From: a virus
Taxonomy: Duplodnaviria; Caudoviricetes
Virus record (IMG/VR): IMGVR_UViG_3300036861_000141
Coordinates: 1-58,565 of that record
Strand: one strand, 5' to 3'
Length of the DNA: 58,565 nucleotides
Shown: positions 1 through 58,565 of the stretch, piece after piece
How positions within the stretch are numbered: position 1 is the stretch's first letter
How the letters are laid out: every line of letters starts with the position of its first letter
Translations under genes and position numbers: made by a program
The notes under the pieces: model-generated
What the model was told of the DNA's origin: nothing
The model's input: only the letters and a program-made list of their open reading frames with translations
The model's database searches: none

Positions 1-127
1 GCGGCGCGCGCCGCGGTCCGCGGATGTGGAATCGCCCGGTTCGTCAGACGGCGGCGTCGGCCGCGGACCGCGGGGAGAAACGCCGATGAGCGCGTACTGC
101 ACCTGTGGCGCATGGCGCGGGCAACTC
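1..127. repeat. Terminal direct repeat, identical to 58439-58565 (circular assembly overlap)
   Basis: The first 127 nt match the last 127 nt exactly, and an ORF reads in frame across the junction. Confidence 0.97.
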
Positions 128-1252
128 GGGCAGGAACCAACGCCGGATCTGTTCATCGCGCATCTGGTCGAGATCTTTCGCGAAGTGCGGCGCGTGCTCA
201 GAGCTGACGGTACGTGCTGGCTAAACATGGGCGACTGTTACAACGCCTACAACGGCGGCGCCGGCCCGTCGAGCGGTATCGAGAAACCGGATTATCCGCG
301 CACGACGCAGCGGCCTCAGATGCCGAGCGGTTACGGTCTGCGCGACAAGTCGCTGAAGCCGAAGGACCTCGTGGGCATTCCGTGGATGCTCGCGTTCGCG
401 CTACGGGCCGATGGCTGGTATCTGCGCGCCGAGAACATCTGGGCCAAGGGCTTGAGTTTCTGCGAGTCCTACGCGGGATCAGTGATGCCGGAGTCCGTGA
501 CGGATCGGCCGACGCGGAGCCATGAGCAGGTGTTCCTGCTGACCAAGAGCGAGCGGTACTTCTACGACCACGAAGGCGTGAAAGAAAAGGGCGTCTATCC
601 GGCTGGCACCATCGCGGCCAAGGGATCAGGTGAACGCGAGGGTAATCGGCGCGGGACGCGCAAGAAGGACCTTATAGGCGTGCGCGCCGCCAGCACGGAG
701 CGGCGACAGGGCGGTAGCTTTCAAGATCGCGTAGATGCCGGTTACGCCTGTTACGACGGCACGCGGAACCTTCGCACCGTCTGGGCAATTGGCGTGGAGC
801 CCTACCACGAAGCCCATTTCGCGACGTTTCCGCCTGCCCTGGTCGATCCATGCCTGCGTGCCGGAACGAGCCAGAAAGGCGCCTGTGTGACTTGTGGCGC
901 ACCGTGGGTGCGCGTCGTCGATTACGAGCCGATGCCAGACGAGATCAAGGCGCAGTTTGAAGCGGCTCGAGTGCGCACCGGAGAGGACCACGGCCGCGAT
1001 GATGGTTTCACTACGCGACGGCCGAACTACCAGCGCAAGCGTATCGGTGAACGATGGGAGCCATCTTGTGAATGCAAAAACCAGCGCGCAGAGCCGTGCC
1101 GTGTGCTCGATCCGTTCGCCGGGAGCGGCACCGTTGGGGAAGTCTGCGAGCTGATGCGCCTGAAGTTCATCGGGATCGATCTCGGGTATCACGACATCTC
1201 GGAGCGGCGGATCAATTCAGTAGCTCCGTTATTCAGCGAGCAGAGTGCATGA
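1..1252 (+). CDS. DNA methyltransferase (N4-C/N6-A, beta class), 3' part
   Basis: Motifs EVRRVLRADGTCWLNMGD, HFATFP and the SAM-binding DPFAGSGT; Cys-rich inserts. Confidence 0.92.
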   Translation, partial: RRAPRSADVESPGSSDGGVGRGPRGETPMSAYCTCGAWRGQLGQEPTPDLFIAHLVEIFREVRRVLRADGTCWLNMGDCYNAYNGGAGPSSGIEKPDYPRTTQRPQMPSGYGLRDKSLKPKDLVGIPWMLAFALRADGWYLRAENIWAKGLSFCESYAGSVMPESVTDRPTRSHEQVFLLTKSERYFYDHEGVKEKGVYPAGTIAAKGSGEREGNRRGTRKKDLIGVRAASTERRQGGSFQDRVDAGYACYDGTRNLRTVWAIGVEPYHEAHFATFPPALVDPCLRAGTSQKGACVTCGAPWVRVVDYEPMPDEIKAQFEAARVRTGEDHGRDDGFTTRRPNYQRKRIGERWEPSCECKNQRAEPCRVLDPFAGSGTVGEVCELMRLKFIGIDLGYHDISERRINSVAPLFSEQSA

Positions 1253-1390
1253 CCACGATCCGCTGTCTCTGCACCACCGAGTATCTGATCCCTGATGCCT
1301 GGGATCTGTTCCTCTGCTCAGTGTGTGGAAGACGTGTGAATCTGCAAGAGGTGAAGATTCTTTCGCTGGTGGACAGTTCCGAAGAGACGC

Positions 1391-1963
1391 ATGAAAAAGG
1401 ATAAGCAGACAGTTTCTAAGTCCCGCCTGTTGTCGATGGCCCGTCGGCGGTTGGGTATTGGTTCTACCCGTGGCGGTAAGCGCGTCGTCTTTGAGGCAGT
1501 TGCCAAGTCGATGGGCGTGTCCGCGCCAGCCGGCAAGGTCGAAGGATACAAACTCCTAGCCCGATATTGCGGGATGACGCCTGTCCCCACAACCGGCACG
1601 AATCAGAAGTTCGCGCCTAGCGCCAGCACAGTCACGGCAGATGTCAATTCGCTGGCGTTCCTTGAGAGTTATGAGTGGCGCCGTCTGCGGATGGAAGTCT
1701 TAGTAAAGCGTGGCGCTCGCTGCGAGTGCTGCGGAGCCACCCCGAAGGATGGCCTTCGGATGCACGTTGATCACATTAAGCCGCGTCGATTGTTTCCGGC
1801 GTTGGCTCTTGATGAAAGCAACCTTCAGGTGCTGTGCGAAGTCTGCAACCACGGGAAGGGGAATTGGGATCAGACCGACTGGCGACCAAAAGCAGAGCCG
1901 ATTCCAGCGGTCATGCCGATGCCAGTGGATCCGATGAGGCCGAGGCTTGTTAAACGGGCGTAA
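1391..1963 (+). CDS. HNH endonuclease
   Basis: CECCG...HVDHIKP...NLQVLCEVCNHGK. Confidence 0.9.
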   Translation: MKKDKQTVSKSRLLSMARRRLGIGSTRGGKRVVFEAVAKSMGVSAPAGKVEGYKLLARYCGMTPVPTTGTNQKFAPSASTVTADVNSLAFLESYEWRRLRMEVLVKRGARCECCGATPKDGLRMHVDHIKPRRLFPALALDESNLQVLCEVCNHGKGNWDQTDWRPKAEPIPAVMPMPVDPMRPRLVKRA

Positions 1964-1975
1964 GGGCGGCGGCGG

Positions 1976-2869
1976 ATGGCGAGACCAGGGCTTACGAACC
2001 ACAGGAAGTTTCGCCGGCTTGCCAAACAACTCGGGTCAGCCGTCATCGCTCGCGGCGTCCTTGAGTTGATTTGGGAGTCCTGTTACGAGAGCGGCGATGA
2101 GTACGTTGGAACGGCTGAGGATATTGACCACTTAATCGGGTGGACTGGAGAGATGGGGATTGTAGCGGCGGCGCTGGTATCGGCTGGACAACCGGAAGGG
2201 CACGGCTTTCTTGAGCCGGTGTCGGCTGACGGGGCAGGCGGACCACTGCGCTACCGGGTACATGACCTGTGGCATCACGCGCCCGATTACGTGACCAAGC
2301 GGCGGAAGCGAGAGATGGAGCGACGGGAACGATCCGAACCTGTGTCCGCCGAACGGCGCCAAACGGCGCCGACTTCGGACAGCCAGGACGGAGATGTTCT
2401 CCCTCCCTCTCCCTCTCCCGCACCCTCACCCGCTCCCGCAGCGAAGAACGTTAGCGCCGAGCCGCCTCGCGGCACGACGCTGGCAGCCTCGGTTGTCCTC
2501 GAGTTTCCAACGGTGGGCAAGGGGTTAGGAACTTGGGCATTGACGGACGCACAGGTGGCGGACTGGCAGACGTGCTATCCGGGCATCAACGTGGAGTCCG
2601 AGTGTCGCAAGGCGCTGGCGTGGGTGCGGGCGAAGTTGGACCGACGCAAAACGGCTCGTGGCATGGCGGCGTTTCTCGTGGGTTGGCTGAATCGGAGCAA
2701 TGACCGGGGTGGACGAGCGCCAGCAGGCGCGGGCCACGCGGCACCGCAGCCAGAGCGAGACATTTGGACGTGTCGGCACATCGAGGAGTGTTCGCACCGG
2801 GCGATGTGTGAGCACAAGAACAACATGCCGCAGAAGTATCCGAAACGTGACGAGACGGAAGCCTCGTAA
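1976..2869 (+). CDS. Putative replication initiator / replisome organiser
   Basis: N-terminal HRKFRRLA helix region, Pro/Ser linker, C-terminal YPGINV..ECRKALAW...RRKT..GM..FLVGWLNR domain typical of phage replication proteins; located in the early region. Confidence 0.65.
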   Translation: MARPGLTNHRKFRRLAKQLGSAVIARGVLELIWESCYESGDEYVGTAEDIDHLIGWTGEMGIVAAALVSAGQPEGHGFLEPVSADGAGGPLRYRVHDLWHHAPDYVTKRRKREMERRERSEPVSAERRQTAPTSDSQDGDVLPPSPSPAPSPAPAAKNVSAEPPRGTTLAASVVLEFPTVGKGLGTWALTDAQVADWQTCYPGINVESECRKALAWVRAKLDRRKTARGMAAFLVGWLNRSNDRGGRAPAGAGHAAPQPERDIWTCRHIEECSHRAMCEHKNNMPQKYPKRDETEAS

Positions 2870-3126
2870 GCGCGGCCACTATTCCCCGTGCAAGACGCAA
2901 GCGGACTGCTTAGGGAAGTTATTTGCTGATGCGAAGAAAGCGCGTGAAGCGAGCTAAGCCGGAGTACTACGTGGAGCCGTTCAGCAGTTGCGGCTCATGC
3001 GTCTCTGGGTGGATTGAGACACCGAAAGGCGCCGGTACGGTGCTGGTGCCTCAAGGCGTGGCTGAACGACGGCAGGGGTGACGTGAAGGATCTGGAGTAG
3101 CGGTATCCGCAGCAGAAGGGAAGCGT

Positions 3127-3372
3127 ATGAGCGAGTGGAAGCCGATTGAGGCAGAAGACGGCGAAAGATGGCCGTGGTGCTACGAGTTCGACGCGCACGC
3201 CTCAGCGCATCGGTTCTGTGTTGACCATCAGGCGAACTGGTGCTTCGCGTGCGACGGCGGCCAGTGTCCGGAATGCGTCGATGACCCTCACTGCCGGTAC
3301 TGTCATTGCGCGCTGAACGAGGAATATCACGATTGGGACTGTGCGTTTGCTGGCGATGAAGACTGCGAATGA
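3127..3372 (+). CDS. Small Cys/His-rich (zinc-binding) hypothetical protein
   Basis: Multiple CxxC motifs. Confidence 0.5.
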   Translation: MSEWKPIEAEDGERWPWCYEFDAHASAHRFCVDHQANWCFACDGGQCPECVDDPHCRYCHCALNEEYHDWDCAFAGDEDCE

Positions 3373-3431
3373 ACCTTCGGAGGCGGGTGTCACCCCATGA
3401 CCCGCCCAACGGACAGAGCGGAAGCGCTGAA

Positions 3432-4166
3432 ATGATTCATTACCACGGCCTCCCGATCACCCCAGCGACCGCCGCTGAAGTGGCGATCCGGGCAGGCCAT
3501 GCCTTTGTGTCGTTCGCGCATCCGGGGCAACTCGGGTTAGCCGTGGCCGCGTGTCAGTCGCTCGCGATTGACTGTGCCGCGTATTCCGCGTGGCGTAGCG
3601 GGAAGCCCGTTGAGGACTGGACGCCGTATTACACCTTTGCTGCCTCCGCGAAGAAGTTACCCATGTGCGATTTTGCCGTCGTGCCGGATGTGATCGACGG
3701 CACGGAAGCCGAGAACGATTCGCTCGTGGCGGAATGGCCGTTGCCGCGTTGGTTCGGTGCTCCGGTGTGGCATCTTCACGAATCGCTCGGACGATTGGAA
3801 CGGCTGGCTTCAGAGTGGCCGCGCGTCTGCCTTGGCAGCTCCGGCGATTACGCGCAGATCGGGACGCCACGATGGTGGCAGCGGATGGGGCACGCGATGC
3901 GCGTTGTGTGCGATGACGCCGGACAGCCGATCTGTCGCCTGCATGGCCTGCGAATGCTTGACCCTGGCATCTTCTCGCGGTTCCCGTTTGCGTCCGCCGA
4001 CAGCGTGAACATCGGCCGGAACATCGGGATCGATCAGGCGTGGCGCGGACCATACGCCCCACCGACGAAGGAAAGCCGGACGCAACTCATGCGTTCGCGC
4101 GTCGAGAGCGTCAACGCGCCGAGCGCGTACGACTTCAGTCACCAGCAATCGGAGTTCGCACTGTAA
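3432..4166 (+). CDS. TGT/DpdA-like (tRNA-guanine transglycosylase fold) protein
   Basis: Motifs IDCAAYS (DxGAFS-like), VPDVI, PVWH, CLGS, LHGL and SADS occur in the order seen in TGT/DpdA-like TIM barrels. Confidence 0.6.
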   Translation: MIHYHGLPITPATAAEVAIRAGHAFVSFAHPGQLGLAVAACQSLAIDCAAYSAWRSGKPVEDWTPYYTFAASAKKLPMCDFAVVPDVIDGTEAENDSLVAEWPLPRWFGAPVWHLHESLGRLERLASEWPRVCLGSSGDYAQIGTPRWWQRMGHAMRVVCDDAGQPICRLHGLRMLDPGIFSRFPFASADSVNIGRNIGIDQAWRGPYAPPTKESRTQLMRSRVESVNAPSAYDFSHQQSEFAL

Positions 4167-4417
4167 TGGCGATTGAGAATCGCGGCTTTGCGTCGGTGGA
4201 TACCGAGACGATGCGACGGATCGCCAGCGAGGGCGGTAAGGCCGCACACCATTACGGCACCGCGCGGAAGTGGACATTAGAAGAGGCGCGGGAAGCAGGC
4301 CGACTTGGCAAGCGCGCGTCGGATGAAGCGAAGCGTCGAAAGAAAGCGGCGAACGCGGAAGCGAGCATCAGAAACGAAGCGGTGACTACCAGCAACCAAG
4401 GGGAGCTAGATGAGTGA
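4166..4417 (+). CDS. KGG-motif general stress protein-like
   Basis: RGFASVD.E.MRRIASEGGKAAH...EEAREAGRLG; ATG overlaps the upstream TAA. Confidence 0.75.
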   Translation: MAIENRGFASVDTETMRRIASEGGKAAHHYGTARKWTLEEAREAGRLGKRASDEAKRRKKAANAEASIRNEAVTTSNQGELDE

Positions 4418-4977
4418 ATCGTTCACGATGAAATCGAAAGATGGCAGGCGCGAGGTGTCGGCCTACTTGGATGCGGCTGGTGGATGGTCATCGCTGCGCG
4501 GATGGCGCATGTCATTTACGAAGCGCACCCAGACCCGATCAGAGACGCGAGATGGCTGGACGCGCACGAAGACCGAAGCCGTCAAGCGAGCCAAGGCGTT
4601 CATCACGTTGATTGCCAAGAAGAAACGTCTGGCATGACTGATCGGTCCTCGCCCGCGGGGCACGAGCAAACAAGGGTGAAGCGATGAAAAGCGCGGACAC
4701 ATGCCGTCAAGGCTGGGAGTCGAAGCACCCCGAATGGGGCAGCACCTTCCCGAATCCGTGTAGACGGTGCGGCTGGTCGCAGGCGGATCATGCGTCTCAC
4801 GATGCCGCGCGCCATCGCCGCGAGATCGTCGAACCGATCGTGACGCGGATCGAGAAGTTCAAAGGATCTACCGGAATCGGTTGGTTGAACGAAGAGGTGC
4901 AGGCGTGGGCGATGATGCTGAGGACGCTACTGTGACGCCCGCGGGGCACGCGCAGGCGGAACGGAAAGCAGGCTGAG

Positions 4978-5970
4978 ATGTACGAATGGGTGTGCCATGA
5001 CTGCCAGCACGTGTGTAACACGCCACGCGAGAAAGCTGAACACGTATGCCTCGCGGTGCTCCCACCCGTGGAGCCGCCGCAGGAGCCGGAGCGCTCGCAA
5101 TCAAAGGCTGCTCTTGGCGTGATCGGTATGACATTCTGCGAGAGTCGTAACGTGCGCGGCGTGAATTGCTGCGATGACGAAGAGGCCAGTTTTTGCCCGT
5201 CGTGTTACGCGCGGCGAACGCTAGAGAAGCTCAAGGCCGCACCCGTCGCGCCGCCGCAGGTCTACTTAGATCACAGCGATGGCACCTACCGTGTTCATTG
5301 CTGTGGCGCGGTGGTGTGCAACGGCCCACTGACACATAGAGACGACTGTGAGGCCGCACCCGTCGCGCCGGAGCCGCCACAGAAGATCGTCAGCCAAGCG
5401 GACTTAGATCGCGTGCGACTTGGCGAGCAAGTGCTGTTCTCAGGCATCGTGGCGGTGCTATTCCCTGACGGCGAGCACTGGTGCATCCAAAGCCGAGAGA
5501 TTGACTACTGTTCGGGAGCGCCGACAAAAGAGCAGGCGTTTACCGGTTTCAAGCTAGGTTTCATCGCGGACGTGCTGCTGCACATGAATCCGCGTATCCA
5601 GTGGCCGAAGCCGTCTCCAGAGGACGTGTGGAACGAGTTAACAACGCGCGACGGAGCGGAATTGTTGAAGTTCTACTTCACTAACGAATCCTCAACTCTC
5701 TCGCCGTCAGACGCCGGATACCGAGAGAAGGTCAGGCAAAGGAGCAATATGGAAACTGGTGAATTTCACAACGTAGACGGCTGGTATTACAAGCGCATGG
5801 AAGACGGAGCGGTTCGTATTCGCAAGAGAGCCACGGCGCACGATGACGCGCCGGTTGTAGCGGAAGTCACGATCCCTGAAAACGAGTGGGCCTCTATCGT
5901 CGCGCACGTCACAAAGAGCGGCGAGACGGGCGAATCGTGGCAGGCAGCGCGCAATTTTCACGCGACGTAA
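4978..5970 (+). CDS. Mosaic hypothetical protein with repeated AAPVAP(E)PPQ linkers
   Basis: Exact 20-bp repeat at 5234-5253 and 5351-5370; internal RBS and in-frame ATG at 5749. Confidence 0.6.
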   Translation: MYEWVCHDCQHVCNTPREKAEHVCLAVLPPVEPPQEPERSQSKAALGVIGMTFCESRNVRGVNCCDDEEASFCPSCYARRTLEKLKAAPVAPPQVYLDHSDGTYRVHCCGAVVCNGPLTHRDDCEAAPVAPEPPQKIVSQADLDRVRLGEQVLFSGIVAVLFPDGEHWCIQSREIDYCSGAPTKEQAFTGFKLGFIADVLLHMNPRIQWPKPSPEDVWNELTTRDGAELLKFYFTNESSTLSPSDAGYREKVRQRSNMETGEFHNVDGWYYKRMEDGAVRIRKRATAHDDAPVVAEVTIPENEWASIVAHVTKSGETGESWQAARNFHAT

Positions 5971-6004
5971 TGCCTACGAATTGACCTCCTTGATTACGGA
6001 GACC

Positions 6005-6059
6005 ACGTGAGGTAGCGGGGCCGCCCGCACACCGCCACTCACGTTTACAAAGTGTGGGC
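6005..6059 (+). ncRNA. Candidate H-type pseudoknot leader
   Basis: Stem ACGUGAG (6005-6011)/CUCACGU (6038-6044); loop GCCCGCAC (6023-6030) pairs with downstream GUGUGGGC (6052-6059). Confidence 0.45.
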
Positions 6060-6079
6060 ATATTCGGAGCTAGAACCCG

Positions 6080-6226
6080 ATGACTGACAAGAGCAAGGAA
6101 GTGGAAGCGTTGATCGACAAGGCGTCCAAGGCTGAGAAGTCAGAGGATGCGCTGCGGTTTTCGCAAGCGGCGTGCAATGCGGCCAATGCGATGTGCGCCG
6201 TGAAGATCGCAACAACGGACAAGTAG
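6080..6226 (+). CDS. 48-aa small protein, absent from the ORF track
   Basis: MTDKSKEVEALIDKASKAEKSEDALRFSQAACNAANAMCAVKIATTDK; GGAG upstream and a GC hairpin downstream. Confidence 0.7.
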   Translation: MTDKSKEVEALIDKASKAEKSEDALRFSQAACNAANAMCAVKIATTDK

Positions 6227-8251
6227 ATGGACGGCGGGGGTTTAACGCCTCCGCCTCCCTCCTTGATCACCGGAGACAGGTAAATAAAGAAACGCATTGT
6301 TCCGTCCGCGCAAGAGCGTCGATGGCTTCGGCTCAAGCTCGAAGTGGCGTGCGGCTTCCAGCGTGGCACTGACGTGCTGCTCGATGGCGATTGGCTCTCC
6401 CAAAACGACGTGACGTTGACGGAGAACGGACGGCTTGCCGATTGGATAGCAGGCTGTCTTATGGCGAGTTTGGCGGTGACGGAGACAGGAGCCTAAATGA
6501 GCAACAAACTCGGGAAACCGCTAGACGCATCTTGCGACAACGTGTTGGCATGGCGTCTCGCCGAGGCGCTGAACGAGGCAATGGTCGCCAAGGCTGGCGA
6601 TCCTATTGATCGTGGCTTGGCGCTTCTGCGAACGTTGCGAGCGCGAGGCTTCACGGTGTACCACAACGAGGCGGCAGATCCAGGAGACCGCCACCCATGA
6701 GCGAGCAGAAGAACGAATTGCCGTGTTGCCCTCAGTGCTTTCGGAACAGTAATGTGCGCCCGCTGTCAGTGGGACTTGTCGGCGGCTATCCGCAGACGGT
6801 GGATTACGAATGCTCCGCATGCGGCCGAGTATTCAAGCCGGTAATAGGCCGTGGCATCGGCCCAATCGTGACTCCGGATCACTCATGACTCCAGACTCGC
6901 GATATCTCGTGTTCGGCGCGACGTGTCCACCACTGTGGAAGCAGTTAGGTAGGAAGCCCAGCGACCCGATGTGCAGCATGTGGCAGGAACGTGCCGACGC
7001 AATTACGAGGTTAGCTGTGTGCGGGCTACTCACTGAGGCTGAACGGCATCGTGCCCGTAAGCGTCTGTTGGCGCGCATCGTGAGGAACCTACCGTGATGA
7101 CTCCAGACCCGCTCACGTTTCCAACGTGCGGCTGTGTCGCCCCAAGCGCGTGCTGCCATGACCTCCAAGCCAGCGTCCGCGCCCTCCGCGACGCCCAGGA
7201 AGAGATTGCGGACCTGCTGCAGCAAGGCTCCGAGTGGGAAGGTCTAGCGTTGGAACGGTGGCAGGAGATCGAGCGGCTGCGCCAGGAGCTCGACGAAGCT
7301 CACGCGCTCATCGAACAGATGCGGAAGGACGTCCATGCCTGACGAGCGCGAGATCCTCGCCTCCCTCCGTCAGTCGCTCGCCCAAATGGCCGGCGAAATA
7401 GAGGAACAGGCCGAGGCGCGGAGATATGAGGCAACGGCGTCAGCCACTCGGCAGGAATTACGAGCGTGGGCACAGCGTCTGCGATCCCTGGCGGAGATCC
7501 CAGGACAGGAACAGAAAGAAAAGAACGGTGAGTCGCGTATGGACGAACCGAGTCATGCGAACATCGGCAACACGCGGCCACCGACTGACTAATTCAATCG
7601 CTGGTGCATTCGATCAGCGTCGTGAATCGTTGCGGCTTACGTGGAGCATCGGCGGGTACAATTCGACGCGGAGGAGACATGACTGACGTTCAATTACGCG
7701 TGCTGCTCTCGCACCTGAAAGCGCGGCTCGATGATGCGATCGACATCGCGGAGGACAAACTGCCGGAGGAGTTGAAGGTCACGCCGCAGCATCCGGAATT
7801 GCTCAAGGCGTTTGAGCCGCTGCTTCAGAAGCCACAACCGTACATTCCGCAGTTAGCAGAACTGTATGCGTTGCAACAGGCGCTCGCGGAAGACATTGAA
7901 CGGCTCGACGCGGCCACACCAGACAATCGGCGCAAGTCGCTCACAAGTTGAAAGTGCCCGATCCTGCTCCCCAGACGGAGATCCCATGAGTGACCAGGGC
8001 TTTAGCGCCAAACGCAGCAACGAGATTGCGGAGGCGACGTTCCGGCTGTCGCGCTGGTTCAAGGCGAGCGGCGTCGAGCGACCGAACGAGTTCATGGAGC
8101 TGTTGGCGCTGATTGTCGTCGCTGAGGATCAGACGTTGACGCCGGCCAAGATCGCGCACGGGCAAGAGATCGCCCGGCGGCATGATGCTGCACCACCGGA
8201 ACCCAGACGTCTAGGCAGTGATCAGCAGGACATCGGAAAGATACGGCAAGG

Positions 8252-8482
8252 ATGAGCAAGAAACGCGGCCGCGCGAAAGAACCATCCATTCTCGATCCCT
8301 TTACGCATCCGAAGTCCTCGGTGTGTCTCAGGGTCGCTGCAGAGTTTCTAGGGATCGACGTTCGTACCCTCCGCACCAGGATTCACCTCCGCAAGATTCC
8401 CGCATGGCACGACGAGAAGGTCTACCGGATCAACATCGAAGACCTGATCACCTACCAAGCCGAGAAACAGAAAGCATCCTAA
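8252..8482 (+). CDS. Excisionase/MerR-type HTH DNA-binding protein, possibly a late-gene regulator
   Basis: LRVAAEFLGIDVRTLRTRI...IPA....YRI..EDL; last gene of the early cluster. Confidence 0.7.
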   Translation: MSKKRGRAKEPSILDPFTHPKSSVCLRVAAEFLGIDVRTLRTRIHLRKIPAWHDEKVYRINIEDLITYQAEKQKAS

Positions 8483-8504
8483 AAATAGTTGTACGTGGAA
8501 CCAA

Positions 8505-8523
8505 CATCATCGACATGATGATG
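8505..8523. promoter_or_regulatory. Inverted repeat (possible operator) at the early/late boundary
   Basis: CATCATC-gacat-GATGATG directly downstream of the HTH gene. Confidence 0.35.
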
Positions 8524-8605
8524 CATCCGACAGCCTAGTTTTCTGCGACCCTAGTCCAGCCTTGGCTGTGCCCGCAGCCGTCTTTGCCTTCTGAGTCACG
8601 TCCCT

Positions 8606-9076
8606 ATGGCACATCTCCGTTCACGTCCTGACAGTCAGCGGCTTGACGTCCATGTGTACGCAGAGTCTGCAGAATCCTCGTCTGGCGTGACCGACAAACT
8701 CAATCAAATCATTTCCGCCGTCAGCGCCTTACAGGCGCAAGGAGCACACCTCATGGCCGATCTCACACTTACTAGAGAAGCCCTCGCCACCCTCAACACG
8801 ACCACCAACGAACTCGCCGCGGCTGTCGATAGCGTCATTGTGGCGGATCAGGCGGAAGACGATGCGTTCCGTGCCGAGATTCAGGCGCTGAAAGATCAGA
8901 TTGCGGCCGGCGATCCAGTGACCCAGGCCGATCTGGACGAGCTGACGGCGGGCATGGGCGCGACGACCGCCACGCTTACCGCGGTCAAGTCGGCGTTGCA
9001 GGCGATGGGCTCGAGCCCGGCTGAGCCGATTCCTCCGGTGGATATTCCTCCGGTTGAGCCAATCCCAAACCCGTAA
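8606..9076 (+). CDS. Coiled-coil protein with Pro-rich tail; possible second start at 8753
   Basis: Helical Ala/Leu-rich sequence; AAGGAG before the internal in-frame ATG. Confidence 0.6.
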   Translation: MAHLRSRPDSQRLDVHVYAESAESSSGVTDKLNQIISAVSALQAQGAHLMADLTLTREALATLNTTTNELAAAVDSVIVADQAEDDAFRAEIQALKDQIAAGDPVTQADLDELTAGMGATTATLTAVKSALQAMGSSPAEPIPPVDIPPVEPIPNP

Positions 9077-9090
9077 CGGCTCGGTCGCTG

Positions 9091-11223
9091 ATGGCGAAGA
9101 AGCCCAGAGGGAAATGGACACGGCCGACCGAGCCAGCGCCAGAGCCGACGTCAGTCCCATCCTCTCCGATCTCAGCGTCGATTACAGGGCCGACGTACAG
9201 CGCGGATGGGATGACCGCTACGGTTGCCCTGTCCGCTTCTCAGGTAGCCTCGTGGCGGGTTGAATGGGGTGATGGGCAGGTTCTCCCGAGCAGTGAATCA
9301 AACGCGCCTCCAGCGTCAGCCTCGCACGTCTATAGCGCCGATGGCGAGTACCTCATTCGCTTCACCGTCATGGATGCGAGCGGACTCTCTGTGGAGGCAT
9401 CCGTGAGCGCCGGCATCATCTTCGCCAACGTCAACGCGCACCCTGATACGTCTGCGTTAACTGTCAATGCCGGACCGGATCAGGAATTACAGTTGCCGGC
9501 TCAGGACGTCACGCTCTTTGGCAGCGTTAGCGGTACGTCCGTCGTGGGCCAACACGATGGCCTGTATCTCTGGACCCAGGACAGCGGCCCGGCCTCAGGG
9601 ACGTTTTCGGCCCCGTGGGATCGGCATACCAGCGTCAACCTCACCACGGCTGGTACCTATGTCTTTCGCCTGACCTGTATTGCCTACGGAACGAGCGCCG
9701 CCGATACCGTGACCGTAACGGTCTTAGCGGAATCCGCCGCCACCAAATATTACGTCGATCCCACGTACACCGGAGGATCGAACGACGGCAGCGCGGCACA
9801 TCCGTGGACGACGATTTCCTATACCACCAGTGCAGCCGCAGCAGCCGGGGCTTGGGGCACCATCAACGCCGCCCTGGCGTCGAATCACGTCGTCGTGTTC
9901 TTCAGCGCGCGGCAAGCGGGATCGGACACCGTTGAATCGACCACCAATACCGTCAATCTCTGGCGGACAGACACCTCCACGCACCAGCTGATCTTCGACG
10001 GCAAGAGCAAATACAACACCAGCGACACCTCTGGCTCGTGGACGGATTACGCCGGGTCGAATCGGCACAAACTGAATTGCGCGAGTGGTGGCGGGTCCAT
10101 CGGCGTGCAGTCGGACCAAACCGCGTTTCCCATGCACTACACCCGCATCCGTGGGTTTGAATGCACTGGGATCAATGGCCGCGTCCTTATTGGCGGCAGT
10201 CACGTCACATTGGAGCACTCCTATATCCACGGCATCAACTCGGGTACCGATGCGACCGTGCAGCTCCAGGGCGCGATCAACACCAGCAATGCGAACGTCG
10301 AATTTGGTCGCTTAACGGATATCACCTTCCGCAGTCTCACGATTGGTGACAGCGACTCGGGTGAGTATCTCTATCTCGCCGGCAGTTACACGACTGCGGC
10401 GGACTTCGATCAGGCTGGCGGCACGGCGTACATGACGTACGGCAACACCCATGACAAGATCCTCGTGGAGTATTGCGACATTTCACACGGTGCGGGGACC
10501 GGCGAACAGTTTGACGCCATCGACATCAAGGCCGGCCTCACCAACGTCACCATTCGTGGGAACACGATCAGTAATCTCGTCGCGACCACGACTGGTATTT
10601 CAGCGCTTGGCGTGTTCTGGCCTACTGGCCAGGGCTACGCGCCCACGGTCGGGAATTACCTCATCGAAAACAACCGCTTCCAGAACGGGAATGGAGCTGG
10701 CGGGATTATCCTGTCCAAGATGAGCGGATGTGTGATCCGCAATAACATCCTAAACGCGCATGGCTCGATTCAGACGAGCGGCAACGATCCGGGCACCACG
10801 GCTGGCGATTCGGTCGATTACTGGAAGAGCCGGCGGGTTCAGATTTACAACAACGTCGTTCGTACCGGCATCGTCTATATCTCCTACGCCGATCTGGTAG
10901 TCATCAAGAACAACATCATTATCGAGTCTACGAACCCGTATGGATTGGTGTCGATTGATGGCAGCACCACTAATGCGTCGAACGTGACGGAGGGTTACAA
11001 CGCGACGCACCTGGGGGTGGCGAATGTCACGAGCCTCGGTGGGTCGTTCACGGTCGCATCTCCATATACCGGGCTGTTTGTCGATCTCGCGGGTGGAGAC
11101 TTTCACTTAGGTGCCAGCAGTGTTGCGAAAGATACCGGAACCTCACTCGCGACGATGTTCGCGGTGGACTTTGCCGGCGCGACTCGATCCGGGACGTGGG
11201 ACATCGGGGCCTACGCCGCGTGA
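9091..11223 (+). CDS. PKD/Ig-like domains plus right-handed beta-helix protein (putative virion adhesin or depolymerase)
   Basis: WGDG...SHVYSADGEY (PKD); VNAGPDQ...GTYVFRLT (Ig-like); IENNRF/IRNNIL/IYNNVV beta-helix rungs; C-terminal GDFHL...DIGAY. Confidence 0.75.
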   Translation: MAKKPRGKWTRPTEPAPEPTSVPSSPISASITGPTYSADGMTATVALSASQVASWRVEWGDGQVLPSSESNAPPASASHVYSADGEYLIRFTVMDASGLSVEASVSAGIIFANVNAHPDTSALTVNAGPDQELQLPAQDVTLFGSVSGTSVVGQHDGLYLWTQDSGPASGTFSAPWDRHTSVNLTTAGTYVFRLTCIAYGTSAADTVTVTVLAESAATKYYVDPTYTGGSNDGSAAHPWTTISYTTSAAAAAGAWGTINAALASNHVVVFFSARQAGSDTVESTTNTVNLWRTDTSTHQLIFDGKSKYNTSDTSGSWTDYAGSNRHKLNCASGGGSIGVQSDQTAFPMHYTRIRGFECTGINGRVLIGGSHVTLEHSYIHGINSGTDATVQLQGAINTSNANVEFGRLTDITFRSLTIGDSDSGEYLYLAGSYTTAADFDQAGGTAYMTYGNTHDKILVEYCDISHGAGTGEQFDAIDIKAGLTNVTIRGNTISNLVATTTGISALGVFWPTGQGYAPTVGNYLIENNRFQNGNGAGGIILSKMSGCVIRNNILNAHGSIQTSGNDPGTTAGDSVDYWKSRRVQIYNNVVRTGIVYISYADLVVIKNNIIIESTNPYGLVSIDGSTTNASNVTEGYNATHLGVANVTSLGGSFTVASPYTGLFVDLAGGDFHLGASSVAKDTGTSLATMFAVDFAGATRSGTWDIGAYAA

Positions 11224-11225
11224 GA

Positions 11226-11423
11226 TTAGAGCAGGCCGGTGCCCATGAACATCTCGCCAGCGAGATAGGCGACGGTGGCGAACCCAGCCACCGCGAACCA
11301 CGTCGCCATCAGGATTTTCAGCGGGCGCGGTTCTTTGGATTGCACGGCCAGGACAAAGAGGGGTCCGATCACGGCGAGAACTGGTATCAGGCGCAGCGTC
11401 AGGAAAATGAGCCGTTCGGTCAT
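11226..11423 (-). CDS. Small two-TM membrane protein (moron)
   Basis: Two hydrophobic segments; opposite strand; TAGAGT -10-like box 9 nt before the ATG. Confidence 0.6.
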   Translation of the reverse strand: MTERLIFLTLRLIPVLAVIGPLFVLAVQSKEPRPLKILMATWFAVAGFATVAYLAGEMFMGTGLL

Positions 11424-11465
11424 GGGTCGATCACTCTATCACATGCCATGCGGGTAAATCTGTAA

Positions 11466-12167
11466 ATGGCCTACAGCCTCATTGCACACCGTGCGGACGG
11501 GTTAGGCGCGAACGGGGGTACGTCTGGAGCGATAGATACCAGCGGGGCCAACCTGATCACTTTAGCGATTGCCTCCGATGCTACGAATAACATCGTCGCG
11601 GGGGACATTTCCGACAGTAAAGGCAACACCGGCTGGACCCTGGCCGGGGCGGTGTACGAGGGGACGAACCTCGCGATCCAGATTTTTTATAAGGTGTCGC
11701 CGGTAATCGGGGCTAGTCACACTTTCACGGCAACTCGCACGGGGAGTGTCTGTTCGATGGCGGCGGCGGCATGGCTTGGGTCAGCCACGACGCCAATGGA
11801 TCTCTTTGATGGTGCCGCGGCTGATAGTGGGACGTCGCTCTCCACGCCGTCAGGGATTACGCCGAGTGAAAACAATGCACTCGTGATTTCGGCGCTTGGC
11901 ATTGGTGGATCAGGCACGATCACGGACCCGGCCGGGTTGACACGGACGGATCTCGCGGCGTTTTCAGGCGGCAACAATTACGGTGTGGTGATGGCATATG
12001 TGATCCAGACCACGGCGGCATTGGTTGATCCGAATTGGGTGAGCGACACCGACGAATCACACTCAGTCGTACTGGTGTCCTTCAAGAATGGATCGGCACC
12101 AGTGAATGGTGGAGGTGGTTCCCCCACTGACGGCAAGATCCTCATTGCTCCGGTCGGGTTCTCCTAA
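11466..12167 (+). CDS. Ser/Thr/Gly-rich beta-sandwich putative virion protein
   Basis: Pattern resembles the N-terminal domains of 13869..15971 and 39904..42744. Confidence 0.55.
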   Translation: MAYSLIAHRADGLGANGGTSGAIDTSGANLITLAIASDATNNIVAGDISDSKGNTGWTLAGAVYEGTNLAIQIFYKVSPVIGASHTFTATRTGSVCSMAAAAWLGSATTPMDLFDGAAADSGTSLSTPSGITPSENNALVISALGIGGSGTITDPAGLTRTDLAAFSGGNNYGVVMAYVIQTTAALVDPNWVSDTDESHSVVLVSFKNGSAPVNGGGGSPTDGKILIAPVGFS

Positions 12168-12739
12168 TGTCCTCTGTGATCGAACGTGAGCGCCAACTCT
12201 ATTCCGATGTCTTCACCGGGATCGATCAGTACGCCGATCACTCACCCGGTGAGCAACACGTCTCGCTGTTTCTGGAGATGGCGCGCATTACCGATCCCGA
12301 GCACTTCTCTGTGCTTGATGCGGGATGTGGATCGGGCAAGGGTGCGCTAGGCCTCCAGTCCGCAGGGTTTCAGGTACGGATGTGCGACATCACCCCTGAG
12401 GGCCTGATCGACGAGGCGCGCGATCTCCCATTCCAATCCACCTGCCTCTGGCATTCGCTGGGTCCACGAGTGGATTTTGTCTACTGCACCGACGTGCTCG
12501 AGCACATCCCGACTGAGTTCACAATGCTCGTTATCAGCCGACTACTTGAGGTGTCACGGCGCGGGGTGTTCCTAAGTATTTCGCTGATGCCGGATGTCTT
12601 TGGGTATCAGATTGGTCAGCCCTTACATCACACTGTCCGGCCCTTTTCGTGGTGGCGCGACAACATTTCAGCTATTGGGCAGATTCAAGAGTGCCGGGAT
12701 CTGTTGCATACGGGCGTGTTTTGGGTGACTGCGGCGTGA
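12167..12739 (+). CDS. Class I SAM-dependent methyltransferase
   Basis: VLDAGCGSG...DFVYCTDVLEHIP. Confidence 0.9.
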   Translation: MSSVIERERQLYSDVFTGIDQYADHSPGEQHVSLFLEMARITDPEHFSVLDAGCGSGKGALGLQSAGFQVRMCDITPEGLIDEARDLPFQSTCLWHSLGPRVDFVYCTDVLEHIPTEFTMLVISRLLEVSRRGVFLSISLMPDVFGYQIGQPLHHTVRPFSWWRDNISAIGQIQECRDLLHTGVFWVTAA

Positions 12740-12950
12740 GTGCGCTCAACGGTCAGTCGGTGTTTCAAATCGACGGCCTGCATCTGAATGAGCCGCACTT
12801 CTTGTTGCAGGAGACGAAGCCACCATGTGGATGCGATGCGCCTGTGCGCGGTGTGTGGACATTTGCCGGCTTGTTGCGCATCAGCGATACCTTGTGTCAG
12901 ACCTATTGCCGGAAGTGCGGCCTGCTCGGTGAGTTTTGGGATCCCTCGAC

Positions 12951-13868
12951 ATGCTGAACGATGCGACGCCAGTCGCTGACGAAGACCTGAAAGTCTTTGA
13001 GGGCATCTCCTTTCAAGGGCACGTGAATGTTTCTGAAGAGGGCCTGCTGGAGAATGTCCGTTCCGCGATACGTAGAGGGCATCAGCAGCTTAGGCCGTCT
13101 CAAGTCCCCAGCTATGAAGAGGTAGTGCTGATTGGTGGCGGGCCATCCCTAGAGGACACGCTCCAAGAACTCGTGGAGCTCGATCGTGCTGGCGCTAAGT
13201 TGGTCACGGTCAATGGTGCCTATCGGTGGGCGCTCGAGCACAACCTGAAACCCACCGCGCAAATCGTGATGGATGCGCGGTCGCACAATGCACGCTTTGT
13301 GACGCCGTTCAAGCCGAAGTGTCATTACATCTTAGCTTCGCAGTGCCATCCAGATACGTGGGATGCGGTGGCGGAGTATCCCGATAGCTACGATCCTAGA
13401 ACCGGCGTGCAGGATGGCGGTGTGTGGATCTTCCACGCGGTGACAGGTGGCGATCCGGCGATCAAAGCGTTGCTTGATGACTACTACCGCCAGCAATGGA
13501 TTGGCGTCGGTGGCGGTACGACGGTGATCATGCGGGCGATCGGCTTGATGTCGATGATGTGGAAGGTGCGCCGGATTCACTTGTTTGGCGTCGATAGCTG
13601 TTTCATGAACGGGAAGGGCCACGCCTACGAGCAGCCAGAGAACGAGCTGGATCGGGCGCGACCGTTTCGCATCGAGCCGACTGGTGGACATCCAGAACTG
13701 GCTCGGACGTTCATGGCTGCGCCGTGGCATGCAAAACAAGCCCACGACCTTGCGCAACTGATCCGGTTGCACGCGGATCACTTCAGGGTCCACGTGCATG
13801 GCGATGGAATGTTGGCCTACATGCTGAAGTCTGCGGCTGATGCTGCAGTCATTGAGGCGATGGGGTAA
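12951..13868 (+). CDS. Maf/DUF115 (MptE-like) glycosyltransferase-like protein
   Basis: VLIGGGPSL, VTVN, VMDAR, GGTTV, IHLFGVDS. Confidence 0.7.
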   Translation: MLNDATPVADEDLKVFEGISFQGHVNVSEEGLLENVRSAIRRGHQQLRPSQVPSYEEVVLIGGGPSLEDTLQELVELDRAGAKLVTVNGAYRWALEHNLKPTAQIVMDARSHNARFVTPFKPKCHYILASQCHPDTWDAVAEYPDSYDPRTGVQDGGVWIFHAVTGGDPAIKALLDDYYRQQWIGVGGGTTVIMRAIGLMSMMWKVRRIHLFGVDSCFMNGKGHAYEQPENELDRARPFRIEPTGGHPELARTFMAAPWHAKQAHDLAQLIRLHADHFRVHVHGDGMLAYMLKSAADAAVIEAMG

Positions 13869-15971
13869 ATGGCTGTTGCACTTCGCGGTGCGGCGGCGGT
13901 TCCAGTCGGCAATCCAACGACGGGTTTTACGGTCGCTGTGGATGCGGCGGTTGTCGCTGGCGATCTCCTGTTCCTTGCTGTCACCTCGCGTGATTCGACT
14001 GGGGCCGGCACGCTCGCCGTCACCGATAACGACACAGGTGGAAACACCTGGGCAAAGATCGCCAACTCCACCGACCATAAAGCCACGCTGTGGTACAAGC
14101 GCGCGACTTCAGGCACGGCCAGCAAGACGGTCACGGTCGCCAACGCGGTCGGCTCATGTTCTGGCGTCCTGAAAGCCTTTTCCGGCGGATCCGCAGCGAC
14201 CGTGCCGTACGCGAACGTTACCGTCGAAACAAACGCGTTGGCTGACGAATCGCACGCGAGCTTTACGCCGAGCGGGACCGACTCAATGGTCTGCGCCTCG
14301 GTCCACAACTACAACAACGACGACGCGGTTACCAGCCTCTCGTTTGCCACGCTCGGTGCGCTGACCGTCACGGAAAAGCAGTCCACGGGCGGTTCAGACT
14401 GCGCCTGCATCTTCGGACATAAGGCCCAAACAGGGGCCTCAGCGGCGACTGGTACGTTGACGTGGGCGCAAACGGACGGGACGAGTTATTCGATTACCTG
14501 GATCATTTCACCGCTGATTGAGTTGGCGTCTGGGTTAGGTTCCGCGGCGCTTACGGGTGTGGCGGCGTCCTTGGCGTTTGTCGTGGGCCTCAGCGCTGGG
14601 AGTCTGGCTCTTACCGGAGCGTCGTTCGCGCACGGTTTCCAAGCGCCGATCACTGGTGATGTCGTGCTGGCTGGAGCTGCGCCAACCGTATCGGTGGGTG
14701 CTGGCTCAGCGACGGACATTCCGATCCCGGTTGGTAATCTCACAGCATTAGGGCTTGTTCCCACGCTGGCCTATGCGCTGCCTGGGAGTGCTGGTGCGGT
14801 TACAGCGGCTGGCCAGGCGCTGATCCTCTCGTATGGCTTGCCTCAGAGCATTGGTGCCATTGTCACCGCAGGAGCTGCGCCGAGTCTGGCGTTTAGTTCC
14901 CCGTTGCCAGTCGGCGCTGTGCTCGTCAACGGCCTGGCTCCAGTAGCCTCGGTCAACACCTTCATCAACCCTGGTGTTGGTGCAGTTGTTGGTAATGGCC
15001 TCGCGCCGACACTCAGCGTCAGTCTAGTTGTTCCTGTTCCCGTTGGGGCGCTCACGGCATCAGGGCAAGGTATCAGCATCGCTTTCGGCGTTCCAATTGG
15101 TCTTGGTGCGGCCGTATTTGACGGTCTGGCGCCGTCGATCTCAGGAGCAACGGTTCTCAGCGTCCCCGTTGGGGCACTGACCGTTACTGGGTCGATCACT
15201 TCGCTGGCATTCACGGTACCGCTGGATGTTGGCGCGGTCACGAGTCAAGGCCTCGCGCCAGCGATTGCGACGAGTGTTGGTGTACCTGTTGGCACCCTCA
15301 CGATCGATGGGCTGGCTGTCTCGCTCGTTGGGTCAGGCGCTATCGCCACTCCAGCTGGCGCTGGTGCCTTCTCAGGCCTCGCCCCAACGCTGACCTATGC
15401 GATTCGCGCCGATGTCCCTGTTGGCGTGCTCACGCTGGATGGTGCGGCACCGACACTCCTTACTGGCATTCGTCGCGATCTTGGGTTAGGCACGATCACC
15501 GCAGACGGTCTTGCGCCAACGCTTCTATCGGCTGGTGGTATATCGCCCGGCGTTGGCGTAGTGGTGCTCCAGGGGCAGGCACCCTCAGTAGCTGTTGCCT
15601 ATCGGGTGCCAGTTGGCCTTGGCGCCGCGACGGTGAATGGTCTCGCGCCGATGCTCACGGTGGGGCAATACGCAAGCCTTGGCGTTGGCGTGCTGGCGCT
15701 CAATGGTTCCGCTCCAACGCTGTCAGGCGCCATCAGCATCTCACCGAGCACTGGGCAGCTCGTTCTCAACGGACATGCGCTGGCCTTAGCGTCTGGCCTT
15801 GTGCAAGTTGGCTTGGGCGTGGTGACGCTCATCGGGTATGCACCAGCCACGTTGTTCACCTCAACGCCGGTCGATACGATTCAGATCAGATGGCGATCGA
15901 CGACGGCGCAGGTGATGCCTGGATCTGGGGTGATTACAGTGAAGGCTGGAAGGGACACGGTTTTGGCGTGA
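13869..15971 (+). CDS. Repeat-rich putative fibre or decoration protein
   Basis: N-terminal beta-sandwich followed by more than 20 imperfect GxLxxxGxAPxL repeats. Confidence 0.65.
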   Translation: MAVALRGAAAVPVGNPTTGFTVAVDAAVVAGDLLFLAVTSRDSTGAGTLAVTDNDTGGNTWAKIANSTDHKATLWYKRATSGTASKTVTVANAVGSCSGVLKAFSGGSAATVPYANVTVETNALADESHASFTPSGTDSMVCASVHNYNNDDAVTSLSFATLGALTVTEKQSTGGSDCACIFGHKAQTGASAATGTLTWAQTDGTSYSITWIISPLIELASGLGSAALTGVAASLAFVVGLSAGSLALTGASFAHGFQAPITGDVVLAGAAPTVSVGAGSATDIPIPVGNLTALGLVPTLAYALPGSAGAVTAAGQALILSYGLPQSIGAIVTAGAAPSLAFSSPLPVGAVLVNGLAPVASVNTFINPGVGAVVGNGLAPTLSVSLVVPVPVGALTASGQGISIAFGVPIGLGAAVFDGLAPSISGATVLSVPVGALTVTGSITSLAFTVPLDVGAVTSQGLAPAIATSVGVPVGTLTIDGLAVSLVGSGAIATPAGAGAFSGLAPTLTYAIRADVPVGVLTLDGAAPTLLTGIRRDLGLGTITADGLAPTLLSAGGISPGVGVVVLQGQAPSVAVAYRVPVGLGAATVNGLAPMLTVGQYASLGVGVLALNGSAPTLSGAISISPSTGQLVLNGHALALASGLVQVGLGVVTLIGYAPATLFTSTPVDTIQIRWRSTTAQVMPGSGVITVKAGRDTVLA

Positions 15972-16246
15972 AGGAATATCCGAGTTGGGGTTGGTACATC
16001 CCGCTTGTCATGTATGCGGTCGGGTTTCAGTTTATGCCGGACGGCGCGATGTGGCGGCAATTCGTAGCAGGCGTGATCTTTATGGTGGCCGGACATGTCA
16101 GCGCCTATTTCGCGTTCGCTGAAAAGCGTAAGAAGATCGTCCAAGATTTAGCCGATGCCAAGGATGAACTGCGGAGCATTCGGGATCGGCAAATGAGGGA
16201 CGCGGTATATGGGACACGACCAGGCATGGGAAGAGGTGCTTGAGAC

Positions 16247-16576
16247 ATGAGCACAATTACAGCCGGTGGATTAGTTGCCCAAGATGTCAACGAGCGTGTG
16301 ACGCGGCGGTTTGACTGGTCAGATGTCTTGGCGTCTGGCGTGGATTTAGCTGACGCTGGAATGTTTATCGTGACGCCGCTCGATCTGGCCACGAGCCCGC
16401 CAACCAGTTCACTTGTGGTGGATCAGGAAGTACTTGAAGTTGGCGATCAGAGTGTGGTGTTCCAAACCAGCGGAGGCATTGCAGGAACGGACTATCGGGT
16501 CGTGCATCGGGTGACGACGAATGAAACCCCGGCGCAAATCTTGGAAGCCGATCTCTTAGTCCTCATCACGAGTTAA
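16247..16576 (+). CDS. Putative fibre-tail adaptor protein
   Basis: QD..E...RRFDWSDVL...SGG..GTDYRV..RVTT pattern, common downstream of phage fibre genes. Confidence 0.55.
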   Translation: MSTITAGGLVAQDVNERVTRRFDWSDVLASGVDLADAGMFIVTPLDLATSPPTSSLVVDQEVLEVGDQSVVFQTSGGIAGTDYRVVHRVTTNETPAQILEADLLVLITS

Positions 16577-16587
16577 AGGAGCCCATC

Positions 16588-16809
16588 ATGGCCAAAACCA
16601 ATCCCATGACGACTACGAACACCCCGTTCACGCCGACGAGGCCGCAGACACCGCCGACGCCACCGAGTGACGTGCCGACGCCGCAACCGGAGACACCGAC
16701 ACCCACTATCCCTGTCCCCACACCGTCAGCGCCGACGCCGCCGAGTCCGGCACCGACACGGCAGACGAGTGCGCGTGAAGCCGGGATTCAGATCGAAACG
16801 AGGATCTAG
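16588..16809 (+). CDS. Pro/Thr-rich low-complexity small protein
   Basis: Strong AAGGAG RBS; PT repeats. Confidence 0.55.
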   Translation: MAKTNPMTTTNTPFTPTRPQTPPTPPSDVPTPQPETPTPTIPVPTPSAPTPPSPAPTRQTSAREAGIQIETRI

Positions 16810-17522
16810 GATGGATTTCGGCGACACCGGCACATTGGGATGCGTACCTCCAGTGGCGCGATCAACAAGTCTGTGAGGGTTGCGGTAAGCGATTCAGAGA
16901 CAGACCACGCGACTCAAGTGGGAAAGCCCTAGACCTCTGGGCTACGGAGACGCTGTGCTGGACCTGTTTTGCAAAATGAGCCTCTGTATTCACATTTGCC
17001 CTACCTGCGGATTCAAGTGGGGCCATTCGAAGAAGCGGCCTTGTACGCAGCCGGAAGTAGCTGAATGTGGCGTGGATGAGTGTGCGGAGAAAGGCTTAGT
17101 TAGGCCTTAGTTAATGGCGTATCAGAGTGATTGGATACAGGACGCGGCTGAGGAGATCGTGATGATGGAATATCCATCGCCACGGCAAATCTACGAGGTG
17201 ATTGCCAAGCACTGTCCGTTCAAGCCTGACACGGCCTATCAGGAAGTTCCAGCGGCTGATGATTCTTCTGAGCCAGAAAACCCTCAGGATTATTGATGCC
17301 CATAGATCGTCCGCGCACTGTTGATGAAATAGCAGCCTTACCGATCGGTCCAGCGTTTGGACAGGTCACTATGGTTGTTAATGGAAAAACACTGAAAGCT
17401 CCAGTGATGGAGCCTGTGGATCTGTTCTGGTCAGACGATGACGACGTTCTTGGCTATACCGACAGTGATGGCGCAGCGTGGATGTTAGGGCGATATGCCA
17501 ATGGTGAATGGTTTAAGCGCCG

Positions 17523-17834
17523 ATGCCTCTAGCACCCCCACGCGTGTGTAGCACTTGTGGCCAGGCAGGCTGTACCGCTCATCTCCGTGCAGCTTGGACA
17601 CACCGAGTAGAGCCTCAGCGTATTCGAGGACGAGCCTTACAAAAGCTCAGGGACAAGCTGTTTCGGAGTCAACCGATGTGCGCGATCTGCGGGAACTCAC
17701 CTTCCACCATACGGGATCACATTGTGAACCTTGAGGCTGGAGGTTTGGATATTCCCGAAAATACTCAGGGTGTTTGTGAGCCGTGTCACCGAGAAAAAAC
17801 GGCCCGTGAGAGCGTGAGAGGCCGATCACGATGA
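17523..17834 (+). CDS. Terminase-associated HNH protein (HK97 gp74-like)
   Basis: MPLAPPRVC...PMCAIC...RDHIVNL..GG....NTQGVCEPCHREKT; lies upstream of terS. Confidence 0.85.
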   Translation: MPLAPPRVCSTCGQAGCTAHLRAAWTHRVEPQRIRGRALQKLRDKLFRSQPMCAICGNSPSTIRDHIVNLEAGGLDIPENTQGVCEPCHREKTARESVRGRSR

Positions 17835-18028
17835 CGCCTGATCGCATCACGCTCACGGTTCAACTTGGTGATGCCTCCTTCACTGCCGATGGTCCAGTAG
17901 ATGTGGTGCTCCTGATGTATGAGGACTGGCTGAACTTACTTGGTGGCTGTATCTGCGAACCAGAACCACAAGAGCCAGCCGTGCCCGCCTTTCGTGAGCA
18001 GCCGATAGGTCGAGCGTGAACAAGTAAG

Positions 18029-18295
18029 TTATGCGGTACTGAGATGTGCGTGTGACGGTAGATCCGAGACGTCTTTCCAACCCTTTCTCAAATAGGCATT
18101 TCTGAGGATGGATGGAGCGAGGAACGGGTACACCACCCACGATAAGCCAACGGTGAGCAGGGCTACTACCAAGGAGATCACGGCGTGCGACCAGACCCCA
18201 TGCACCGCAAAGTAGAGCGGTCCAAACAGGAACGTCCACAACCGAGGATGGTTTACGGTCACGGTGTGCTGATTCTGAAGGTTGGTAAATGTCAT
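18029..18295 (-). CDS. DUF2628-like membrane protein (moron)
   Basis: WTFLFGPLYFAVHGVW...YLRKGW; TAGAAT box 10 nt before the ATG. Confidence 0.6.
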   Translation of the reverse strand: MTFTNLQNQHTVTVNHPRLWTFLFGPLYFAVHGVWSHAVISLVVALLTVGLSWVVYPFLAPSILRNAYLRKGWKDVSDLPSHAHLSTA

Positions 18296-18789
18296 TGCGG
18301 CGGTCATTCTACGCGAAGTTGAGGCCAACAGGGAGAGCGATGAAGCGCGTCATTATGATTGAGATCGACGTCGACACTGTTTCTGCTACGTACCGTGCCG
18401 AGGACTGTCTACGTCGAGTGCTCGATACGCTGACCCCATATGGGTTGGCCTACCACATTCTCCCAGCCGCCAACGATCCAGGACTCAGCCCTCGTACGCA
18501 CATGCACACGGCTAACTACTACGAGGAACAGCACCGCCTGTATGTGGCTGGGCTATGACAATGAGCACACGAACTATCGTAGAAGATTGTCTCTGGGCCA
18601 GGATTGAAGACGAGGCCGATAAGTTCATCATCGCCCATCACTCCGATCTCTTTCATTTGCTAGCACTTATCTTGGCTTACTACCAAGTGCGTGGCACAAC
18701 ACCTGAACAGATGGTTGCGAGCGACGTTCTGCGCCAACGTATCGCCACTGTCATCGCTGATGCCGAACCGATAGAGAGAACCCCAGAAC

Positions 18790-18880
18790 ACACCAGGGGC
18801 GGGATTGTAATGTTTAGTGGACATACACCGGGAAACCGCTCGGCAACTCTGCACCGGTTTTCGGTCAAAACGTAACTTTT
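18790..18880. other. Probable cos/packaging-initiation region
   Basis: Directly upstream of terS; G-rich run and inverted repeat GAAACCG...CGGTTTT. Position inferred from HK97-like phages. Confidence 0.35.
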
Positions 18881-18890
18881 GGTAACACCT

Positions 18891-19379
18891 ATGGGAAATC
18901 AGAACAGTGGCAGGCGTCCACAACCGACAGCATTGACGGTGCTGCGTGGCAACCCAAGTCGTAAAAAGCTTAATGAAAATGAGGTGGTGCCACCGGCCGG
19001 AGAGATTGTAAAGCCGGCCGGGTTGAGCGTGGCTGCTGGGGTGGTCTGGGATGAGTTAGCCCCAGTTTGTCTGGCGATGGGCACCTTGACGACGGCGGAT
19101 ATCAGGGCGTTTGCCAGCCTGTGCGAACTGCAATCGACGATGCAGCAGACCTCAGCGGCGAAGGATGGCCGGGAATTGTTCAGGCTGCAACCTGAGAAGG
19201 ATGACGAGTCGCGAGTTGAGGTGGTGATCGATTCCATCCTGCGGCTCGAGCGGGAGACGGCCACTGCGCTTCGTCCGTATTACGACTATTTCGGGATGAC
19301 GCCTTCGAGTCGGGCGCGGATTCAGGTGCCGAAGAAGGCGGAAGCACCGGAGAGTAAATGGGCCGGCGCGCTCAAGTAG
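18891..19379 (+). CDS. terS: Terminase small subunit (P27 family)
   Basis: GRRPQPTAL.VLRGNP...FGMTPSSRARI. Confidence 0.9.
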   Translation: MGNQNSGRRPQPTALTVLRGNPSRKKLNENEVVPPAGEIVKPAGLSVAAGVVWDELAPVCLAMGTLTTADIRAFASLCELQSTMQQTSAAKDGRELFRLQPEKDDESRVEVVIDSILRLERETATALRPYYDYFGMTPSSRARIQVPKKAEAPESKWAGALK

Positions 19380-20908
19380 AGTCGGCGGCTGACCGGGCGA
19401 TTCGGCTGGTGAACAACCTCACCCATACCAAAGGTGTGTTTGCTGAGCAGACGTTTGACTTGCGGCCGTGGCAGCGGCAGATCCTCAAGAAGCTGTTCAA
19501 GACCCGTAGGGATGGGCTACGGCAGTACCGGACCTGTCTCCTGATGTTGCCGCGGAAGAACGGCAAGACCGAACTTGCTGCGGCGCTGGCGATCTACTTC
19601 CTGCTGTTTGATGGCGAGATGGGGGCAGAGGTCTATTCCGCAGCGGCAGATAAAGATCAGGCAGGGCTGGTATTCAACGTCGCGGCTCAGATGGTGCGGA
19701 ACGATCCTGAACTCTACGCCCAGTGTGAGATTGTTGACTCCCAGAAGCGAATCGTTCACCGCAAGAGCGGGAGTTTCTACCGGGCGATCTCGGCGGAGGC
19801 GTATTCCAAGCATGGCTTCAATGCCTCCGTGGTCATTTACGACGAGCTGCACGCGGCGCCGACGCGGGAACTCTGGGACGTCCTGGCAACGTCTCAGGGC
19901 GCTCGATTACAACCCCTGATGTTGGCGATTAGCACCGCAGGATATGACCGGCACTCGATTCTCTGGGAGCTCTACAGCCATGCCAAACAGGTAGCCGAGA
20001 ATCCAGAGTTGGATCCGACGTTCCTGCCCATCCTCTACGAAGCACCAGAAGGCGCCGACTGGACGGATGAAAAGGTCTGGAAACAGGCCAATCCGGCCTT
20101 AGGCGATTTCCGGTCGCTCGAGGAGATGCGAAGCGCAGCCCAACGGGCGAAACAGATTCCGGCTCAGGAGAACACGTTCAGGCGGTTGTATCTCAACCAG
20201 TGGACGGAACAGTCTGAACGCTGGATCGACATGGACGCCTGGGACGCGTGCGGGAAAGTTCCTGTTGATGTGGAATCGCTCAGAGGGCGGCTGTGCTATG
20301 CCGGGCTCGACCTCTCGAGCCGGACGGACCTGACGGCCTGTGTACTGGTGTTTCCCGATGACGATGATGGGATCACGGTCCTACCGTTCTTCTGGGTGCC
20401 GAAAGAGAACGCAGCCCAACGGGAAAAGGTTGACCGAGTGCCCTATACCGAGTGGATCCGTCAGGGACTCATTACAGCCACGCCTGGAAATGTTGTAGAC
20501 CAAGGATTTATCCGCGAAGACTTAAATAAGCTCGGGCAGCTCTATTCCATTCAGGAGATCGCCTTCGACCCGTGGAACGCCACGAAGATCGCCACCGAAC
20601 TCATGGGCGACGGATTTCACGTGGCGGAATTACGTCAAGGGTTCCGTTCGCTCAGCGAGCCCACGAAACACATGGGCGGGTTGGTCACAGGCAAGACACT
20701 GCGACACGGCGGGCATCCGGTGTTGAAAAACCACGCGGCCAACATGGTGGTGCGGCAGGATCCCAACGGCAATCTGGCGCCGGACAAGTCAAAGGTCACG
20801 GCACGTATCGACGGGATTGTGGCGCTGATCATGGGGTTGAGCCGAGCGATCGTGCATGAGCAGCACAAGGCTCCGTCCTATCAACTGCTGGTCCTGGGGG
20901 GCCGATGA
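19358..20908 (+). CDS. terL: Terminase large subunit
   Basis: LRPWQ, Walker A PRKNGKT, Walker B VIYDELH, ISTAG, nuclease GLDLS, RIDGIVA. Confidence 0.97.
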   Translation: MGRRAQVESAADRAIRLVNNLTHTKGVFAEQTFDLRPWQRQILKKLFKTRRDGLRQYRTCLLMLPRKNGKTELAAALAIYFLLFDGEMGAEVYSAAADKDQAGLVFNVAAQMVRNDPELYAQCEIVDSQKRIVHRKSGSFYRAISAEAYSKHGFNASVVIYDELHAAPTRELWDVLATSQGARLQPLMLAISTAGYDRHSILWELYSHAKQVAENPELDPTFLPILYEAPEGADWTDEKVWKQANPALGDFRSLEEMRSAAQRAKQIPAQENTFRRLYLNQWTEQSERWIDMDAWDACGKVPVDVESLRGRLCYAGLDLSSRTDLTACVLVFPDDDDGITVLPFFWVPKENAAQREKVDRVPYTEWIRQGLITATPGNVVDQGFIREDLNKLGQLYSIQEIAFDPWNATKIATELMGDGFHVAELRQGFRSLSEPTKHMGGLVTGKTLRHGGHPVLKNHAANMVVRQDPNGNLAPDKSKVTARIDGIVALIMGLSRAIVHEQHKAPSYQLLVLGGR

Positions 20909-21163
20909 TGGAATTTCTTGCAACGCCAGCCCTCGTGACTGAACTCTTGACGCTAGCGACTCAGGTAAAACAAGCCAAGCAAGATTTAAGGACTGCCCTG
21001 ACGGCGCAGGAGACGGCCCGATTAAGTCTCATTGACGCCAAGAACCACACGTTAGAGGCATCAGAGCGCTTCAATAAGGTGCGTGCCGAGTGGCTGCGGG
21101 TGGCTGATGCTTCCGACGAGATTGGCGAGATGCACAACTGGGCTGGGATTATTAGTAGGGCCG

Positions 21164-21355
21164 ATGATGGCAAATGAACCAGACACGCCCAAACGTGGCC
21201 GGCCCAAAGTCGAGGAACCTCGATCCTCAGTCTCCACTTGGATGCCGGCGACGTATCACGATCGGCTGATTCGTCTGGCCAACCAGAATGAGGTGTCTGT
21301 GTCCAGTATGGTGAGACGGATCCTCGTTCTGCAGTTGCAAACCAGCGCGAAGTAA
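21164..21355 (+). CDS. AT-hook plus ribbon-helix-helix DNA-binding protein
   Basis: KRGRPK followed by SVSTWMP..YHDRL.RLA....VSVSSMVRRIL. Confidence 0.6.
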   Translation: MMANEPDTPKRGRPKVEEPRSSVSTWMPATYHDRLIRLANQNEVSVSSMVRRILVLQLQTSAK

Positions 21356-21407
21356 TTCTCTACTAAACAATCCGCCCGATTAGTCTCTAGCCCCAACATC
21401 TAGGGGC

Positions 21408-23330
21408 TTGACTCCCGAACCCCAGAACCGCGCCTGGTCCACGTTTGAACTGAAAGCCATCAACGAGGACGAGCGGATCATTGAAGGCTACGCCAGCACG
21501 CCGACGCCTGACAGGCGAGGTGATGTTATGGAGCCGCTCGGGGCTGAGTTTGACCTCCCGATGCCGTTCCTATGGCAGCACGATCAGGACAGGCCGATCG
21601 GTGAAGTCTTCGAGGCCAAGCCAGACAAGAAGAAGGGCATTTACATCCGGGCTCGTATTGCGAAACTCGATGAGCCAGGGCCGTTAAAGGCACGTCTCGA
21701 CGAAGCGTGGCAAAGCATTAAGGCCAAGTTAGTCCGTGGCCTGAGTATTGGGTGGTCTCCGCTCGAAGCAGCACCCATTAAAGAAACAGGCGGTCTCCAC
21801 GTCCTCCGGTGGATTTGGGCTGAGTTGAGCGCCGTTACGGTACCCATGAACTCGGCCGCATCAATCCTCAAAATCAAAGAACTCGATCTGGCCGCGTCAG
21901 GCCTTCACTCGCCCAGCGTCATGGGCAGCTTCCCTGTTGTCCATGCCGTGAAGGCGGCACCTCCAATGACTAGCACCATTCCCGAACAGATCACCAGTTT
22001 TGAAAATACCCGCGCGCTGAAGAACTCCCGCGCGATCGAGATCATGACCAAGGCCGCAGAAGCCGGCGTGACCCTCGATGCGGCACAGAGCGAGGAGTAC
22101 GACACGCTTCAGCGCGAGATCCAGAGCGTTGACGCGCACCTCACGCGCCTGCGCGAGCTCGAGAAGCTGAACGTCGTCACGGCGACACCGATCGTTACCA
22201 AGACCACCGATCATCTCCAAGCCAGCGAACTCCGCGGCGGTAATTCCAACCCGGTGATCACGGTGAAGGCGAACGTGCCGAAGGGCACCGCGTTCACGCG
22301 CTTTGTGATGGCTAAGATCGCCGGCAAGAACAGCACGTCTGATGCAATCCGCTACGTCGAAGAAAACAAGACGTGGATGGACCAGACGCCGGAAGTTCTG
22401 CTCGCGCTGAAGGCCGCGGTGAATCCCGGCACGATCGCAGAGCCGGCGTGGGCCGCACCACTCGCCGTCGCGCGTCCGATGCAGGACGAGTTTCTCGATT
22501 TGCTTCGCCCAGAAACCATTCTCGGAAAAGTGAGCGGCTTCAAGCGCGTGCCGTTCAACGTGAGCGTGCCGGTGCAAACCGGAGGCGGTACCTACAATTG
22601 GGTTGGAGAGGGTGCGCCCAAACCAGTCGGCAACCTGCAGTTCACCAGCGTCACGCTTGGTATCGCCAAGGCCGCTGGCATCATCGTGATCTCGGAGGAA
22701 CTCGCGAAGATTTCGACACCATCCGCAGAAGGCGTTGTGCGAAACGACATGATCCGCGGTATGGCGCAGTACCTCGATCAGCAGTTTATCGATCCAACTG
22801 TCGCGGCGGTGACGAACGTATCGCCGGCATCGATCACGAACGGGGCAAACGGTTTTGCCACGGCCGGCACGTCTGCTGACAACGCACGCACGGACATCAA
22901 GAAAGCGATCACGCTGTTCACGCAGAGCAATCTATCGGTGTCAGAGGCCGTTCTGATCATGTCGGAGGCCAATGCCTTCGCACTCGCGACGGCACTCACT
23001 GCCAATGGCGTGCGAGTTAATGCGGATCTCACCGCGAAGGGCGGATCGATTCTCGGCATTCCGGTTGTCACCAGCCAGACTGCCGGTAACGTCGTCGCGC
23101 TCGTTCATGCGCCATCGATTCTCTTTGCCGATGACGGTGGCGTGAATATCGATATCTCGCGCGAAGCCAGCGTTGAGATGAGCACGACTCCAACAAGCCC
23201 GATCTCGGCATCGGTTGTGTCGGTAAACCTATGGCAGGCTAATCTCGTAGGTTTGCGCGCAGAAAGATGGATAAATTACAAGCGCGCTCGTACCGTGGCA
23301 GTTGTTTACACCACGGCCACTTACGTTTAG
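21408..23330 (+). CDS. Fused HK97-type prohead protease and major capsid protein
   Basis: Protease IEGYAS..DRRGD..LWQHD..GLSIG..ELSAVTVPMN, then a coiled-coil scaffold region, then capsid WVGEG..KP, ISEEL, LRAER. Confidence 0.93.
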   Translation: MTPEPQNRAWSTFELKAINEDERIIEGYASTPTPDRRGDVMEPLGAEFDLPMPFLWQHDQDRPIGEVFEAKPDKKKGIYIRARIAKLDEPGPLKARLDEAWQSIKAKLVRGLSIGWSPLEAAPIKETGGLHVLRWIWAELSAVTVPMNSAASILKIKELDLAASGLHSPSVMGSFPVVHAVKAAPPMTSTIPEQITSFENTRALKNSRAIEIMTKAAEAGVTLDAAQSEEYDTLQREIQSVDAHLTRLRELEKLNVVTATPIVTKTTDHLQASELRGGNSNPVITVKANVPKGTAFTRFVMAKIAGKNSTSDAIRYVEENKTWMDQTPEVLLALKAAVNPGTIAEPAWAAPLAVARPMQDEFLDLLRPETILGKVSGFKRVPFNVSVPVQTGGGTYNWVGEGAPKPVGNLQFTSVTLGIAKAAGIIVISEELAKISTPSAEGVVRNDMIRGMAQYLDQQFIDPTVAAVTNVSPASITNGANGFATAGTSADNARTDIKKAITLFTQSNLSVSEAVLIMSEANAFALATALTANGVRVNADLTAKGGSILGIPVVTSQTAGNVVALVHAPSILFADDGGVNIDISREASVEMSTTPTSPISASVVSVNLWQANLVGLRAERWINYKRARTVAVVYTTATYV

Positions 23331-23341
23331 GGCGATAATGA

Positions 23342-23428
23342 AGTGCGCACCTAGGGTCATTCCCGAAAGCCGGTTTCCTAGCCGGTTGGTGCGCACTCGT
23401 CAACTAGGCGCGACTGTAGGAGGTCGCC
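23342..23428 (+). promoter_or_regulatory. Structured 5' leader of HNH gene (three-way junction plus SD-sequestering hairpin)
   Basis: AGUGCGCACC/GGUGCGCACU closes GGG/CCC and AGCCGG/CCGGUU; GCGAC/GUCGC flanks UAGGAG. Confidence 0.55.
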
Positions 23429-23429
23429 G

Positions 23430-24479
23430 ATGGAAGTCATTTCTCGATCAGCTGCGAAGGCTGCAGGCCTCAAATATTTCTTCACTGGTAAGACGTGTCG
23501 CGGTGGTCACGTGGACGTACGTTTCGTATCGTCCTACGAGTGCCGGACCTGCAGTTACGCGAAAGTTCTTAAGATCTATTACTCGAAGCGCCCATCGACT
23601 GATGGTAGGACGTGCGCTGTGTGTGGGTGCGCGTTGTCATCTAACAAGAATCGGAAGGCGCGTTACTGCTCCGACGCATGACGGCTTAAGTCGCGAGGTA
23701 GTAAGTATCGAGCGTCGGAAGCCCGCTATAAGAAAGCGAATCGTGGGCGGATTAATAAGCGTGCTCGCGAGAAGTACGCGAATGATCCAGTGGTGCGCGC
23801 TAGGATTCTTGAGAGCCAACGACAGGAACGAGCCAAAGACCGACCCCTCAATCGCCCATGCATTGAATGCGGCCAGTCATTTATCTATCAGCCGAAATTC
23901 GGCGGTAATAGCGGCAGGTTCTGTTCATCTGAATGCCGTGAGTCCAGAAAGTCTAAAACACACAACGCGTGGTGTCTGGCGCATCAAAACGAGCAGAAAC
24001 AAAAGTACGCAGCGTATCGGCGCAAGTTTAAGGAGCAGGATCCGGACTACTTCAAGCGTCACTACGCCGCTAATCGCGAGCGCAAGAAGCGCCAGTCGCA
24101 GGAGTGGTATCGCGAGAACGCTGAGTATGCGCTGGGGCGTCAGAAGGCCTACGCCTCGAAGCGCCTCGTTGAGAATCCCGATCATGTTCGCGCGATTGGC
24201 CGTAAGCACGCGCAATCTCGGCGAGCCATCAAAAAGCAAGTATTCGTTGAGAACGTCGATCCGCGCGTGGTCTTTAAGCGCGACAAGGGCATCTGCGGTA
24301 TATGTCTGAAGACCGTAGACCCAACGAGCAAGTGGGAAGTGGATCACAAGATCCCGATCTCGAAGGGCGGAGCCCACTCGTACGCGAACGTGCAGCTCTC
24401 CCACCGGAAGTGCAACCGGGCGAAGTGGGCCAACCTCCCGAAGGGCCAGCCGACGCTGTTCCAAGTGATCGCGTCCTAA
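23430..24479 (+). pseudogene. Zn-finger HNH homing endonuclease interrupted by in-frame TGA at 23679-23681
   Basis: ORFs 23430..23681 and 23790..24479 share a frame and the gap is open. The stop lies in YCSDA*R (compare FCSSECR later). C-terminal CGIC...EVDHKIP..KGG.H...NVQLSHRKCN. Confidence 0.75.
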
Positions 24480-24696
24480 CCTCCGCCGACTACGGCATCC
24501 CCTCGCCACTCATCCGGCCAGAGACGTCAGGCACCGCCCAAACGGTGTTCATGGTGGTGCTGCGGCCACACACGTACCACGGCCGCACACAGGATGAAGG
24601 CGACGTGTATCTCGCCCACGAGCACGAAATCGAGAACATTGAAAATCTCAAGTTCGCCCAGCGCGTGACGCCGCCGCAGCGCGCCGTGAGGCCGCG

Positions 24697-24891
24697 TTGA
24701 GGAGAAAGGTGATTGCCGGTGCGACAGCCATTGCAGGATTTCTGCTCTCCAATCTTCATACGTGGATGTTTGTTATTGGGATGGCTCTGATCTATCGGGG
24801 TGTCTCTGGATTTTCTAAACCAGCCGCCAACATCGCGCTCGGTGTACTGCTGATTGCGGCAGCTATGTGGCCGTATATGAAGAAGGCCTGA
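24697..24891 (+). CDS. Small membrane protein preceding the portal
   Basis: Hydrophobic helices; stop overlaps the portal ATG. Confidence 0.6.
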   Translation: MRRKVIAGATAIAGFLLSNLHTWMFVIGMALIYRGVSGFSKPAANIALGVLLIAAAMWPYMKKA

Positions 24892-26273
24892 TGGACATTC
24901 TCGGCGGCCTCATTCTTCGCGAGAAGGCGTCCAGTGCGCTGGCGCCGCTCAGCCCGAGCAGTGCTGGCTGGTGGCCGTGGGGCGTCGTTAGAGAAAGCTT
25001 CAGCGGTGCCTGGCAGCAGAACGTCGAACTCCGGGCAGATACGGCGCTGTCCTATTACGCCGTGTATGCCTGCCTGCGGTTGATTTCCACTGACGTCGGG
25101 AAGATGTGTCTGCGGTTGGTGGAGCAGGATTCGTACGGCGTGTGGAGTGAGACGAACTCCCCAGCATTCTCACCTGTTCTGAGAATCCCAAATCGTTACC
25201 AGACGATCAACAAGTTTATCGAGAGCTGGATCCTGTCCAAGTTGATGCACGGCAATGCCTACGTGCTCCTGGATCGGGATCAGCGGAACGTCGTTGTGGC
25301 GATGCACGTCTTGGAACCAGCGCGCGTGAAGCCGTTAGTCACACGAGACGGGGCGGTCTATTACGAGGTCCAGCGGGATGACCTGTCAGGGCTGCAGAAC
25401 GAGAGCCCGTACCTCTTTCGAGCGAGCGAGGTCATCCATGACACGTACATTGCACCGTTTCATCCGCTCATTGGGCTATCGCCAATATATGCGTGTGGTC
25501 TGTCGGCTATGCAGGGCCTCACGATCCAGAACAACTCCAAAAACTTCTTCACCAATGGTGCGAATCCTGGCGGCATGTTGACCGCGCCAGGGGCCATTTC
25601 AGATGAGACCGCGGCGCGGTTGCTCGCCACCGTGAACAGCAAGAAAGCCGGCGACACGCTGGTCGGTGGCGATGGGCTGAAGTTTGAGAAGTTCACCATG
25701 ACGGCGGTGGACGCGCAGTTGATTGAGCAGTTGCGGATGACTGCGGAACAAGTCTGCAGCGCGTTCGGCGTGCCCCCGTATCTCGTGGACATTGGGCCGC
25801 CGCCGCCATACGCGAACTTTGAACCGTTGCTCCTGAAGTATCACAGCCAGTGCATTCAGAGCCTTACGGTCAACCTTGAAAAGAGTTTAGACAAGGGCCT
25901 CGGGATCGTTGAGAAGGTCGATGGGAAACAGTACGGGACCGAGTTTGACATTGACGATCTGATCTGGATGGACACAGAGACGCGCGGAAACGCATCGCAG
26001 AAGTCGTCCGGTGTTCTCTCACCGAATGAACAGAGGAAAAAGTATTACGGTGTCGGTCCTGTCAAGGGCGGTGAGGAGCCGGTCTTACAACAACAGAACT
26101 GGCCGATTAGCCAACTCGCAGAGCGCGAGCCTCCGACCATTCCGCAAGCACCTCCCGCGCAGCCGTCTGCTGACGGCGAAGACGACGAAGACATGCCGGC
26201 CGAAGACATGACGGCCAGCTTTGCGGCGATTGTGCATCGAAAATCGCTGGAGGCGGAACTCTATGCCGCGTGA
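24891..26273 (+). CDS. Portal protein (HK97 family)
   Basis: AVYACLRLIS, PNRYQT, HGNAYV, GLSPI, FFTNGANPGG, AFGVPP, LSPNE.R. Confidence 0.96.
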   Translation: MDILGGLILREKASSALAPLSPSSAGWWPWGVVRESFSGAWQQNVELRADTALSYYAVYACLRLISTDVGKMCLRLVEQDSYGVWSETNSPAFSPVLRIPNRYQTINKFIESWILSKLMHGNAYVLLDRDQRNVVVAMHVLEPARVKPLVTRDGAVYYEVQRDDLSGLQNESPYLFRASEVIHDTYIAPFHPLIGLSPIYACGLSAMQGLTIQNNSKNFFTNGANPGGMLTAPGAISDETAARLLATVNSKKAGDTLVGGDGLKFEKFTMTAVDAQLIEQLRMTAEQVCSAFGVPPYLVDIGPPPPYANFEPLLLKYHSQCIQSLTVNLEKSLDKGLGIVEKVDGKQYGTEFDIDDLIWMDTETRGNASQKSSGVLSPNEQRKKYYGVGPVKGGEEPVLQQQNWPISQLAEREPPTIPQAPPAQPSADGEDDEDMPAEDMTASFAAIVHRKSLEAELYAA

Positions 26274-27405
26274 TCTTGAAGGCTTGGCCGATGTCGTGGT
26301 GCTGACGGTAAAAACCGCGATGGCACCAGTGCTCGAGCGGCTGGCGTTGGTTGAACAAGAGAACGCCAATCTCAAGGTGGCGATCGCTGGCTTCCATGAT
26401 GTGCGTGATCGGGTGGTGGCCGTTGAGACCAAGGCGGCGATGCCGATCTCCGTCACGGAAGTGCCACCTGTGGACCTCTCGCCACTCTTGGCGCGGCTGT
26501 CCGTGCTCGAGCAGGCACAAGCAGACACCAAGACGGCTTTAGGCATCGTGACGGAGTTACGGGATCGGGTGGTGGCGGTAGAGACCAAGGCGGCGATGCC
26601 GTTGCCTCTCGCTGTGGATCCGCCACCGCCCGCTGATTTGACGCCAGTGCTGGAGCGTATGGCGTCTGTTGAAGCGCACGTCTCTCGGCTAGGCACGGCG
26701 GAACAGATGCTGAGCGAGTTGCGGGATCGGGTCGTTGTGGTGGAGACAAAGAACGCGATGCCAGTCGCACCATCGGACACGCCGGAGCCGGTAGACCTTG
26801 CGCCAGTTTGGTCTGCTATTGAGGCGCAGAAAGAGTGCGTGACCGACCTCGGTGGTCGGCTGGCCACGGTCGAAACCAAGAACGCCCCGACAGGGATCAC
26901 ATCCTCAGAACTTGACCTGTCTATTCGTGAGCGGCTGGATCCGGTGCTCGCGTCCATCGCGGAAGCACGCGAACGCCTTGTAGCCGTCGAAACACGAGCG
27001 CCCACTCCTGGCCCTCCAGGCAAAGACGGAGAACGCGGCACTGATGGCAAGGACGGCACGCCTGGGCGCGATGGTGTGGACGGTCTCGGCTTCGATGACA
27101 TGGATGCCGAGTTTAATGAATCCCTGCGAATGCTGACGTTGAAGTTTCAACGTGGGCAACTGAAGAAGACCTTCCCAATCTTGCTGCCGTATCTGCAGTA
27201 CGAAGGCGTCTATATCGAGGGCAAGTCCTACGAGCGCGGTTCTGTCGTGACGTGGGCCGGTTCCACCTGGCACGCCAATGAGCAAACGACATTGAAACCA
27301 GGTGAAGGCTCAAAGGCCTGGACCCTGATCGTCAAGCGCGGTCGTGATGGCAAGGACGGTCGTGATGCAATGGATCCTATGCCTGTTGTGTCAGTGAAGC
27401 GATGA
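26263..27405 (+). CDS. Head-associated coiled-coil/collagen-like protein with C-terminal carbohydrate-binding-like module
   Basis: Repeats of RDRVVAVETK at about 52-aa period; GxY collagen stretch; YxGVY...YERGSVVTWAGSTW...WTL.VKRGRDGKD. Confidence 0.7.
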   Translation: MPRDLEGLADVVVLTVKTAMAPVLERLALVEQENANLKVAIAGFHDVRDRVVAVETKAAMPISVTEVPPVDLSPLLARLSVLEQAQADTKTALGIVTELRDRVVAVETKAAMPLPLAVDPPPPADLTPVLERMASVEAHVSRLGTAEQMLSELRDRVVVVETKNAMPVAPSDTPEPVDLAPVWSAIEAQKECVTDLGGRLATVETKNAPTGITSSELDLSIRERLDPVLASIAEARERLVAVETRAPTPGPPGKDGERGTDGKDGTPGRDGVDGLGFDDMDAEFNESLRMLTLKFQRGQLKKTFPILLPYLQYEGVYIEGKSYERGSVVTWAGSTWHANEQTTLKPGEGSKAWTLIVKRGRDGKDGRDAMDPMPVVSVKR

Positions 27406-28058
27406 GTATTGTCCTGACGACTGCAACGGCGGTGGTGCCTCGGCTGTGGCCGGGAGAAACAGTCTGCATTATTGGGGGCGGATCCAGTCTCACGGCGGCG
27501 GACTGTGCGTATGTGCGCGGCAAGGTGCGTGTCATTGCCATTAAAGAGGCGGCGGTCTGTAGCTTGCCGCACATTACACCGCCGGCGCCGTGGGCTGACG
27601 TCTTATTTGCGAGCGATGAAAAATGGTGGAAGTTTGAGCAGGGCGCACCAGGATTCACGCGCCTGAAATACGGCATTGAGAATGTTCCAGGTGTGCCGTT
27701 GCGCGAATGGCCTGGCGTGCAATACCTGAGAAACACCGGTGACGAGGGCTTAGAGCTCGATCCGTCAGGCCTCAAGACCGGATTTAACTCTGGAGCGCAA
27801 GCGATCAATCTGGTCGTGCATCTCGGCGCGGCCAAGATCGTTCTTCTTGGCTTCGATTGCTGGCGCGGTCCTTCAGGTCAACAGAACTGGTTCGGCCAGC
27901 ATCCAGCACACATCGATAGTCCGTATCCGATCTTTCTTCAAGGCTTCGCATCGATGGTGGAGCCGTTGAAAGCGGCCGGCGTAGAAGTGGTCAATGCCAG
28001 TAGATTCACTGTGCTGAATGCGTTTCCTCGCGTCCAACTTGAGGAGGCGTTGCCGTAA
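27402..28058 (+). CDS. Sialyltransferase/Maf-fold glycosyltransferase-like protein
   Basis: TVCIIGGGSSL...ADVLFASDEKWW...NSGAQAINL..HLGA.KIVLLGFDC. Confidence 0.7.
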   Translation: MSIVLTTATAVVPRLWPGETVCIIGGGSSLTAADCAYVRGKVRVIAIKEAAVCSLPHITPPAPWADVLFASDEKWWKFEQGAPGFTRLKYGIENVPGVPLREWPGVQYLRNTGDEGLELDPSGLKTGFNSGAQAINLVVHLGAAKIVLLGFDCWRGPSGQQNWFGQHPAHIDSPYPIFLQGFASMVEPLKAAGVEVVNASRFTVLNAFPRVQLEEALP

Positions 28059-28275
28059 TGGGTCGCGCCAGAATGCTCATCACGCCTGAACTGCTTCGCG
28101 AGTTGATTCCGCTGCCGATAAGCACGGACATCATTGGCAGCTTAGTAAACGCTGAATACGTCGATGTGGTCGTTGATGATCCGGCACTGCCAGAAACGTC
28201 TGGAGAAGAGTTGCCTATCGTTACTCCGACGTTCAGACGCAATGTGCCGGTGGAGTTCGTTGACTGGGGTGTCAA

Positions 28276-29043
28276 GTGACGCCACCTGTTTCCTACTTCG
28301 TGCCGGACGAGTTCAGCTCGCCCAAATTAGCGTATGCCTTCGCGAAGGGTTGCGGCGGCACGATCACGGACGACCTTGAGTATCTGTATCCGGGGCCTGT
28401 CGCGATGTTTGGGTCACCTCCAGTGTGGCCTCTCCTTCGGAGAGCCAAGGCCGAACAAAGAGATTGGTTTTATATCGACCACGCCTATATGGGCCGGGGT
28501 CGGTTCTACCGGATCACTAAGAACGCGTACCAACATGACGGCACAGGCGTGGGTGAAGAGGCACGGTTTATTCGCGCCGCCGCTGGGCGCACTATCCAGC
28601 CCTGGAAGAAATCCGGCTCACACATTCTGATCTGCCCGCAGTCGGCCATCTATTTCAGCCTGCATGGAATCAATGCTGATGCGTGGCTGAGAGACGTGAT
28701 GGCGACGGTGCGAAAGTATACAGACCGCGAGATCAGGGTTCGGTATAAGGCCTCGCGGACGCCGATCGGGCCTGACCTTGAGGACGCGTGGGCGGTCGTG
28801 GTGTTCAGCAGTGCAGCGGCGCTGGACGGGCTAATCGCTGGTGTGCCGGTGTTTACGCTGGCGCCCTTCGCGGCGACGGTTCACATGGGTTTGTCGGACC
28901 TGTCTCGAATTGAAGCGCCCATTTATCCAGACGGGCGGGAGGAGTTTCTGTTCGCGCTCGCTTCCAACCAGTGGACCTTGCCGGAAATCATGCGCGGGTC
29001 GGCGTGGAGACACTTGCAGGAGAGCCATGTTCAAGCGGAGTAA
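28276..29043 (+). CDS. GT-B fold capsule-synthesis-like (KpsC/KpsS-like) glycosyltransferase
   Basis: YIDHAY...HILICPQ...REIRVRYK...AWAVVVFSSAAALDGLIAGVPVF. Confidence 0.6.
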   Translation: MTPPVSYFVPDEFSSPKLAYAFAKGCGGTITDDLEYLYPGPVAMFGSPPVWPLLRRAKAEQRDWFYIDHAYMGRGRFYRITKNAYQHDGTGVGEEARFIRAAAGRTIQPWKKSGSHILICPQSAIYFSLHGINADAWLRDVMATVRKYTDREIRVRYKASRTPIGPDLEDAWAVVVFSSAAALDGLIAGVPVFTLAPFAATVHMGLSDLSRIEAPIYPDGREEFLFALASNQWTLPEIMRGSAWRHLQESHVQAE

Positions 29044-29791
29044 GGATGCCCACCGCGTCTTTATGGGCTTTGACGCTAATGAGATGACCTCGTGTCTCGT
29101 CGCTGAGTATTCGTTGTATCGGCACTCAAGTCCGTCAATGGTGGACGTCAAGCGCATCTCTCGGCTGACGCTGCTGAAGGACTACAACCGGCCGACGACG
29201 ATGCTGCCGAATGGGCAATTATTTGATGAGATCTCGGATGCGCCGATGAGCACGGCTCACGCTATCGCGAGGTTTCATGTGCCTCGCCTCTGTGAGTACT
29301 CAGGATGGGCGCTGTTCACTGATTCGGACGTGATCTTTAGAGAAGACATCGCCAACCTCTTTGCGTTGGCAGATCCGCAATACGCAGTGATGTGCGTGCA
29401 GCATCCGCCGTTACTTAAGCAGGGCAACAAGAAGGACGGGCATATCCAGCAGGCGTATCCGCGCAAGAACTGGTCAAGCGTGATGTTGTTTAACTGCGGC
29501 CATTCGTCGAATCAAGCCTTGACTCTGGACGTACTTAACGCTTGGCCAGGGCGCGATCTGCATGCGTTCAGGTGGCTACAGGATCACGAGATTGGTGCTC
29601 TGCCGGCGCGCTTTAACTGGCTTGTTGGAGTCTCAGCACCAGATCCCAATCCAGCTATTGCCCATTTCACTCTAGGCACGCCTGACGTCTCAGGACATGA
29701 GAACGACCCATTTGCGGCCGAGTGGTTCTCGTGCGCACGGGTGGCTGGCTTCCATGATCTCGCGGCGGCGTTTCACACGGAGATTGGGTGA
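29027..29791 (+). CDS. GT8-like (GT-A) glycosyltransferase
   Basis: ALFTDSDVIF (DxD), YPRKNWSSVMLFN, FNWL, HFTLGTP. Confidence 0.85.
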   Translation: MFKRSKDAHRVFMGFDANEMTSCLVAEYSLYRHSSPSMVDVKRISRLTLLKDYNRPTTMLPNGQLFDEISDAPMSTAHAIARFHVPRLCEYSGWALFTDSDVIFREDIANLFALADPQYAVMCVQHPPLLKQGNKKDGHIQQAYPRKNWSSVMLFNCGHSSNQALTLDVLNAWPGRDLHAFRWLQDHEIGALPARFNWLVGVSAPDPNPAIAHFTLGTPDVSGHENDPFAAEWFSCARVAGFHDLAAAFHTEIG

Positions 29792-30085
29792 GTGGTTATC
29801 AACCTCCGTCGCTATCGCCGGAAGCGAGCAGACGCCACTGGCCGAGTGTGGTCTGTTGGCAGCTACCGACGAGACAGGGTTGGGGCGCGACGGTACCGCT
29901 GTTTTCTTAACGGTGTTGACGTGACCGATCACACGTTCTATGTGGATTCTCGACGCGGCGTCGTGCGGATGTTTAAGGTCAACGCAGAAGGCCACCATTA
30001 CGTTGATCCCAGAACCGACTATGAGGCTGCGTGGGAAGAACGTCGAGGCAAGGTCAAGTTGATTCGCAAACGTGAGGCGGCGTGA
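29792..30085 (+). CDS. Basic hypothetical protein
   Basis: Closely packed ORF inside the glycosyltransferase cassette. Confidence 0.45.
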   Translation: MVINLRRYRRKRADATGRVWSVGSYRRDRVGARRYRCFLNGVDVTDHTFYVDSRRGVVRMFKVNAEGHHYVDPRTDYEAAWEERRGKVKLIRKREAA

Positions 30086-30879
30086 TCGTGGGCTTTGGTG
30101 ATGAATTGGTAGCGGCTGGACAAGCACAAAGACTCTTTGAGGAGTTTGGCCAACGTGTGCTCATTCTCGACACGAATCATCGGCCGCGGTGGCATGCGAT
30201 ATGGGAAGGCAATCCGGTGATTGTCAATCCGATGGATCAGTTAGACGGCCAGGCCTATCAGCGGTTAGTGAGTGCGCCAAATGCACGGCCCTACATCGTG
30301 TATCCGTTTACGCAGGAGACAGGCTGGACGTTTAACAAAGCGTTCCACTGCAGAGACTACAAGGCGCGGCTGTATCTCACGGAAGAGGAATTGTCGAAGG
30401 GCCGCGAGGCACGCGAGCGATACGGACCGTACGTCCTGATCGAGCCGTTTACGAAGCACGAGAACTTCCGGTGGCCGATTGAGCGGTGGTCTACGCTGGT
30501 CAGCTCCTGTAAAGAGCTGACATTTGTGCAGCACACCCATCTGGAATCTGAGTTTGTCGATGGGGCGAGTTTGGAGTCAGCGACATTCCGTGAGGCCTGC
30601 GGACTCATCGCGAGTGCCAGTGCTTATGTGCGGTCAGAGAGCGGGCTGTGCCATGCCGCGGCGGCGATTGGAATCCCGCAAGTCACGTTGTTTGGCGGGT
30701 GCATGGACGCCGAGGTTATGGGCGGCTACGACAAGCAGATCTGCATCGTGGATGAGGATGCGCTGACGCCGTGTGGGCGCTGGCATCGGTGTGAACACTG
30801 CCTGAAGGCGATGGATCGGATCACTGTGAGCCAGGTGCGTGACGCGCTGTATCAGGCGCTGGGCGAGACGGTGCATTGA
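30082..30879 (+). CDS. GT9 (heptosyltransferase-like) glycosyltransferase
   Basis: GFGDEL...RWP.ERW...TFREACGLI..A..YV.SESGLCHAAAAIGIP.VTLFG. Confidence 0.85.
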   Translation: MIVGFGDELVAAGQAQRLFEEFGQRVLILDTNHRPRWHAIWEGNPVIVNPMDQLDGQAYQRLVSAPNARPYIVYPFTQETGWTFNKAFHCRDYKARLYLTEEELSKGREARERYGPYVLIEPFTKHENFRWPIERWSTLVSSCKELTFVQHTHLESEFVDGASLESATFREACGLIASASAYVRSESGLCHAAAAIGIPQVTLFGGCMDAEVMGGYDKQICIVDEDALTPCGRWHRCEHCLKAMDRITVSQVRDALYQALGETVH

Positions 30880-31394
30880 TGACGCTTATCAGCTTAGCCC
30901 AGGCGAAGCAGCACCTCAGAGTCACCTCCGACGATGAGAATGCGGACATCTGGAGCAAGGCCCAATTAGCCAGCGACATCATCGTGGCCTATCTCAAGGG
31001 GCGTCCAATTGCCGTCTCGACGCTGACGAATAGCGGAGGCCTGGCTACGGTGACTGCGGCCACGGTTCACGGCTTGACGACTGGTGACACGGTGTTCATC
31101 CGAGGGGCGGTGCAGCCGGAATACAACGGTGAAGTAGTGGTGACAGTGACGGGTACCAATACCTTCACGTATCCGATTGCTGGGACGCCTGTTACGGCCA
31201 CTGGCATCATGTGGATTCGAGCGGCAGCGACGTGGACCGAGACGACGGTGCCGTCCAATGTCAAAGCTGCGATTCTGGTTATGCTCACGCATTACTACGA
31301 GCACCGCGGCGATGACATGGATAAGTACGACGAGTCCGCGTGGCAGGCCGTTCGGAACCTGCTCGTTGGATTCAGGGATCCGGCGTTGGCGTGA
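30876..31394 (+). CDS. Head-tail connector (gp6-like) with an inserted small beta-barrel domain
   Basis: LISL.QAKQHLRV..DDE...VP.NVKAAIL.ML.HYYEHR; insert HGLTTGDTVFI.GA...YNG...VTV...NTFTY. Confidence 0.88.
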   Translation: MMTLISLAQAKQHLRVTSDDENADIWSKAQLASDIIVAYLKGRPIAVSTLTNSGGLATVTAATVHGLTTGDTVFIRGAVQPEYNGEVVVTVTGTNTFTYPIAGTPVTATGIMWIRAAATWTETTVPSNVKAAILVMLTHYYEHRGDDMDKYDESAWQAVRNLLVGFRDPALA

Positions 31395-31750
31395 TGGCAA
31401 CGCGAGGGCAGAAACGGCACCGGCTGACACTGGAGAATCCCGGCGCGAAGGTGCCGGATGGGGATGGGGGATTTACGCAGACGTGGGCAGCACTCTCACC
31501 GCCGATGGTCTATGCAGAGATTAAGCCAGCGACGGCGCGAGACCTCGAGCGGGTCGTGTCGAACGTCGTGCAGTCCACGGCGAGTCATATCGTGACGTGC
31601 GATTACCACAGTGGGATCACGTCCCAGACGCGGGTGAGTTGGACCGGGCCGAGAGATGGCCGGGCGCATGTGGGTGTGGTGACAGGCGTGCAAGATCCAG
31701 AGGAGCGCAACGTTGAATTAGTGCTGGCAGTGGAAGAGGTTGTTACATGA
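31394..31750 (+). CDS. Head closure / head-tail adaptor
   Basis: G.KRHRLTLE....DGDGG..QTW......YAEIKP; synteny. Confidence 0.85.
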   Translation: MATRGQKRHRLTLENPGAKVPDGDGGFTQTWAALSPPMVYAEIKPATARDLERVVSNVVQSTASHIVTCDYHSGITSQTRVSWTGPRDGRAHVGVVTGVQDPEERNVELVLAVEEVVT

Positions 31751-31752
31751 AG

Positions 31753-32352
31753 TTAACCGACATGTTTCCAAATCTTTCCAGAGAGCACGTTGGCAACTGT
31801 CGTGCGGCTAACGTTGAAGTTGCGTCCGATCTTGGTCTTGGTGAGTCCGGCCATGGAAAGGGCGCGTATTTGCGTGACGTCGCGTTCACTGAGTTTGTGG
31901 TTGTGGTGCTCCACGCCTCTCTTAATGCTCTCCGGGTGCTTGTGTGTCCCGTGATTAGAGCCACGGATAGAGCGGCCTTTGTGAACCATGTCGCGGGAAT
32001 TGTCCGCATGGGTTCCGAGAAACAAATGATCAGGCCGAACACATCGGCGGTTGTCGCACTTGTGGGCGACTATCAACCCATCTGGGATTGGCCCGTATGT
32101 CAATTCATAGGCAATGCGATGAGCACCATGCGGTCGTCGCCCTATCGAGTACTGACCATACCCGTTGGAGAACGGACCAGCCGCCCATATCCAGCACGTA
32201 TCCGTTTGTCTGACTTTGCTCCAGAACCTATTTGGCGATTCGCTCCTGGCTTTGTTGTGGCATTTATGCGAGCAGTAGCGGCGCTTAGTGCCCTTGTTAG
32301 GTCGTATCTGTCCGCAATATGCACAAGTCCTGACAAGCGGTTTTATTGGCAT
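31753..32352 (-). CDS. HNH homing endonuclease with C-terminal HTH, inserted antisense
   Basis: RFWSKV...CWIW......GYG...AHRIAYEL..GPIP.GL.V.HKCDNRRCVRPDHLFLGT..DN..DM..KGR. Confidence 0.92.
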   Translation of the reverse strand: MPIKPLVRTCAYCGQIRPNKGTKRRYCSHKCHNKARSESPNRFWSKVRQTDTCWIWAAGPFSNGYGQYSIGRRPHGAHRIAYELTYGPIPDGLIVAHKCDNRRCVRPDHLFLGTHADNSRDMVHKGRSIRGSNHGTHKHPESIKRGVEHHNHKLSERDVTQIRALSMAGLTKTKIGRNFNVSRTTVANVLSGKIWKHVG

Positions 32353-32405
32353 AACTACGCACATTGTAGCACTACTGTGCTGGCTGTTGAGGATGTCGTC
32401 AGCTA

Positions 32406-32822
32406 ATGGCTGGTGGCGTGCGCCTGGAGGGCATGGCTGAACTCATACGCGAGTTGACGAACGCGCCCAAAGACATTCGTGAGGGCGGGTTGGCCATCGT
32501 GCGTGAAGAAGTGGAAGGCGCAGCGGAGGAGATGAGGAATGCGTACCCGGGTGGCTTAAAGCGCACCGTCAAGGTGGACTTCCCGAGTAGCACGTTGCTT
32601 ATCGGCACTGTCAAGAACACGTCACCGCATAGCCATCTGTACGAGTTCGGCACGCAACAACGGCAGACGGCGAGTGGCGCGAGTCGCGGTGTCATGCACG
32701 GTCGGACTGGCGGCGGCGGAAGGCCAATCACCGTTCCGATAGCGAAACGACGGCGGCGACAGATGTTCGAGCGGCTGAAGCAGATGTTGAAGGACAAGGG
32801 CTTTGAGGTGACTGGTGGCTGA
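32406..32822 (+). CDS. HK97 gp10-like neck protein
   Basis: V.LEGM.EL...L...PHSHLYEFGT. Confidence 0.8.
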   Translation: MAGGVRLEGMAELIRELTNAPKDIREGGLAIVREEVEGAAEEMRNAYPGGLKRTVKVDFPSSTLLIGTVKNTSPHSHLYEFGTQQRQTASGASRGVMHGRTGGGGRPITVPIAKRRRRQMFERLKQMLKDKGFEVTGG

Positions 32823-33246
32823 CTCTTCCGCCATCTATGCGGCGCTGTCAGCCAAGTTGACAACTGACGTCACTCTGATGGCGTTGACGACTGATGGTGC
32901 GTATCGGGACATCGCTCCTGCTGGCACTACGAAAGTCATCATCATATCGAAACAGGCCGATAGCCGAGTCTACGTGCAGGATCGGCAAATGGCCTATGAG
33001 GCCTTCAGCTATTTGGTTAAGGCCGTTGTGAAGGCGACAAGTGGCACAGTGGCGAGTCAGGCAGCATCACGGATTCGTGCGCTCTTGCACAACGCTCAAT
33101 TAGTTGTCGCTGGCTACGGGTTGATGAGTTGCCATCTGTCTGAGGATGAAGGCGCGATTGAATACCAAGAATCGGATCCCGATGACACCGATGCACGGTG
33201 GCAGCATCGCGGATGGATCTTCGATGTGATAGTGAGTCCAGTGTAA
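32815..33246 (+). CDS. Tail terminator / completion protein
   Basis: AIYAAL.AKL..D..L..L...RIRALLH; synteny. Confidence 0.7.
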   Translation: MADSSAIYAALSAKLTTDVTLMALTTDGAYRDIAPAGTTKVIIISKQADSRVYVQDRQMAYEAFSYLVKAVVKATSGTVASQAASRIRALLHNAQLVVAGYGLMSCHLSEDEGAIEYQESDPDDTDARWQHRGWIFDVIVSPV

Positions 33247-33250
33247 CGAG

Positions 33251-33404
33251 GTCGTAGCCGAACGTGGGATGCGCTGATCACGCATCCGACACCTGCCGTC
33301 TCGAGCAGCGTTCGGTTGACAACGGGAACAAGGCGCGACGAGGGCGACTTGCTCATCTACCGAGGAGGTAGGGAGTAGGCCGCCCTTTTTGTTTTGTTTC
33401 CGTT
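33251..33404 (+). ncRNA. Structured intergenic RNA (three-way junction plus terminator-like hairpin) upstream of the tail tube gene
   Basis: AGCCGAACG/CGUUCGGUU encloses GGAUGCG/CGCAUCC and CUGC/GCAG; then AGGGCG...CGCCCU followed by a U-rich tract. Confidence 0.5.
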
Positions 33405-33433
33405 CTTTTGGCTCTGTTGAGGAGGGTAGGTCA

Positions 33434-33844
33434 ATGCCAGCAGGAAGAATCCACGGAAGAAACGGTCAGATGTGGCGAGGTGACGCCACTTCGCCAGTTG
33501 CTCACACGGTGCAAAACGACATCAAGTCCTGGACGCTCAATCTAGGCAAGGACAAGGTGGATGTCACTGCGTTCGGTGATACGAACAAGCAGAAGGTGTT
33601 GGGCTTGCCTGATTTCACCGGCACGTTCAGCGGCTTTTGGAATACCGCGTCCTCGCCGGATTTGTTCGACATCATCTTGGGCAGCACGCCAGTCACGTTG
33701 AAGCTCGTCCCAAATTTGAACGATCCCACGTACTACTTCCAGGGCCTGGCGTATCTGGATGGGAGCGTGAATTGCGATTCGCAGGGCGCAGTGACGATTG
33801 ACGGCACGTTCGACGCTGCAGGTAATTGGCTGATCAACCCGTGA
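33434..33844 (+). CDS. Major tail tube protein
   Basis: WTLNLGKDKVDVTAFGD..K..V.GLPDFTGTFSGFW; GGAGG RBS; synteny. Confidence 0.8.
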   Translation: MPAGRIHGRNGQMWRGDATSPVAHTVQNDIKSWTLNLGKDKVDVTAFGDTNKQKVLGLPDFTGTFSGFWNTASSPDLFDIILGSTPVTLKLVPNLNDPTYYFQGLAYLDGSVNCDSQGAVTIDGTFDAAGNWLINP

Positions 33845-33858
33845 TGGGTAACACGTAA

Positions 33859-34116
33859 ATGCTCAAGGGCGTCAACGGCCAGATCAAGTGGTCCTATCAC
33901 GTGGCTGCAGAACTCAATGGTTACACCGTCTCGCGCACGCCAGAGAAGACCTGGTCGATGCGCGGGACGGTGAAACAGGCCGATGCGTTTCGGCTTGGGC
34001 AGCGTCCGTTGATGTTCATAGCGCCACACAAGGGCGGAGAGTGGCGCTGGCCGATTGAGTCGATCACGTACGAGGGGAACACGGTGAGCGCCAGTCTTGG
34101 GCCACCGTTGGAATAG
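33859..34116 (+). CDS. Small tail-associated protein
   Basis: Beta-rich; lies between the tube and chaperone genes. Confidence 0.55.
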   Translation: MLKGVNGQIKWSYHVAAELNGYTVSRTPEKTWSMRGTVKQADAFRLGQRPLMFIAPHKGGEWRWPIESITYEGNTVSASLGPPLE

Positions 34117-34124
34117 GGAGACAT

Positions 34125-34639
34125 ATGGGGAAATGTCGTTTTGTGCAGCCTGAGACGGTTCGGTTGCCGTTATCAGAAGGCGATTGGGTCGAAATCAAGA
34201 AACGGCTGAACGTCGGCGAGCAGCGCCGGGCGATGGCGCAAGTGGTGAAAGAGATTCGCACCACTGCCGGCGATAGCCGTGTGACGCCAGACCTCGAAAT
34301 GATGGGCAAGGCGGAACTACTGCAATACATCGTTGACTGGTCGCTCAAGGACGCGAACGACAAGCCGGTGCCGTTTTCGCAGGCGGCGCTCGATGCGCTC
34401 GATCCAGACAGTTACAAGGAGATCGAGGATGCCGTAGACGCGCACAAAGCGGTGATGGAGGCCGCGCGGGCCGAGGGAAAAAAACCGATAGATGGCGCGA
34501 CCAAATTAGGAGTGATCTCGCCATCTGCCGCGTGATGCGCTGGACCATCCCAGAGTTGTTGGAGCTCGATCCTGAGTACTACGACGTGCTGGTGGAGATT
34601 CTGGAAGAAGAAGCCAAACGGGAACCGAGCAATGGCTAG
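34125..34639 (+). CDS. Tail assembly chaperone G (to 34535) and G-T via -1 frameshift (to 34639)
   Basis: Slippery G GGA AAA at 34475-34481; -1 frame open (KTDRWRDQIRSDLAICRVMRWTIPELLELDPEYYDVLVEIL...) to TAG at 34637-34639; directly upstream of the TMP. Confidence 0.85.
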
Positions 34640-34875
34640 GACGGTTTCGTTGCCATCGCGTCGTTGTATTCACGGGCGGCGCGTTTATACGAAGGCTCTG
34701 GCGCTGGATGTTGTTCACGATAGTGCTGGTGTGCCTGAGTGATACGAGCGATGACACCGAGCAAGCAGGAGAAGCCAACGACGGCAACGCCGAACGTGGC
34801 TTCAGAACTCGCAACGATACCGAAGAGGCCAATGAAGCACGCGACGGCAGCTAAAGCAATGGTAATACATCACAT
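34636..34875 (-). pseudogene. Two-TM membrane moron with TGA at codon 2
   Basis: Reads M*CITIALAAVACFIGLFGIVASSEATFGVAVVGFSCLLGVIARITQ...TKPS; absent from the ORF track. Confidence 0.5.
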
Positions 34876-34923
34876 GATACGGCCAGCGGTAACGGTTGGA
34901 TAGGCGCAGAAAAAGCGAACCAG

Positions 34924-37900
34924 ATGGTCTCCGCGACATTCGCCGCTGATTTCACTCGATTTAACGACGCCGTGCAAAAGGCAGAAGTACGTCTTAAAGA
35001 CTTCTCGTCTGGGATCGTGCGCGTAGATAAGGACTTGGCCAAGTTCGGGAACCAGTTCTCCGGCACCAAGCTGATTCAGGACGCCACGTTGATGGCGAAG
35101 GCCATAGAAGGCATCGGAGGCGTATCCAAACTCACGGCAGCAGAGCAACTGCGCGTCAACAGTGCTGTTGTTGATGCGATAGCCAAGTACAAGGCACTCG
35201 GTCAGCAGGCTCCTGCGTCATTGCTTGAACTTGAGGCCGCTACTCGCAAGGTCTTGACTGGGACAGACAAGATGGCGGCCGGAATGGCTGCGATGGGAGT
35301 CGCTGGCAAAAAGGCGTTTGAGGAACTTCAGGCATCGGACAAACTCGTCGCAGGCATGAGTGCGGCTGGTGGTGAGGCGAAGAAACTGGCCGACAACATC
35401 ACGCCGATCCCCGAAAAGTTATCGCTATCAGGGAAAGCCGCGAACCTGGCCAAGACATCATTTGCGCAGATGTTCGGTGCATTCACTGCTGCCAATCTGG
35501 TCACAAGCGCTGTGACTGGTCTTGTTAATTTAGGCAAGGAGGCATTTGCGAGCGCGAGCCGGACGGCAGATCTGAGCGCGAAGTTGGGGATTGGCACTGA
35601 AGCGATTCAGCGGATGGAGTTTGTCGCCAAGCAGACGGGCGGCACGGTGGAACAGTTTGCGTCGGCGGCGTTCAAGCTCGGCGTGAGGCTGTCTGGGAAC
35701 AGCGATAGCGTCGAGCACGCCGTGGGCGCACTCGGGCTGAAGTTTGAGGAGCTGAAGCGCGCAAAACCGGAACAGCAATTCGAGCAAGTCGTGGGCGCGC
35801 TCGGGAAAATGCAGGACGCCACGAAGCGGAATGAACTTGGCGTGTTGTTGTTCGGGAAATCCTTTGAGTCCATCGCGGCTGGTGTGGCAGCGAATTACGA
35901 CAAGGTGGCTGGTCGGGCCGCTATCACTAGCGATAGACAGATCCAGGCCCTAGACCGGGCTGGTGACGCGTGGGACCGATTCAAAGATCGGCAACACAAG
36001 AATGTGCGCGGCATCCTTGGAAATCTCACTGAACTAGTAGAGCGGCGCGGGGCGTTGATGGGGTTCATCGATCTCGTGAGCCCATTCGGGCCAGGCCTGT
36101 CTGAGTCGGCGCGGCTGAGGCAGGGCACTGAAGATGCGAAACCCAAGTCTCAGTCCACCAATACCACCGCTGGTGGCACGGTGGCGCAGGCCGACTTCGT
36201 GGCCCAGCTCCAGAAGGCCGAAGCCGCGATGAAGGCGCTGACAAAAGAGCAGCGCGACCAAATCGACGCGGCCCAAAAGCTCGGCGGGGATGCGCTGGAG
36301 CAGCTGATCGATAAGTACGGACTCTCAGAAGAAGCCGTACGGCTTTATACCGGAGAAGTCAAAACTGCGACGAAGGCTCAGAGCGATTTTGCCAAAACGG
36401 CCGATGTGTTATTCGGCCGTGACGTCATCGCACGGGCCAATGACTATGCCAAGGCGATTGGCAGCGTGTCGAACGTCTCGCGCCTGTCCAAAGACAAACA
36501 GGTCGAAGTCAATCGCACTGTTGTCGAAGCCATCGAAACGTATCAGCGGCTTGGCCAGACAGCGCCCAAGTCGCTCCGCGATCTCGCAGATGCCACGTTC
36601 AAGGTCAATGTCCGCACGGTGGATTTCGGCCTCGCCATGCGCGCATTGCCACCGAGCATTACCAGCGCGAACACCTCAGAGGCAGAGTGGATTGGCTGGT
36701 TACAGAAGTCGCGAGACATCACCCAACACGCCACGCTGGAACTAAATAAGTATGAAAACGCGCTGTATCGGTTGCCTGGCGCCATTAGTAATCAGCGCAT
36801 CTCAGAGTCAGTGACGAAGACGAAGGGCTATCTCCAGTCGTTGGCCGACTCGATGACATCGCTCTGGGACGGTATCTCTGGAGGCAAGGGCGCCTCTGGT
36901 GTGTTTGAGAACCTTGGGGCTGGGATTATTGAAGGCTTCGGCCATCTCGTATCTGGCGGTATCACATCACTCATAAATAAGGGCATTGAGCTGGCGTGGG
37001 CAGGGCTGAAGAAACTCGGCGGACTCATTAAGGGCTTATTCGGTGGTCCGTCTCAGAAAGAGCTTGAGGGCCGGGCCGTTGTCAAGCAGTTTGAGGATCA
37101 ACTCATTGCCAGCCTGACGGCCACGCAACTGCTCACCGCTGGTACAGAGCGATGGGAAAAGGTTGTTCTGGCCGTGCAGGATGCCTATCTCGCCACTGGC
37201 CGATCGGCGGAAGACGCTGGCCGTGATGTCAAGGCGCTCTGGGATTCCTCCAAGAAGGGCGCTGAGGCCGCAAAGGCCGCGGCCGAACAAATTAATGCGG
37301 TCCTCGAGGAACAGCACGCCGATCAGGAACGTTTGACCGCGGCGATTCAGAAGTACGGCTTCACCATCGAACAACTCGGGCCGGCCTTCCGCAGCCAGCA
37401 ACTGAATGAACAGGCGAAAGACCTGATCGAAGACTGGCGCGTACTGGTCAACTCCGGCATAAACCTGACGCTCGTCAACGAGAAGATGGCCGAGTCGATC
37501 AACACCTACCTCACGACGGCGATCAAGACCGGCACGGAGGTGCCGAACGCGTTCAAGCCGATCCTGCAAACGTTGATCGATCAGGGATTACTCCTTGATG
37601 AGAACGGAACCGCCATCACCGATTTAGGCAAGTCTGGTGTGACCTTCGCGGAGACGATGACGCAAGGGTTTGATCGCGTGGTGCTGAAACTAGAAGAACT
37701 GATTAAGAAACTCCAAGGCACTGGAACGGCGATCGACAACATCCCAGGGATCAACATCCCTGTCACGATTCCAGATTTTGAAACAGCGCTTCGCGAGCGT
37801 CTGTCAAAAGTCAGTTTATGGGATCGGATTACCGGTAATGCCGGTGCCATTCCAATGGCTGGTGGTGGGTCTGGCACGGTCACGAGTCCCACGCTGTTCA

Positions 37901-38073
37901 TGGCTGGTGAATCTGGGCCCGAGCAGTTCGCATTCTCTGGGGCGAACAAATCATTTAGTGGAGGAGCCGTGCCGATCACGGTGGTGTTAGAGCTCGATGG
38001 TCGGGTCTTAGGGCGCGCGACGGCGGAATACCTGCCGGGCGCATTGGCAACGATGGGTGTACGCGTCGCGTAG
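34924..38073 (+). CDS. Tape measure protein
   Basis: 1049 aa, Ala-rich and helical; N-terminal ATFAADFT.F; C-terminal MAGGG...PTLFMAGESGPE...LDGR; follows the chaperone. Confidence 0.93.
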   Translation: MVSATFAADFTRFNDAVQKAEVRLKDFSSGIVRVDKDLAKFGNQFSGTKLIQDATLMAKAIEGIGGVSKLTAAEQLRVNSAVVDAIAKYKALGQQAPASLLELEAATRKVLTGTDKMAAGMAAMGVAGKKAFEELQASDKLVAGMSAAGGEAKKLADNITPIPEKLSLSGKAANLAKTSFAQMFGAFTAANLVTSAVTGLVNLGKEAFASASRTADLSAKLGIGTEAIQRMEFVAKQTGGTVEQFASAAFKLGVRLSGNSDSVEHAVGALGLKFEELKRAKPEQQFEQVVGALGKMQDATKRNELGVLLFGKSFESIAAGVAANYDKVAGRAAITSDRQIQALDRAGDAWDRFKDRQHKNVRGILGNLTELVERRGALMGFIDLVSPFGPGLSESARLRQGTEDAKPKSQSTNTTAGGTVAQADFVAQLQKAEAAMKALTKEQRDQIDAAQKLGGDALEQLIDKYGLSEEAVRLYTGEVKTATKAQSDFAKTADVLFGRDVIARANDYAKAIGSVSNVSRLSKDKQVEVNRTVVEAIETYQRLGQTAPKSLRDLADATFKVNVRTVDFGLAMRALPPSITSANTSEAEWIGWLQKSRDITQHATLELNKYENALYRLPGAISNQRISESVTKTKGYLQSLADSMTSLWDGISGGKGASGVFENLGAGIIEGFGHLVSGGITSLINKGIELAWAGLKKLGGLIKGLFGGPSQKELEGRAVVKQFEDQLIASLTATQLLTAGTERWEKVVLAVQDAYLATGRSAEDAGRDVKALWDSSKKGAEAAKAAAEQINAVLEEQHADQERLTAAIQKYGFTIEQLGPAFRSQQLNEQAKDLIEDWRVLVNSGINLTLVNEKMAESINTYLTTAIKTGTEVPNAFKPILQTLIDQGLLLDENGTAITDLGKSGVTFAETMTQGFDRVVLKLEELIKKLQGTGTAIDNIPGINIPVTIPDFETALRERLSKVSLWDRITGNAGAIPMAGGGSGTVTSPTLFMAGESGPEQFAFSGANKSFSGGAVPITVVLELDGRVLGRATAEYLPGALATMGVRVA

Positions 38074-38095
38074 CAACGCAGAAGGAGCAGGACAA

Positions 38096-38545
38096 ATGGC
38101 GGCACAGGCCTGGAAACTTTTTAATCTCGCAAAGAAAAAAATCGGAAACGGCACGATCAATCTGGCGTCCACAGCGTTCCGCATGACGCTGCACACCTCG
38201 GCGTCTAACTTCGCCACGCGGACGCTCGGTGTCTATGGCTCGTTGACTAACGAGGTCACAGAAGCCAACGGCTACTCATCGTCCGGCAAAGCTCTGACTG
38301 GTGAAGTGTGGACGGTTGGCGCATCCGCACAGCAGTACAAGTTCGATGTGGATGATGTGGTCTGGACAGGCACCGGTGGCGCCATCAACAACATCAAGGG
38401 CGCGGTGATCTGGCTGTCCGGCGCATCGGCCAACGGACGGCACTTGTTGTGTTTTGCCTCGCTAACAAGCTCACAGTTTAATTTGGCGTCCGGTAATACA
38501 CTAACCTTGCAGGTGAATAGTGCGGGGGTATTTACTTTAACCTGA
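38096..38545 (+). CDS. Conserved small virion structural protein
   Basis: AAGGAG RBS; NG.INL.S..FRMTL...NEV...NGY..GK.L...FD.DDV.W...G.TLTL.....GVFTL pattern. Confidence 0.6.
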   Translation: MAAQAWKLFNLAKKKIGNGTINLASTAFRMTLHTSASNFATRTLGVYGSLTNEVTEANGYSSSGKALTGEVWTVGASAQQYKFDVDDVVWTGTGGAINNIKGAVIWLSGASANGRHLLCFASLTSSQFNLASGNTLTLQVNSAGVFTLT

Positions 38546-38565
38546 AGGTAGTATAGAGTGTTGGC

Positions 38566-39432
38566 ATGCCAACACTTATTACATCTACGAAGTGCTTTCA
38601 GGATGAAGACGGCCAATGGTGGTATCGGCTGAAGAACGGCGGGCGGACTCGCACGGAACCAAAGGTGTGTCCTCAATGCGGAAAAACATTCGTCGGCTAT
38701 CTGCAGAAACACTGTTCGCGAACATGCGCTGGCGCCTCTCTTCGTTCGCCGTCGAAGCCAAAGCCGCAGTGTGTTCAGTGCCGGTCAGAGTTTCAGCCGA
38801 CTGGTGGAGGCCAGCGGTTCTGTTCGCATACGTGTGCAGCTACATGGATGCACGCACACAGGCCACAAACTACGGCGCCGGACGATACCGTGCTCGTAAA
38901 CGCCGACAACCCTCGATATTCACAGGATCAGTCGGGGCAGTGGTGGTACACGCCGCAATCACCGACTGGTAAAGCGCATAGTCGAACACGAGCCAAAGTT
39001 GGGCAATGTCAACGATGCGGGCAGCAGTTTCTCAAGACGGTTTATAGCAAAGACGTCATGTTTTGCAGCCGTTCATGCGCCGTTAAGACGGCTGTAGCAG
39101 AGGGGCGAAAAGTAGAAAGTGGAGCGAAGTCTCATCGCTGGCAAGGAGGGAGACGGAAACTCCCGAGCGGTTACGTCGTCATCTATTGTCCAGGCCATCC
39201 GTCAATTAAGGTCGGGACTCGTAAGTACGTCGCTGAGCATCGACTAGTGATGGAAAAAGAGTTGGGACGGTATCTCGAGGCGCACGAGCAAGTGCATCAC
39301 AAGAACGGCGTGCGCGACGACAACCGTATTGAGAACCTTGAGTTGTGGCGGCATCAGCAGCCTGCAGGACAGCGCGCGCATGAACAGCAGCACTGCCCAA
39401 CTTGTACCTGCTTCACGAAAGGCGAGTCATGA
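38566..39432 (+). CDS. HNH homing endonuclease with Zn-finger repeats
   Basis: Several CxxC...CSxxC motifs; duplicated QDxxGQWWY; YVAEHRLVME..LGRYL...EQVHHKNG.RDDNRIENLELW. Confidence 0.92.
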   Translation: MPTLITSTKCFQDEDGQWWYRLKNGGRTRTEPKVCPQCGKTFVGYLQKHCSRTCAGASLRSPSKPKPQCVQCRSEFQPTGGGQRFCSHTCAATWMHAHRPQTTAPDDTVLVNADNPRYSQDQSGQWWYTPQSPTGKAHSRTRAKVGQCQRCGQQFLKTVYSKDVMFCSRSCAVKTAVAEGRKVESGAKSHRWQGGRRKLPSGYVVIYCPGHPSIKVGTRKYVAEHRLVMEKELGRYLEAHEQVHHKNGVRDDNRIENLELWRHQQPAGQRAHEQQHCPTCTCFTKGES

Positions 39433-39541
39433 ACATTGTGAAGTGGTATCTCGATGGCTATGGGCCAGGACGCGTGCTTCGTAGCTTCGTGATCCTGATG
39501 GTGTTCCTCGGCATCGTAGCACTCGTGGCGTTGGTGAAGTC

Positions 39542-39898
39542 GTGACAACCAAACTCGTACTGCGCGTGCTCAGCGCCGCTGGCGAACTCCTCGGCTGGAC
39601 AGAGGTGCAGGCAGAGGCGCGTGGTGATGGAGCGTTGTGGGCGCGCACGCCTCCGCTGGTGCCGATTGACGATCCAGGTACTCCAGCCGTCCTGTCGATT
39701 CACTGGGCGGATGTAAACGTGGAGTTGCGCGTGCCCTACGAGTCAGGGCCAGTAACTCCTGGGATGGTACTGGAGATTCCCAATACAACGCCGTTGGTGA
39801 AAGTTGGTTCACCGCCAGTGTCTCTTCCGCCTGTGACCTTACGCGCGAGGATTGCGGTGAGTGTTCCGGTGGCGTCGGTCGGTGCCTTGTCTCAGTGA
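39542..39898 (+). CDS. Hypothetical tail-region protein
   Basis: Co-oriented ORF just before the tail-tip gene. Confidence 0.5.
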   Translation: MTTKLVLRVLSAAGELLGWTEVQAEARGDGALWARTPPLVPIDDPGTPAVLSIHWADVNVELRVPYESGPVTPGMVLEIPNTTPLVKVGSPPVSLPPVTLRARIAVSVPVASVGALSQ

Positions 39899-39903
39899 GG
39901 TAA

Positions 39904-42744
39904 ATGGCTCTCGGCTTTTCGTATCGAGCGTCGGTATACAGCACGACGGCCGCGGCGTCGTACGCCACCACAGGTACATACACACCTGCCGCTGGATCGT
40001 TGCTCGTGGCCTGTGTGGTTGGGGCTGGGAGCACAACCGATCCGAACCACGCCACACCATTTAGCGGCCACGGTGTCTCGTGGACAAAACTGACACTCTC
40101 GGCCAATGCGCTCTCGACGACACACGCGATCTCGATCTGGGTAGCGAACGCTGGCGCCTCACCGTCGAGTGCTGCTTGCACGGCTCAGTGGACCACTAAT
40201 CGCACTGGCGCATCAATCATTGAATATGAGGTGACTGGCGCCGATCTCACTGCTGGTGCCGTTGCGGCGATCGTTCAGAATCCCACGAATACCGGCACAG
40301 GCACATCAGGCACGTTGTCCTTGTCAGCCGCTGCTAATTCTGCCAATAGGCTGCTAGCGTTCTTTGCTCACCTAGCTAACGAAGCCACCACACCGCGAGC
40401 AAGTTGGACTGAACCGGCTGGATCAGACGGCAACTTTAATAACCCGTCAACAGGCGCGGAAGGCCAATTTCGATCAGATGCGTTTGAGACCACGGCATCC
40501 GCGTCGTGGGCAACGAGTTCCGTCTGGCGTGGCGTGGCGCTCGAGATTGCCGCCTCTATCGCGGTCACGTTGTCACTGGGCGTTGGATCCGTTACCGCTG
40601 GTGGACAGTCGGTCGGGGTTGGATTCCTCGGTACTGGCACTGGAACGGCGGCTGTGGCTGGTCTCGCACCCAGCCTGTCAATCAATGTTGCGAACACGCA
40701 GATCCAAATTCCAGCCGCTGCCGTACTTGTTCAAGGGCAACTACCAACTCCAGGGATTAGTGGTGGCCTCACGTCAGTCCCTGCCGGGACACTCTCGGTT
40801 GGAGGTCAATCGGTTGGCCTGACATTCAGAGGTCCAGCCACAGGGGCGCTGGTCAGCACTGGAGTGGCGCCTACTGTCTCGATCGGCTCGACTGGCACCG
40901 GGACTGCCATCCAGATTCCAGCCGGCACGCTGACGGGCGCAGGCACGTACGTTGATGTCCTCTTCCTCGGGCCTGATACCGGGACGCTTGCGTTTACTGG
41001 CTATGTCCCGGTGGCCTTTGCCGGAATAAAGCCGGTTCCAGCAGGCGCGGTTGTTGTTCTTGGGCAAGCGCCAACACTTCATACGCGCGTTGGACAGCCC
41101 TCTGGCACGCTCACGCTCGCCGGCTTGGCGCCTGCGGTCCTGCAGCCAGGCCCAGGCATTATCGGACTGCTTCAGGGATCGATCACAGTTACGGGACGAG
41201 CGCCGATCGTTGCGGTGATCGGGAATCTCGTTGTCGCGATTCCTGCTGGAGCGGCGGGTGTCACAGGATACGCGCCTGCTATTGGCACCACTGGCGCCAC
41301 GATCCGCATCGTGATCGGCGGAATCGATCAGACGCTGAAGTTGCGGATCAACACGCTCAATTACACGGATGAACTGAACAGCCGCAACACCCTGACCTGC
41401 GAACTGAACGATTTAGCTGGTACCTATCATCCGACCGTTGGGCAAGAAGTCATTCTGTACGACATCGACGGGGTCTCGCGGCTCTTCGCTGGCACGATTG
41501 ACGAGCCGGAAGAAATTACCGTGATGCGGAAGCCCACCGATACGCCGGTGAACATCATCCGGCTGACGGCGGTGGACTTCAACCAGCTGGCAGATCGGCA
41601 CTTAGCGGCAGAGTCCTACGATAACCAAACCTTCGGCGTCATCGTCACGGATCTGATTACGCAGTATCTTGGATCCGAAGGCGTCACGATTGCCACGATT
41701 GATGCGGGGCCAACCTTCGTCCGCAAAGTCTTCAACTATCGGGCGATTTCCGATTGCCTGAACGAACTCAGTGAAGACACGGGTTATAGCTGGTGGATTG
41801 ATTACGACAAGACGTTCCACTTCCGCCAACGAGAAGCGCTCGCCGCGCCGTTCAGCGTGAGCCTGAGTAACAGCACGATCCGTAAGGTCTCTGTCAAGAC
41901 CTCAAGAGGCACCTATCGCAACCGGCAATACATTAGGGCCGGACGCGACATCACGGATGTTCTCGTGGAGACGTTCAGAGGGGACAACGTACGGCAGACC
42001 TTTAACGTCGGATTCCCAATAGGCGAAGAACCCACGGTCCTGTTGAACGGTGTTCCAGAAACGATCGGGATCAGGGGCGTTGATGATGACAACGCCTTCC
42101 AGTGGTACTGGAATAAGGACGCCTCAGAGGTCTCCCAGCGGAGCTCGAGTGTGCCACCGACCACAAGCGACAGTCTTGCGATTGCCTATCGCGGGCTCTA
42201 TCCCGTTCTAGTCCAAGCGCAAGACGACGCACGGATCATGGAGCGGCAGTCAGTTGAGGGTGGGTCAGGACTCTACGAAGCCATTGATGATTACCGCGAC
42301 ATTGATGATGCCGATCTGGCCTTCAGCACGGCGATGGCCAAGATTCAACGGCATGGGTTGATCAGAAAAACGATCACCTTTGAGACCGACGAGGACGGGC
42401 TCTCCTCAAGCCAACTGATTACCGTCACGTTACCGCAGCACAACGTGGATGGGGATTTCCTCATCCAGTCGGTTAGAGCCATAGACGTCAACGGGAAGTT
42501 CCTGCGTTACACCGTCAGCGTGATTGATGGCGACGCCGTGGGTGGCTGGCTTGTTTTCTATCAACGAATCATGGCGGCTCGGCGTGAATCGGTCGAGCGG
42601 GATAACGAACTCCTCCTGCTCCTGCGATCCATGCCGGATGTCGTGATTGCCGGCGACAGTTTCCTCCAAGATACGCCCGTCGCCAAAGAAACTCGGATCG
42701 GTCTCGCCCAGATCGGGCAATCCGAAATCGGGGTGACGGTATGA
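39904..42744 (+). CDS. Tail tip/hub protein with N-terminal beta-sandwich and GxAP repeats
   Basis: C-terminal half has hub-like motifs (LFAGTID, WWIDYDKTFHF, YRNRQYIRAG); N-terminal half resembles 13869..15971. Confidence 0.75.
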   Translation: MALGFSYRASVYSTTAAASYATTGTYTPAAGSLLVACVVGAGSTTDPNHATPFSGHGVSWTKLTLSANALSTTHAISIWVANAGASPSSAACTAQWTTNRTGASIIEYEVTGADLTAGAVAAIVQNPTNTGTGTSGTLSLSAAANSANRLLAFFAHLANEATTPRASWTEPAGSDGNFNNPSTGAEGQFRSDAFETTASASWATSSVWRGVALEIAASIAVTLSLGVGSVTAGGQSVGVGFLGTGTGTAAVAGLAPSLSINVANTQIQIPAAAVLVQGQLPTPGISGGLTSVPAGTLSVGGQSVGLTFRGPATGALVSTGVAPTVSIGSTGTGTAIQIPAGTLTGAGTYVDVLFLGPDTGTLAFTGYVPVAFAGIKPVPAGAVVVLGQAPTLHTRVGQPSGTLTLAGLAPAVLQPGPGIIGLLQGSITVTGRAPIVAVIGNLVVAIPAGAAGVTGYAPAIGTTGATIRIVIGGIDQTLKLRINTLNYTDELNSRNTLTCELNDLAGTYHPTVGQEVILYDIDGVSRLFAGTIDEPEEITVMRKPTDTPVNIIRLTAVDFNQLADRHLAAESYDNQTFGVIVTDLITQYLGSEGVTIATIDAGPTFVRKVFNYRAISDCLNELSEDTGYSWWIDYDKTFHFRQREALAAPFSVSLSNSTIRKVSVKTSRGTYRNRQYIRAGRDITDVLVETFRGDNVRQTFNVGFPIGEEPTVLLNGVPETIGIRGVDDDNAFQWYWNKDASEVSQRSSSVPPTTSDSLAIAYRGLYPVLVQAQDDARIMERQSVEGGSGLYEAIDDYRDIDDADLAFSTAMAKIQRHGLIRKTITFETDEDGLSSSQLITVTLPQHNVDGDFLIQSVRAIDVNGKFLRYTVSVIDGDAVGGWLVFYQRIMAARRESVERDNELLLLLRSMPDVVIAGDSFLQDTPVAKETRIGLAQIGQSEIGVTV

Positions 42745-43199
42745 GGATAGCTGAGTGCGTTCAGCCACAGGTCAATGTTCATGCGTACGTCATGGATGCG
42801 GTGACTGGGGCCGCGTTGCGAACGATGGCGGCTCATAACCTCGTAGTGCTGGCGGGTCGGAACATTCTCCGAGATGCCATTTTTGGCGAGAGCGTAATCC
42901 CCTATCCGACTCGGTTCGCGGTGGGCACAGGGGTGACCGCGGTGAATGCGGCTCAGGTGCAACTCGTGAACGAAGTGTGGCGGGACGTGTTCACGACGAA
43001 GACCAAGAGCGAAGCCCAGGTTGAGATCCGGTATTTCCTGACTGCCACCACGGCGAACGGGAACACGCTCAATGAGGCCGGGCTCTTTTCGGCTCCGACT
43101 GGCGGGACGATGTATGCCCGCGTCCTGTTCTCTGAGCCAATCGCGAAAACCAGCAGTATTGCCGTCCTGTACGTTTGGACATTAAGTTGGAGCACCTAA
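42741..43199 (+). CDS. Tail tip / fibre attachment protein
   Basis: HNLVV.AGR...FAVGTG...ANG.TL.EAGLF...GGTMYAR....PIAKT......Y.WTL. Confidence 0.7.
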   Translation: MRIAECVQPQVNVHAYVMDAVTGAALRTMAAHNLVVLAGRNILRDAIFGESVIPYPTRFAVGTGVTAVNAAQVQLVNEVWRDVFTTKTKSEAQVEIRYFLTATTANGNTLNEAGLFSAPTGGTMYARVLFSEPIAKTSSIAVLYVWTLSWST

Positions 43200-43200
43200 C

Positions 43201-43998
43201 GTGTCTCTGTGGCTTGATGGCGACAACCAGACTGAGAAACGGCGCAATCGAGAGTCTGTGCCGATCAGGCTTTTGCATCCGGTGTTTGATATTGCCAATG
43301 GCGGATCAGTCACAGCCACAGTGAAGTCTGTTGATGGGGATGATGTGGTATCTGGCGAGACGACGCATTACACAGCCAGCACAGGCATATCTGCGGCGAT
43401 CGTCTACAGCATCACGCTGGCTAATAACCAGGCGGCCTCAAGACAGGCGAGCGTTCACCTGATTGAGTCTGGTGGGTCGCGCACCGTTGCCAATCGGATC
43501 TTTTCCGATAGCCTCGCTGCTGGTGAGACTGTTGTGCTACAGGGACCGTGGTTCCTTGATCCTTCCGATACGATTCGGTCGATCTCGTCCGATGCGGCGG
43601 CGAATGAAGTCGGCCTCCGCGCCGAAGTCCTCGAGCTCGCATCTGCTGTGTCTGGTGTGACGTTCAAAGTGATAGACGGTGTGGCGTTGACGACCAGTAT
43701 CGCATCTCAGTATGCGTGCCCATCATCTAATGTGCAGCATGCAGACGTGGTGGCCATCACCTTATGCAATACCGATTCATCGGCGCGCACGGCCACGGTG
43801 GAGATTCGACCGAGCGGGGGATCGCAAACAGATCGACAGAACGTAATGGCGCAATCGCTCTTTGCGGGCGAGTCCGTGATCGCGTTCGGTGTGGATCAGG
43901 CGATTGTCCTTGAACCTTCAGACGCAGTCTATGCAAAGGCATCCACGGGAGCCGTGGTGAGTTGTCGCGTGACGGTCGTTGAATACGCGACGAGTTAA
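43201..43998 (+). CDS. Virion protein with two tandem beta-sandwich domains
   Basis: Internal duplication: ITLAN...SL.AGE.V...LDPSD versus ITLCN...SL.AGE.V...LEPSD. Confidence 0.6.
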   Translation: MSLWLDGDNQTEKRRNRESVPIRLLHPVFDIANGGSVTATVKSVDGDDVVSGETTHYTASTGISAAIVYSITLANNQAASRQASVHLIESGGSRTVANRIFSDSLAAGETVVLQGPWFLDPSDTIRSISSDAAANEVGLRAEVLELASAVSGVTFKVIDGVALTTSIASQYACPSSNVQHADVVAITLCNTDSSARTATVEIRPSGGSQTDRQNVMAQSLFAGESVIAFGVDQAIVLEPSDAVYAKASTGAVVSCRVTVVEYATS

Positions 43999-44007
43999 AG
44001 GAGCCGT

Positions 44008-44649
44008 GTGGCTGGTATCGTCCGAACCTTCATCAACGCCTCACGACTCGCGGTGGGTACCGTTCCGACCGCTCGGCTCGGATCCCAATCCGCTAGTGTC
44101 CGGTCGTTTCTCCGAGGTGACCAACAGTGGGCCGGGGCCGATTCCGTCATCGCCGTGAAGACTGCTGACACTGAGGTCGTTAATACGGTTACGACGACGA
44201 CTGTCTTCACGACGAGCATCCCTGGTGGAACGCTTGGCACGCAGGGGGCACTCGAAATCGAACTAATGGGAAACGTCGAGAACAACTCCGGTGGGACGCG
44301 GTCGCCGTCGATGGCGATGAACTACGGCGGCCAGTCGGTGTTCAGTGGCGTGTTCGGTTCGTTGAACGATGCGACGAATCGCGCACCGTGGATCGTGCGT
44401 GCGGTGATCTACGCCCAGAACAGCGAGTCGGTCCAACGCGCGAGCCTGACATCGTTCCTCGGTATTGGCGACGACGCCGATGGAGGCGGCATCACAGCGC
44501 AATCAACGATGCGTGGCGGCTTCAATAGGGCGCTGACCGTCAGTAGCGGCGGCACTCAAACACTGGAGATCACTGTGACGCCCGATCTGGCGCATGCCAA
44601 CTTCAGTGTGCGTGTGGATTCGGTCAGAGTTAAGGCGTTGTACGCCTAG
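44008..44649 (+). CDS. Minor tail / fibre-like protein
   Basis: GTVPTARLGS......FLRGDQQW motif typical of phage fibres; AAGGAG RBS. Confidence 0.65.
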   Translation: MAGIVRTFINASRLAVGTVPTARLGSQSASVRSFLRGDQQWAGADSVIAVKTADTEVVNTVTTTTVFTTSIPGGTLGTQGALEIELMGNVENNSGGTRSPSMAMNYGGQSVFSGVFGSLNDATNRAPWIVRAVIYAQNSESVQRASLTSFLGIGDDADGGGITAQSTMRGGFNRALTVSSGGTQTLEITVTPDLAHANFSVRVDSVRVKALYA

Positions 44650-44655
44650 TGTGAA

Positions 44656-44809
44656 GACCTGAGAGAGCGGCCGACGTCCCGTGTCACCGGAACGCCGGCC
44701 AGGCGAGCTACGCAGGAAAGACGGTCCTGCGGTTCACCCGCCCGATCAGATTCTGGCAGGAACCGCGAGGAGCAGTTGCACGGTTTCTGAGGGGATGGGT
44801 GAACGGGTC
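44656..44809 (+). ncRNA. Multi-branched structured leader before the lysis cassette
   Basis: Stems GACC/GGUC, GGCCG/CGGCC, CGCAGGA/UCCUGCG, GUUCACCCG/UGGGUGAAC and AGGAACCG/CGGUUUCU. Confidence 0.5.
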
Positions 44810-45190
44810 ATGGACTGGTATCAGGGCGTACAGGTTGGCCAGTCAATTCTCGTTGGGCTGGCCGGTATCTTTGTCTGGGTCTGGGGTCGCCAGCAGAAAG
44901 CCGAACGCGAACTACTTGAGGGGCGTTTCCAGCGGATTCTCGAGCGGCAAGAGGAGCATGAGGAGGAGTTTAACCGGCGGCTCGATTCGATTAACCACCA
45001 GTTGTCATCGCGGTTGTTGCCGGCGATTCAGGATTTGATTGCACGAGTTGATCGGATGCCGGATGAACTGCGGGTGAAGTTTCTGCCGCTGGATCGGGCG
45101 ATGGATTTGATCGAGGAGTCGCGGCGCGATCGGGCTGCGCTCTGGAATGAAATCACGAAACGCGGAGGCCGTAGAGGCCCACGGGAGTGA
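44810..45190 (+). CDS. N-terminal TM plus coiled-coil protein (lysis-associated)
   Basis: One TM (ILVGLAGIFVWVW) and a charged helix. Confidence 0.65.
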   Translation: MDWYQGVQVGQSILVGLAGIFVWVWGRQQKAERELLEGRFQRILERQEEHEEEFNRRLDSINHQLSSRLLPAIQDLIARVDRMPDELRVKFLPLDRAMDLIEESRRDRAALWNEITKRGGRRGPRE

Positions 45191-45368
45191 GAGGAGACGA
45201 CATGGCAAAGAAAGCCGACGTGATCCAAAGAAGTTATCTCCAAGAGCACTGGGATCGGCTCCTGTCGCGCAACGATGTGTCTCCGGTCGTCAAGGCGTTT
45301 ATTCGGAAAGAGAAGCGGTGGCTGCACGCTGCGCTCAAGCGGGCCGCGTCACCGGGAGGGTTGGGGAA

Positions 45369-45503
45369 ATGAGTCTGTCTATCGATCTCGTGTTGCTCGT
45401 GCTGGCGTTGATCTGCTTCGTCGCGTCTACGTTTGGCGTGACGTCCAAGGCGAATCTTCAGTCAGCAGGCTTGGCGCTCTGGGTGTTGTCCATCCTGATT
45501 TGA
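45369..45503 (+). CDS. Small two-TM protein
   Basis: MSLSIDLVLLVLALICFVASTFGV...LQSAGLALWVLSILI. Confidence 0.6.
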   Translation: MSLSIDLVLLVLALICFVASTFGVTSKANLQSAGLALWVLSILI

Positions 45504-45510
45504 GGTTCAC

Positions 45511-45825
45511 ATGGAACTGTTAACACCCGTCCACAAAGAGGCGACGGTCAAGCACGCGAAGCGATTTGGCGGCTGGTGGTTAGGATGCCTAGTGCTCATC
45601 GGCGTGATTGGCCTGTATGCGAATCAACAGTTGCCGGTGTTGATGTTCAAAGCGGCGCAGGTATGCCTCGGTCTGATGCTCGCCTACGTGGCCGATCGCA
45701 CGCTGTTCAGTAACGCGCCCAACATCTCCTGCGAGATGCCGACAGATATGGTGGGCGCAGCGCGCATTGTGGCGCGGGCCATTGTTGCGCTCGCTGTCAT
45801 CGTAGGACTCACGGTCGGGATCTGA
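45511..45825 (+). CDS. Putative holin
   Basis: Three hydrophobic helices; stop overlaps the endolysin start. Confidence 0.7.
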   Translation: MELLTPVHKEATVKHAKRFGGWWLGCLVLIGVIGLYANQQLPVLMFKAAQVCLGLMLAYVADRTLFSNAPNISCEMPTDMVGAARIVARAIVALAVIVGLTVGI

Positions 45826-46430
45826 TGCGCGTTGTGCTGCTGACATTTACGCTGATCGCGGTGGATGTGCCGGTGTGGGCGCAAGTGATCCCGCGTGCCG
45901 CGCTGCAATATAAGCGGGCACTAATCGGGAATGCTCGGTTAGTGTGGGGGCTCGATGCGCCGGTCAGTTTGCTCGCGAGCCAAGTGCATCAAGAATCGGG
46001 TTGGAATCCGAACGCGAAGAGTGCGTACGCGAATGGACTCAGTCAGTTTACGCCGTCGAGTTCCAAATGGATCTCTGAGTTGTTTCCTGACCTTGCCGAC
46101 AATGCGCCGTTTGAGCCGAGTTGGGCACTTAGGGCTGTCAGCAGGTTTGATCGCTTTCTCTGGGAACGTGCATCGTACGCGGCTGACGAGTGCTCAAGAG
46201 CATCGCTCATGTTGTCGGGGTACAACGGCGGCGAAGGCTGGGTCGCGCGGGACCGAAAACTAGCAGCGTCTAAAGGTAAGGACGCCACTAAATGGTTCGG
46301 CAACGTCGAACTTTATAGCAGTCGAGCGTCGTGGGCCTTCACAGAAAACCGCAGGTATGTGAAGCGCATCCTGAAAGACATTCAGCCGCTCTATATCAAG
46401 GCAGGCTGGGGCGTTGGCATCTTATGTTGA
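45825..46430 (+). CDS. Endolysin, lytic transglycosylase (SLT)
   Basis: QVHQESGWNPNAKS..A.GLSQF, GYNGG, ENRRYV; N-terminal signal or SAR-like segment. Confidence 0.92.
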   Translation: MRVVLLTFTLIAVDVPVWAQVIPRAALQYKRALIGNARLVWGLDAPVSLLASQVHQESGWNPNAKSAYANGLSQFTPSSSKWISELFPDLADNAPFEPSWALRAVSRFDRFLWERASYAADECSRASLMLSGYNGGEGWVARDRKLAASKGKDATKWFGNVELYSSRASWAFTENRRYVKRILKDIQPLYIKAGWGVGILC

Positions 46431-46444
46431 CTGGAGCGAAGTAA

Positions 46445-46873
46445 ATGCCGGTCTGGCTGTTATTCACTAGGTTGCCCATGTGGGTCAAGGTTGGCGCTGG
46501 CATGGGCCTACTGCTCGCGGTGATGCAGACCGTGAACTGGTGGAACAACCGCGATCTGAAACGCGATCTTGCAAAGCAAGAAGCCCTACTGAAAGAGACG
46601 CAGGAGGCTGCGGCACGTACAGCGGTTGACCTCCAGCGCGAATCCGACAACCGCGCCAACCTTGAAGCGGTCAATGCACGGCAGAACGCCCAGATCCGAG
46701 ACATCGCGACTCGAGCCAGGCAGGCGGAAGCGGCGGCAGCCCTCGCTACGATTCGGCAACTGCAAGACGGGGAGGCTGCGGCGAATGCGCTGCGGCAACC
46801 GACGACGACGGTGCCTGTGGGAGATGTGGCGATGAATCGCTGGCTGAGTGAACGGTTCGGAGGTGTGAAGTGA
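46445..46873 (+). CDS. Putative i-spanin (Rz-like)
   Basis: N-terminal TM and long coiled coil, directly after the endolysin. Confidence 0.7.
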   Translation: MPVWLLFTRLPMWVKVGAGMGLLLAVMQTVNWWNNRDLKRDLAKQEALLKETQEAAARTAVDLQRESDNRANLEAVNARQNAQIRDIATRARQAEAAAALATIRQLQDGEAAANALRQPTTTVPVGDVAMNRWLSERFGGVK

Positions 46874-47268
46874 AGCTGTCAGGCCGGCAGGGCTTGAGAC
46901 CTGCTCAGTGTCCTCGGCAACCGTGGTTGTCCGTCACATGCCTGTTTTTAAGGCGCGTCCTTCCGCGCTGCAGCCTGACACTGGCGATTATACCGCTACT
47001 GTTCCTGATCGGGTGCCACAAGAAGCCACCCATCGTTGTGCCGCCAGAAATCAGGACGGTAGAAGTATCAGTCCCGGTCCCTGTTAAAGTTGCACCACCA
47101 GTTGAACTCCTCGCCGCCGTGAAGCCTCCGCTGCCGGTGTTTGTCTCACCCGCTGATCCGATGGCAACTTCAGGCTTGACGGCTGAGGGAGAGCGGATGC
47201 TCAGAGGACTCATCGAGGAGCTGTTGGGACGCCTCGAGGCATGGAAAGCCTGGGCGAAGGAGCCGTAA
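46870..47268 (+). CDS. Putative o-spanin lipoprotein (Rz1-like); exact start uncertain
   Basis: Lipobox LFLIG-C followed by a Pro/Val-rich segment. Confidence 0.7.
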   Translation: MKLSGRQGLRPAQCPRQPWLSVTCLFLRRVLPRCSLTLAIIPLLFLIGCHKKPPIVVPPEIRTVEVSVPVPVKVAPPVELLAAVKPPLPVFVSPADPMATSGLTAEGERMLRGLIEELLGRLEAWKAWAKEP

Positions 47269-48516
47269 ATGCCTGGTGACACTCCACGTAGTCAGTGGAC
47301 CGTCGAGACGTTACATGAACACTTGATCACGCTCATTGATGAGCGCGACAACAAGTATGGCGCACGCTTCGACGCAACCGAACGGGCCACGAGTACGGCG
47401 ATGAAGTCGGCGGAGACGGCGGTCCTGAAGGCGGAAACGGCGGCCGAAAAGCGTTTCGAGTGTGTGTCTATTGACACCCCTATCCTCTGTGCTGACCTCG
47501 TCTGGCGACCGGCCGGAGACCTACAGGTAGGAGACGAGTTAATCGCGTGCGACGAAGATGCACCGACTAGGCATGGCCGTCGCTTCAGACGTGCCGTTGT
47601 CACGGCCAATGCATCTCACGAAGATGCGCTCCTGCATGTCACGACCACGCACGGAGACGTACGGTGTAACGCTCAGCATCCGTGGCTAGTGTTACCAATA
47701 TCGGCGCAACGGCGTGGTACCGGCTGGCGGTGGGTCCGCGCGTCTGATCTGAAACATGGCGACAAAGTAATGCGTGCTGCGGATCTGTGGACGCCAGATC
47801 ACTCGTGGGAGGCCGGTTGGCTGGCTGGCATGTATGACGGCGAAGGGTGCTTAAGTTACGCGAAGCAGTCAAACACTAGCGTCCGCAATCGAGAGGGATC
47901 CGAGACTAGTTACCTCGGCGTGCATCTCACGCTGTCGCAGCGCGAAGGCGACACGGCCACTCGGATTCACATGGCGCTCGAGCGCTTACTAGTCTCCCTG
48001 TGCATCCATCGGAGGCCGGCTGGTAAATACCGGCACACGCAGCCATTTTTTCATTTCATTGTGACGCGGCGCGCAGAGGTTCTCAGGATTCTTGGAACGA
48101 TCAGGCCGCCACGATTGCTCCTGCGCTCTGATGGTGTCTGGGATGGACGGCCGATTAACGGTAATCATCGCGAGACGACAGTGGTATCGGTAGAGTCGGC
48201 TGGGGCCGGCATGATTGCGGCGCTCTCGACATCAACTCGAACCTATATCGCAGGCGGGTTCGCGATGCATAACAGCGTGAACGAGTTCAGAAATACGTTG
48301 TCCGATCAGCAACGAAACCTCATGCCGCGTGCGGAGGTGGACGTGATCGTCAAAGGCTTGCAGGACAAGATCGCGGCGATTGAAAAGCAGCAAGACAACA
48401 TGATTGCCGAGCGCGCAGGATTGAAGGGTGGGTACGGCTGGGCGGTGGGAGTGATCGGGTTGGTGCTCGCGATGGCGTCCATCATCGCCTTAGCGTCACG
48501 CTTCGGCGGACAGTGA
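47269..48516 (+). CDS. Coiled-coil protein with C-terminal TM, interrupted by an intein
   Basis: Exteins of 64 aa and 80 aa; spliced junction AAEKRFE|SVNEFRNTLSDQQ. Confidence 0.9.
   Translation: MPGDTPRSQWTVETLHEHLITLIDERDNKYGARFDATERATSTAMKSAETAVLKAETAAEKRFECVSIDTPILCADLVWRPAGDLQVGDELIACDEDAPTRHGRRFRRAVVTANASHEDALLHVTTTHGDVRCNAQHPWLVLPISAQRRGTGWRWVRASDLKHGDKVMRAADLWTPDHSWEAGWLAGMYDGEGCLSYAKQSNTSVRNREGSETSYLGVHLTLSQREGDTATRIHMALERLLVSLCIHRRPAGKYRHTQPFFHFIVTRRAEVLRILGTIRPPRLLLRSDGVWDGRPINGNHRETTVVSVESAGAGMIAALSTSTRTYIAGGFAMHNSVNEFRNTLSDQQRNLMPRAEVDVIVKGLQDKIAAIEKQQDNMIAERAGLKGGYGWAVGVIGLVLAMASIIALASRFGGQ
47461..48273 (+). mobile_element. Intein (271 aa) with LAGLIDADG homing endonuclease
   Basis: Block A CVSIDTPILCAD, block B VRCNAQHPWL, WLAGMYDGEG, blocks F/G VVSVE...TRTYIAGGFAMHN followed by Ser+1. 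Confidence 0.92.
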
Positions 48517-48559
48517 CATCGTGAGCCTTATCCGTTTGGGGTGTTGATTGTGCAGGCGA

Positions 48560-48781
48560 TCAAGCCGTGAAGTTCTCGGGCCGCTTAGTCATGGCGGCGT
48601 TCAACTGGCCTATTGCGCGTATTGCTTCAGTTACGGTAAGGCCAGTACGACTTAGGCATTGAGAGAGGGTGTTGATCGCGGTGTTCAGTTCGTGGTCGCT
48701 CAAGTGGTCGGTAGAAATACCCCAGGCCGATAGCTCAGAGCGAACCTGCTTGATTGCATCGTGCCACCGCTGGTGATTCAC
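48560..48781 (-). CDS. Small hypothetical moron, probably leaderless
   Basis: TAGAAT 6 nt before the GTG. Confidence 0.5.
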   Translation of the reverse strand: MNHQRWHDAIKQVRSELSAWGISTDHLSDHELNTAINTLSQCLSRTGLTVTEAIRAIGQLNAAMTKRPENFTA

Positions 48782-48801
48782 ATGCCGATTCTACACCTGA
48801 T

Positions 48802-49824
48802 ATGAGCCTCCTCGATCTGCGCTGGCGCAAGAAGAAACCTGCCACAGTGCCAGCGCCTCCGCTTGAGCCTCCGCCAAGTGGATCTGTCACGTCAATAAGA
48901 GTCACCGATGAGCGGGACGGTGAGATTCCAAACAGAGGCCACAGCTACCACAGTCAGGTTTATAACCGTGGCGAAGATGTCTGGTTTGCCTTTTGCGGCA
49001 ACGCAGATGGACACCCGCGGTTCTTCAAGATTGAAGGCACTGCGATTACTCGGCTCGGCCCGCTGTTACCGTTTGTCACAACCGGCGAAGGCATGTACTG
49101 GGACGCATCTGGATGGATTTACGTATGCGATGGCCCGCGCCTGCTGCGCGTCAATCCGTTTACCGGCCAGCAGACGATCGCGCTGGACATCTCGCAGACG
49201 CATCCAGGCTGTGACCTGTGGCAGAGTCATTCATCCGAGGATGGCCGTACGCATAGCGCCACGGTGCGCCAGATTGTTACCGACGGTAAGTATCCGAACA
49301 TTGGGACAATCGTGCAGAAGGATGGCGCACAACAGTTCTACGGAGCCGAGGGCGTGCTGGACGAGTCCCACCTGACATCCGATGGGTCGCATTTGCTGAT
49401 CGAAGAATCAGACGGCAATCTGATTGTTGATTTGTCGAGTTGGGGCGAGCGCTGGATTACCAATGCCGAAGGGGCACTCAGCCACGTTGACTGCGGACCT
49501 GATTATGTCGTGGGTGAAGACGATCAGGCTGGAGCCTGTACGTATCTGGATCTGAGGACGTTGGAGCGACGACTGCTATTCCCGACGTGGGGCATGGGCC
49601 ACGTCTCGGTGCGCGCTGGCAAGTGTCTACTGAGCGATGCCGAAAAATTGTCCATGGTTGCGCTGGATGGCTCAGGCGTCACGTCGCTGGCTCCTCACGG
49701 CATGGTGAGTGATGGCACCTACGAGACGCAGGTGTTCGGAAATCTCTCGCCAGATGGCAGCGTCGCGGCCTACGTCTCGAATGTTGCTGGTAGGTTCGAT
49801 CTGTATGTGCTGAGAGTGCCCTAA
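48802..49824 (+). CDS. Beta-propeller (TolB/WD-like) protein
   Basis: Repeated SxDG blade turns (SEDGRT, TSDGSH, LSPDGS.AAYVSN..GRFDLY); basic and Pro-rich N-terminus. Confidence 0.65.
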   Translation: MSLLDLRWRKKKPATVPAPPLEPPPSGSVTSIRVTDERDGEIPNRGHSYHSQVYNRGEDVWFAFCGNADGHPRFFKIEGTAITRLGPLLPFVTTGEGMYWDASGWIYVCDGPRLLRVNPFTGQQTIALDISQTHPGCDLWQSHSSEDGRTHSATVRQIVTDGKYPNIGTIVQKDGAQQFYGAEGVLDESHLTSDGSHLLIEESDGNLIVDLSSWGERWITNAEGALSHVDCGPDYVVGEDDQAGACTYLDLRTLERRLLFPTWGMGHVSVRAGKCLLSDAEKLSMVALDGSGVTSLAPHGMVSDGTYETQVFGNLSPDGSVAAYVSNVAGRFDLYVLRVP

Positions 49825-49828
49825 GAGA

Positions 49829-49913
49829 CTGGCCGGAAGTCGGCTCACCGCTGGGACCGATGTCCATCAGGATCCCCCTGAGCGTCGGAGGTGGGAGACC
49901 GGCTTCCGGCTAG
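49829..49913 (+). terminator. Long imperfect hairpin between the late operon and the convergent integrase
   Basis: CUGGCCGGAAGUCGG/CCGGCUUCCGGCUAG outer stem plus three stacked inner stems with many G-U pairs. Confidence 0.55.
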
Positions 49914-49915
49914 CG

Positions 49916-50101
49916 TCCCACAAATTCCCACAAATATTCTCCACACGTGTCGTCCAGATCGTAAGGTTTATGGCGTATTATGTCCTCTCGTGTCCACTGT
50001 TCCAGGTAGGCTAGAAGCGGCGAAAGTCCCATATCTATTGGCGTGATCGCACACGAAAGCCCCTAGAACGTCTGCACGGCCACACCCCCCGCCTTTCTTT
50101 T
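49916..50101. other. Probable attP region
   Basis: Non-coding gap at the 3' end of int; tandem TCCCACAAAT x2 at 49916-49935 resembles arm-type sites. The core was not identified. Confidence 0.5.
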
Positions 50102-51187
50102 CTAGCCTCGTTTTCGTTCCTGTTTTCTCACTTTTGCAGCTGTCCCACGTTTTGGCACCACAGGAAATCCCCCGAAGCGCCCTTCCAGCAACTGCCCGAG
50201 CTTCTGCATCCGCGAGTTCAGGACGGGTACATAGTGCCGGCGAGTCATCCGGGTATCGGAGTGTCCTGCTCCGGCGGCAATGTCCGCTAAATCAGCCCCT
50301 CGCTCGGCCGCTTCAATCCATGTTGAGTGTCGCGCGTTGTAGGGTCTGACACCTTCGGGCCAGCCACATCGTCTGATCGTCTTCGCAAACGCAGAGGTGC
50401 CATACTCGCCCCATGCATCAACCTCTGCAAAGAGCTTCCACGCAGCCAGCATGTCGTCATTGAGGTAGAGGCCCGGCGACCATCCGCCTTTGCCGTCTCG
50501 CACCAACCAGACACGGCGCTCAAGATCGACGTCGCCCTTTTTTGCTCGCATGATTTCTGACGGCCGGCGTCCAGTTGAGACGAGGACGCGGAACCGTGCG
50601 CGAGTCTTGGCGGTGAAGTGGCCTGTTTTCTCTCTCGCCTGCAACTCCTGATCGACCTTCAGGATCGTCTCGGCGTCGATGTGCTGGATCGGCGTCCTAG
50701 GCACGTGGAGCGGCGGCACATCGTCAACGGGCGTTGGTGCTCTCCTGCCGTCCAGCGTGTGGTACAGATGCCGGAGCGTTTCGCAGCGGTGGTTGATGGT
50801 GCGCGGAGCTGCCTTGGCCTGTTGCCATTTCACGCGAGCGGCGAGCACGTCCGTTCGGTTGATGCGGTGCCGCGGCACGTCGCCTAAGAGGGCATTCCAG
50901 TGCGCCAGGTGGGCTTTGCGATTGCGGCAGGAAACGAGCGTGGCAACGAGCTTTAGGTACTTCGGCGTGTCAGCCTTGAGCGTGCCGCGCTCAGCCTTTG
51001 GGGTTTCGGTTCTGCCTTGGCTTTCGAGTTGAGCGCGTTTCGTTAATAGCTCGTCTGGCGTGGAGTCCTTCGGCATCCGTGCGTAGTAGGCGGTACCGCC
51101 CACAACCACGCGGATTTCGTACGCACCGTCCTTGCCTTCACGATACACATTCTTGGTGAACCGAATCCGTTTGCCCTGACGTGGCAC
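50102..51187 (-). CDS. int: Tyrosine integrase
   Basis: TGRRPSEI (R), DGKGG (K), YNARHS (HxxR variant), GHSD..MT.RHY. Confidence 0.93.
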   Translation of the reverse strand: MPRQGKRIRFTKNVYREGKDGAYEIRVVVGGTAYYARMPKDSTPDELLTKRAQLESQGRTETPKAERGTLKADTPKYLKLVATLVSCRNRKAHLAHWNALLGDVPRHRINRTDVLAARVKWQQAKAAPRTINHRCETLRHLYHTLDGRRAPTPVDDVPPLHVPRTPIQHIDAETILKVDQELQAREKTGHFTAKTRARFRVLVSTGRRPSEIMRAKKGDVDLERRVWLVRDGKGGWSPGLYLNDDMLAAWKLFAEVDAWGEYGTSAFAKTIRRCGWPEGVRPYNARHSTWIEAAERGADLADIAAGAGHSDTRMTRRHYVPVLNSRMQKLGQLLEGRFGGFPVVPKRGTAAKVRKQERKRG

Positions 51188-51190
51188 GAT

Positions 51191-51685
51191 TTACTTCGCG
51201 AGCGCCTTCCGATTCTTGTTCAGCCACCCTTCGACCTTGCGTGCGAGGTTCTCGCCAATTGATCGACCGAACGGCCCTAGGCCAGCATCAAACTCCGTCG
51301 TAAATGTACCGCTGGTGAGTTTCACCCGCCCGGTAAAGATCGCCATCGGAGGTGACCGTGAGATCACGACGGCACCGCCAATGGGCACGGCAGTAGCGAA
51401 GGTCTGGCCGGTTGGTTCGCCACCGACGCTGATTACCTCAAGTCGGATAGTTGCGTCGTCTGCAGACTCAGTGATCGTGACATCTTTCATCTGTGTCAGC
51501 CGTTTCTTCATGTCCGCCACGGCGGCGAGTCGTTCTCTGGTGGCCTCGTCAGTTAAGCCACTTGGATCAGTTGGCGTGAACACGTACAGGTGAATCGGCA
51601 ACTGCGCGGAAGCCAATCCAACACTCAAGTAGACGATCAATAGGACTCTAGCGACACATAGCTGTAAGCCTGTGCGGCTGCTCAT
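51191..51685 (-). CDS. Secreted or periplasmic lysogeny-module protein (possible superinfection exclusion)
   Basis: AGGGGAG RBS; signal peptide ending LASA|Q; lies between repressor and int. Confidence 0.6.
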   Translation of the reverse strand: MSSRTGLQLCVARVLLIVYLSVGLASAQLPIHLYVFTPTDPSGLTDEATRERLAAVADMKKRLTQMKDVTITESADDATIRLEVISVGGEPTGQTFATAVPIGGAVVISRSPPMAIFTGRVKLTSGTFTTEFDAGLGPFGRSIGENLARKVEGWLNKNRKALAK

Positions 51686-51736
51686 TGTGAACTCCCCTGT
51701 CATACCGGCGATCTCTAATATTTTTGGGTTTGGGTA

Positions 51737-51765
51737 TTGACCAACCACTACTTGACATTTAGGCT
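51737..51765 (+). promoter_or_regulatory. Sigma70-like promoter firing antisense into the repressor gene
   Basis: TTGACC-17nt-TAGGCT, then GAGGAGG and ATG at 51800. Confidence 0.5.
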
Positions 51766-51848
51766 TCACACTTTGTCACACCGATCCGAGGAGGCCATCA
51801 TGCGGCGATCGGCGGCGGCGCGGCGGTCGGTATCCTGCAACGACTCCA

Positions 51849-52319
51849 CTACGTACCAGTCTTGCGAGGTCCAGACGGTCGACGCCGATCTGGTCGATGT
51901 GTGGTACGGGCTGCCCGTATGGGTGCGGGTGTGGGTCCGGCAGCTTGTGGTTGCGTTGGCGCTAACTTCGGCGGAGGAACCAGAGTCATTGCCCGACGCG
52001 CTGACTCCGGGAGTTTCAAGAACCACAGGACTTGTCGTACCGTTTGTTCGTCCGCCAGTTTGTCCAGTAAATCCGGTTCATTCTCCAGAGTCTGACTCAG
52101 CGCGTCCAGCTTCGTAAAAAACTGCGCGAGAGTACTGCCGCACGCTTCGATAATCCGTGCGACTGAGGAGAGTTCAGGCGAGTACGTTTTGCCCTTCACA
52201 CCGCGTACGTTCTCGATTCGATGAACAGTCGAACGATTCAGCCCCTCGATCTCATCGAGGCTCTTATCCGATTGCACGCGCAATAGCCGTAGCGCCTCTC
52301 GCACGGCGATGAGATCCAT
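51849..52319 (-). CDS. Immunity repressor (XRE HTH)
   Basis: LRLLR.....SLDEI.GLNRSTVHRIEN...PEL..VARI; divergent from the Cro-like gene. Confidence 0.8.
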   Translation of the reverse strand: MDLIAVREALRLLRVQSDKSLDEIEGLNRSTVHRIENVRGVKGKTYSPELSSVARIIEACGSTLAQFFTKLDALSQTLENEPDLLDKLADEQTVRQVLWFLKLPESARRAMTLVPPPKLAPTQPQAAGPTPAPIRAARTTHRPDRRRPSGPRKTGT

Positions 52320-52335
52320 CGCCGCCAAGTATCTA

Positions 52336-52443
52336 TCGCATTCCTGCATACGTCGCCGCGCCTCCATACAATGTGCGCATAGAGGCAACAACACGCTTGA
52401 CACGTCGCATATGTGCATATATCCTCGGTCGCACGTATGCAAC
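52336..52443. promoter_or_regulatory. Lysis-lysogeny switch: three operators and a PR-like promoter
   Basis: TCGCA-N4-TGCA at 52336, 52405 and 52429; TTGACA (52397)-17nt-TATCCT (52420). Confidence 0.75.
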
Positions 52444-52655
52444 AGATCGACTTACGTAGCGCACGCAAGCGACGACGGATGGACCAAGAAACGCTGGCTG
52501 AGCGGTCTGGGGTTGATCAGTCAACGGTAAGCCGATTGGAGCGCGGCGGTATTAAAAAACCCACGCCCGAGACGGTCGATGCGCTGGAGAGAGCGCTTCG
52601 ACTGAAGCCCGGAACGCTGGTATTTGGCGATCAGGACATGGCGAGGACCGCGTGA
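52437..52655 (+). CDS. Cro-like HTH protein
   Basis: LRSARKRRRMDQETLAERSGVDQSTVSRLERG. Confidence 0.9.
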   Translation: MQQIDLRSARKRRRMDQETLAERSGVDQSTVSRLERGGIKKPTPETVDALERALRLKPGTLVFGDQDMARTA

Positions 52656-52879
52656 CGCCTTTCAATGTCATCGACACGGCGACATGGCCCACTGTTTTGG
52701 GGCCTGACCAAATTGCCGCGATCTATCAGCGGTCGGTCATGGCGGTGAAGAAGGCCTGTCAACGCGGCGACTTCAGGCCGGCACCGTTCAAGGTCAGGCC
52801 ATACCGCTGGCGCCGAGTTGACGTTCTCAGAGACGTGGAAGGCTCGCGCGGCTTCCATCAGTTGCAGAGGGTGTCGTAA
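52652..52879 (+). CDS. Excisionase-like protein
   Basis: P.VL..DQIAAIYQRS...V.K....G.F.PAP.......WRR.DV. Confidence 0.65.
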   Translation: MTPFNVIDTATWPTVLGPDQIAAIYQRSVMAVKKACQRGDFRPAPFKVRPYRWRRVDVLRDVEGSRGFHQLQRVS

Positions 52880-53124
52880 ATGGGCATCACTCCGCGTACG
52901 TCGCTAAAGCCGTGGCCGATGTGGGTTAGATGGTCATTGTTCATTGGCGTCATCGCGGCAGGCTTGATCTTTCTGGTAACTGCGCCGCCATATGTGCCAC
53001 CACCGCCGGAGCCTATCAAAGAGACGCCATTGTCGCGTTGCATTGACGCTGGCGGTATCCCCACGACATCCGTGTGGGATGGACGACTGACCGGGTGCAT
53101 CTTTCCACCAGCAAAGGCAGGGCA

Positions 53125-53433
53125 ATGAGCGTGCAGCCCTCTCTTCTTGATTCTCCAGTCATGCCATCGCTGGAATCGCTCCTTGTTCGCAACTCGGCCT
53201 GTGCGCGGCTTGCTCGATTGCTGCTCGCGCGTCGGGGTGAATGGATCGACGGCAAGGTGATCGCGACGGTCGCTGGTGGCTATGCGTGGCGCACAAGAAT
53301 CTCGAATCTCCGCAAGGAGCCGTGGTTCTTGGACGTAAAGAATCGCTATCGGCATGTTAATGAGGACGGCCGGAAGTTCGTCATCAGCGAATACATGCTC
53401 AGCGCGGAGGCCGGGGTTAAGTCTCATGGCTGA
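53125..53433 (+). CDS. Winged-helix DNA-binding protein
   Basis: LL..RGEWI....I......AWRTRISNLRK...SEYML. Confidence 0.55.
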   Translation: MSVQPSLLDSPVMPSLESLLVRNSACARLARLLLARRGEWIDGKVIATVAGGYAWRTRISNLRKEPWFLDVKNRYRHVNEDGRKFVISEYMLSAEAGVKSHG

Positions 53434-53683
53434 TGTGAAGAACGGCGGGCCAGCGTTTCCGCGCCTCGCGGCCTACATCGACTGCGGCGGCGACGACAAG
53501 GAATACGTCGCAGCGCAGGAGGGCATGTCGCTGCGGGATTACTTCGCTGGGCAGGCACTGGTTGGGTTTATGGCGCATCCGAAGGCACCACCTATTGAGC
53601 CTGCTGACGCCAAGAAACTTGCGGCCGACTCGTACGACGTGGCTGACGCGATGATTGCAGCCCGCGAGAAGTCCCATGTCTAG
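53426..53683 (+). CDS. Conserved phage early protein
   Basis: GGPAFP...GMSLRDYFAGQAL.G...A..SY.VADAMIAAR. Confidence 0.75.
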   Translation: MADVKNGGPAFPRLAAYIDCGGDDKEYVAAQEGMSLRDYFAGQALVGFMAHPKAPPIEPADAKKLAADSYDVADAMIAAREKSHV

Positions 53684-55241
53684 CCCGTTGGCTATTGGCG
53701 CGCTTGTGATCCTGGTGTTGTTCTTCATCGCTGGGTGTCTCGGGCTGTGGATTAAAGACAAGGATCGCCGTGGCTGAGAGAGAAGAAGAGGCAACGCGCG
53801 TGGAAGAGGCGATTGGAGTGCCGTCAACGCTGGCTCCTCTGTCTCCGCTGCCGTGGCACGTCGGGCCGCACTATAAGACCGACATCGAAAGCTCGCAGGG
53901 GCGAGTGGCCGAGATCGGATTTATCAACTCGCCACACGGCATTTGTGATGCGGCCTACATCGTTCACGCCTGCAACCTGTACCCAGAACTGCTGGCCGCG
54001 CTGAAGCAATTGCACGACGTGACGATGCAGGGTCTCTTGCCTTGCGACAGCGACTGCGAGCCTGGGTGCGTGTTCTGTGTCGCCACGCGGGCCATTGCCA
54101 AAGCTGAAGGTGTCACTCATGGCCGCTGATCGCCTGACGCTGGCGCATCTTTCTGTAGTGCCACAGCGCCTCAATCAGCCGGTCTTCGGCTTGCTTGAGA
54201 TCGAGCACGAGTGGATCTCGGTGATCGAGTTCGGCGGGCATTGGTTCGCCTGTTGCGCCTGCGGCTTCGTGAGCTCTGGCTATCTCAGCGAGGCCGAAGC
54301 TCGTCGCTCGCGGTGTGAGGTGCAAGACAGCCTCCTGCGATCCGCCGAGTTGCTGGGGCACATCCTGGCGAGCAGTGATGAGAGACGGTCGGTGCTGCGG
54401 CATGAGTGACATCGTCGCAAAAGGCGCACGGCTGGGGGAAGACAAAAGACTGGACCGTCTACCAGCCAGCGCACAGAGCGCGGTCCTAAAAGTGGACCGT
54501 CACCCGATGGAGGCCGGCAAAGCCAGCATCGGCGCCGCGGTGAAGAGTGCAGTTGGGGACGACCCATTGCGGGTCTATGGCGACGAAGCGTTCATGTCCA
54601 AGGTGATCAGCGGTGAGAAGGTGCCTGACTACTTGGGGCGGATTGCCTCACGGCCAGCGGCCCTCCGGCGCTACGCACTGTCACTGCTGAAAGGTGATCC
54701 GAACGTGCGGATTAGAACGACCGTGGATTGGGATGAGGAGAAGGTGGGCTAGATGGCGAAGGCAGCAAATACCGAACGGATGGTCATGATCCCGCGTGCG
54801 GTCTATGGGCAGTACGCGGGTCTGCCGTGGGATGACTTGGTTGCGGCTGCAGAGCGCGGCGAGAACGGCGTCACGTTTCGGACTGGCTTAGAAGGCTACG
54901 CCTTGATGCGCGGCTGAACATTCGGAGAAGTCTCTCGTCGGCAAATCGCTGTTGTATTACCAAGCGTGGGTCTGAAGGGCAGGCTGACATGAGCAAGGTG
55001 GCAGCGTTCACCCGCGATCGGCATGTGGTCTCTCACACCCAGGATCTGCTGGACATCCAAGCGGCGAAGGTAGCAATGCACCGTGAGCGGAACCTGACAG
55101 GCCTCAAGTTCGCCACGATTGTGTGTCCGACATGCGGCATGGAGATCGAGGGAATAGGGGTAACTGTTGGCGCGGCCGAGGTGCAGATGAGCAAGGCCAT
55201 CGAGGCGCATTTCGTGAGCGCGCATCAAGGATAGGAGCGAT

Positions 55242-55631
55242 ATGAACATTAACGACGCATTTCCAAGCAACTACCTGAAGGCGTCCGACCTTGGCGAGTC
55301 ACAGCCGGTCGTGACGATTGACCGTGTCGAAGTGGAGCCGGTCGGCCGCGGGAAGGAAATGAAGCCGGTGGTCTACTTCGCGGGCAAGACCAAGGGGATG
55401 GTGCTGAACAAAACCAACTCCAAAAAGATCGCCGAGATTGCCAGCTCACACGATACCGACGACTGGCACGGTGTCCAGATTCGCCTGTTCGCTACGGAAG
55501 TGGATTTCCAGGGTGAAACGGTTGAAGCGATCCGCGTGAAGAATCCGGCCGTCAAGGGCCAGCGCCGAGTTGAGCCTGAACCTGAGTATGCACCAGCGGG
55601 TGCTATCGACGACTCCGACATCCCTTTCTGA
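55242..55631 (+). CDS. Putative single-stranded DNA-binding protein
   Basis: FPSNYLKASDL...VLNKTN...; acidic C-terminal DDSDIPF; AGGAG RBS. Confidence 0.7.
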   Translation: MNINDAFPSNYLKASDLGESQPVVTIDRVEVEPVGRGKEMKPVVYFAGKTKGMVLNKTNSKKIAEIASSHDTDDWHGVQIRLFATEVDFQGETVEAIRVKNPAVKGQRRVEPEPEYAPAGAIDDSDIPF

Positions 55632-55638
55632 TTGAGCC

Positions 55639-56313
55639 ATGAACGTCACGCCGATCATCGTTGACATCGAAACCTGTGGCCTTCCGAATGCCGCTGATTT
55701 TCTCGAGCCGGTGCAGCCAGATAAGCGGCTGAAGGACGTTGAGAAGATCAAGGCGGACATCGCAGACAAGGAACAGGCACGCATTGAGCGGCTGTCGCTG
55801 GATTGGAACGTGGGCCGCATCGTCGCGATGGGTTGGTGGACGGAGCAGACCGGCACCGTGGTGCGCGTCTGTGCCGACGAGATGGAGGAGCAGGACGCGC
55901 TCACCGAGTTCTGGGAAGAGTCGAGGCATCGCACGCTCGTCGGATTCAATCTCAAAGGTTTTGACCTTCGGTTCATGGTGCAGCGATCCCGGTACCTCCG
56001 CGTGCCTCATCCGATCTTGGACTTCAGCAAGTACAGCCGGAAAGGCGTCACGGATCTGTTTATTGACCTGACATTTGGCGATGGGACGTACGACCAAGGC
56101 GCGATGAAGCGCACGCTGAAAGCCTTTTGCAAGCGGTTTGAGATTCCATGCGAAGACGGTGTCAGCGGCTCAGAGATTCCAGCCTTAGTGGCAGAGGGCA
56201 AGTGGGATCAGGTGGCGGCTCATTGTCGATCAGACGTGGAATTGACGGTGCAGCTCGCGCATCGGTTGGGGATCATTCGTGAGATTCCGCAACCCGCAGA
56301 GGCGGTGCTGTAA
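55639..56313 (+). CDS. DEDD 3'-5' exonuclease (PolB/DnaQ-like)
   Basis: IVDIET, LVGFN..GFDL, HCRSDV. Confidence 0.85.
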   Translation: MNVTPIIVDIETCGLPNAADFLEPVQPDKRLKDVEKIKADIADKEQARIERLSLDWNVGRIVAMGWWTEQTGTVVRVCADEMEEQDALTEFWEESRHRTLVGFNLKGFDLRFMVQRSRYLRVPHPILDFSKYSRKGVTDLFIDLTFGDGTYDQGAMKRTLKAFCKRFEIPCEDGVSGSEIPALVAEGKWDQVAAHCRSDVELTVQLAHRLGIIREIPQPAEAVL

Positions 56314-56932
56314 GTGGACGCGCATTACTACAACGGCAGCGACGACCGCGACATCCATGGCGGAGGCATGGGCCATCACGTCAGTTACCGCTACGCCTGC
56401 CAAGGGTTACTGGAGGCCGTGAAGAAAGCCTGTATCCCTGCCGAGTGGCACGGCGATGACCAGTTTAACCAGGCCTCAGCAGTGTGGTTCGCGCGACATG
56501 TGGCGAGAGAAGCGCGACGGCTGGGTTTGCTGCCTTCTGAGCCTCTGGATGTGCAGGTTGTGGCGAGGATTGATGTCGAAGCTGGGGAGCCTATCGGGCC
56601 GTGACCGTCCGCGAGATGGTGTCAGAAGTTCAGCGTGAGCTCTTGGCCGGCAACGTGACCCCGGAGCGTGGCGCGGCCTTGGATAACCGGCTTTCTGCCC
56701 TGCTAGGCAACTGCCTGGAAGAAATCAGGGACGCAGATGCCGAGTTCAATCTTGTGTTGTTGGGATGCTTGAAAGCGGAGAAGGCGGCGAACCGGGCCAA
56801 GGTGCTGGCGGAAACAATGCCGCAGTATGCCAGGCGTCGGGAAGCTCGAGACACGGAGACGCTGATTCTGGAAATGATCCGATCGCTGCGGCATCACGGA
56901 CGGATCGCGCAAGAGGAAATGCGATTGCAACG

Positions 56933-57247
56933 GTGACAGCGCGCAACACATGGAAAGGCTGGGAGCGCAGAGTCGGCAAGCACCTCGGAGGCCGGCGCAT
57001 TCCAGTGACAGGTATCGATCGACACGGCGCGGATGTGGTGACCACAATGTTTCATTGCCAACTGAAGTTGCGGAAGGCGCTGCCAGAGTGGCTGTTCGAC
57101 TGGCTAGGCGGCATCGTGGCGGATGCTGGGCGAGTTGGGAAGGTGGGCGTGTTGATCCTGCGCAAGCCACGCCAGGAGGACGCTGACGCCTTGGTGGTCA
57201 TGCGCTACAGCGACTTTCGCGACTTACACGGAGACTCCCATGCGTAG
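56933..57247 (+). CDS. PD-(D/E)XK Holliday junction resolvase-like protein
   Basis: WK.WERRV...LGG.R...GADV.....CQLKLRK...LVVMRY.DF. Confidence 0.65.
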   Translation: MTARNTWKGWERRVGKHLGGRRIPVTGIDRHGADVVTTMFHCQLKLRKALPEWLFDWLGGIVADAGRVGKVGVLILRKPRQEDADALVVMRYSDFRDLHGDSHA

Positions 57248-57514
57248 TGCGCTCATCCTCGTCGCCTTTCTCGCCTTCTGTCTCCTCATGGCTGGATTAG
57301 TAGGGTTGGTATTTGGCGACGTGTTTTGGCAACTGAAGATCTGGTGGCGGAAACGACAGGCCAGGCGATCCCTGCGGCGGGCGGACAAGTTTGCGCGTGA
57401 GTGGAATCCAAGGCCCACGGCGGTGCGGCAGTTCTCGCAAGCGAGTGTGATCGGGCGCGATCAGATCCCGGCACGGCAGCGCATGGCGATTGTGAAGGGA
57501 CAGCGGATTCACTG

Positions 57515-57934
57515 ATGTCACTCGTTCGCTGGACCGAGCCTCACTTCAAGAGCGATCTCACTCCCGTGAAGGTGGAGCGGCACGATCGCCGGAAGGCACG
57601 GCAGGAGGCGCTGGACGCCGCGTACAGGGCCGTCGAGATCCGCGACAAGGGTATCTGCTGGGTGACAGGACGGCACCTCACAGCGGGCGCTATCGACCCG
57701 GCGAATCGGCGCGAGCATCACCATCTGGTGAAGCGCAGCCAGAGCAAAGCACTGCGGGAGCGGCCGATGAACATCATCCTCGTCTCAGCCTTGGCGCATG
57801 ACTTGATCGAGCGCGGCTGGATCCTGATCGAAGGAAAGCGAGCGGATCGTCCGATCTTTTTCCACTGGCACCCTGACGCGAAGTCTCGGCCGCTTGTGAT
57901 TCGTCGGCGGAACCTGCACGCGGAGACCAAGTGA
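57515..57934 (+). CDS. HNH-like nuclease
   Basis: RDKGICWVTG...EHHHLVKRS...NIILVS..AH. Confidence 0.65.
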   Translation: MSLVRWTEPHFKSDLTPVKVERHDRRKARQEALDAAYRAVEIRDKGICWVTGRHLTAGAIDPANRREHHHLVKRSQSKALRERPMNIILVSALAHDLIERGWILIEGKRADRPIFFHWHPDAKSRPLVIRRRNLHAETK

Positions 57935-58266
57935 AAGTCGTTTACATCGCTGGTCCGTTTCGTGGCCCTAACGCGTGGGAGATCGAGCAGAACATCCGCC
58001 GAGCAGAGGCGCTGTCGCTGGAAGTGTGGCGCATGGGAGCGGCGGCACTCTGCCCGCACACCAACACGCGATTCTTCCAAGGCGCGGCCGACGATTCGGT
58101 GTGGCTGGACGGCGATCTGGAGTTGCTGGCTCGGTGTGACGCCATGTTGATGACGCCTGACTGGGAGCGCAGTACTGGCGCGAAGGCTGAGCGGGAGTGG
58201 GCATCCGTTCACGACATGCCGATCTTTATGGACATCAACGACCTGCGGGAGTGGTTGGCGAAGTGA
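57931..58266 (+). CDS. Nucleoside 2-deoxyribosyltransferase-like (DUF4406-type) protein
   Basis: VYIAGPF...CPH...LARCDAM...W..S.GA..E..WA. Confidence 0.75.
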   Translation: MKVVYIAGPFRGPNAWEIEQNIRRAEALSLEVWRMGAAALCPHTNTRFFQGAADDSVWLDGDLELLARCDAMLMTPDWERSTGAKAEREWASVHDMPIFMDINDLREWLAK

Positions 58267-58565
58267 CTATTCTACGCGGCGACAGCCTTTCGATGCTGAA
58301 GACGTTGCTGGATGAATCCGTGCAGTGCGTCGTCACGTCGCCGCCGTATTGGGCGCTCAGGCGCTACGACATTCCCGATCTGGTGTTCGACGGAGACGTG
58401 GACTGCGATCACCAATGGGGTGTGTTCATCGGGACCGAGCGGCGCGCGCCGCGGTCCGCGGATGTGGAATCGCCCGGTTCGTCAGACGGCGGCGTCGGCC
58501 GCGGACCGCGGGGAGAAACGCCGATGAGCGCGTACTGCACCTGTGGCGCATGGCGCGGGCAACTC
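58263..58565 (+). CDS. DNA methyltransferase (N4-C/N6-A, beta class), 5' part; continues across the junction
   Basis: GTG overlaps the upstream stop. Reads MTILRGDSLSMLKTLLDESVQCVVTSPPYWALR with the SPPY catalytic motif, in frame with ORF 26..1252. Confidence 0.9.
   Translation, partial: MTILRGDSLSMLKTLLDESVQCVVTSPPYWALRRYDIPDLVFDGDVDCDHQWGVFIGTERRAPRSADVESPGSSDGGVGRGPRGETPMSAYCTCGAWRGQL
58439..58565. repeat. Second copy of the 127-nt terminal overlap
   Basis: Identical to 1-127. Confidence 0.97.

What the first reader, a model, noticed from the sequence alone, without database searches (positions are those of the whole stretch)
31721..32406. Antisense HNH insertion bridged by a full-length sense ORF and flanked by a recoded duplicate of the upstream gene end
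Seen in sequence: the minus-strand HNH sits between 31721-31750 (VLAVEEVVT*) and 32377-32406 (VLAVEDVVS*), two copies of the head-closure C-terminus that differ mostly at third codon positions. On the plus strand a 219-codon ORF (31747..32406) starts in the ATGA overlap with the head-closure stop, stays open across the whole HNH, and ends in the TAATG overlap with the gp10-like gene. Inference: the element supplied a new, cleavage-resistant gene end and keeps an open antisense frame so that ribosomes stay coupled through the late operon. This avoids polarity without any splicing.
Basis: partly seen in the sequence, partly recalled or inferred. Interest (0 to 1): 0.7.

Follow-up and report, generated by a model that had tools for sequence, protein, structure and literature searches.

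The report
Stop-free sense frame across antisense endonuclease
A selfish endonuclease gene sits backwards inside a phage's head-tail gene row, and the forward strand across it is kept free of stop codons, probably so that ribosomes can read through to the next gene; related backwards insertions in other phages show the same thing far more often than chance.

Summary
An HNH_3 endonuclease gene (31753..32364, minus) lies between the head-closure gene end (31721-31750, VLAVEEVVT*) and a 30-nt recoded copy (32377-32406, VLAVEDVVS*). A 219-codon plus-strand ORF (31747..32406) joins the ATGA overlap at the head-closure stop to the TAATG overlap at the next gene.

The ORF is the codon-aligned mirror frame of the HNH gene. 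It is open because the gene uses no TTA, CTA or TCA codon.

I surveyed 211 HNH_3 homologues. That frame is fully open in 14 of 37 genes embedded antisense between co-directional genes, and in 6 of 120 sense-oriented ones (Fisher p=2.5e-6). About 0.7 open cases were expected from each gene's own third-position composition. The other two mirror frames are not depleted.

Recoded gene-end duplicates recur in locus L040 and in Gordonia phage Vivi2/Rofo. HNH-free Gordonia relatives show that the leftover piece is resident and the working piece is imported. There the bridging ORF starts at the old lysin A start codon and ends in an ATGA overlap with the new one.

Translation, anti-polarity and cleavage resistance are inferred, not shown. 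Seven literature searches found no description of this arrangement.

The parts
30876..31394 (+). Head-tail adaptor (Ad1) gene. Its stop overlaps the head-closure start in TGATG.
   Evidence: phrog_40 E=2.4e-13, PF05135 E=3.4e-4; coordinates
31394..31750 (+). Head-closure / head completion gene (HCP, Hc1), 118 aa.
   Evidence: PF05521 E=6e-10, phrog_25 E=1.4e-6; homologues up to 65% identical in L001-L020
31721..31750 (+). Copy 1: the working 3' end of HCP (VLAVEEVVT*). It holds AGAGG 7 nt before ATG 31747.
   Evidence: relatives end ...LVLACEEVVT*
31747..32406 (+). Bridging ORF, 219 codons. It is the codon-aligned mirror frame of the HNH gene. ATGA overlap with the HCP stop; TAATG overlap with the next start.
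   Evidence: no Pfam or PHROG family; codon-model score 4.4 against >15 for neighbouring genes
31753..32364 (-). Free-standing HNH_3 homing-endonuclease gene, 203 aa, with a C-terminal helix-turn-helix-like part. It has no TTA, CTA or TCA codon.
   Evidence: PF13392 E=1.6e-18; HTH_38 and HTH_7 E about 3e-4, below cut-off; phrog_59
32365..32376 (.). 12-nt spacer between the HNH start codon and copy 2.
32377..32406 (+). Copy 2: leftover, recoded duplicate of the HCP end (VLAVEDVVS*). It keeps GAGG and the TAATG junction of the next gene.
   Evidence: same junction type in HNH-free relatives
32406..32822 (+). gp10-like / Neck1 tail-completion gene.
   Evidence: phrog_5 E=4.2e-13; homologues directly follow HCP in relatives
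32815..33246 (+). gp17-like tail completion gene. It overlaps the previous gene by 8 nt.
   Evidence: PF11367 E=9.3e-5, below cut-off; tblastn to relatives

Best explanation
A free-standing HNH_3 homing-endonuclease gene has invaded the tightly coupled head-tail connector operon of this phage, in antisense orientation at the 3' end of the head-closure gene.

The invasion joined homologous DNA on one side and non-homologous DNA on the other. The head-closure gene therefore now ends in one version of its last ten codons (copy 1), and a second, synonymously diverged version (copy 2) is left behind the endonuclease gene. Copy 2 still carries the native TAATG stop/start junction of the next gene.

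The sense strand across the endonuclease gene is kept free of stop codons. It costs the endonuclease nothing, because in the codon-aligned mirror frame only its TTA, CTA and TCA codons would read as stops, and all three have synonyms.

Inferred steps:
1. Ribosomes finishing the head-closure gene restart at ATG 31747 (ATGA overlap, AGAGG 7 nt upstream).
2. They translate 219 codons of a product with no function of its own.
3. They terminate at TAATG and restart on the gp10-like gene.
4. The late mRNA thus stays covered by ribosomes, with no Rho-type polarity or decay, and the native termination-reinitiation coupling is kept without splicing.
For: Shown:
- Anatomy.
- Copy 2 is not chance. The two copies differ mainly at third codon positions.
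- In 20 relatives the HCP stop directly overlaps or abuts the next start (TAATG, ATGA, GTGA). None has an HNH gene at this junction.

Class-level selection:
- Of 211 HNH_3 homologues, the aligned mirror frame is fully open in 14 of 37 antisense-embedded genes and in 6 of 120 sense-oriented genes (Fisher p=2.5e-6).
- Expected open cases from each gene's own third-position composition: 0.67 for antisense genes and 3.23 for sense genes.
- Without the window and the four loci used as search seeds: 9 of 32 against 6 of 120, p=5.8e-4.
- Restricted to loci with GC 0.50-0.67: 11 of 27 against 4 of 67, p=1.2e-4.
- The other two mirror frames are not depleted, e.g. the window has [0, 8, 13] stops.
- None of the open antisense genes of sets 1 and 2 clusters with another gene at 60% identity or more.
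- The spacer beyond the HNH gene is also open in the bridge frame: 0 of 12 premature stops against 9 of 24 in control frames, p=0.014.
- Bridge stops sit on or next to the next start: TAATG (window, L144), ATGA (L038, L181), GTGA/TGATG (L188), inside the Shine-Dalgarno sequence (L049, L190).

Natural experiment in Gordonia phages:
- Rofo and Vivi2 carry the HNH gene; Ailee and Angelicage do not.
- The bridge ORF starts at the resident lysin A start codon and ends in an ATGA overlap with the relocated lysin A start.
- The adjacent lysA tract has 33 differences in 105 nt, against 7 in the next 735 nt.
- Within Vivi2, the two leftward HNH genes have 0 mirror stops and the two rightward ones have 1 and 3.
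Against: - No data on translation, transcription or polarity exist for this phage. No RNA run is listed for it.
- 23 of 37 antisense-embedded HNH genes do carry 1-14 stops in the frame, including tightly embedded ones (L037, L124, L146, L153, L162, L187, L206, L221). The device is therefore not required.
- The two small sets that were free of the original seeds gave only 0 of 2 and 1 of 3 open.
- Flanking-gene strands come from my own codon model on 1.5-3 kb flanks. L007's class and the window's left gap were corrected by hand.
- The bridge start codons partly come for free, from a conserved C-terminal His codon of the HNH gene (CAT/CAC reads ATG/GTG on the other strand).
- For the window alone, chance is about 0.003-0.03.
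- Which copy is imported cannot be determined here.
Confidence: 0.6

Rival explanations
1. The open plus-strand frame in this window is a chance shadow ORF of a moderately GC-rich gene. It has no role, and only the HNH insertion and the duplicated gene end are real.
For: The window has 57% GC and many long antisense ORFs. 2 of 72 called genes have a fully open aligned mirror frame, and 2.8% of 203-codon windows are open. 23 of 37 antisense HNH genes have stops, so phages tolerate a closed frame. The bridge ORF has no family and a weak codon score of 4.4.
Against: The open frame must also coincide with the ATGA start and the TAATG end. At class level there is a roughly 20-fold excess over the composition null, an 8-fold excess over sense-oriented genes, and the depletion is specific to one frame. 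The spacers are open too.
Confidence: 0.2
2. Selection keeps the frame open, but not to deliver ribosomes to the next gene. Ribosome cover might only shield the late mRNA from Rho, from RNases, or from pairing with the endonuclease's antisense transcript. Alternatively the frame is a leftover of the way such cassettes integrate: only in-frame joins to the leftover gene piece survive.
For: The enrichment is the same as for the best explanation. In 3 of the 14 open cases one flanking gap exceeds 200 nt, so direct coupling is unlikely there (L150, L184, L190). In L007 and L135 the bridge stop lies several nucleotides past the next start.
Against: Stop/start overlaps of the classical coupling type occur in at least 5 of the 13 open antisense cases examined, and in both Vivi2 cases. 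In Rofo the relocated lysin A start has no evident Shine-Dalgarno sequence of its own, while the bridge uses the native one.
Confidence: 0.15
3. The bridging ORF encodes a protein with a function of its own, that is, an overprinted gene.
For: It has a start codon with AGAGG 7 nt upstream and sits in an operon. Long antisense overlapping genes have been proposed in bacteria (search listing).
Against: No Pfam or PHROG family. Its sequence is dictated by the HNH gene. Bridge ORFs of different loci mirror HNH genes that are less than 60% identical to each other. Vivi2 lost 44 codons of its bridge without closing the frame.
Confidence: 0.05

Closest known systems
Free-standing homing endonuclease genes of phages (T4 seg and mob genes; I-HmuI-like HNH enzymes)
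   Same: An HNH_3 domain plus a DNA-binding tail. Present in some related genomes and absent in others. Placed at a gene boundary, and in the Gordonia case next to a sharply bounded diverged tract. The T4 review states that an invading endonuclease must minimise its impact on neighbouring genes and names the antisense gene segD (passages).
   Different: The passages I read in that review and seven literature searches gave no description of a stop-free sense-strand frame across an antisense endonuclease gene, or of its use for coupling. Cleavage and homing of this enzyme are untested.
Ambigrammatic narnaviruses (reverse ORF in the codon-aligned frame)
   Same: A long stop-free ORF in the aligned reverse frame, obtained by avoiding UUA, CUA and UCA. 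The paper shows this is the only reverse frame in which every stop can be removed synonymously (passages). The product has no recognisable function.
   Different: Those are RNA viruses in which the whole genome is mirrored. Here a DNA phage mirrors only one selfish gene, and the mirror ORF is on the operon's sense strand and is joined to the neighbouring cistrons by stop/start overlaps.
Partial foreign gene replacement with terminal duplication by mobile endonuclease elements in fungal mitochondria
   Same: The mobile element brings a diverged copy of the interrupted gene terminus and leaves the resident piece as a leftover. A review mentions the Tremella case (passage). The Allomyces atp6 hybrid gene is recalled from memory, not from a call.
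   Different: Those elements are usually in sense orientation or sit within introns. No bridging mirror frame is involved.
Translational coupling by overlapping stop/start codons (ATGA, TAATG) in operons
   Same: Both ends of the bridge ORF have the same overlaps as the true gene pairs of this operon and of its relatives.
   Different: The coupled middle cistron here appears to have no function as a protein.
T4 gene 60 bypass element with mobA (recalled from memory, not from a call)
   Same: An endonuclease cassette that carries a sequence device making its insertion harmless to host gene expression.
   Different: There the device is ribosome hopping over 50 nt within one gene. Here it is plain translation of a 219-codon spacer ORF between two genes.

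Membership tests
HNH_3 free-standing homing endonuclease gene | HNH_3 nuclease domain | tested here: met
   PF13392 E=1.6e-18, 66.5 bits against a cut-off of 24.8; 14 PHROG HNH or nuclease families
HNH_3 free-standing homing endonuclease gene | Separate DNA-binding module | tested here: inconclusive
   HTH_38 and HTH_7 matches at residues 155-194, E about 3e-4, but below the Pfam cut-offs
HNH_3 free-standing homing endonuclease gene | Sporadic presence at a site that is empty in relatives | tested here: met
   0 of 20 HCP-bearing viral loci (L001-L020) have an HNH gene at the HCP junction; 1 (L007) has one at the next junction. Among all loci with an HCP homologue, only the window, L007, L040 and L146 also hold an HNH ORF. 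The nearest relatives are only 65% identical.
HNH_3 free-standing homing endonuclease gene | Site-specific cleavage of the empty allele and gene conversion | not testable with these tools
   No assay was possible. The diverged tract next to the HNH gene in Rofo against Ailee is indirect support in another phage.
Translationally coupled cistron (termination-reinitiation) | Stop of the upstream ORF overlaps or abuts the start of the downstream ORF | tested here: met
   ATGA at 31747-31750 and TAATG at 32404-32408
Translationally coupled cistron (termination-reinitiation) | The ORF is actually translated, and downstream expression depends on it | not testable with these tools
   No RNA or ribosome data; no RNA holder is listed for this DNA
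Ambigrammatic (aligned reverse) ORF | Stop-free ORF in the codon-aligned reverse frame over the whole forward gene, beyond chance | tested here: met
   0 of 23 Leu/Ser codons are TTA, CTA or TCA. At class level 14 of 37 are open against 0.67 expected.
Ambigrammatic (aligned reverse) ORF | RNA virus genome of the Narnaviridae | tested here: not met
   The window is a 58.6-kb tailed-phage DNA record with terminal repeats. It works like this family but is not a member.
Mobile-element-driven terminal gene replacement with leftover piece | Two diverged copies of the gene terminus flank the element, and divergence is concentrated at synonymous sites | tested here: met
   Window: 9 differences, 7 at third positions. 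L040: 25 of 63 nt differ and 17 of 21 codons encode the same residue or stop.
Mobile-element-driven terminal gene replacement with leftover piece | The working copy is foreign and the leftover copy is resident | tested here: inconclusive
   Shown for Gordonia phages Rofo and Vivi2 against Ailee and Angelicage. It cannot be told for the window, which has no near relative.

The most novel reading that the evidence does not exclude
Homing-endonuclease genes that insert backwards into phage operons carry a general, previously undescribed adaptation. This is a stop-free mirror reading frame that is translated as a spacer cistron. It takes ribosomes from the upstream gene's stop, or from the displaced start site of the interrupted gene, and hands them to the downstream gene. 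That would make it a fourth way, beside introns, inteins and ribosomal bypass, for a selfish endonuclease gene to make its insertion harmless.
Probability: 0.5. Interest if true: 0.85.

Novelty: new variant of a known kind. Interest (0 to 1): 0.8.

Why it matters
If the reading is right, it explains how a selfish gene can sit backwards in an essential, translationally coupled operon without a fitness cost. It adds a new device to the known ways in which homing endonucleases hide their insertion.

It also gives a concrete case of an ORF selected for being translated rather than for its product. It means that long 'shadow' ORFs opposite phage endonuclease genes should not be dismissed or mis-annotated without thought.

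The question is directly testable. Cultured Gordonia phages with and without the insertion exist, on a common laboratory host.

Tried and rejected
- **Near relatives of the window.** A DNA search of the region against sequenced phages found no match. Searches of viral, metagenome and genome collections with the HCP protein gave relatives of at most 65% identity. An isogenic empty site could therefore not be found for the window.
- **Sequencing runs.** No RNA holder is listed. One run appears to be the source of this DNA. A second holds a small share (two 151-nt identical contigs). No contig joins across the HNH gene.
- **Gene calling.** Calling flanking genes by ORF length or by GC3 misclassified the window and L007. 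I replaced this with a codon-frame model.
- **Extra searches.** Further seeds gave few antisense loci: the L049 and L007 HNH genes gave 2, Vivi2 gp38 gave nothing new, and 401 bacterial genomes gave 3.
- **Flank-duplicate scan of 134 loci.** Only L040 stands clear of noise (score 90). The window's own 9-residue duplicate scores 32 against a median of 30, so its significance rests on position and on uniqueness within the window.
- **Promoter and terminator scan.** Nothing above the shuffle expectation.
- **Bridge ORF as a continuation of the host gene.** In 10 of the 13 open antisense loci examined the upstream gene ends in a different frame; in L178, L181 and L184 it ends in the bridge's frame.
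- **Strand composition bias.** Rejected, because the other two mirror frames are not depleted and the null based on each gene's own third positions is calibrated on sense genes (5 observed against 2.99 expected).
- **Xanthomonas phage paper** **and ICP1 nuclease paper**. The passages I read held nothing on orientation or mirror frames. Their supplements could not be seen and might list gene orientations.
Full report
**1. The observation**

The window is a complete 58,565-bp viral record with terminal repeats. The features are at the stated coordinates:

- The head-closure gene (31394..31750; PF05521 E=6e-10; phrog_25) ends in VLAVEEVVT*.
- Two bases later a 203-codon minus-strand ORF ends (31753..32364). 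It is an HNH_3 endonuclease (PF13392 E=1.6e-18; phrog_59 E=1.7e-31) with a sub-threshold helix-turn-helix match at its C-terminus.
- Twelve bases beyond its start codon lies a second copy of the head-closure end, VLAVEDVVS* (32377-32406). Its stop overlaps the start of the gp10-like/Neck1 gene in TAATG (32406..32822; phrog_5).
- A plus-strand ORF of 219 codons (31747..32406) starts at the ATG of ACATGA, crosses the whole HNH gene, and ends at that TAATG.

The two 30-nt copies differ at 9 positions, 7 of them third codon positions (p=0.0017). Copy 2 is the only match of that quality in all six frames of the window, and there were none in 20 shuffles.

The neighbouring true genes are joined in the same way: TGATG between adaptor and head-closure, and an 8-nt overlap between gp10-like and gp17-like.

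**2. What the bridging ORF is**

Its codons are exactly complementary to the HNH codons. A stop in it therefore corresponds to a TTA, CTA or TCA codon in the HNH gene. The gene has 9 Leu and 14 Ser codons and none of these three.

From the window's codon usage this has P of about 0.025, and 152 of 5472 203-codon gene windows are equally open. From the HNH gene's own third-position composition (A in 18 of 80 other four-fold codons) P is about 0.003.

The ORF has no Pfam or PHROG family. Its codon-model score is 4.4, against more than 15 for its neighbours. For this window alone, then, the frame is unlikely by chance but chance is not excluded.

**3. Relatives of the operon**

No DNA-level relative exists among sequenced phages. 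Protein-level relatives are at most 65% identical in the head-closure protein.

In L001-L020 the head-closure gene mostly ends ...LVLACEEVVT*-like, and its stop overlaps or abuts the next start (TAATG, ATGA, GTGA). None carries an HNH gene at this junction.

One relative, L007, carries a different HNH gene (42% identical) backwards at the next junction, between gp10-like and gp17-like. It too is spanned by a 210-codon aligned mirror ORF. That ORF starts 10 nt before the upstream stop and ends 8 nt after the downstream ATG. This prompted a survey.

**4. Survey**

I collected HNH_3 homologues with flanks in three sets:

| Set | Source | Distinct HNH ORFs |
|---|---|---|
| 1 | Seeded by the window's HNH gene and by those of L040 and L038 | 142 |
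| 2 | Seeded by the L049 and L007 HNH genes | 48 new |
| 3 | 401 bacterial genomes of one phylum | 21 matches over the Pfam cut-off |

Flanking genes were called with a codon-frame model trained on long ORFs of matching GC. It separates true genes from shadow ORFs in the window. L007's class and the window's left gap were corrected by hand from homology evidence.

Of the 211 genes, 37 lie between two genes of the opposite strand and 120 between two genes of the same strand. The remaining 54 had mixed or uncalled neighbours and were left out of the main comparison. In sets 1 and 2 the mixed classes had 3 open of 28.

Results:

- The aligned mirror frame is fully open in 14 of 37 antisense-embedded genes and in 6 of 120 sense-oriented genes (Fisher p=2.5e-6).
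- A null built from each gene's own third-position composition expects 0.67 open cases for the antisense genes and 3.23 for the sense genes. It is therefore calibrated on the sense genes.
- Without the window and the four loci used as seeds: 9 of 32 against 6 of 120 (p=5.8e-4).
- Within GC 0.50-0.67: 11 of 27 against 4 of 67 (p=1.2e-4).
- The other two mirror frames are not depleted.
- None of the open antisense genes of sets 1 and 2 clusters with another gene at 60% identity or more. L144 and L188 sit at the same site between homologous tail genes, are only about 35-39% identical, and are both open.

Results against the reading:

- 23 of 37 antisense genes carry 1-14 stops, including tightly embedded ones.
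- Set 2 alone gave 0 of 2 open and set 3 gave 1 of 3 open.
- Tight embedding (both gaps at most 130 nt) gives 11 of 22 open against 3 of 15 for loose embedding, which is only a trend (p=0.065).

**5. Junctions**

In the open antisense loci the frame also stays open through the spacer that is not part of the HNH gene. There were 0 of 12 premature stops, against 9 of 24 in the two control frames (p=0.014).

The bridge stop sits on or next to the next start:

- TAATG in the window and L144.
- ATGA in L038 and L181.
- GTGA/TGATG in L188.
- Inside the Shine-Dalgarno sequence in L049 and L190.
- 7 nt before the start in L040.

Bridge start codons lie within about 10 nt of the upstream stop in at least 8 of the 13 open loci examined. 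Part of this comes for free, because a conserved C-terminal His codon of the HNH gene reads as ATG or GTG on the other strand.

In the window, AGAGG lies 7 nt before ATG 31747. The GAGG before the gp10-like ATG lies 13 nt away, as in the HNH-free relative L001. This is consistent with a start that natively depends on termination at TAATG.

**6. The duplicated gene end**

A scan of 134 loci found one clear second case, L040. Its HNH gene (41% identical to the window's) also sits backwards right after a head-closure gene (phrog_25).

That gene's last 20 codons (ARIGARSYETVREVICREII*) recur behind the HNH gene as ARVGARSYETVRECICREVV*, in frame with the bridge ORF. 25 of 63 nt differ, and 17 of 21 codons encode the same residue or stop.

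A third HNH gene after a head-closure homologue (L146) has no duplicate and has 2 mirror stops.

**7. A natural experiment in cultured phages**

Gordonia phage Vivi2 gp43 is a leftward HNH gene between rightward minor-tail genes and lysin A. The genome announcement notes that only the HNH genes are leftward (passage).

Nine close relatives carry the gene, and at least nine (94-96% identical in the flanks) lack it.

The alignment shows the following:

- The empty-site lysin A start (ATG plus 8 codons, MSTIIDTAA) is retained unchanged upstream of the insertion.
- Behind the HNH gene a new ATG opens a lysin A whose first 105 nt differ from the empty allele at 33 positions. 24 of these are third positions, and 27 of 35 residues are kept.
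- The next 735 nt differ at only 7 positions.

Here, therefore, the leftover piece is resident and the working piece is an imported, sharply bounded diverged tract.

The bridge ORF of Rofo (L267:943..1596, 217 codons) starts at the resident lysin A start codon, with its GGAG. It ends in an ATGA overlap with the relocated lysin A start.

Vivi2 has lost 132 nt (44 codons) inside the cassette, and both frames remain intact.

Vivi2's other leftward HNH gene (gp38) is bridged from 6 nt after the gp37 stop to a TGATG overlap with gp39. Its two rightward HNH genes have 1 and 3 mirror stops.

**8. Mechanism**

Shown:
- An HNH_3 gene is inserted antisense.
- There is a leftover, synonymously diverged gene end.
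- There is a stop-free aligned mirror frame whose excess in antisense-embedded genes is statistically strong and specific to that frame.
- The junctions are of the coupling type.

Inferred:
- The invasion was homologous on one side and non-homologous on the other. By analogy with Rofo, this would make copy 1 donor-derived and copy 2 resident.
- The diverged end protects against the enzyme.
- Ribosomes translate the bridge ORF, so the late mRNA is not left bare and the next cistron is still started by termination-reinitiation.

The aligned frame is the natural choice because it is the only reverse frame in which every stop can be removed synonymously. This was worked out for ambigrammatic narnaviruses (passages).

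**9. Comparison with what is known**

The T4 review states the problem: endonuclease genes must not disturb their neighbours, and segD is antisense. It also describes coupling overlaps for sense-oriented genes (passages).

A review of organellar introns mentions partial foreign gene replacement with terminal duplication (passage).

Seven full-text searches gave no description of a stop-free sense-strand frame across antisense endonuclease genes. Subscription journals and supplements were not searchable.

The T4 gene 60/mobA cassette and the Allomyces atp6 hybrid gene are recalled from memory, not from a call.

**10. Verdict**

I rate it as a new variant of a known kind: a free-standing homing endonuclease with a new accommodation device. 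Interest is 0.8.

Noticed in passing
L262 / NC_031239.1 37402-37477: The annotated lysin A start of Gordonia phage Vivi2 (37477) is probably 75 nt too far downstream. The in-frame ATG at 37402 gives MTTVIDTAGGFPSPEAIKAAG..., which matches the annotated start in Rofo and the N-terminus in HNH-free relatives.
   Followed up: partly
L262 against L267 (Vivi2 against Rofo), HNH 5' region: Vivi2 lacks 132 nt (44 codons) that in Rofo encode a Cys/His-rich N-terminal extension of the HNH protein. The deletion keeps both strands' frames intact. The Rofo HNH gene is probably annotated too short.
   Followed up: partly
window 32363-32390, minus strand: A promoter-like site (TCAACA, 16 nt, TG-TACAAT; 9 of 12 matches) lies inside copy 2 and ends on the HNH start codon. 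It would favour the second ATG (Met5). Its count is not above the shuffle expectation.
   Followed up: no
L040, L129, L136, L144, L188 (HNH 3' ends): The upstream gene's stop and the antisense HNH stop share a 4-nt tail-to-tail overlap (TTAG, CTAG or TTAA), so the inserted unit is hardly more than the ORF itself.
   Followed up: no
L183 2456-2968 flanks: A sense-oriented HNH gene is flanked by two similar peptides (MSLFGDINLPGAPDL and VALFGGIKLPGAPAL; score 51, fifth of 134 loci). This may be a duplicated gene start around a sense insertion.
   Followed up: no
L146 1668-2372 and 3449-4231: One viral contig carries two antisense HNH genes on either side of its connector genes. The first directly follows a head-closure homologue. 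Both have mirror stops (2 and 6).
   Followed up: partly
L001-L006, between the gp17-like and major tail genes: Relatives have 1.7-2 kb between the gp17-like and major tail protein genes, where the window has about 190 nt. The extra content was not examined.
   Followed up: no
L008, L010, L012-L014, L016, downstream of the head-closure gene: In several relatives the gene after head-closure is a small hydrophobic (membrane-like) protein instead of the gp10-like gene. The DNA right of this junction is therefore not homologous across the group, which would favour one-sided homing.
   Followed up: no
window 29792-30085 and 57931-58266: These are the only two other called genes of the window (97 and 111 codons) whose aligned mirror frame is fully open. 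Both are short.
   Followed up: no

Follow-up and report, generated by a model that had tools for sequence, protein, structure and literature searches.

The 415-aa open reading frame at 47,269–48,516 (+ strand) of the window, by which we mean the whole 58,565-nucleotide stretch of DNA analysed here, is the precursor of an intein-bearing protein. It starts with ATG and lies in a complete 58.6-kb soil phage genome. Taken as a whole, the data are best explained (probability about 0.8) by a 271-aa homing intein with canonical nucleophiles inside a 144-aa membrane-anchored protein, and the element is confirmed as real, probably active and housed in an unusual host. The sizes are consistent, with exteins of 64 and 80 aa making up the 144-aa protein. 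The ATG at 47,269 is abutted directly by the TAA (47,266–47,268) of the upstream ORF. The public gene call (P0121, 397 aa) starts 18 codons downstream of 47,269; since Trp10 is invariant among homologues, the ATG at 47,269 is the better start. A promoter and terminator scan of 44,000–50,200 gives no signal above shuffled controls. The features of the region are collected in Table 1.

Table 1. Features of the intein-bearing gene and of the genes upstream of it (window coordinates).
Feature	Position	Strand	Basis
Context: holin candidate, three predicted hydrophobic segments	45511..45825	+	Pfam Holin_2-3, E 1.5e-10; phrog_1528 holin
Context: SLT-type endolysin with hydrophobic N-terminus	45825..46430	+	Pfam SLT, E 3.5e-8; phrog_669 endolysin, E 3.9e-44
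Context: overlapping putative i-spanin (46445-46873) and o-spanin (46870-47268, lipobox-like LIGC)	46445..47268	+	Architecture; second ORF weak match to phrog_812 'Rz-like spanin', E 0.0053
Shine-Dalgarno-like AAGGAG, 6 nt 5' of the ATG	47257..47262	+	Read from the sequence
N-extein, 64 aa; N-terminal part of the long helix, ending ...AEKRFE	47269..47460	+	Helix 12-60 in the model; Trp10 invariant in homologues
Intein, 271 aa, residues 65-335: Cys1, block B Asn-x-x-His (134-137), C-terminal His-Asn	47461..48273	+	NCBIfam NF038136; model; Foldseek; conserved catalytic residues
Insert with one LAGLIDADG half-domain (homing endonuclease), about residues 175-294; approximate boundaries	47791..48150	+	Model; weak profile matches; phrog_5046
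Single LAGLIDADG-type motif, residues 183-193; acidic Asp190 and Glu192	47815..47847	+	Alignments
C-extein, 80 aa plus stop; starts with the nucleophile Ser336, then the invariant VNEFR..DQQR..PR motif	48274..48516	+	Homologue alignments
Membrane-spanning helix at the C-terminus (about residues 391-409), its N-terminal side rich in Gly; 6 residues follow	48439..48495	+	Translation; conserved Gly384, Gly394, Gly397

The sequence-only reading had named the intein and its junctions, and these are borne out by the splice residues [Cys65 (TGT, 47,461–47,463), His334-Asn335 (CAT AAC, 48,268–48,273) and Ser336 (AGC, 48,274–48,276)], by the predicted fold and by intein-free homologues. NCBIfam gives a sole match, to NF038136, an intein-containing radical SAM model, which aligns to residues 65–337 (E 2.9e-7); the match covers the intein part of that model and scores 29.7 bits against a whole-protein cut-off of 700 bits. 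The AlphaFold model of the precursor has a mean pLDDT of 85.7, and most of the intein exceeds 90. Searched against the PDB with Foldseek, it returns 56 matches at E ≤ 0.001, the best being the TliVMA, PI-SceI and PI-PfuI inteins (E 1e-9 to 1e-8); target TM-scores reach 0.79 for mini-inteins and 0.82 for a hedgehog autoprocessing domain. The insert is thus shown, at the level of the model, to be a HINT intein fold plus one LAGLIDADG half-domain. The Hint and LAGLIDADG profile check suggested earlier fails with the Pfam models, of which the best is LAGLIDADG_3 at E 0.049: no intein or Hint model matches the whole precursor at E ≤ 0.1, or the intein or either extein alone even at E ≤ 10. A phmmer search of the single intein sequence against PDB sequences likewise finds no intein, only a chance match to pyruvate kinase (E 0.46).

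The catalytic positions are well kept among the 54 inteins of the host family. The first residue, the nucleophile Cys65 in the window, is Cys in 53 (one gap); the block B His is present in 52 (two gaps) and the C-terminal His-Asn in 50 (four gaps), while the +1 residue, Ser336 here, is Ser or Thr in the listed junctions. Block B of the window intein reads Asn134-x-x-His137 in place of the usual Thr-x-x-His, and the substitution had been taken as a hint of slow or conditional splicing. This is not supported, as Asn occupies the position in 48 of the 54 inteins; in 66 relatives from other hosts the residue is Thr (23), Asn (22) or Ser (19). Comparison across the family therefore indicates that the Asn is ordinary variation. 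The usual block F Asp is apparently missing from an alignment read by eye. Of 120 members of the intein family, 77 have both Cys10 and Cys69, the latter beside block B. The GC content of the intein (0.587) equals that of the genome (0.585), and composition therefore shows no sign of recent arrival.

That the intein is a decaying, non-splicing remnant and the window's copy of the host gene effectively dead would agree with the silence of the Pfam intein models, with the block F reading, and with the place of the gene at the end of an operon in a phage that has other membrane lysis proteins. We consider this very improbable, because the 415-codon frame is intact, none of the splicing residues or of the acidic LAGLIDADG residues is missing, all of them are conserved in the alignment of 35 alleles (39–65% identity), the HINT fold is a high-confidence prediction, and the exteins are still 73% and 50% identical to those of an intein-free homologue, P0001.

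The intein-free alleles, whose existence was the obvious check on an insertion joining KRFE to SVNEF, are numerous. From 1086 candidates scored, 161 shorter proteins match both exteins, and 18 of them, set against the window protein in an alignment, run without a break from one extein half into the other (...KRFE then SVNEFR...). The interrupted arrangement is therefore no accident. In P0001, residues 19–76 and 73–149 align to window residues 10–67 and 335–411. The intein is shown by these alignments to sit exactly between Glu64 and Ser336. Conservation around this point, scored over 92 intein-free loci, is the maximum of the host gene in both amino acids and nucleotides, and RFESVNEF is the top 8-codon window by nucleotide conservation (0.80). 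The strong conservation claimed for the KRFE|SVNEFR motif therefore stands; its description as probably essential goes further, being drawn from that conservation. Two mini-inteins (P0155, 177 aa; P0178, 161 aa) occupy the same insertion site, and the sequence of P0155 is devoid of the endonuclease. Empty alleles, full inteins and mini-inteins at one site are, in such alignments, signs of a homing cycle. The intein-less joint of the window phage itself is absent from one identical 58,444-base contig, a kind of record that cannot exclude a rare variant. Among the sequencing runs listed, none of RNA contains the sequence, and the one DNA run containing it in full comes from a soil metagenome, possibly the origin of the record.

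The endonuclease insert of about 120 aa is modelled as one alpha-beta-beta-alpha-beta-beta-alpha unit. Its LAGLIDADG-type motif is invariant in the 35 aligned sequences, and the Asp and Glu are found in 49 of the 54 host-family inteins, the other five having gaps. Profile matches over positions 176–257 are weak [I-AniI (E 0.038), an I-OnuI-type fusion (E 0.013) and I-CvuI (E 0.62)]; phrog_5046 matches residues 181–266. Neither the alignment nor the model contains a second LAGLIDADG motif or half-domain in the chain. Two motifs in one chain are the form usual in inteins, and TliVMA, PI-SceI and PI-PfuI each carry two. The window intein shares with these solved inteins (7qsu, 1ef0/1vde and 1dq3, respectively) the HINT fold and an endonuclease placed between blocks B and F, but differs from them in having a single motif in a single half-domain unit. 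Because there is just one motif, endonuclease activity would require dimerization, and by analogy with single-motif LAGLIDADG enzymes the freed intein probably acts as a homodimer.

The same intein family is found well beyond this gene. By tblastn, 171 GenBank phage records match it along its whole length of 271 aa (~32–33% identity, E 1e-25 to 1e-29), and among the 30 matches listed the annotated features are portal genes of Gordonia phages and terminase genes of Mycobacterium phages. The terminase inteins of Mycobacterium phages (for example Cali, LRRHood and Catera) and the portal inteins of Gordonia phages (for example Jormungandr) thus belong to the family of the window intein, and, going by their equal length rather than by comparison of the sequences, they probably share its single-motif endonuclease. 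Their hosts are DNA-packaging proteins (ATPase and portal), whereas the window host, which is small, helical and tail-anchored, has no recognizable enzyme domain. Members also occur in ParB-like proteins, ligases and amidases, including the endolysin amidases of related metagenomic phages, and in metagenomic phages the host family itself carries the intein family at several different positions. The window genome holds one copy only; its terminase and methylase were said to be intein-free, and both, like the portal, give contiguous Pfam matches with no intein-related family.

Could splicing itself time lysis, the precursor being inactive and the rate of splicing, or its dependence on redox state or metal, setting the activity of the membrane protein? 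The insertion lies midway in a long helix that bears the most conserved motif, and the precursor is very likely non-functional; the Cys10/Cys69 pair could permit a redox effect on Cys1; and conditional splicing is documented for other inteins, according to the accessible text of two reports (PMC6195587, PMC7360933). Against this, the searches retrieved 161 intein-free and 54 intein-bearing proteins (they were neither exhaustive nor comparable with each other), and with so many intein-free matches the host protein clearly works without an intein. The spread of the family over terminases, portals, ParB-like proteins, ligases and amidases is as expected of a selfish element, and the block B Asn is the common state in the family rather than a special one. 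The earlier proposal that splicing gates activity is correct only trivially, insofar as the precursor is interrupted; nothing in the analysis points to regulation, and we regard a regulatory role as improbable.

The reading we prefer, a homing intein in a membrane-anchored protein, would operate as follows. The intein would excise itself post-translationally in the cytoplasm, joining ...AEKRFE to SVNEFR... so that the long helix becomes continuous again. Once mature, the protein would insert in the cytoplasmic membrane through its C-terminal helix, with its bulk remaining cytoplasmic. The freed intein, probably a homodimer, would cut intein-free alleles of co-infecting phages and copy itself in. 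On this account it settled where it did because the site is the best-conserved DNA target common to many otherwise unrelated phages; neither the chemistry nor the regulation of the host protein would be the reason for its location.

The family of the host protein is very large, with 8095 cluster representatives at E ≤ 0.001 and 4498 at E ≤ 1e-10, and a motif of 20 residues in it is almost invariant. A single hydrophobic segment stands at the extreme C-terminus of every family sequence scanned (137 of 137), followed by a tail with a median of 4 residues. The small 144-aa protein with a C-terminal transmembrane helix described earlier is confirmed. The extein model consists of two long helices forming a helical hairpin (mean pLDDT 90.7), and 'coiled coil' is better replaced by two long helices. 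A two-copy complex prediction of P0001 scores 0.05 and speaks neither for nor against self-association. The window exteins have no match in Pfam, the XhlA and DUF2730 models included, and eight intein-free homologues give only weak and inconsistent PHROG matches (best E 0.0046, a tape measure family; one of the eight matches phrog_1193 'hemolysin' at E 0.094). Searching the ESM Atlas with P0001 yields only unnamed viral clusters, the nearest named family being DUF7201 (19% of members, score 0.86), which is below the trust level; Foldseek of the extein model against BFVD has no match at E ≤ 0.001. Two extein homologues run by tblastn against 50,697 GenBank phage records find nothing, and by this two-query search the family is in no studied phage. 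Bacteria of many phyla, not just Bacillota, are among its hosts, and it is present in genomes labelled Micromonospora, Gaiellaceae and Saccharibacteria. A spanin-like role was considered and rejected on this distribution, since these three taxa are not known to have an outer membrane on which a spanin could act.

In the window the gene order is holin, endolysin, two spanin-like ORFs and then the intein-bearing gene, and the lysis role of the host protein is inferred only from where its gene lies. Named neighbours in viral contigs are dominated, on both sides, by endolysin and peptidoglycan-hydrolase families. Among independent viral contigs, 13 have an Amidase_2, Phage_lysozyme or Peptidase_M15_4 match above the cut-off, and in 12 of them it falls no more than 3.5 kb from the gene; by chance such linkage would be expected in roughly one of ten contigs of ~39–90 kb, a rough estimate and not a computed test. 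In one provirus record the sole amidase match is 29 kb away. The gene position directly upstream is enriched in small membrane ORFs (28/88, against 4/53 four genes upstream).

Other observations fit a different assignment, in which the host protein has some general cytoplasmic task at the membrane to which it is tethered, for instance in membrane stress, exclusion or assembly; phages would carry its gene at the end of the late operon, and the nearness to endolysins would reflect only the usual order of modules. The place of the gene relative to the endolysin varies, being before the endolysin in most contigs and after the spanin-like ORFs in the window, which is already equipped with a candidate holin and two spanin-like ORFs. 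When 540 neighbour proteins from the 92 loci and the window are clustered by BLAST, no conserved partner emerges, the largest cluster having five members. In Micromonospora chromosomes the homologues stand in a non-phage setting beside genes for a 2'-5' RNA ligase-family protein, DUF5715, asparagine synthase, a short-chain dehydrogenase and an HTH regulator, with synteny partly common to four of eight loci, and two of these neighbours searched against phages have no match. The association with lysis claimed from the sequence therefore holds for the viral contigs and not for the family as a whole. The tight endolysin linkage, the endolysins as dominant named neighbours, the small membrane ORF often immediately upstream and the conserved Gly-rich transmembrane helix all speak against a function outside lysis, which we nonetheless treat as a serious contender, at less than even odds.

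The most likely role, which we propose tentatively and with somewhat less than even confidence, is that of an accessory of membrane permeabilization in lysis, working in the manner of XhlA or SPP1 gp24.1 (PF10779). Like these, the window protein is small and helical, has one C-terminal transmembrane helix and is encoded beside an endolysin and a multi-span holin. For SPP1 and PBSX, the available text of one study states that each holin component is harmless alone and that both together kill and lyse the cell (PMC6316719). The likeness would be one of analogy: hhalign gives probabilities of 1.3% against gp24.1 and 1.0% against a 31-protein XhlA alignment, the window family is ~60 aa longer and is spread over broader host phyla than Bacillota, and at the level of sequence profiles it is not homologous to XhlA. 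The 'releasin' gp25 of phage Mu (DUF2730, PF10805) offers a second parallel, in that its genes too run endolysin, spanins and then a membrane-tethered protein. Mu gp25 is described, in the part of the report available, as a cytoplasmic protein tethered to the membrane, with its gene lying a few genes 3' of the endolysin and spanins and a lysis role that is not that of a classical holin, and that same part reports DUF2730 solely from transposable phages (PMC9239132). Nothing noticed in the window points to a phage of that kind. The anchor of gp25 is an N-terminal helix, whereas the only hydrophobic segment of the window protein is C-terminal, and there is no PF10805 match. In size, single transmembrane helix and endolysin linkage the host protein resembles a holin, a class defined also by permeabilization of the membrane as the protein accumulates; the window has another holin candidate.

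A bolder combination would make the host protein the first member of a class, undescribed so far and very widespread, of tail-anchored lysis effectors partnering multi-span holins as independent analogues of XhlA and gp24.1; in alleles with the intein, splicing would be rate-limiting, or redox-sensitive through the conserved Cys10-Cys69 near Cys1, and so serve as a post-translational lysis clock. If true, it could account for the colonization of one small gene at many positions; we hold it to be quite unlikely.

Most inteins are found in ATPases and nucleic-acid-handling proteins, as stated in the accessible sections of two surveys (PMC4760082, PMC5050341). The second, covering mycobacteriophages, lists 13 host groups in those sections, none of them a lysis or membrane protein, and the corresponding part of a study of 224 mycobacteriophage endolysins records none as interrupted by an intein (PMC3314691). 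Our search of the literature, by titles and abstracts and not exhaustive, found no intein described in a holin-like, tail-anchored or endolysin protein. The actinophage intein family is thus already known, and what is unusual is its small, tail-anchored helical host with no enzyme signature. The case shows that inteins also colonize proteins that are probably not enzymes, and it supports the view that catalytic chemistry counts for less in the choice of intein sites than conservation at the DNA level and exchange among co-infecting phages. A further use of the intein is as a pointer, as it marks a very large phage family unmatched in Pfam, with an almost invariant motif and adjoining lysis genes; for uncultured phages in which a component of lysis is missing, this family is a good candidate. 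The compact 271-aa intein with its single-motif endonuclease, together with the natural mini-inteins of 161–177 aa at the same site, may be of interest to protein engineers.

The precursor is encoded by an ORF at 47269..48516 (+) that specifies 415 aa and whose ATG is immediately abutted by the stop codon of the upstream ORF (47266-47268). Public annotation gives the precursor as 397 aa, with a TTG start 18 codons further downstream (window 47269-47322 is concerned); the longer ORF, starting at 47269, is favoured because Trp10 is invariant and AAGGAG lies 6 nt 5' of the ATG. The virus record is complete (58,565 bases, with terminal repeats) and the repeat found is 127 bases long.

The insert in the precursor is a real intein and is exactly placed, a reading to which we assign a probability of about 0.95. 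The NCBIfam model NF038136 (intein-containing radical SAM protein) aligns its positions 76-336 to residues 65-337 (E = 2.9e-7), a span that gives an insert with the boundaries named in the sequence-only reading. The AlphaFold model of the precursor (35 aligned sequences) has a mean pLDDT of 85.7, with the intein mostly above 90, and Foldseek identifies 56 matches to it in the PDB at E <= 0.001, headed by the endonuclease-bearing inteins TliVMA, PI-SceI and PI-PfuI; the target TM-score is 0.79 for mini-inteins and 0.82 for a hedgehog autoprocessing domain. A tblastn search with the intein finds full-length matches of ~33% identity in 171 GenBank phage records, and the annotated genes under them are, among 30 matches listed, Gordonia phage portal and Mycobacterium phage terminase genes. 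The profile match, the HINT-like fold, the phage intein relatives and the exact insertion thus agree on the intein as first proposed. The Hint and LAGLIDADG profile check suggested at that stage gave little in Pfam: the whole precursor matches no family at E <= 0.1, and the intein alone matches LAGLIDADG_3 as its sole family (E = 0.049), with no Hint or intein family.

Landmarks of the intein within the precursor gene (window coordinates)
Feature	Position	Strand	Basis
Cys65 (intein residue 1)	47461-47463	+	read from sequence
LAGLIDADG-type motif, residues 183-193	47815-47847	+	read from sequence
His334-Asn335 (intein end)	48268-48273	+	read from sequence
Ser336 (first C-extein residue)	48274-48276	+	read from sequence

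A search for shorter proteins with the host sequence gave 161 matches from 1086 scored candidates. Intein-free alleles joining KRFE to SVNEF, whose existence the intein assignment had predicted, are among them: 18 of the 161 were aligned and, as in pairwise BLASTP, read ...AEKRFE/D directly into S/A-VNEFR..., relative to which the window protein carries a 271-aa insert between Glu64 and Ser336. When the genes of 92 non-redundant intein-free loci are aligned to the family profile, RFESVNEF is the peak of both amino-acid and nucleotide conservation and the highest 8-codon window for the latter (0.80), which upholds the earlier description of the site as a strongly conserved motif. Judged from this alignment, the insertion site is the gene's best-conserved DNA target, as a homing endonuclease requires.

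Active sites were surveyed in 120 proteins with this intein family among 240 retrieved, 54 of them in the host family. Among these 54, Cys1 is present in 53, the block-B His in 52, the terminal His-Asn in 50 and the Asp and Glu of the LAGLIDADG motif in 49, the remainder being gaps that come from fragments or mini-inteins. Asn at one block-B position had been taken as a possible sign of slow or conditional splicing; it is the usual residue there (48/54), and the 66 inteins in other hosts mostly have Thr (23), Asn (22) or Ser (19), which is normal variation and no sign of impairment. The intein is probably splicing-active, as the conservation of these residues suggests, and conditional splicing that times lysis is improbable. 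Cys74 and Cys133 (intein residues 10 and 69; window 47461-48273), near Cys1, co-occur in 77 of the 120 family members and may be a structural or redox pair.

The endonuclease insert of ~120 aa forms one alpha-beta-beta-alpha-beta-beta-alpha unit in the AlphaFold model, and gives weak profile matches to I-AniI, I-OnuI-type and I-CvuI enzymes. As first read, there is one LAGLIDADG motif, in a single half-domain, from which we infer a homodimeric mode of action; whether the intein is an active homing endonuclease working as a dimer is an even call. The PHROG label 'HNH endonuclease' (residues 181-266) conflicts with the motif, the fold and the profile matches and is taken as wrong. Window 47888-48038, in the endonuclease-coding part, is matched with two mismatches by a 151-base freshwater metagenome contig (run coded X2), a weak sign from this single low-depth contig of a near-identical intein elsewhere.

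Junctions were grouped and counted by reading their tabulated sequences. Of the 54 host-family proteins, 32 have the intein at the window's site, a count that takes in the window's own protein and one fragment, and in two more (P0137, P0147) it is displaced by ~1 residue. The remaining inteins lie at several upstream positions in the same N-terminal helix, always with Thr or Ser at +1 (among them P0130, P0148, P0150, P0153, P0154, P0156, P0158-P0163, P0165, P0168, P0169, P0176, P0177, P0180 and P0189); their C-exteins start about 12, 19-22, 30, 38 or 49 residues ahead of the Ser in SVNEFR (rough values, by eye on the alignment), and they may stem from separate invasions or from ectopic homing into helix segments that resemble repeats. 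Two natural mini-inteins occur at the window's site, of 177 aa in P0155 (453 aa), where the endonuclease is deleted together with its LAGLIDADG motif, and of 161 aa in P0178 (361 aa), classed as such by length only. A homing cycle is expected to pass through empty sites, full inteins and a decayed endonuclease, all of which are represented here. The window genome contains no second copy of this intein family, and the GC content of the intein (0.587) equals that of the genome (0.585).

The same intein family splits 11 metagenomic proteins at ...N / [TS]-H-x-D-P-G, a motif that we take to be part of a zinc site (P0174, P0179, P0181, P0183, P0184, P0187, P0188, P0190, P0193, P0201 and P0202); their inteins are ~45% identical over the intein, and precomputed Pfam labels give Amidase_2 for four of the 11 and LysM for two. 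These are endolysin-type amidases split inside a conserved motif. ParB-like proteins (...DGF / TQP...), RNA ligases (...KVDG / S...) and, by junctions or precomputed Pfam labels, DNA polymerase A, portal and AAA proteins are split as well. The window's own terminase and methylase carry no intein, as previously noted, nor does its portal; all three give contiguous Pfam matches and no intein-related family. In a mycobacteriophage survey, the 13 intein host groups are all DNA-related or packaging proteins plus hypotheticals (PMC5050341), and a bacterial and archaeal survey stresses replisome proteins and includes phage terminase and portal hosts (PMC4760082). A third study found no intein in 224 mycobacteriophage Lysin A genes (PMC3314691), and the titles and abstracts listed, with incomplete coverage of the literature, describe no intein-bearing endolysin, holin-like or tail-anchored protein.

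The size of the host family was gauged with a profile built from 45 intein-free members: of 1.84 billion cluster representatives, 8095 match it at E <= 0.001, 4498 of them at E <= 1e-10 and 628 at E <= 1e-30. No Pfam domain is assigned to the family (the precomputed label is empty in 119 of 120 matches listed), a PHROG scan of homologues gave no convincing match, and the closest ESM Atlas clusters are unnamed and 94-100% viral. The model of the intein-free homologue P0001 (mean pLDDT 90.7) has two long helices, 21-88 and 92-150, broken at a conserved Met-Pro-Arg, a layout that places the intein midway along helix 1. Each of the 137 sequences inspected (45 + 92, some possibly overlapping) has a single hydrophobic segment at the extreme C-terminus, followed by a median of four residues; this and the lack of a signal peptide point to a tail-anchored, N-in topology, which would permit the intein to fold and splice in the cytoplasm ahead of membrane insertion. 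Relatives occur in 242 IMG/VR contigs and in 27 genome loci labelled Actinomycetota, Acidobacteriota, Proteobacteria, Chloroflexota, Verrucomicrobiota, Planctomycetota and candidate phyla; neither of two queries found any in 50,697 GenBank phage records. In Micromonospora sp. M12 the profile matches only residues 32-129 of a 470-aa ORF (L104:4938-6350), perhaps through fusion, a frame artefact or a further insertion.

In the window, a holin candidate (Pfam Holin_2-3), an SLT-type endolysin and two overlapping i-spanin/o-spanin-like ORFs precede the precursor gene, and a small reverse ORF, a beta-propeller protein and an integrase lie 3' of it. In the viral contig L002, genes homologous to those for the endolysin, the two spanin-like ORFs and the propeller protein are followed by an intein-free allele. 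The propeller protein (~350 aa, weak WD40-like PD40 match; window 48754-49824, L002:2382-3431, L015:5599-6762) adjoins the host gene, on either side, in the window and two other viral contigs. Same-strand ORFs were chained at the 92 non-redundant loci, taking two upstream and two downstream at each, dropping those of >= 500 aa (30 in total) and using the first 150 of 152 and the first 150 of 158. For most of these neighbours no family is assigned; where one is, peptidoglycan hydrolases dominate, both upstream (n = 150; Phage_lysozyme 3, Amidase_2 1, Peptidase_M15_4 1, M23 1) and downstream (n = 150; Peptidase_M15_4 5, M23 3, DUF5675 3, Amidase_2 2, VanY 2, SLT 1, DPBB_1 1), and PHROG 'endolysin' families lead both lists. 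In whole-record searches of 50 of 80 viral records (one near-duplicate pair included), Amidase_2 was matched in 4 and, above cut-off, Phage_lysozyme in 7 and Peptidase_M15_4 in 5. Such matches occur in thirteen independent records; in 12 of these the closest one is within 3.5 kb of the host gene and in 11 within 2.5 kb (coordinates converted by hand), and the exception is a provirus record with 29 kb between gene and amidase. Directly upstream is where small ORFs bearing a hydrophobic segment are commonest (28/88, vs 4/53 at the fourth gene upstream); the hydropathy rule behind these counts is crude and overlooked some of the window's membrane proteins as well.

The lysis association proposed by the sequence-only reading holds as gene linkage in the viral records, with the hydrolase gene close by in 12 of the 13 that have such a match, but not for the whole family: the 92 loci share no conserved neighbour family and the setting in Micromonospora is non-phage. 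There the homologue is surrounded by genes for a 2'-5' RNA ligase-family protein, DUF5715, asparagine synthase, a short-chain dehydrogenase and an HTH regulator, in a synteny partly common to 4 of 8 loci, and two of these neighbours have no phage match. At L085, L088, L089 and L090 the homologues (~38-45% identity) lie between the ligase-family gene on the upstream side and those for DUF5715 and asparagine synthase on the downstream side, with no phage genes recognised around them; the Micromonospora homologues may be a domesticated or cellular branch. We tentatively regard the host protein as a lysis accessory at the cytoplasmic membrane, at somewhat under even odds; the main alternative, a more general membrane-tethered protein, is nearly as likely.

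The closest known proteins in architecture are XhlA (PBSX) and gp24.1 (SPP1), which are small, endolysin-adjacent, have a C-terminal membrane helix and are lethal only with a two-span holin (PMC6316719). Profile-profile comparison of the host family gives a probability of 1.3% vs gp24.1 and 1.0% vs 31 XhlA proteins, and the likeness is one of analogy, not of membership. The Mu gp25 'releasin' is a cytoplasmic protein tethered to the membrane and encoded downstream of endolysin and spanins (PMC9239132), but its anchor is N-terminal whereas that of the host protein is C-terminal; Pfam scans of the precursor and its exteins give no match to its family, DUF2730.

Elsewhere in the window, one 640-aa ORF (21408-23330) combines a prohead protease domain (Peptidase_S78, residues 13-154) with an HK97-type major capsid domain (354-625), and the early or middle phage region encodes a 710-aa protein with PKD domains (9091-11223) and a 310-aa MptE-like protein (12936-13868).
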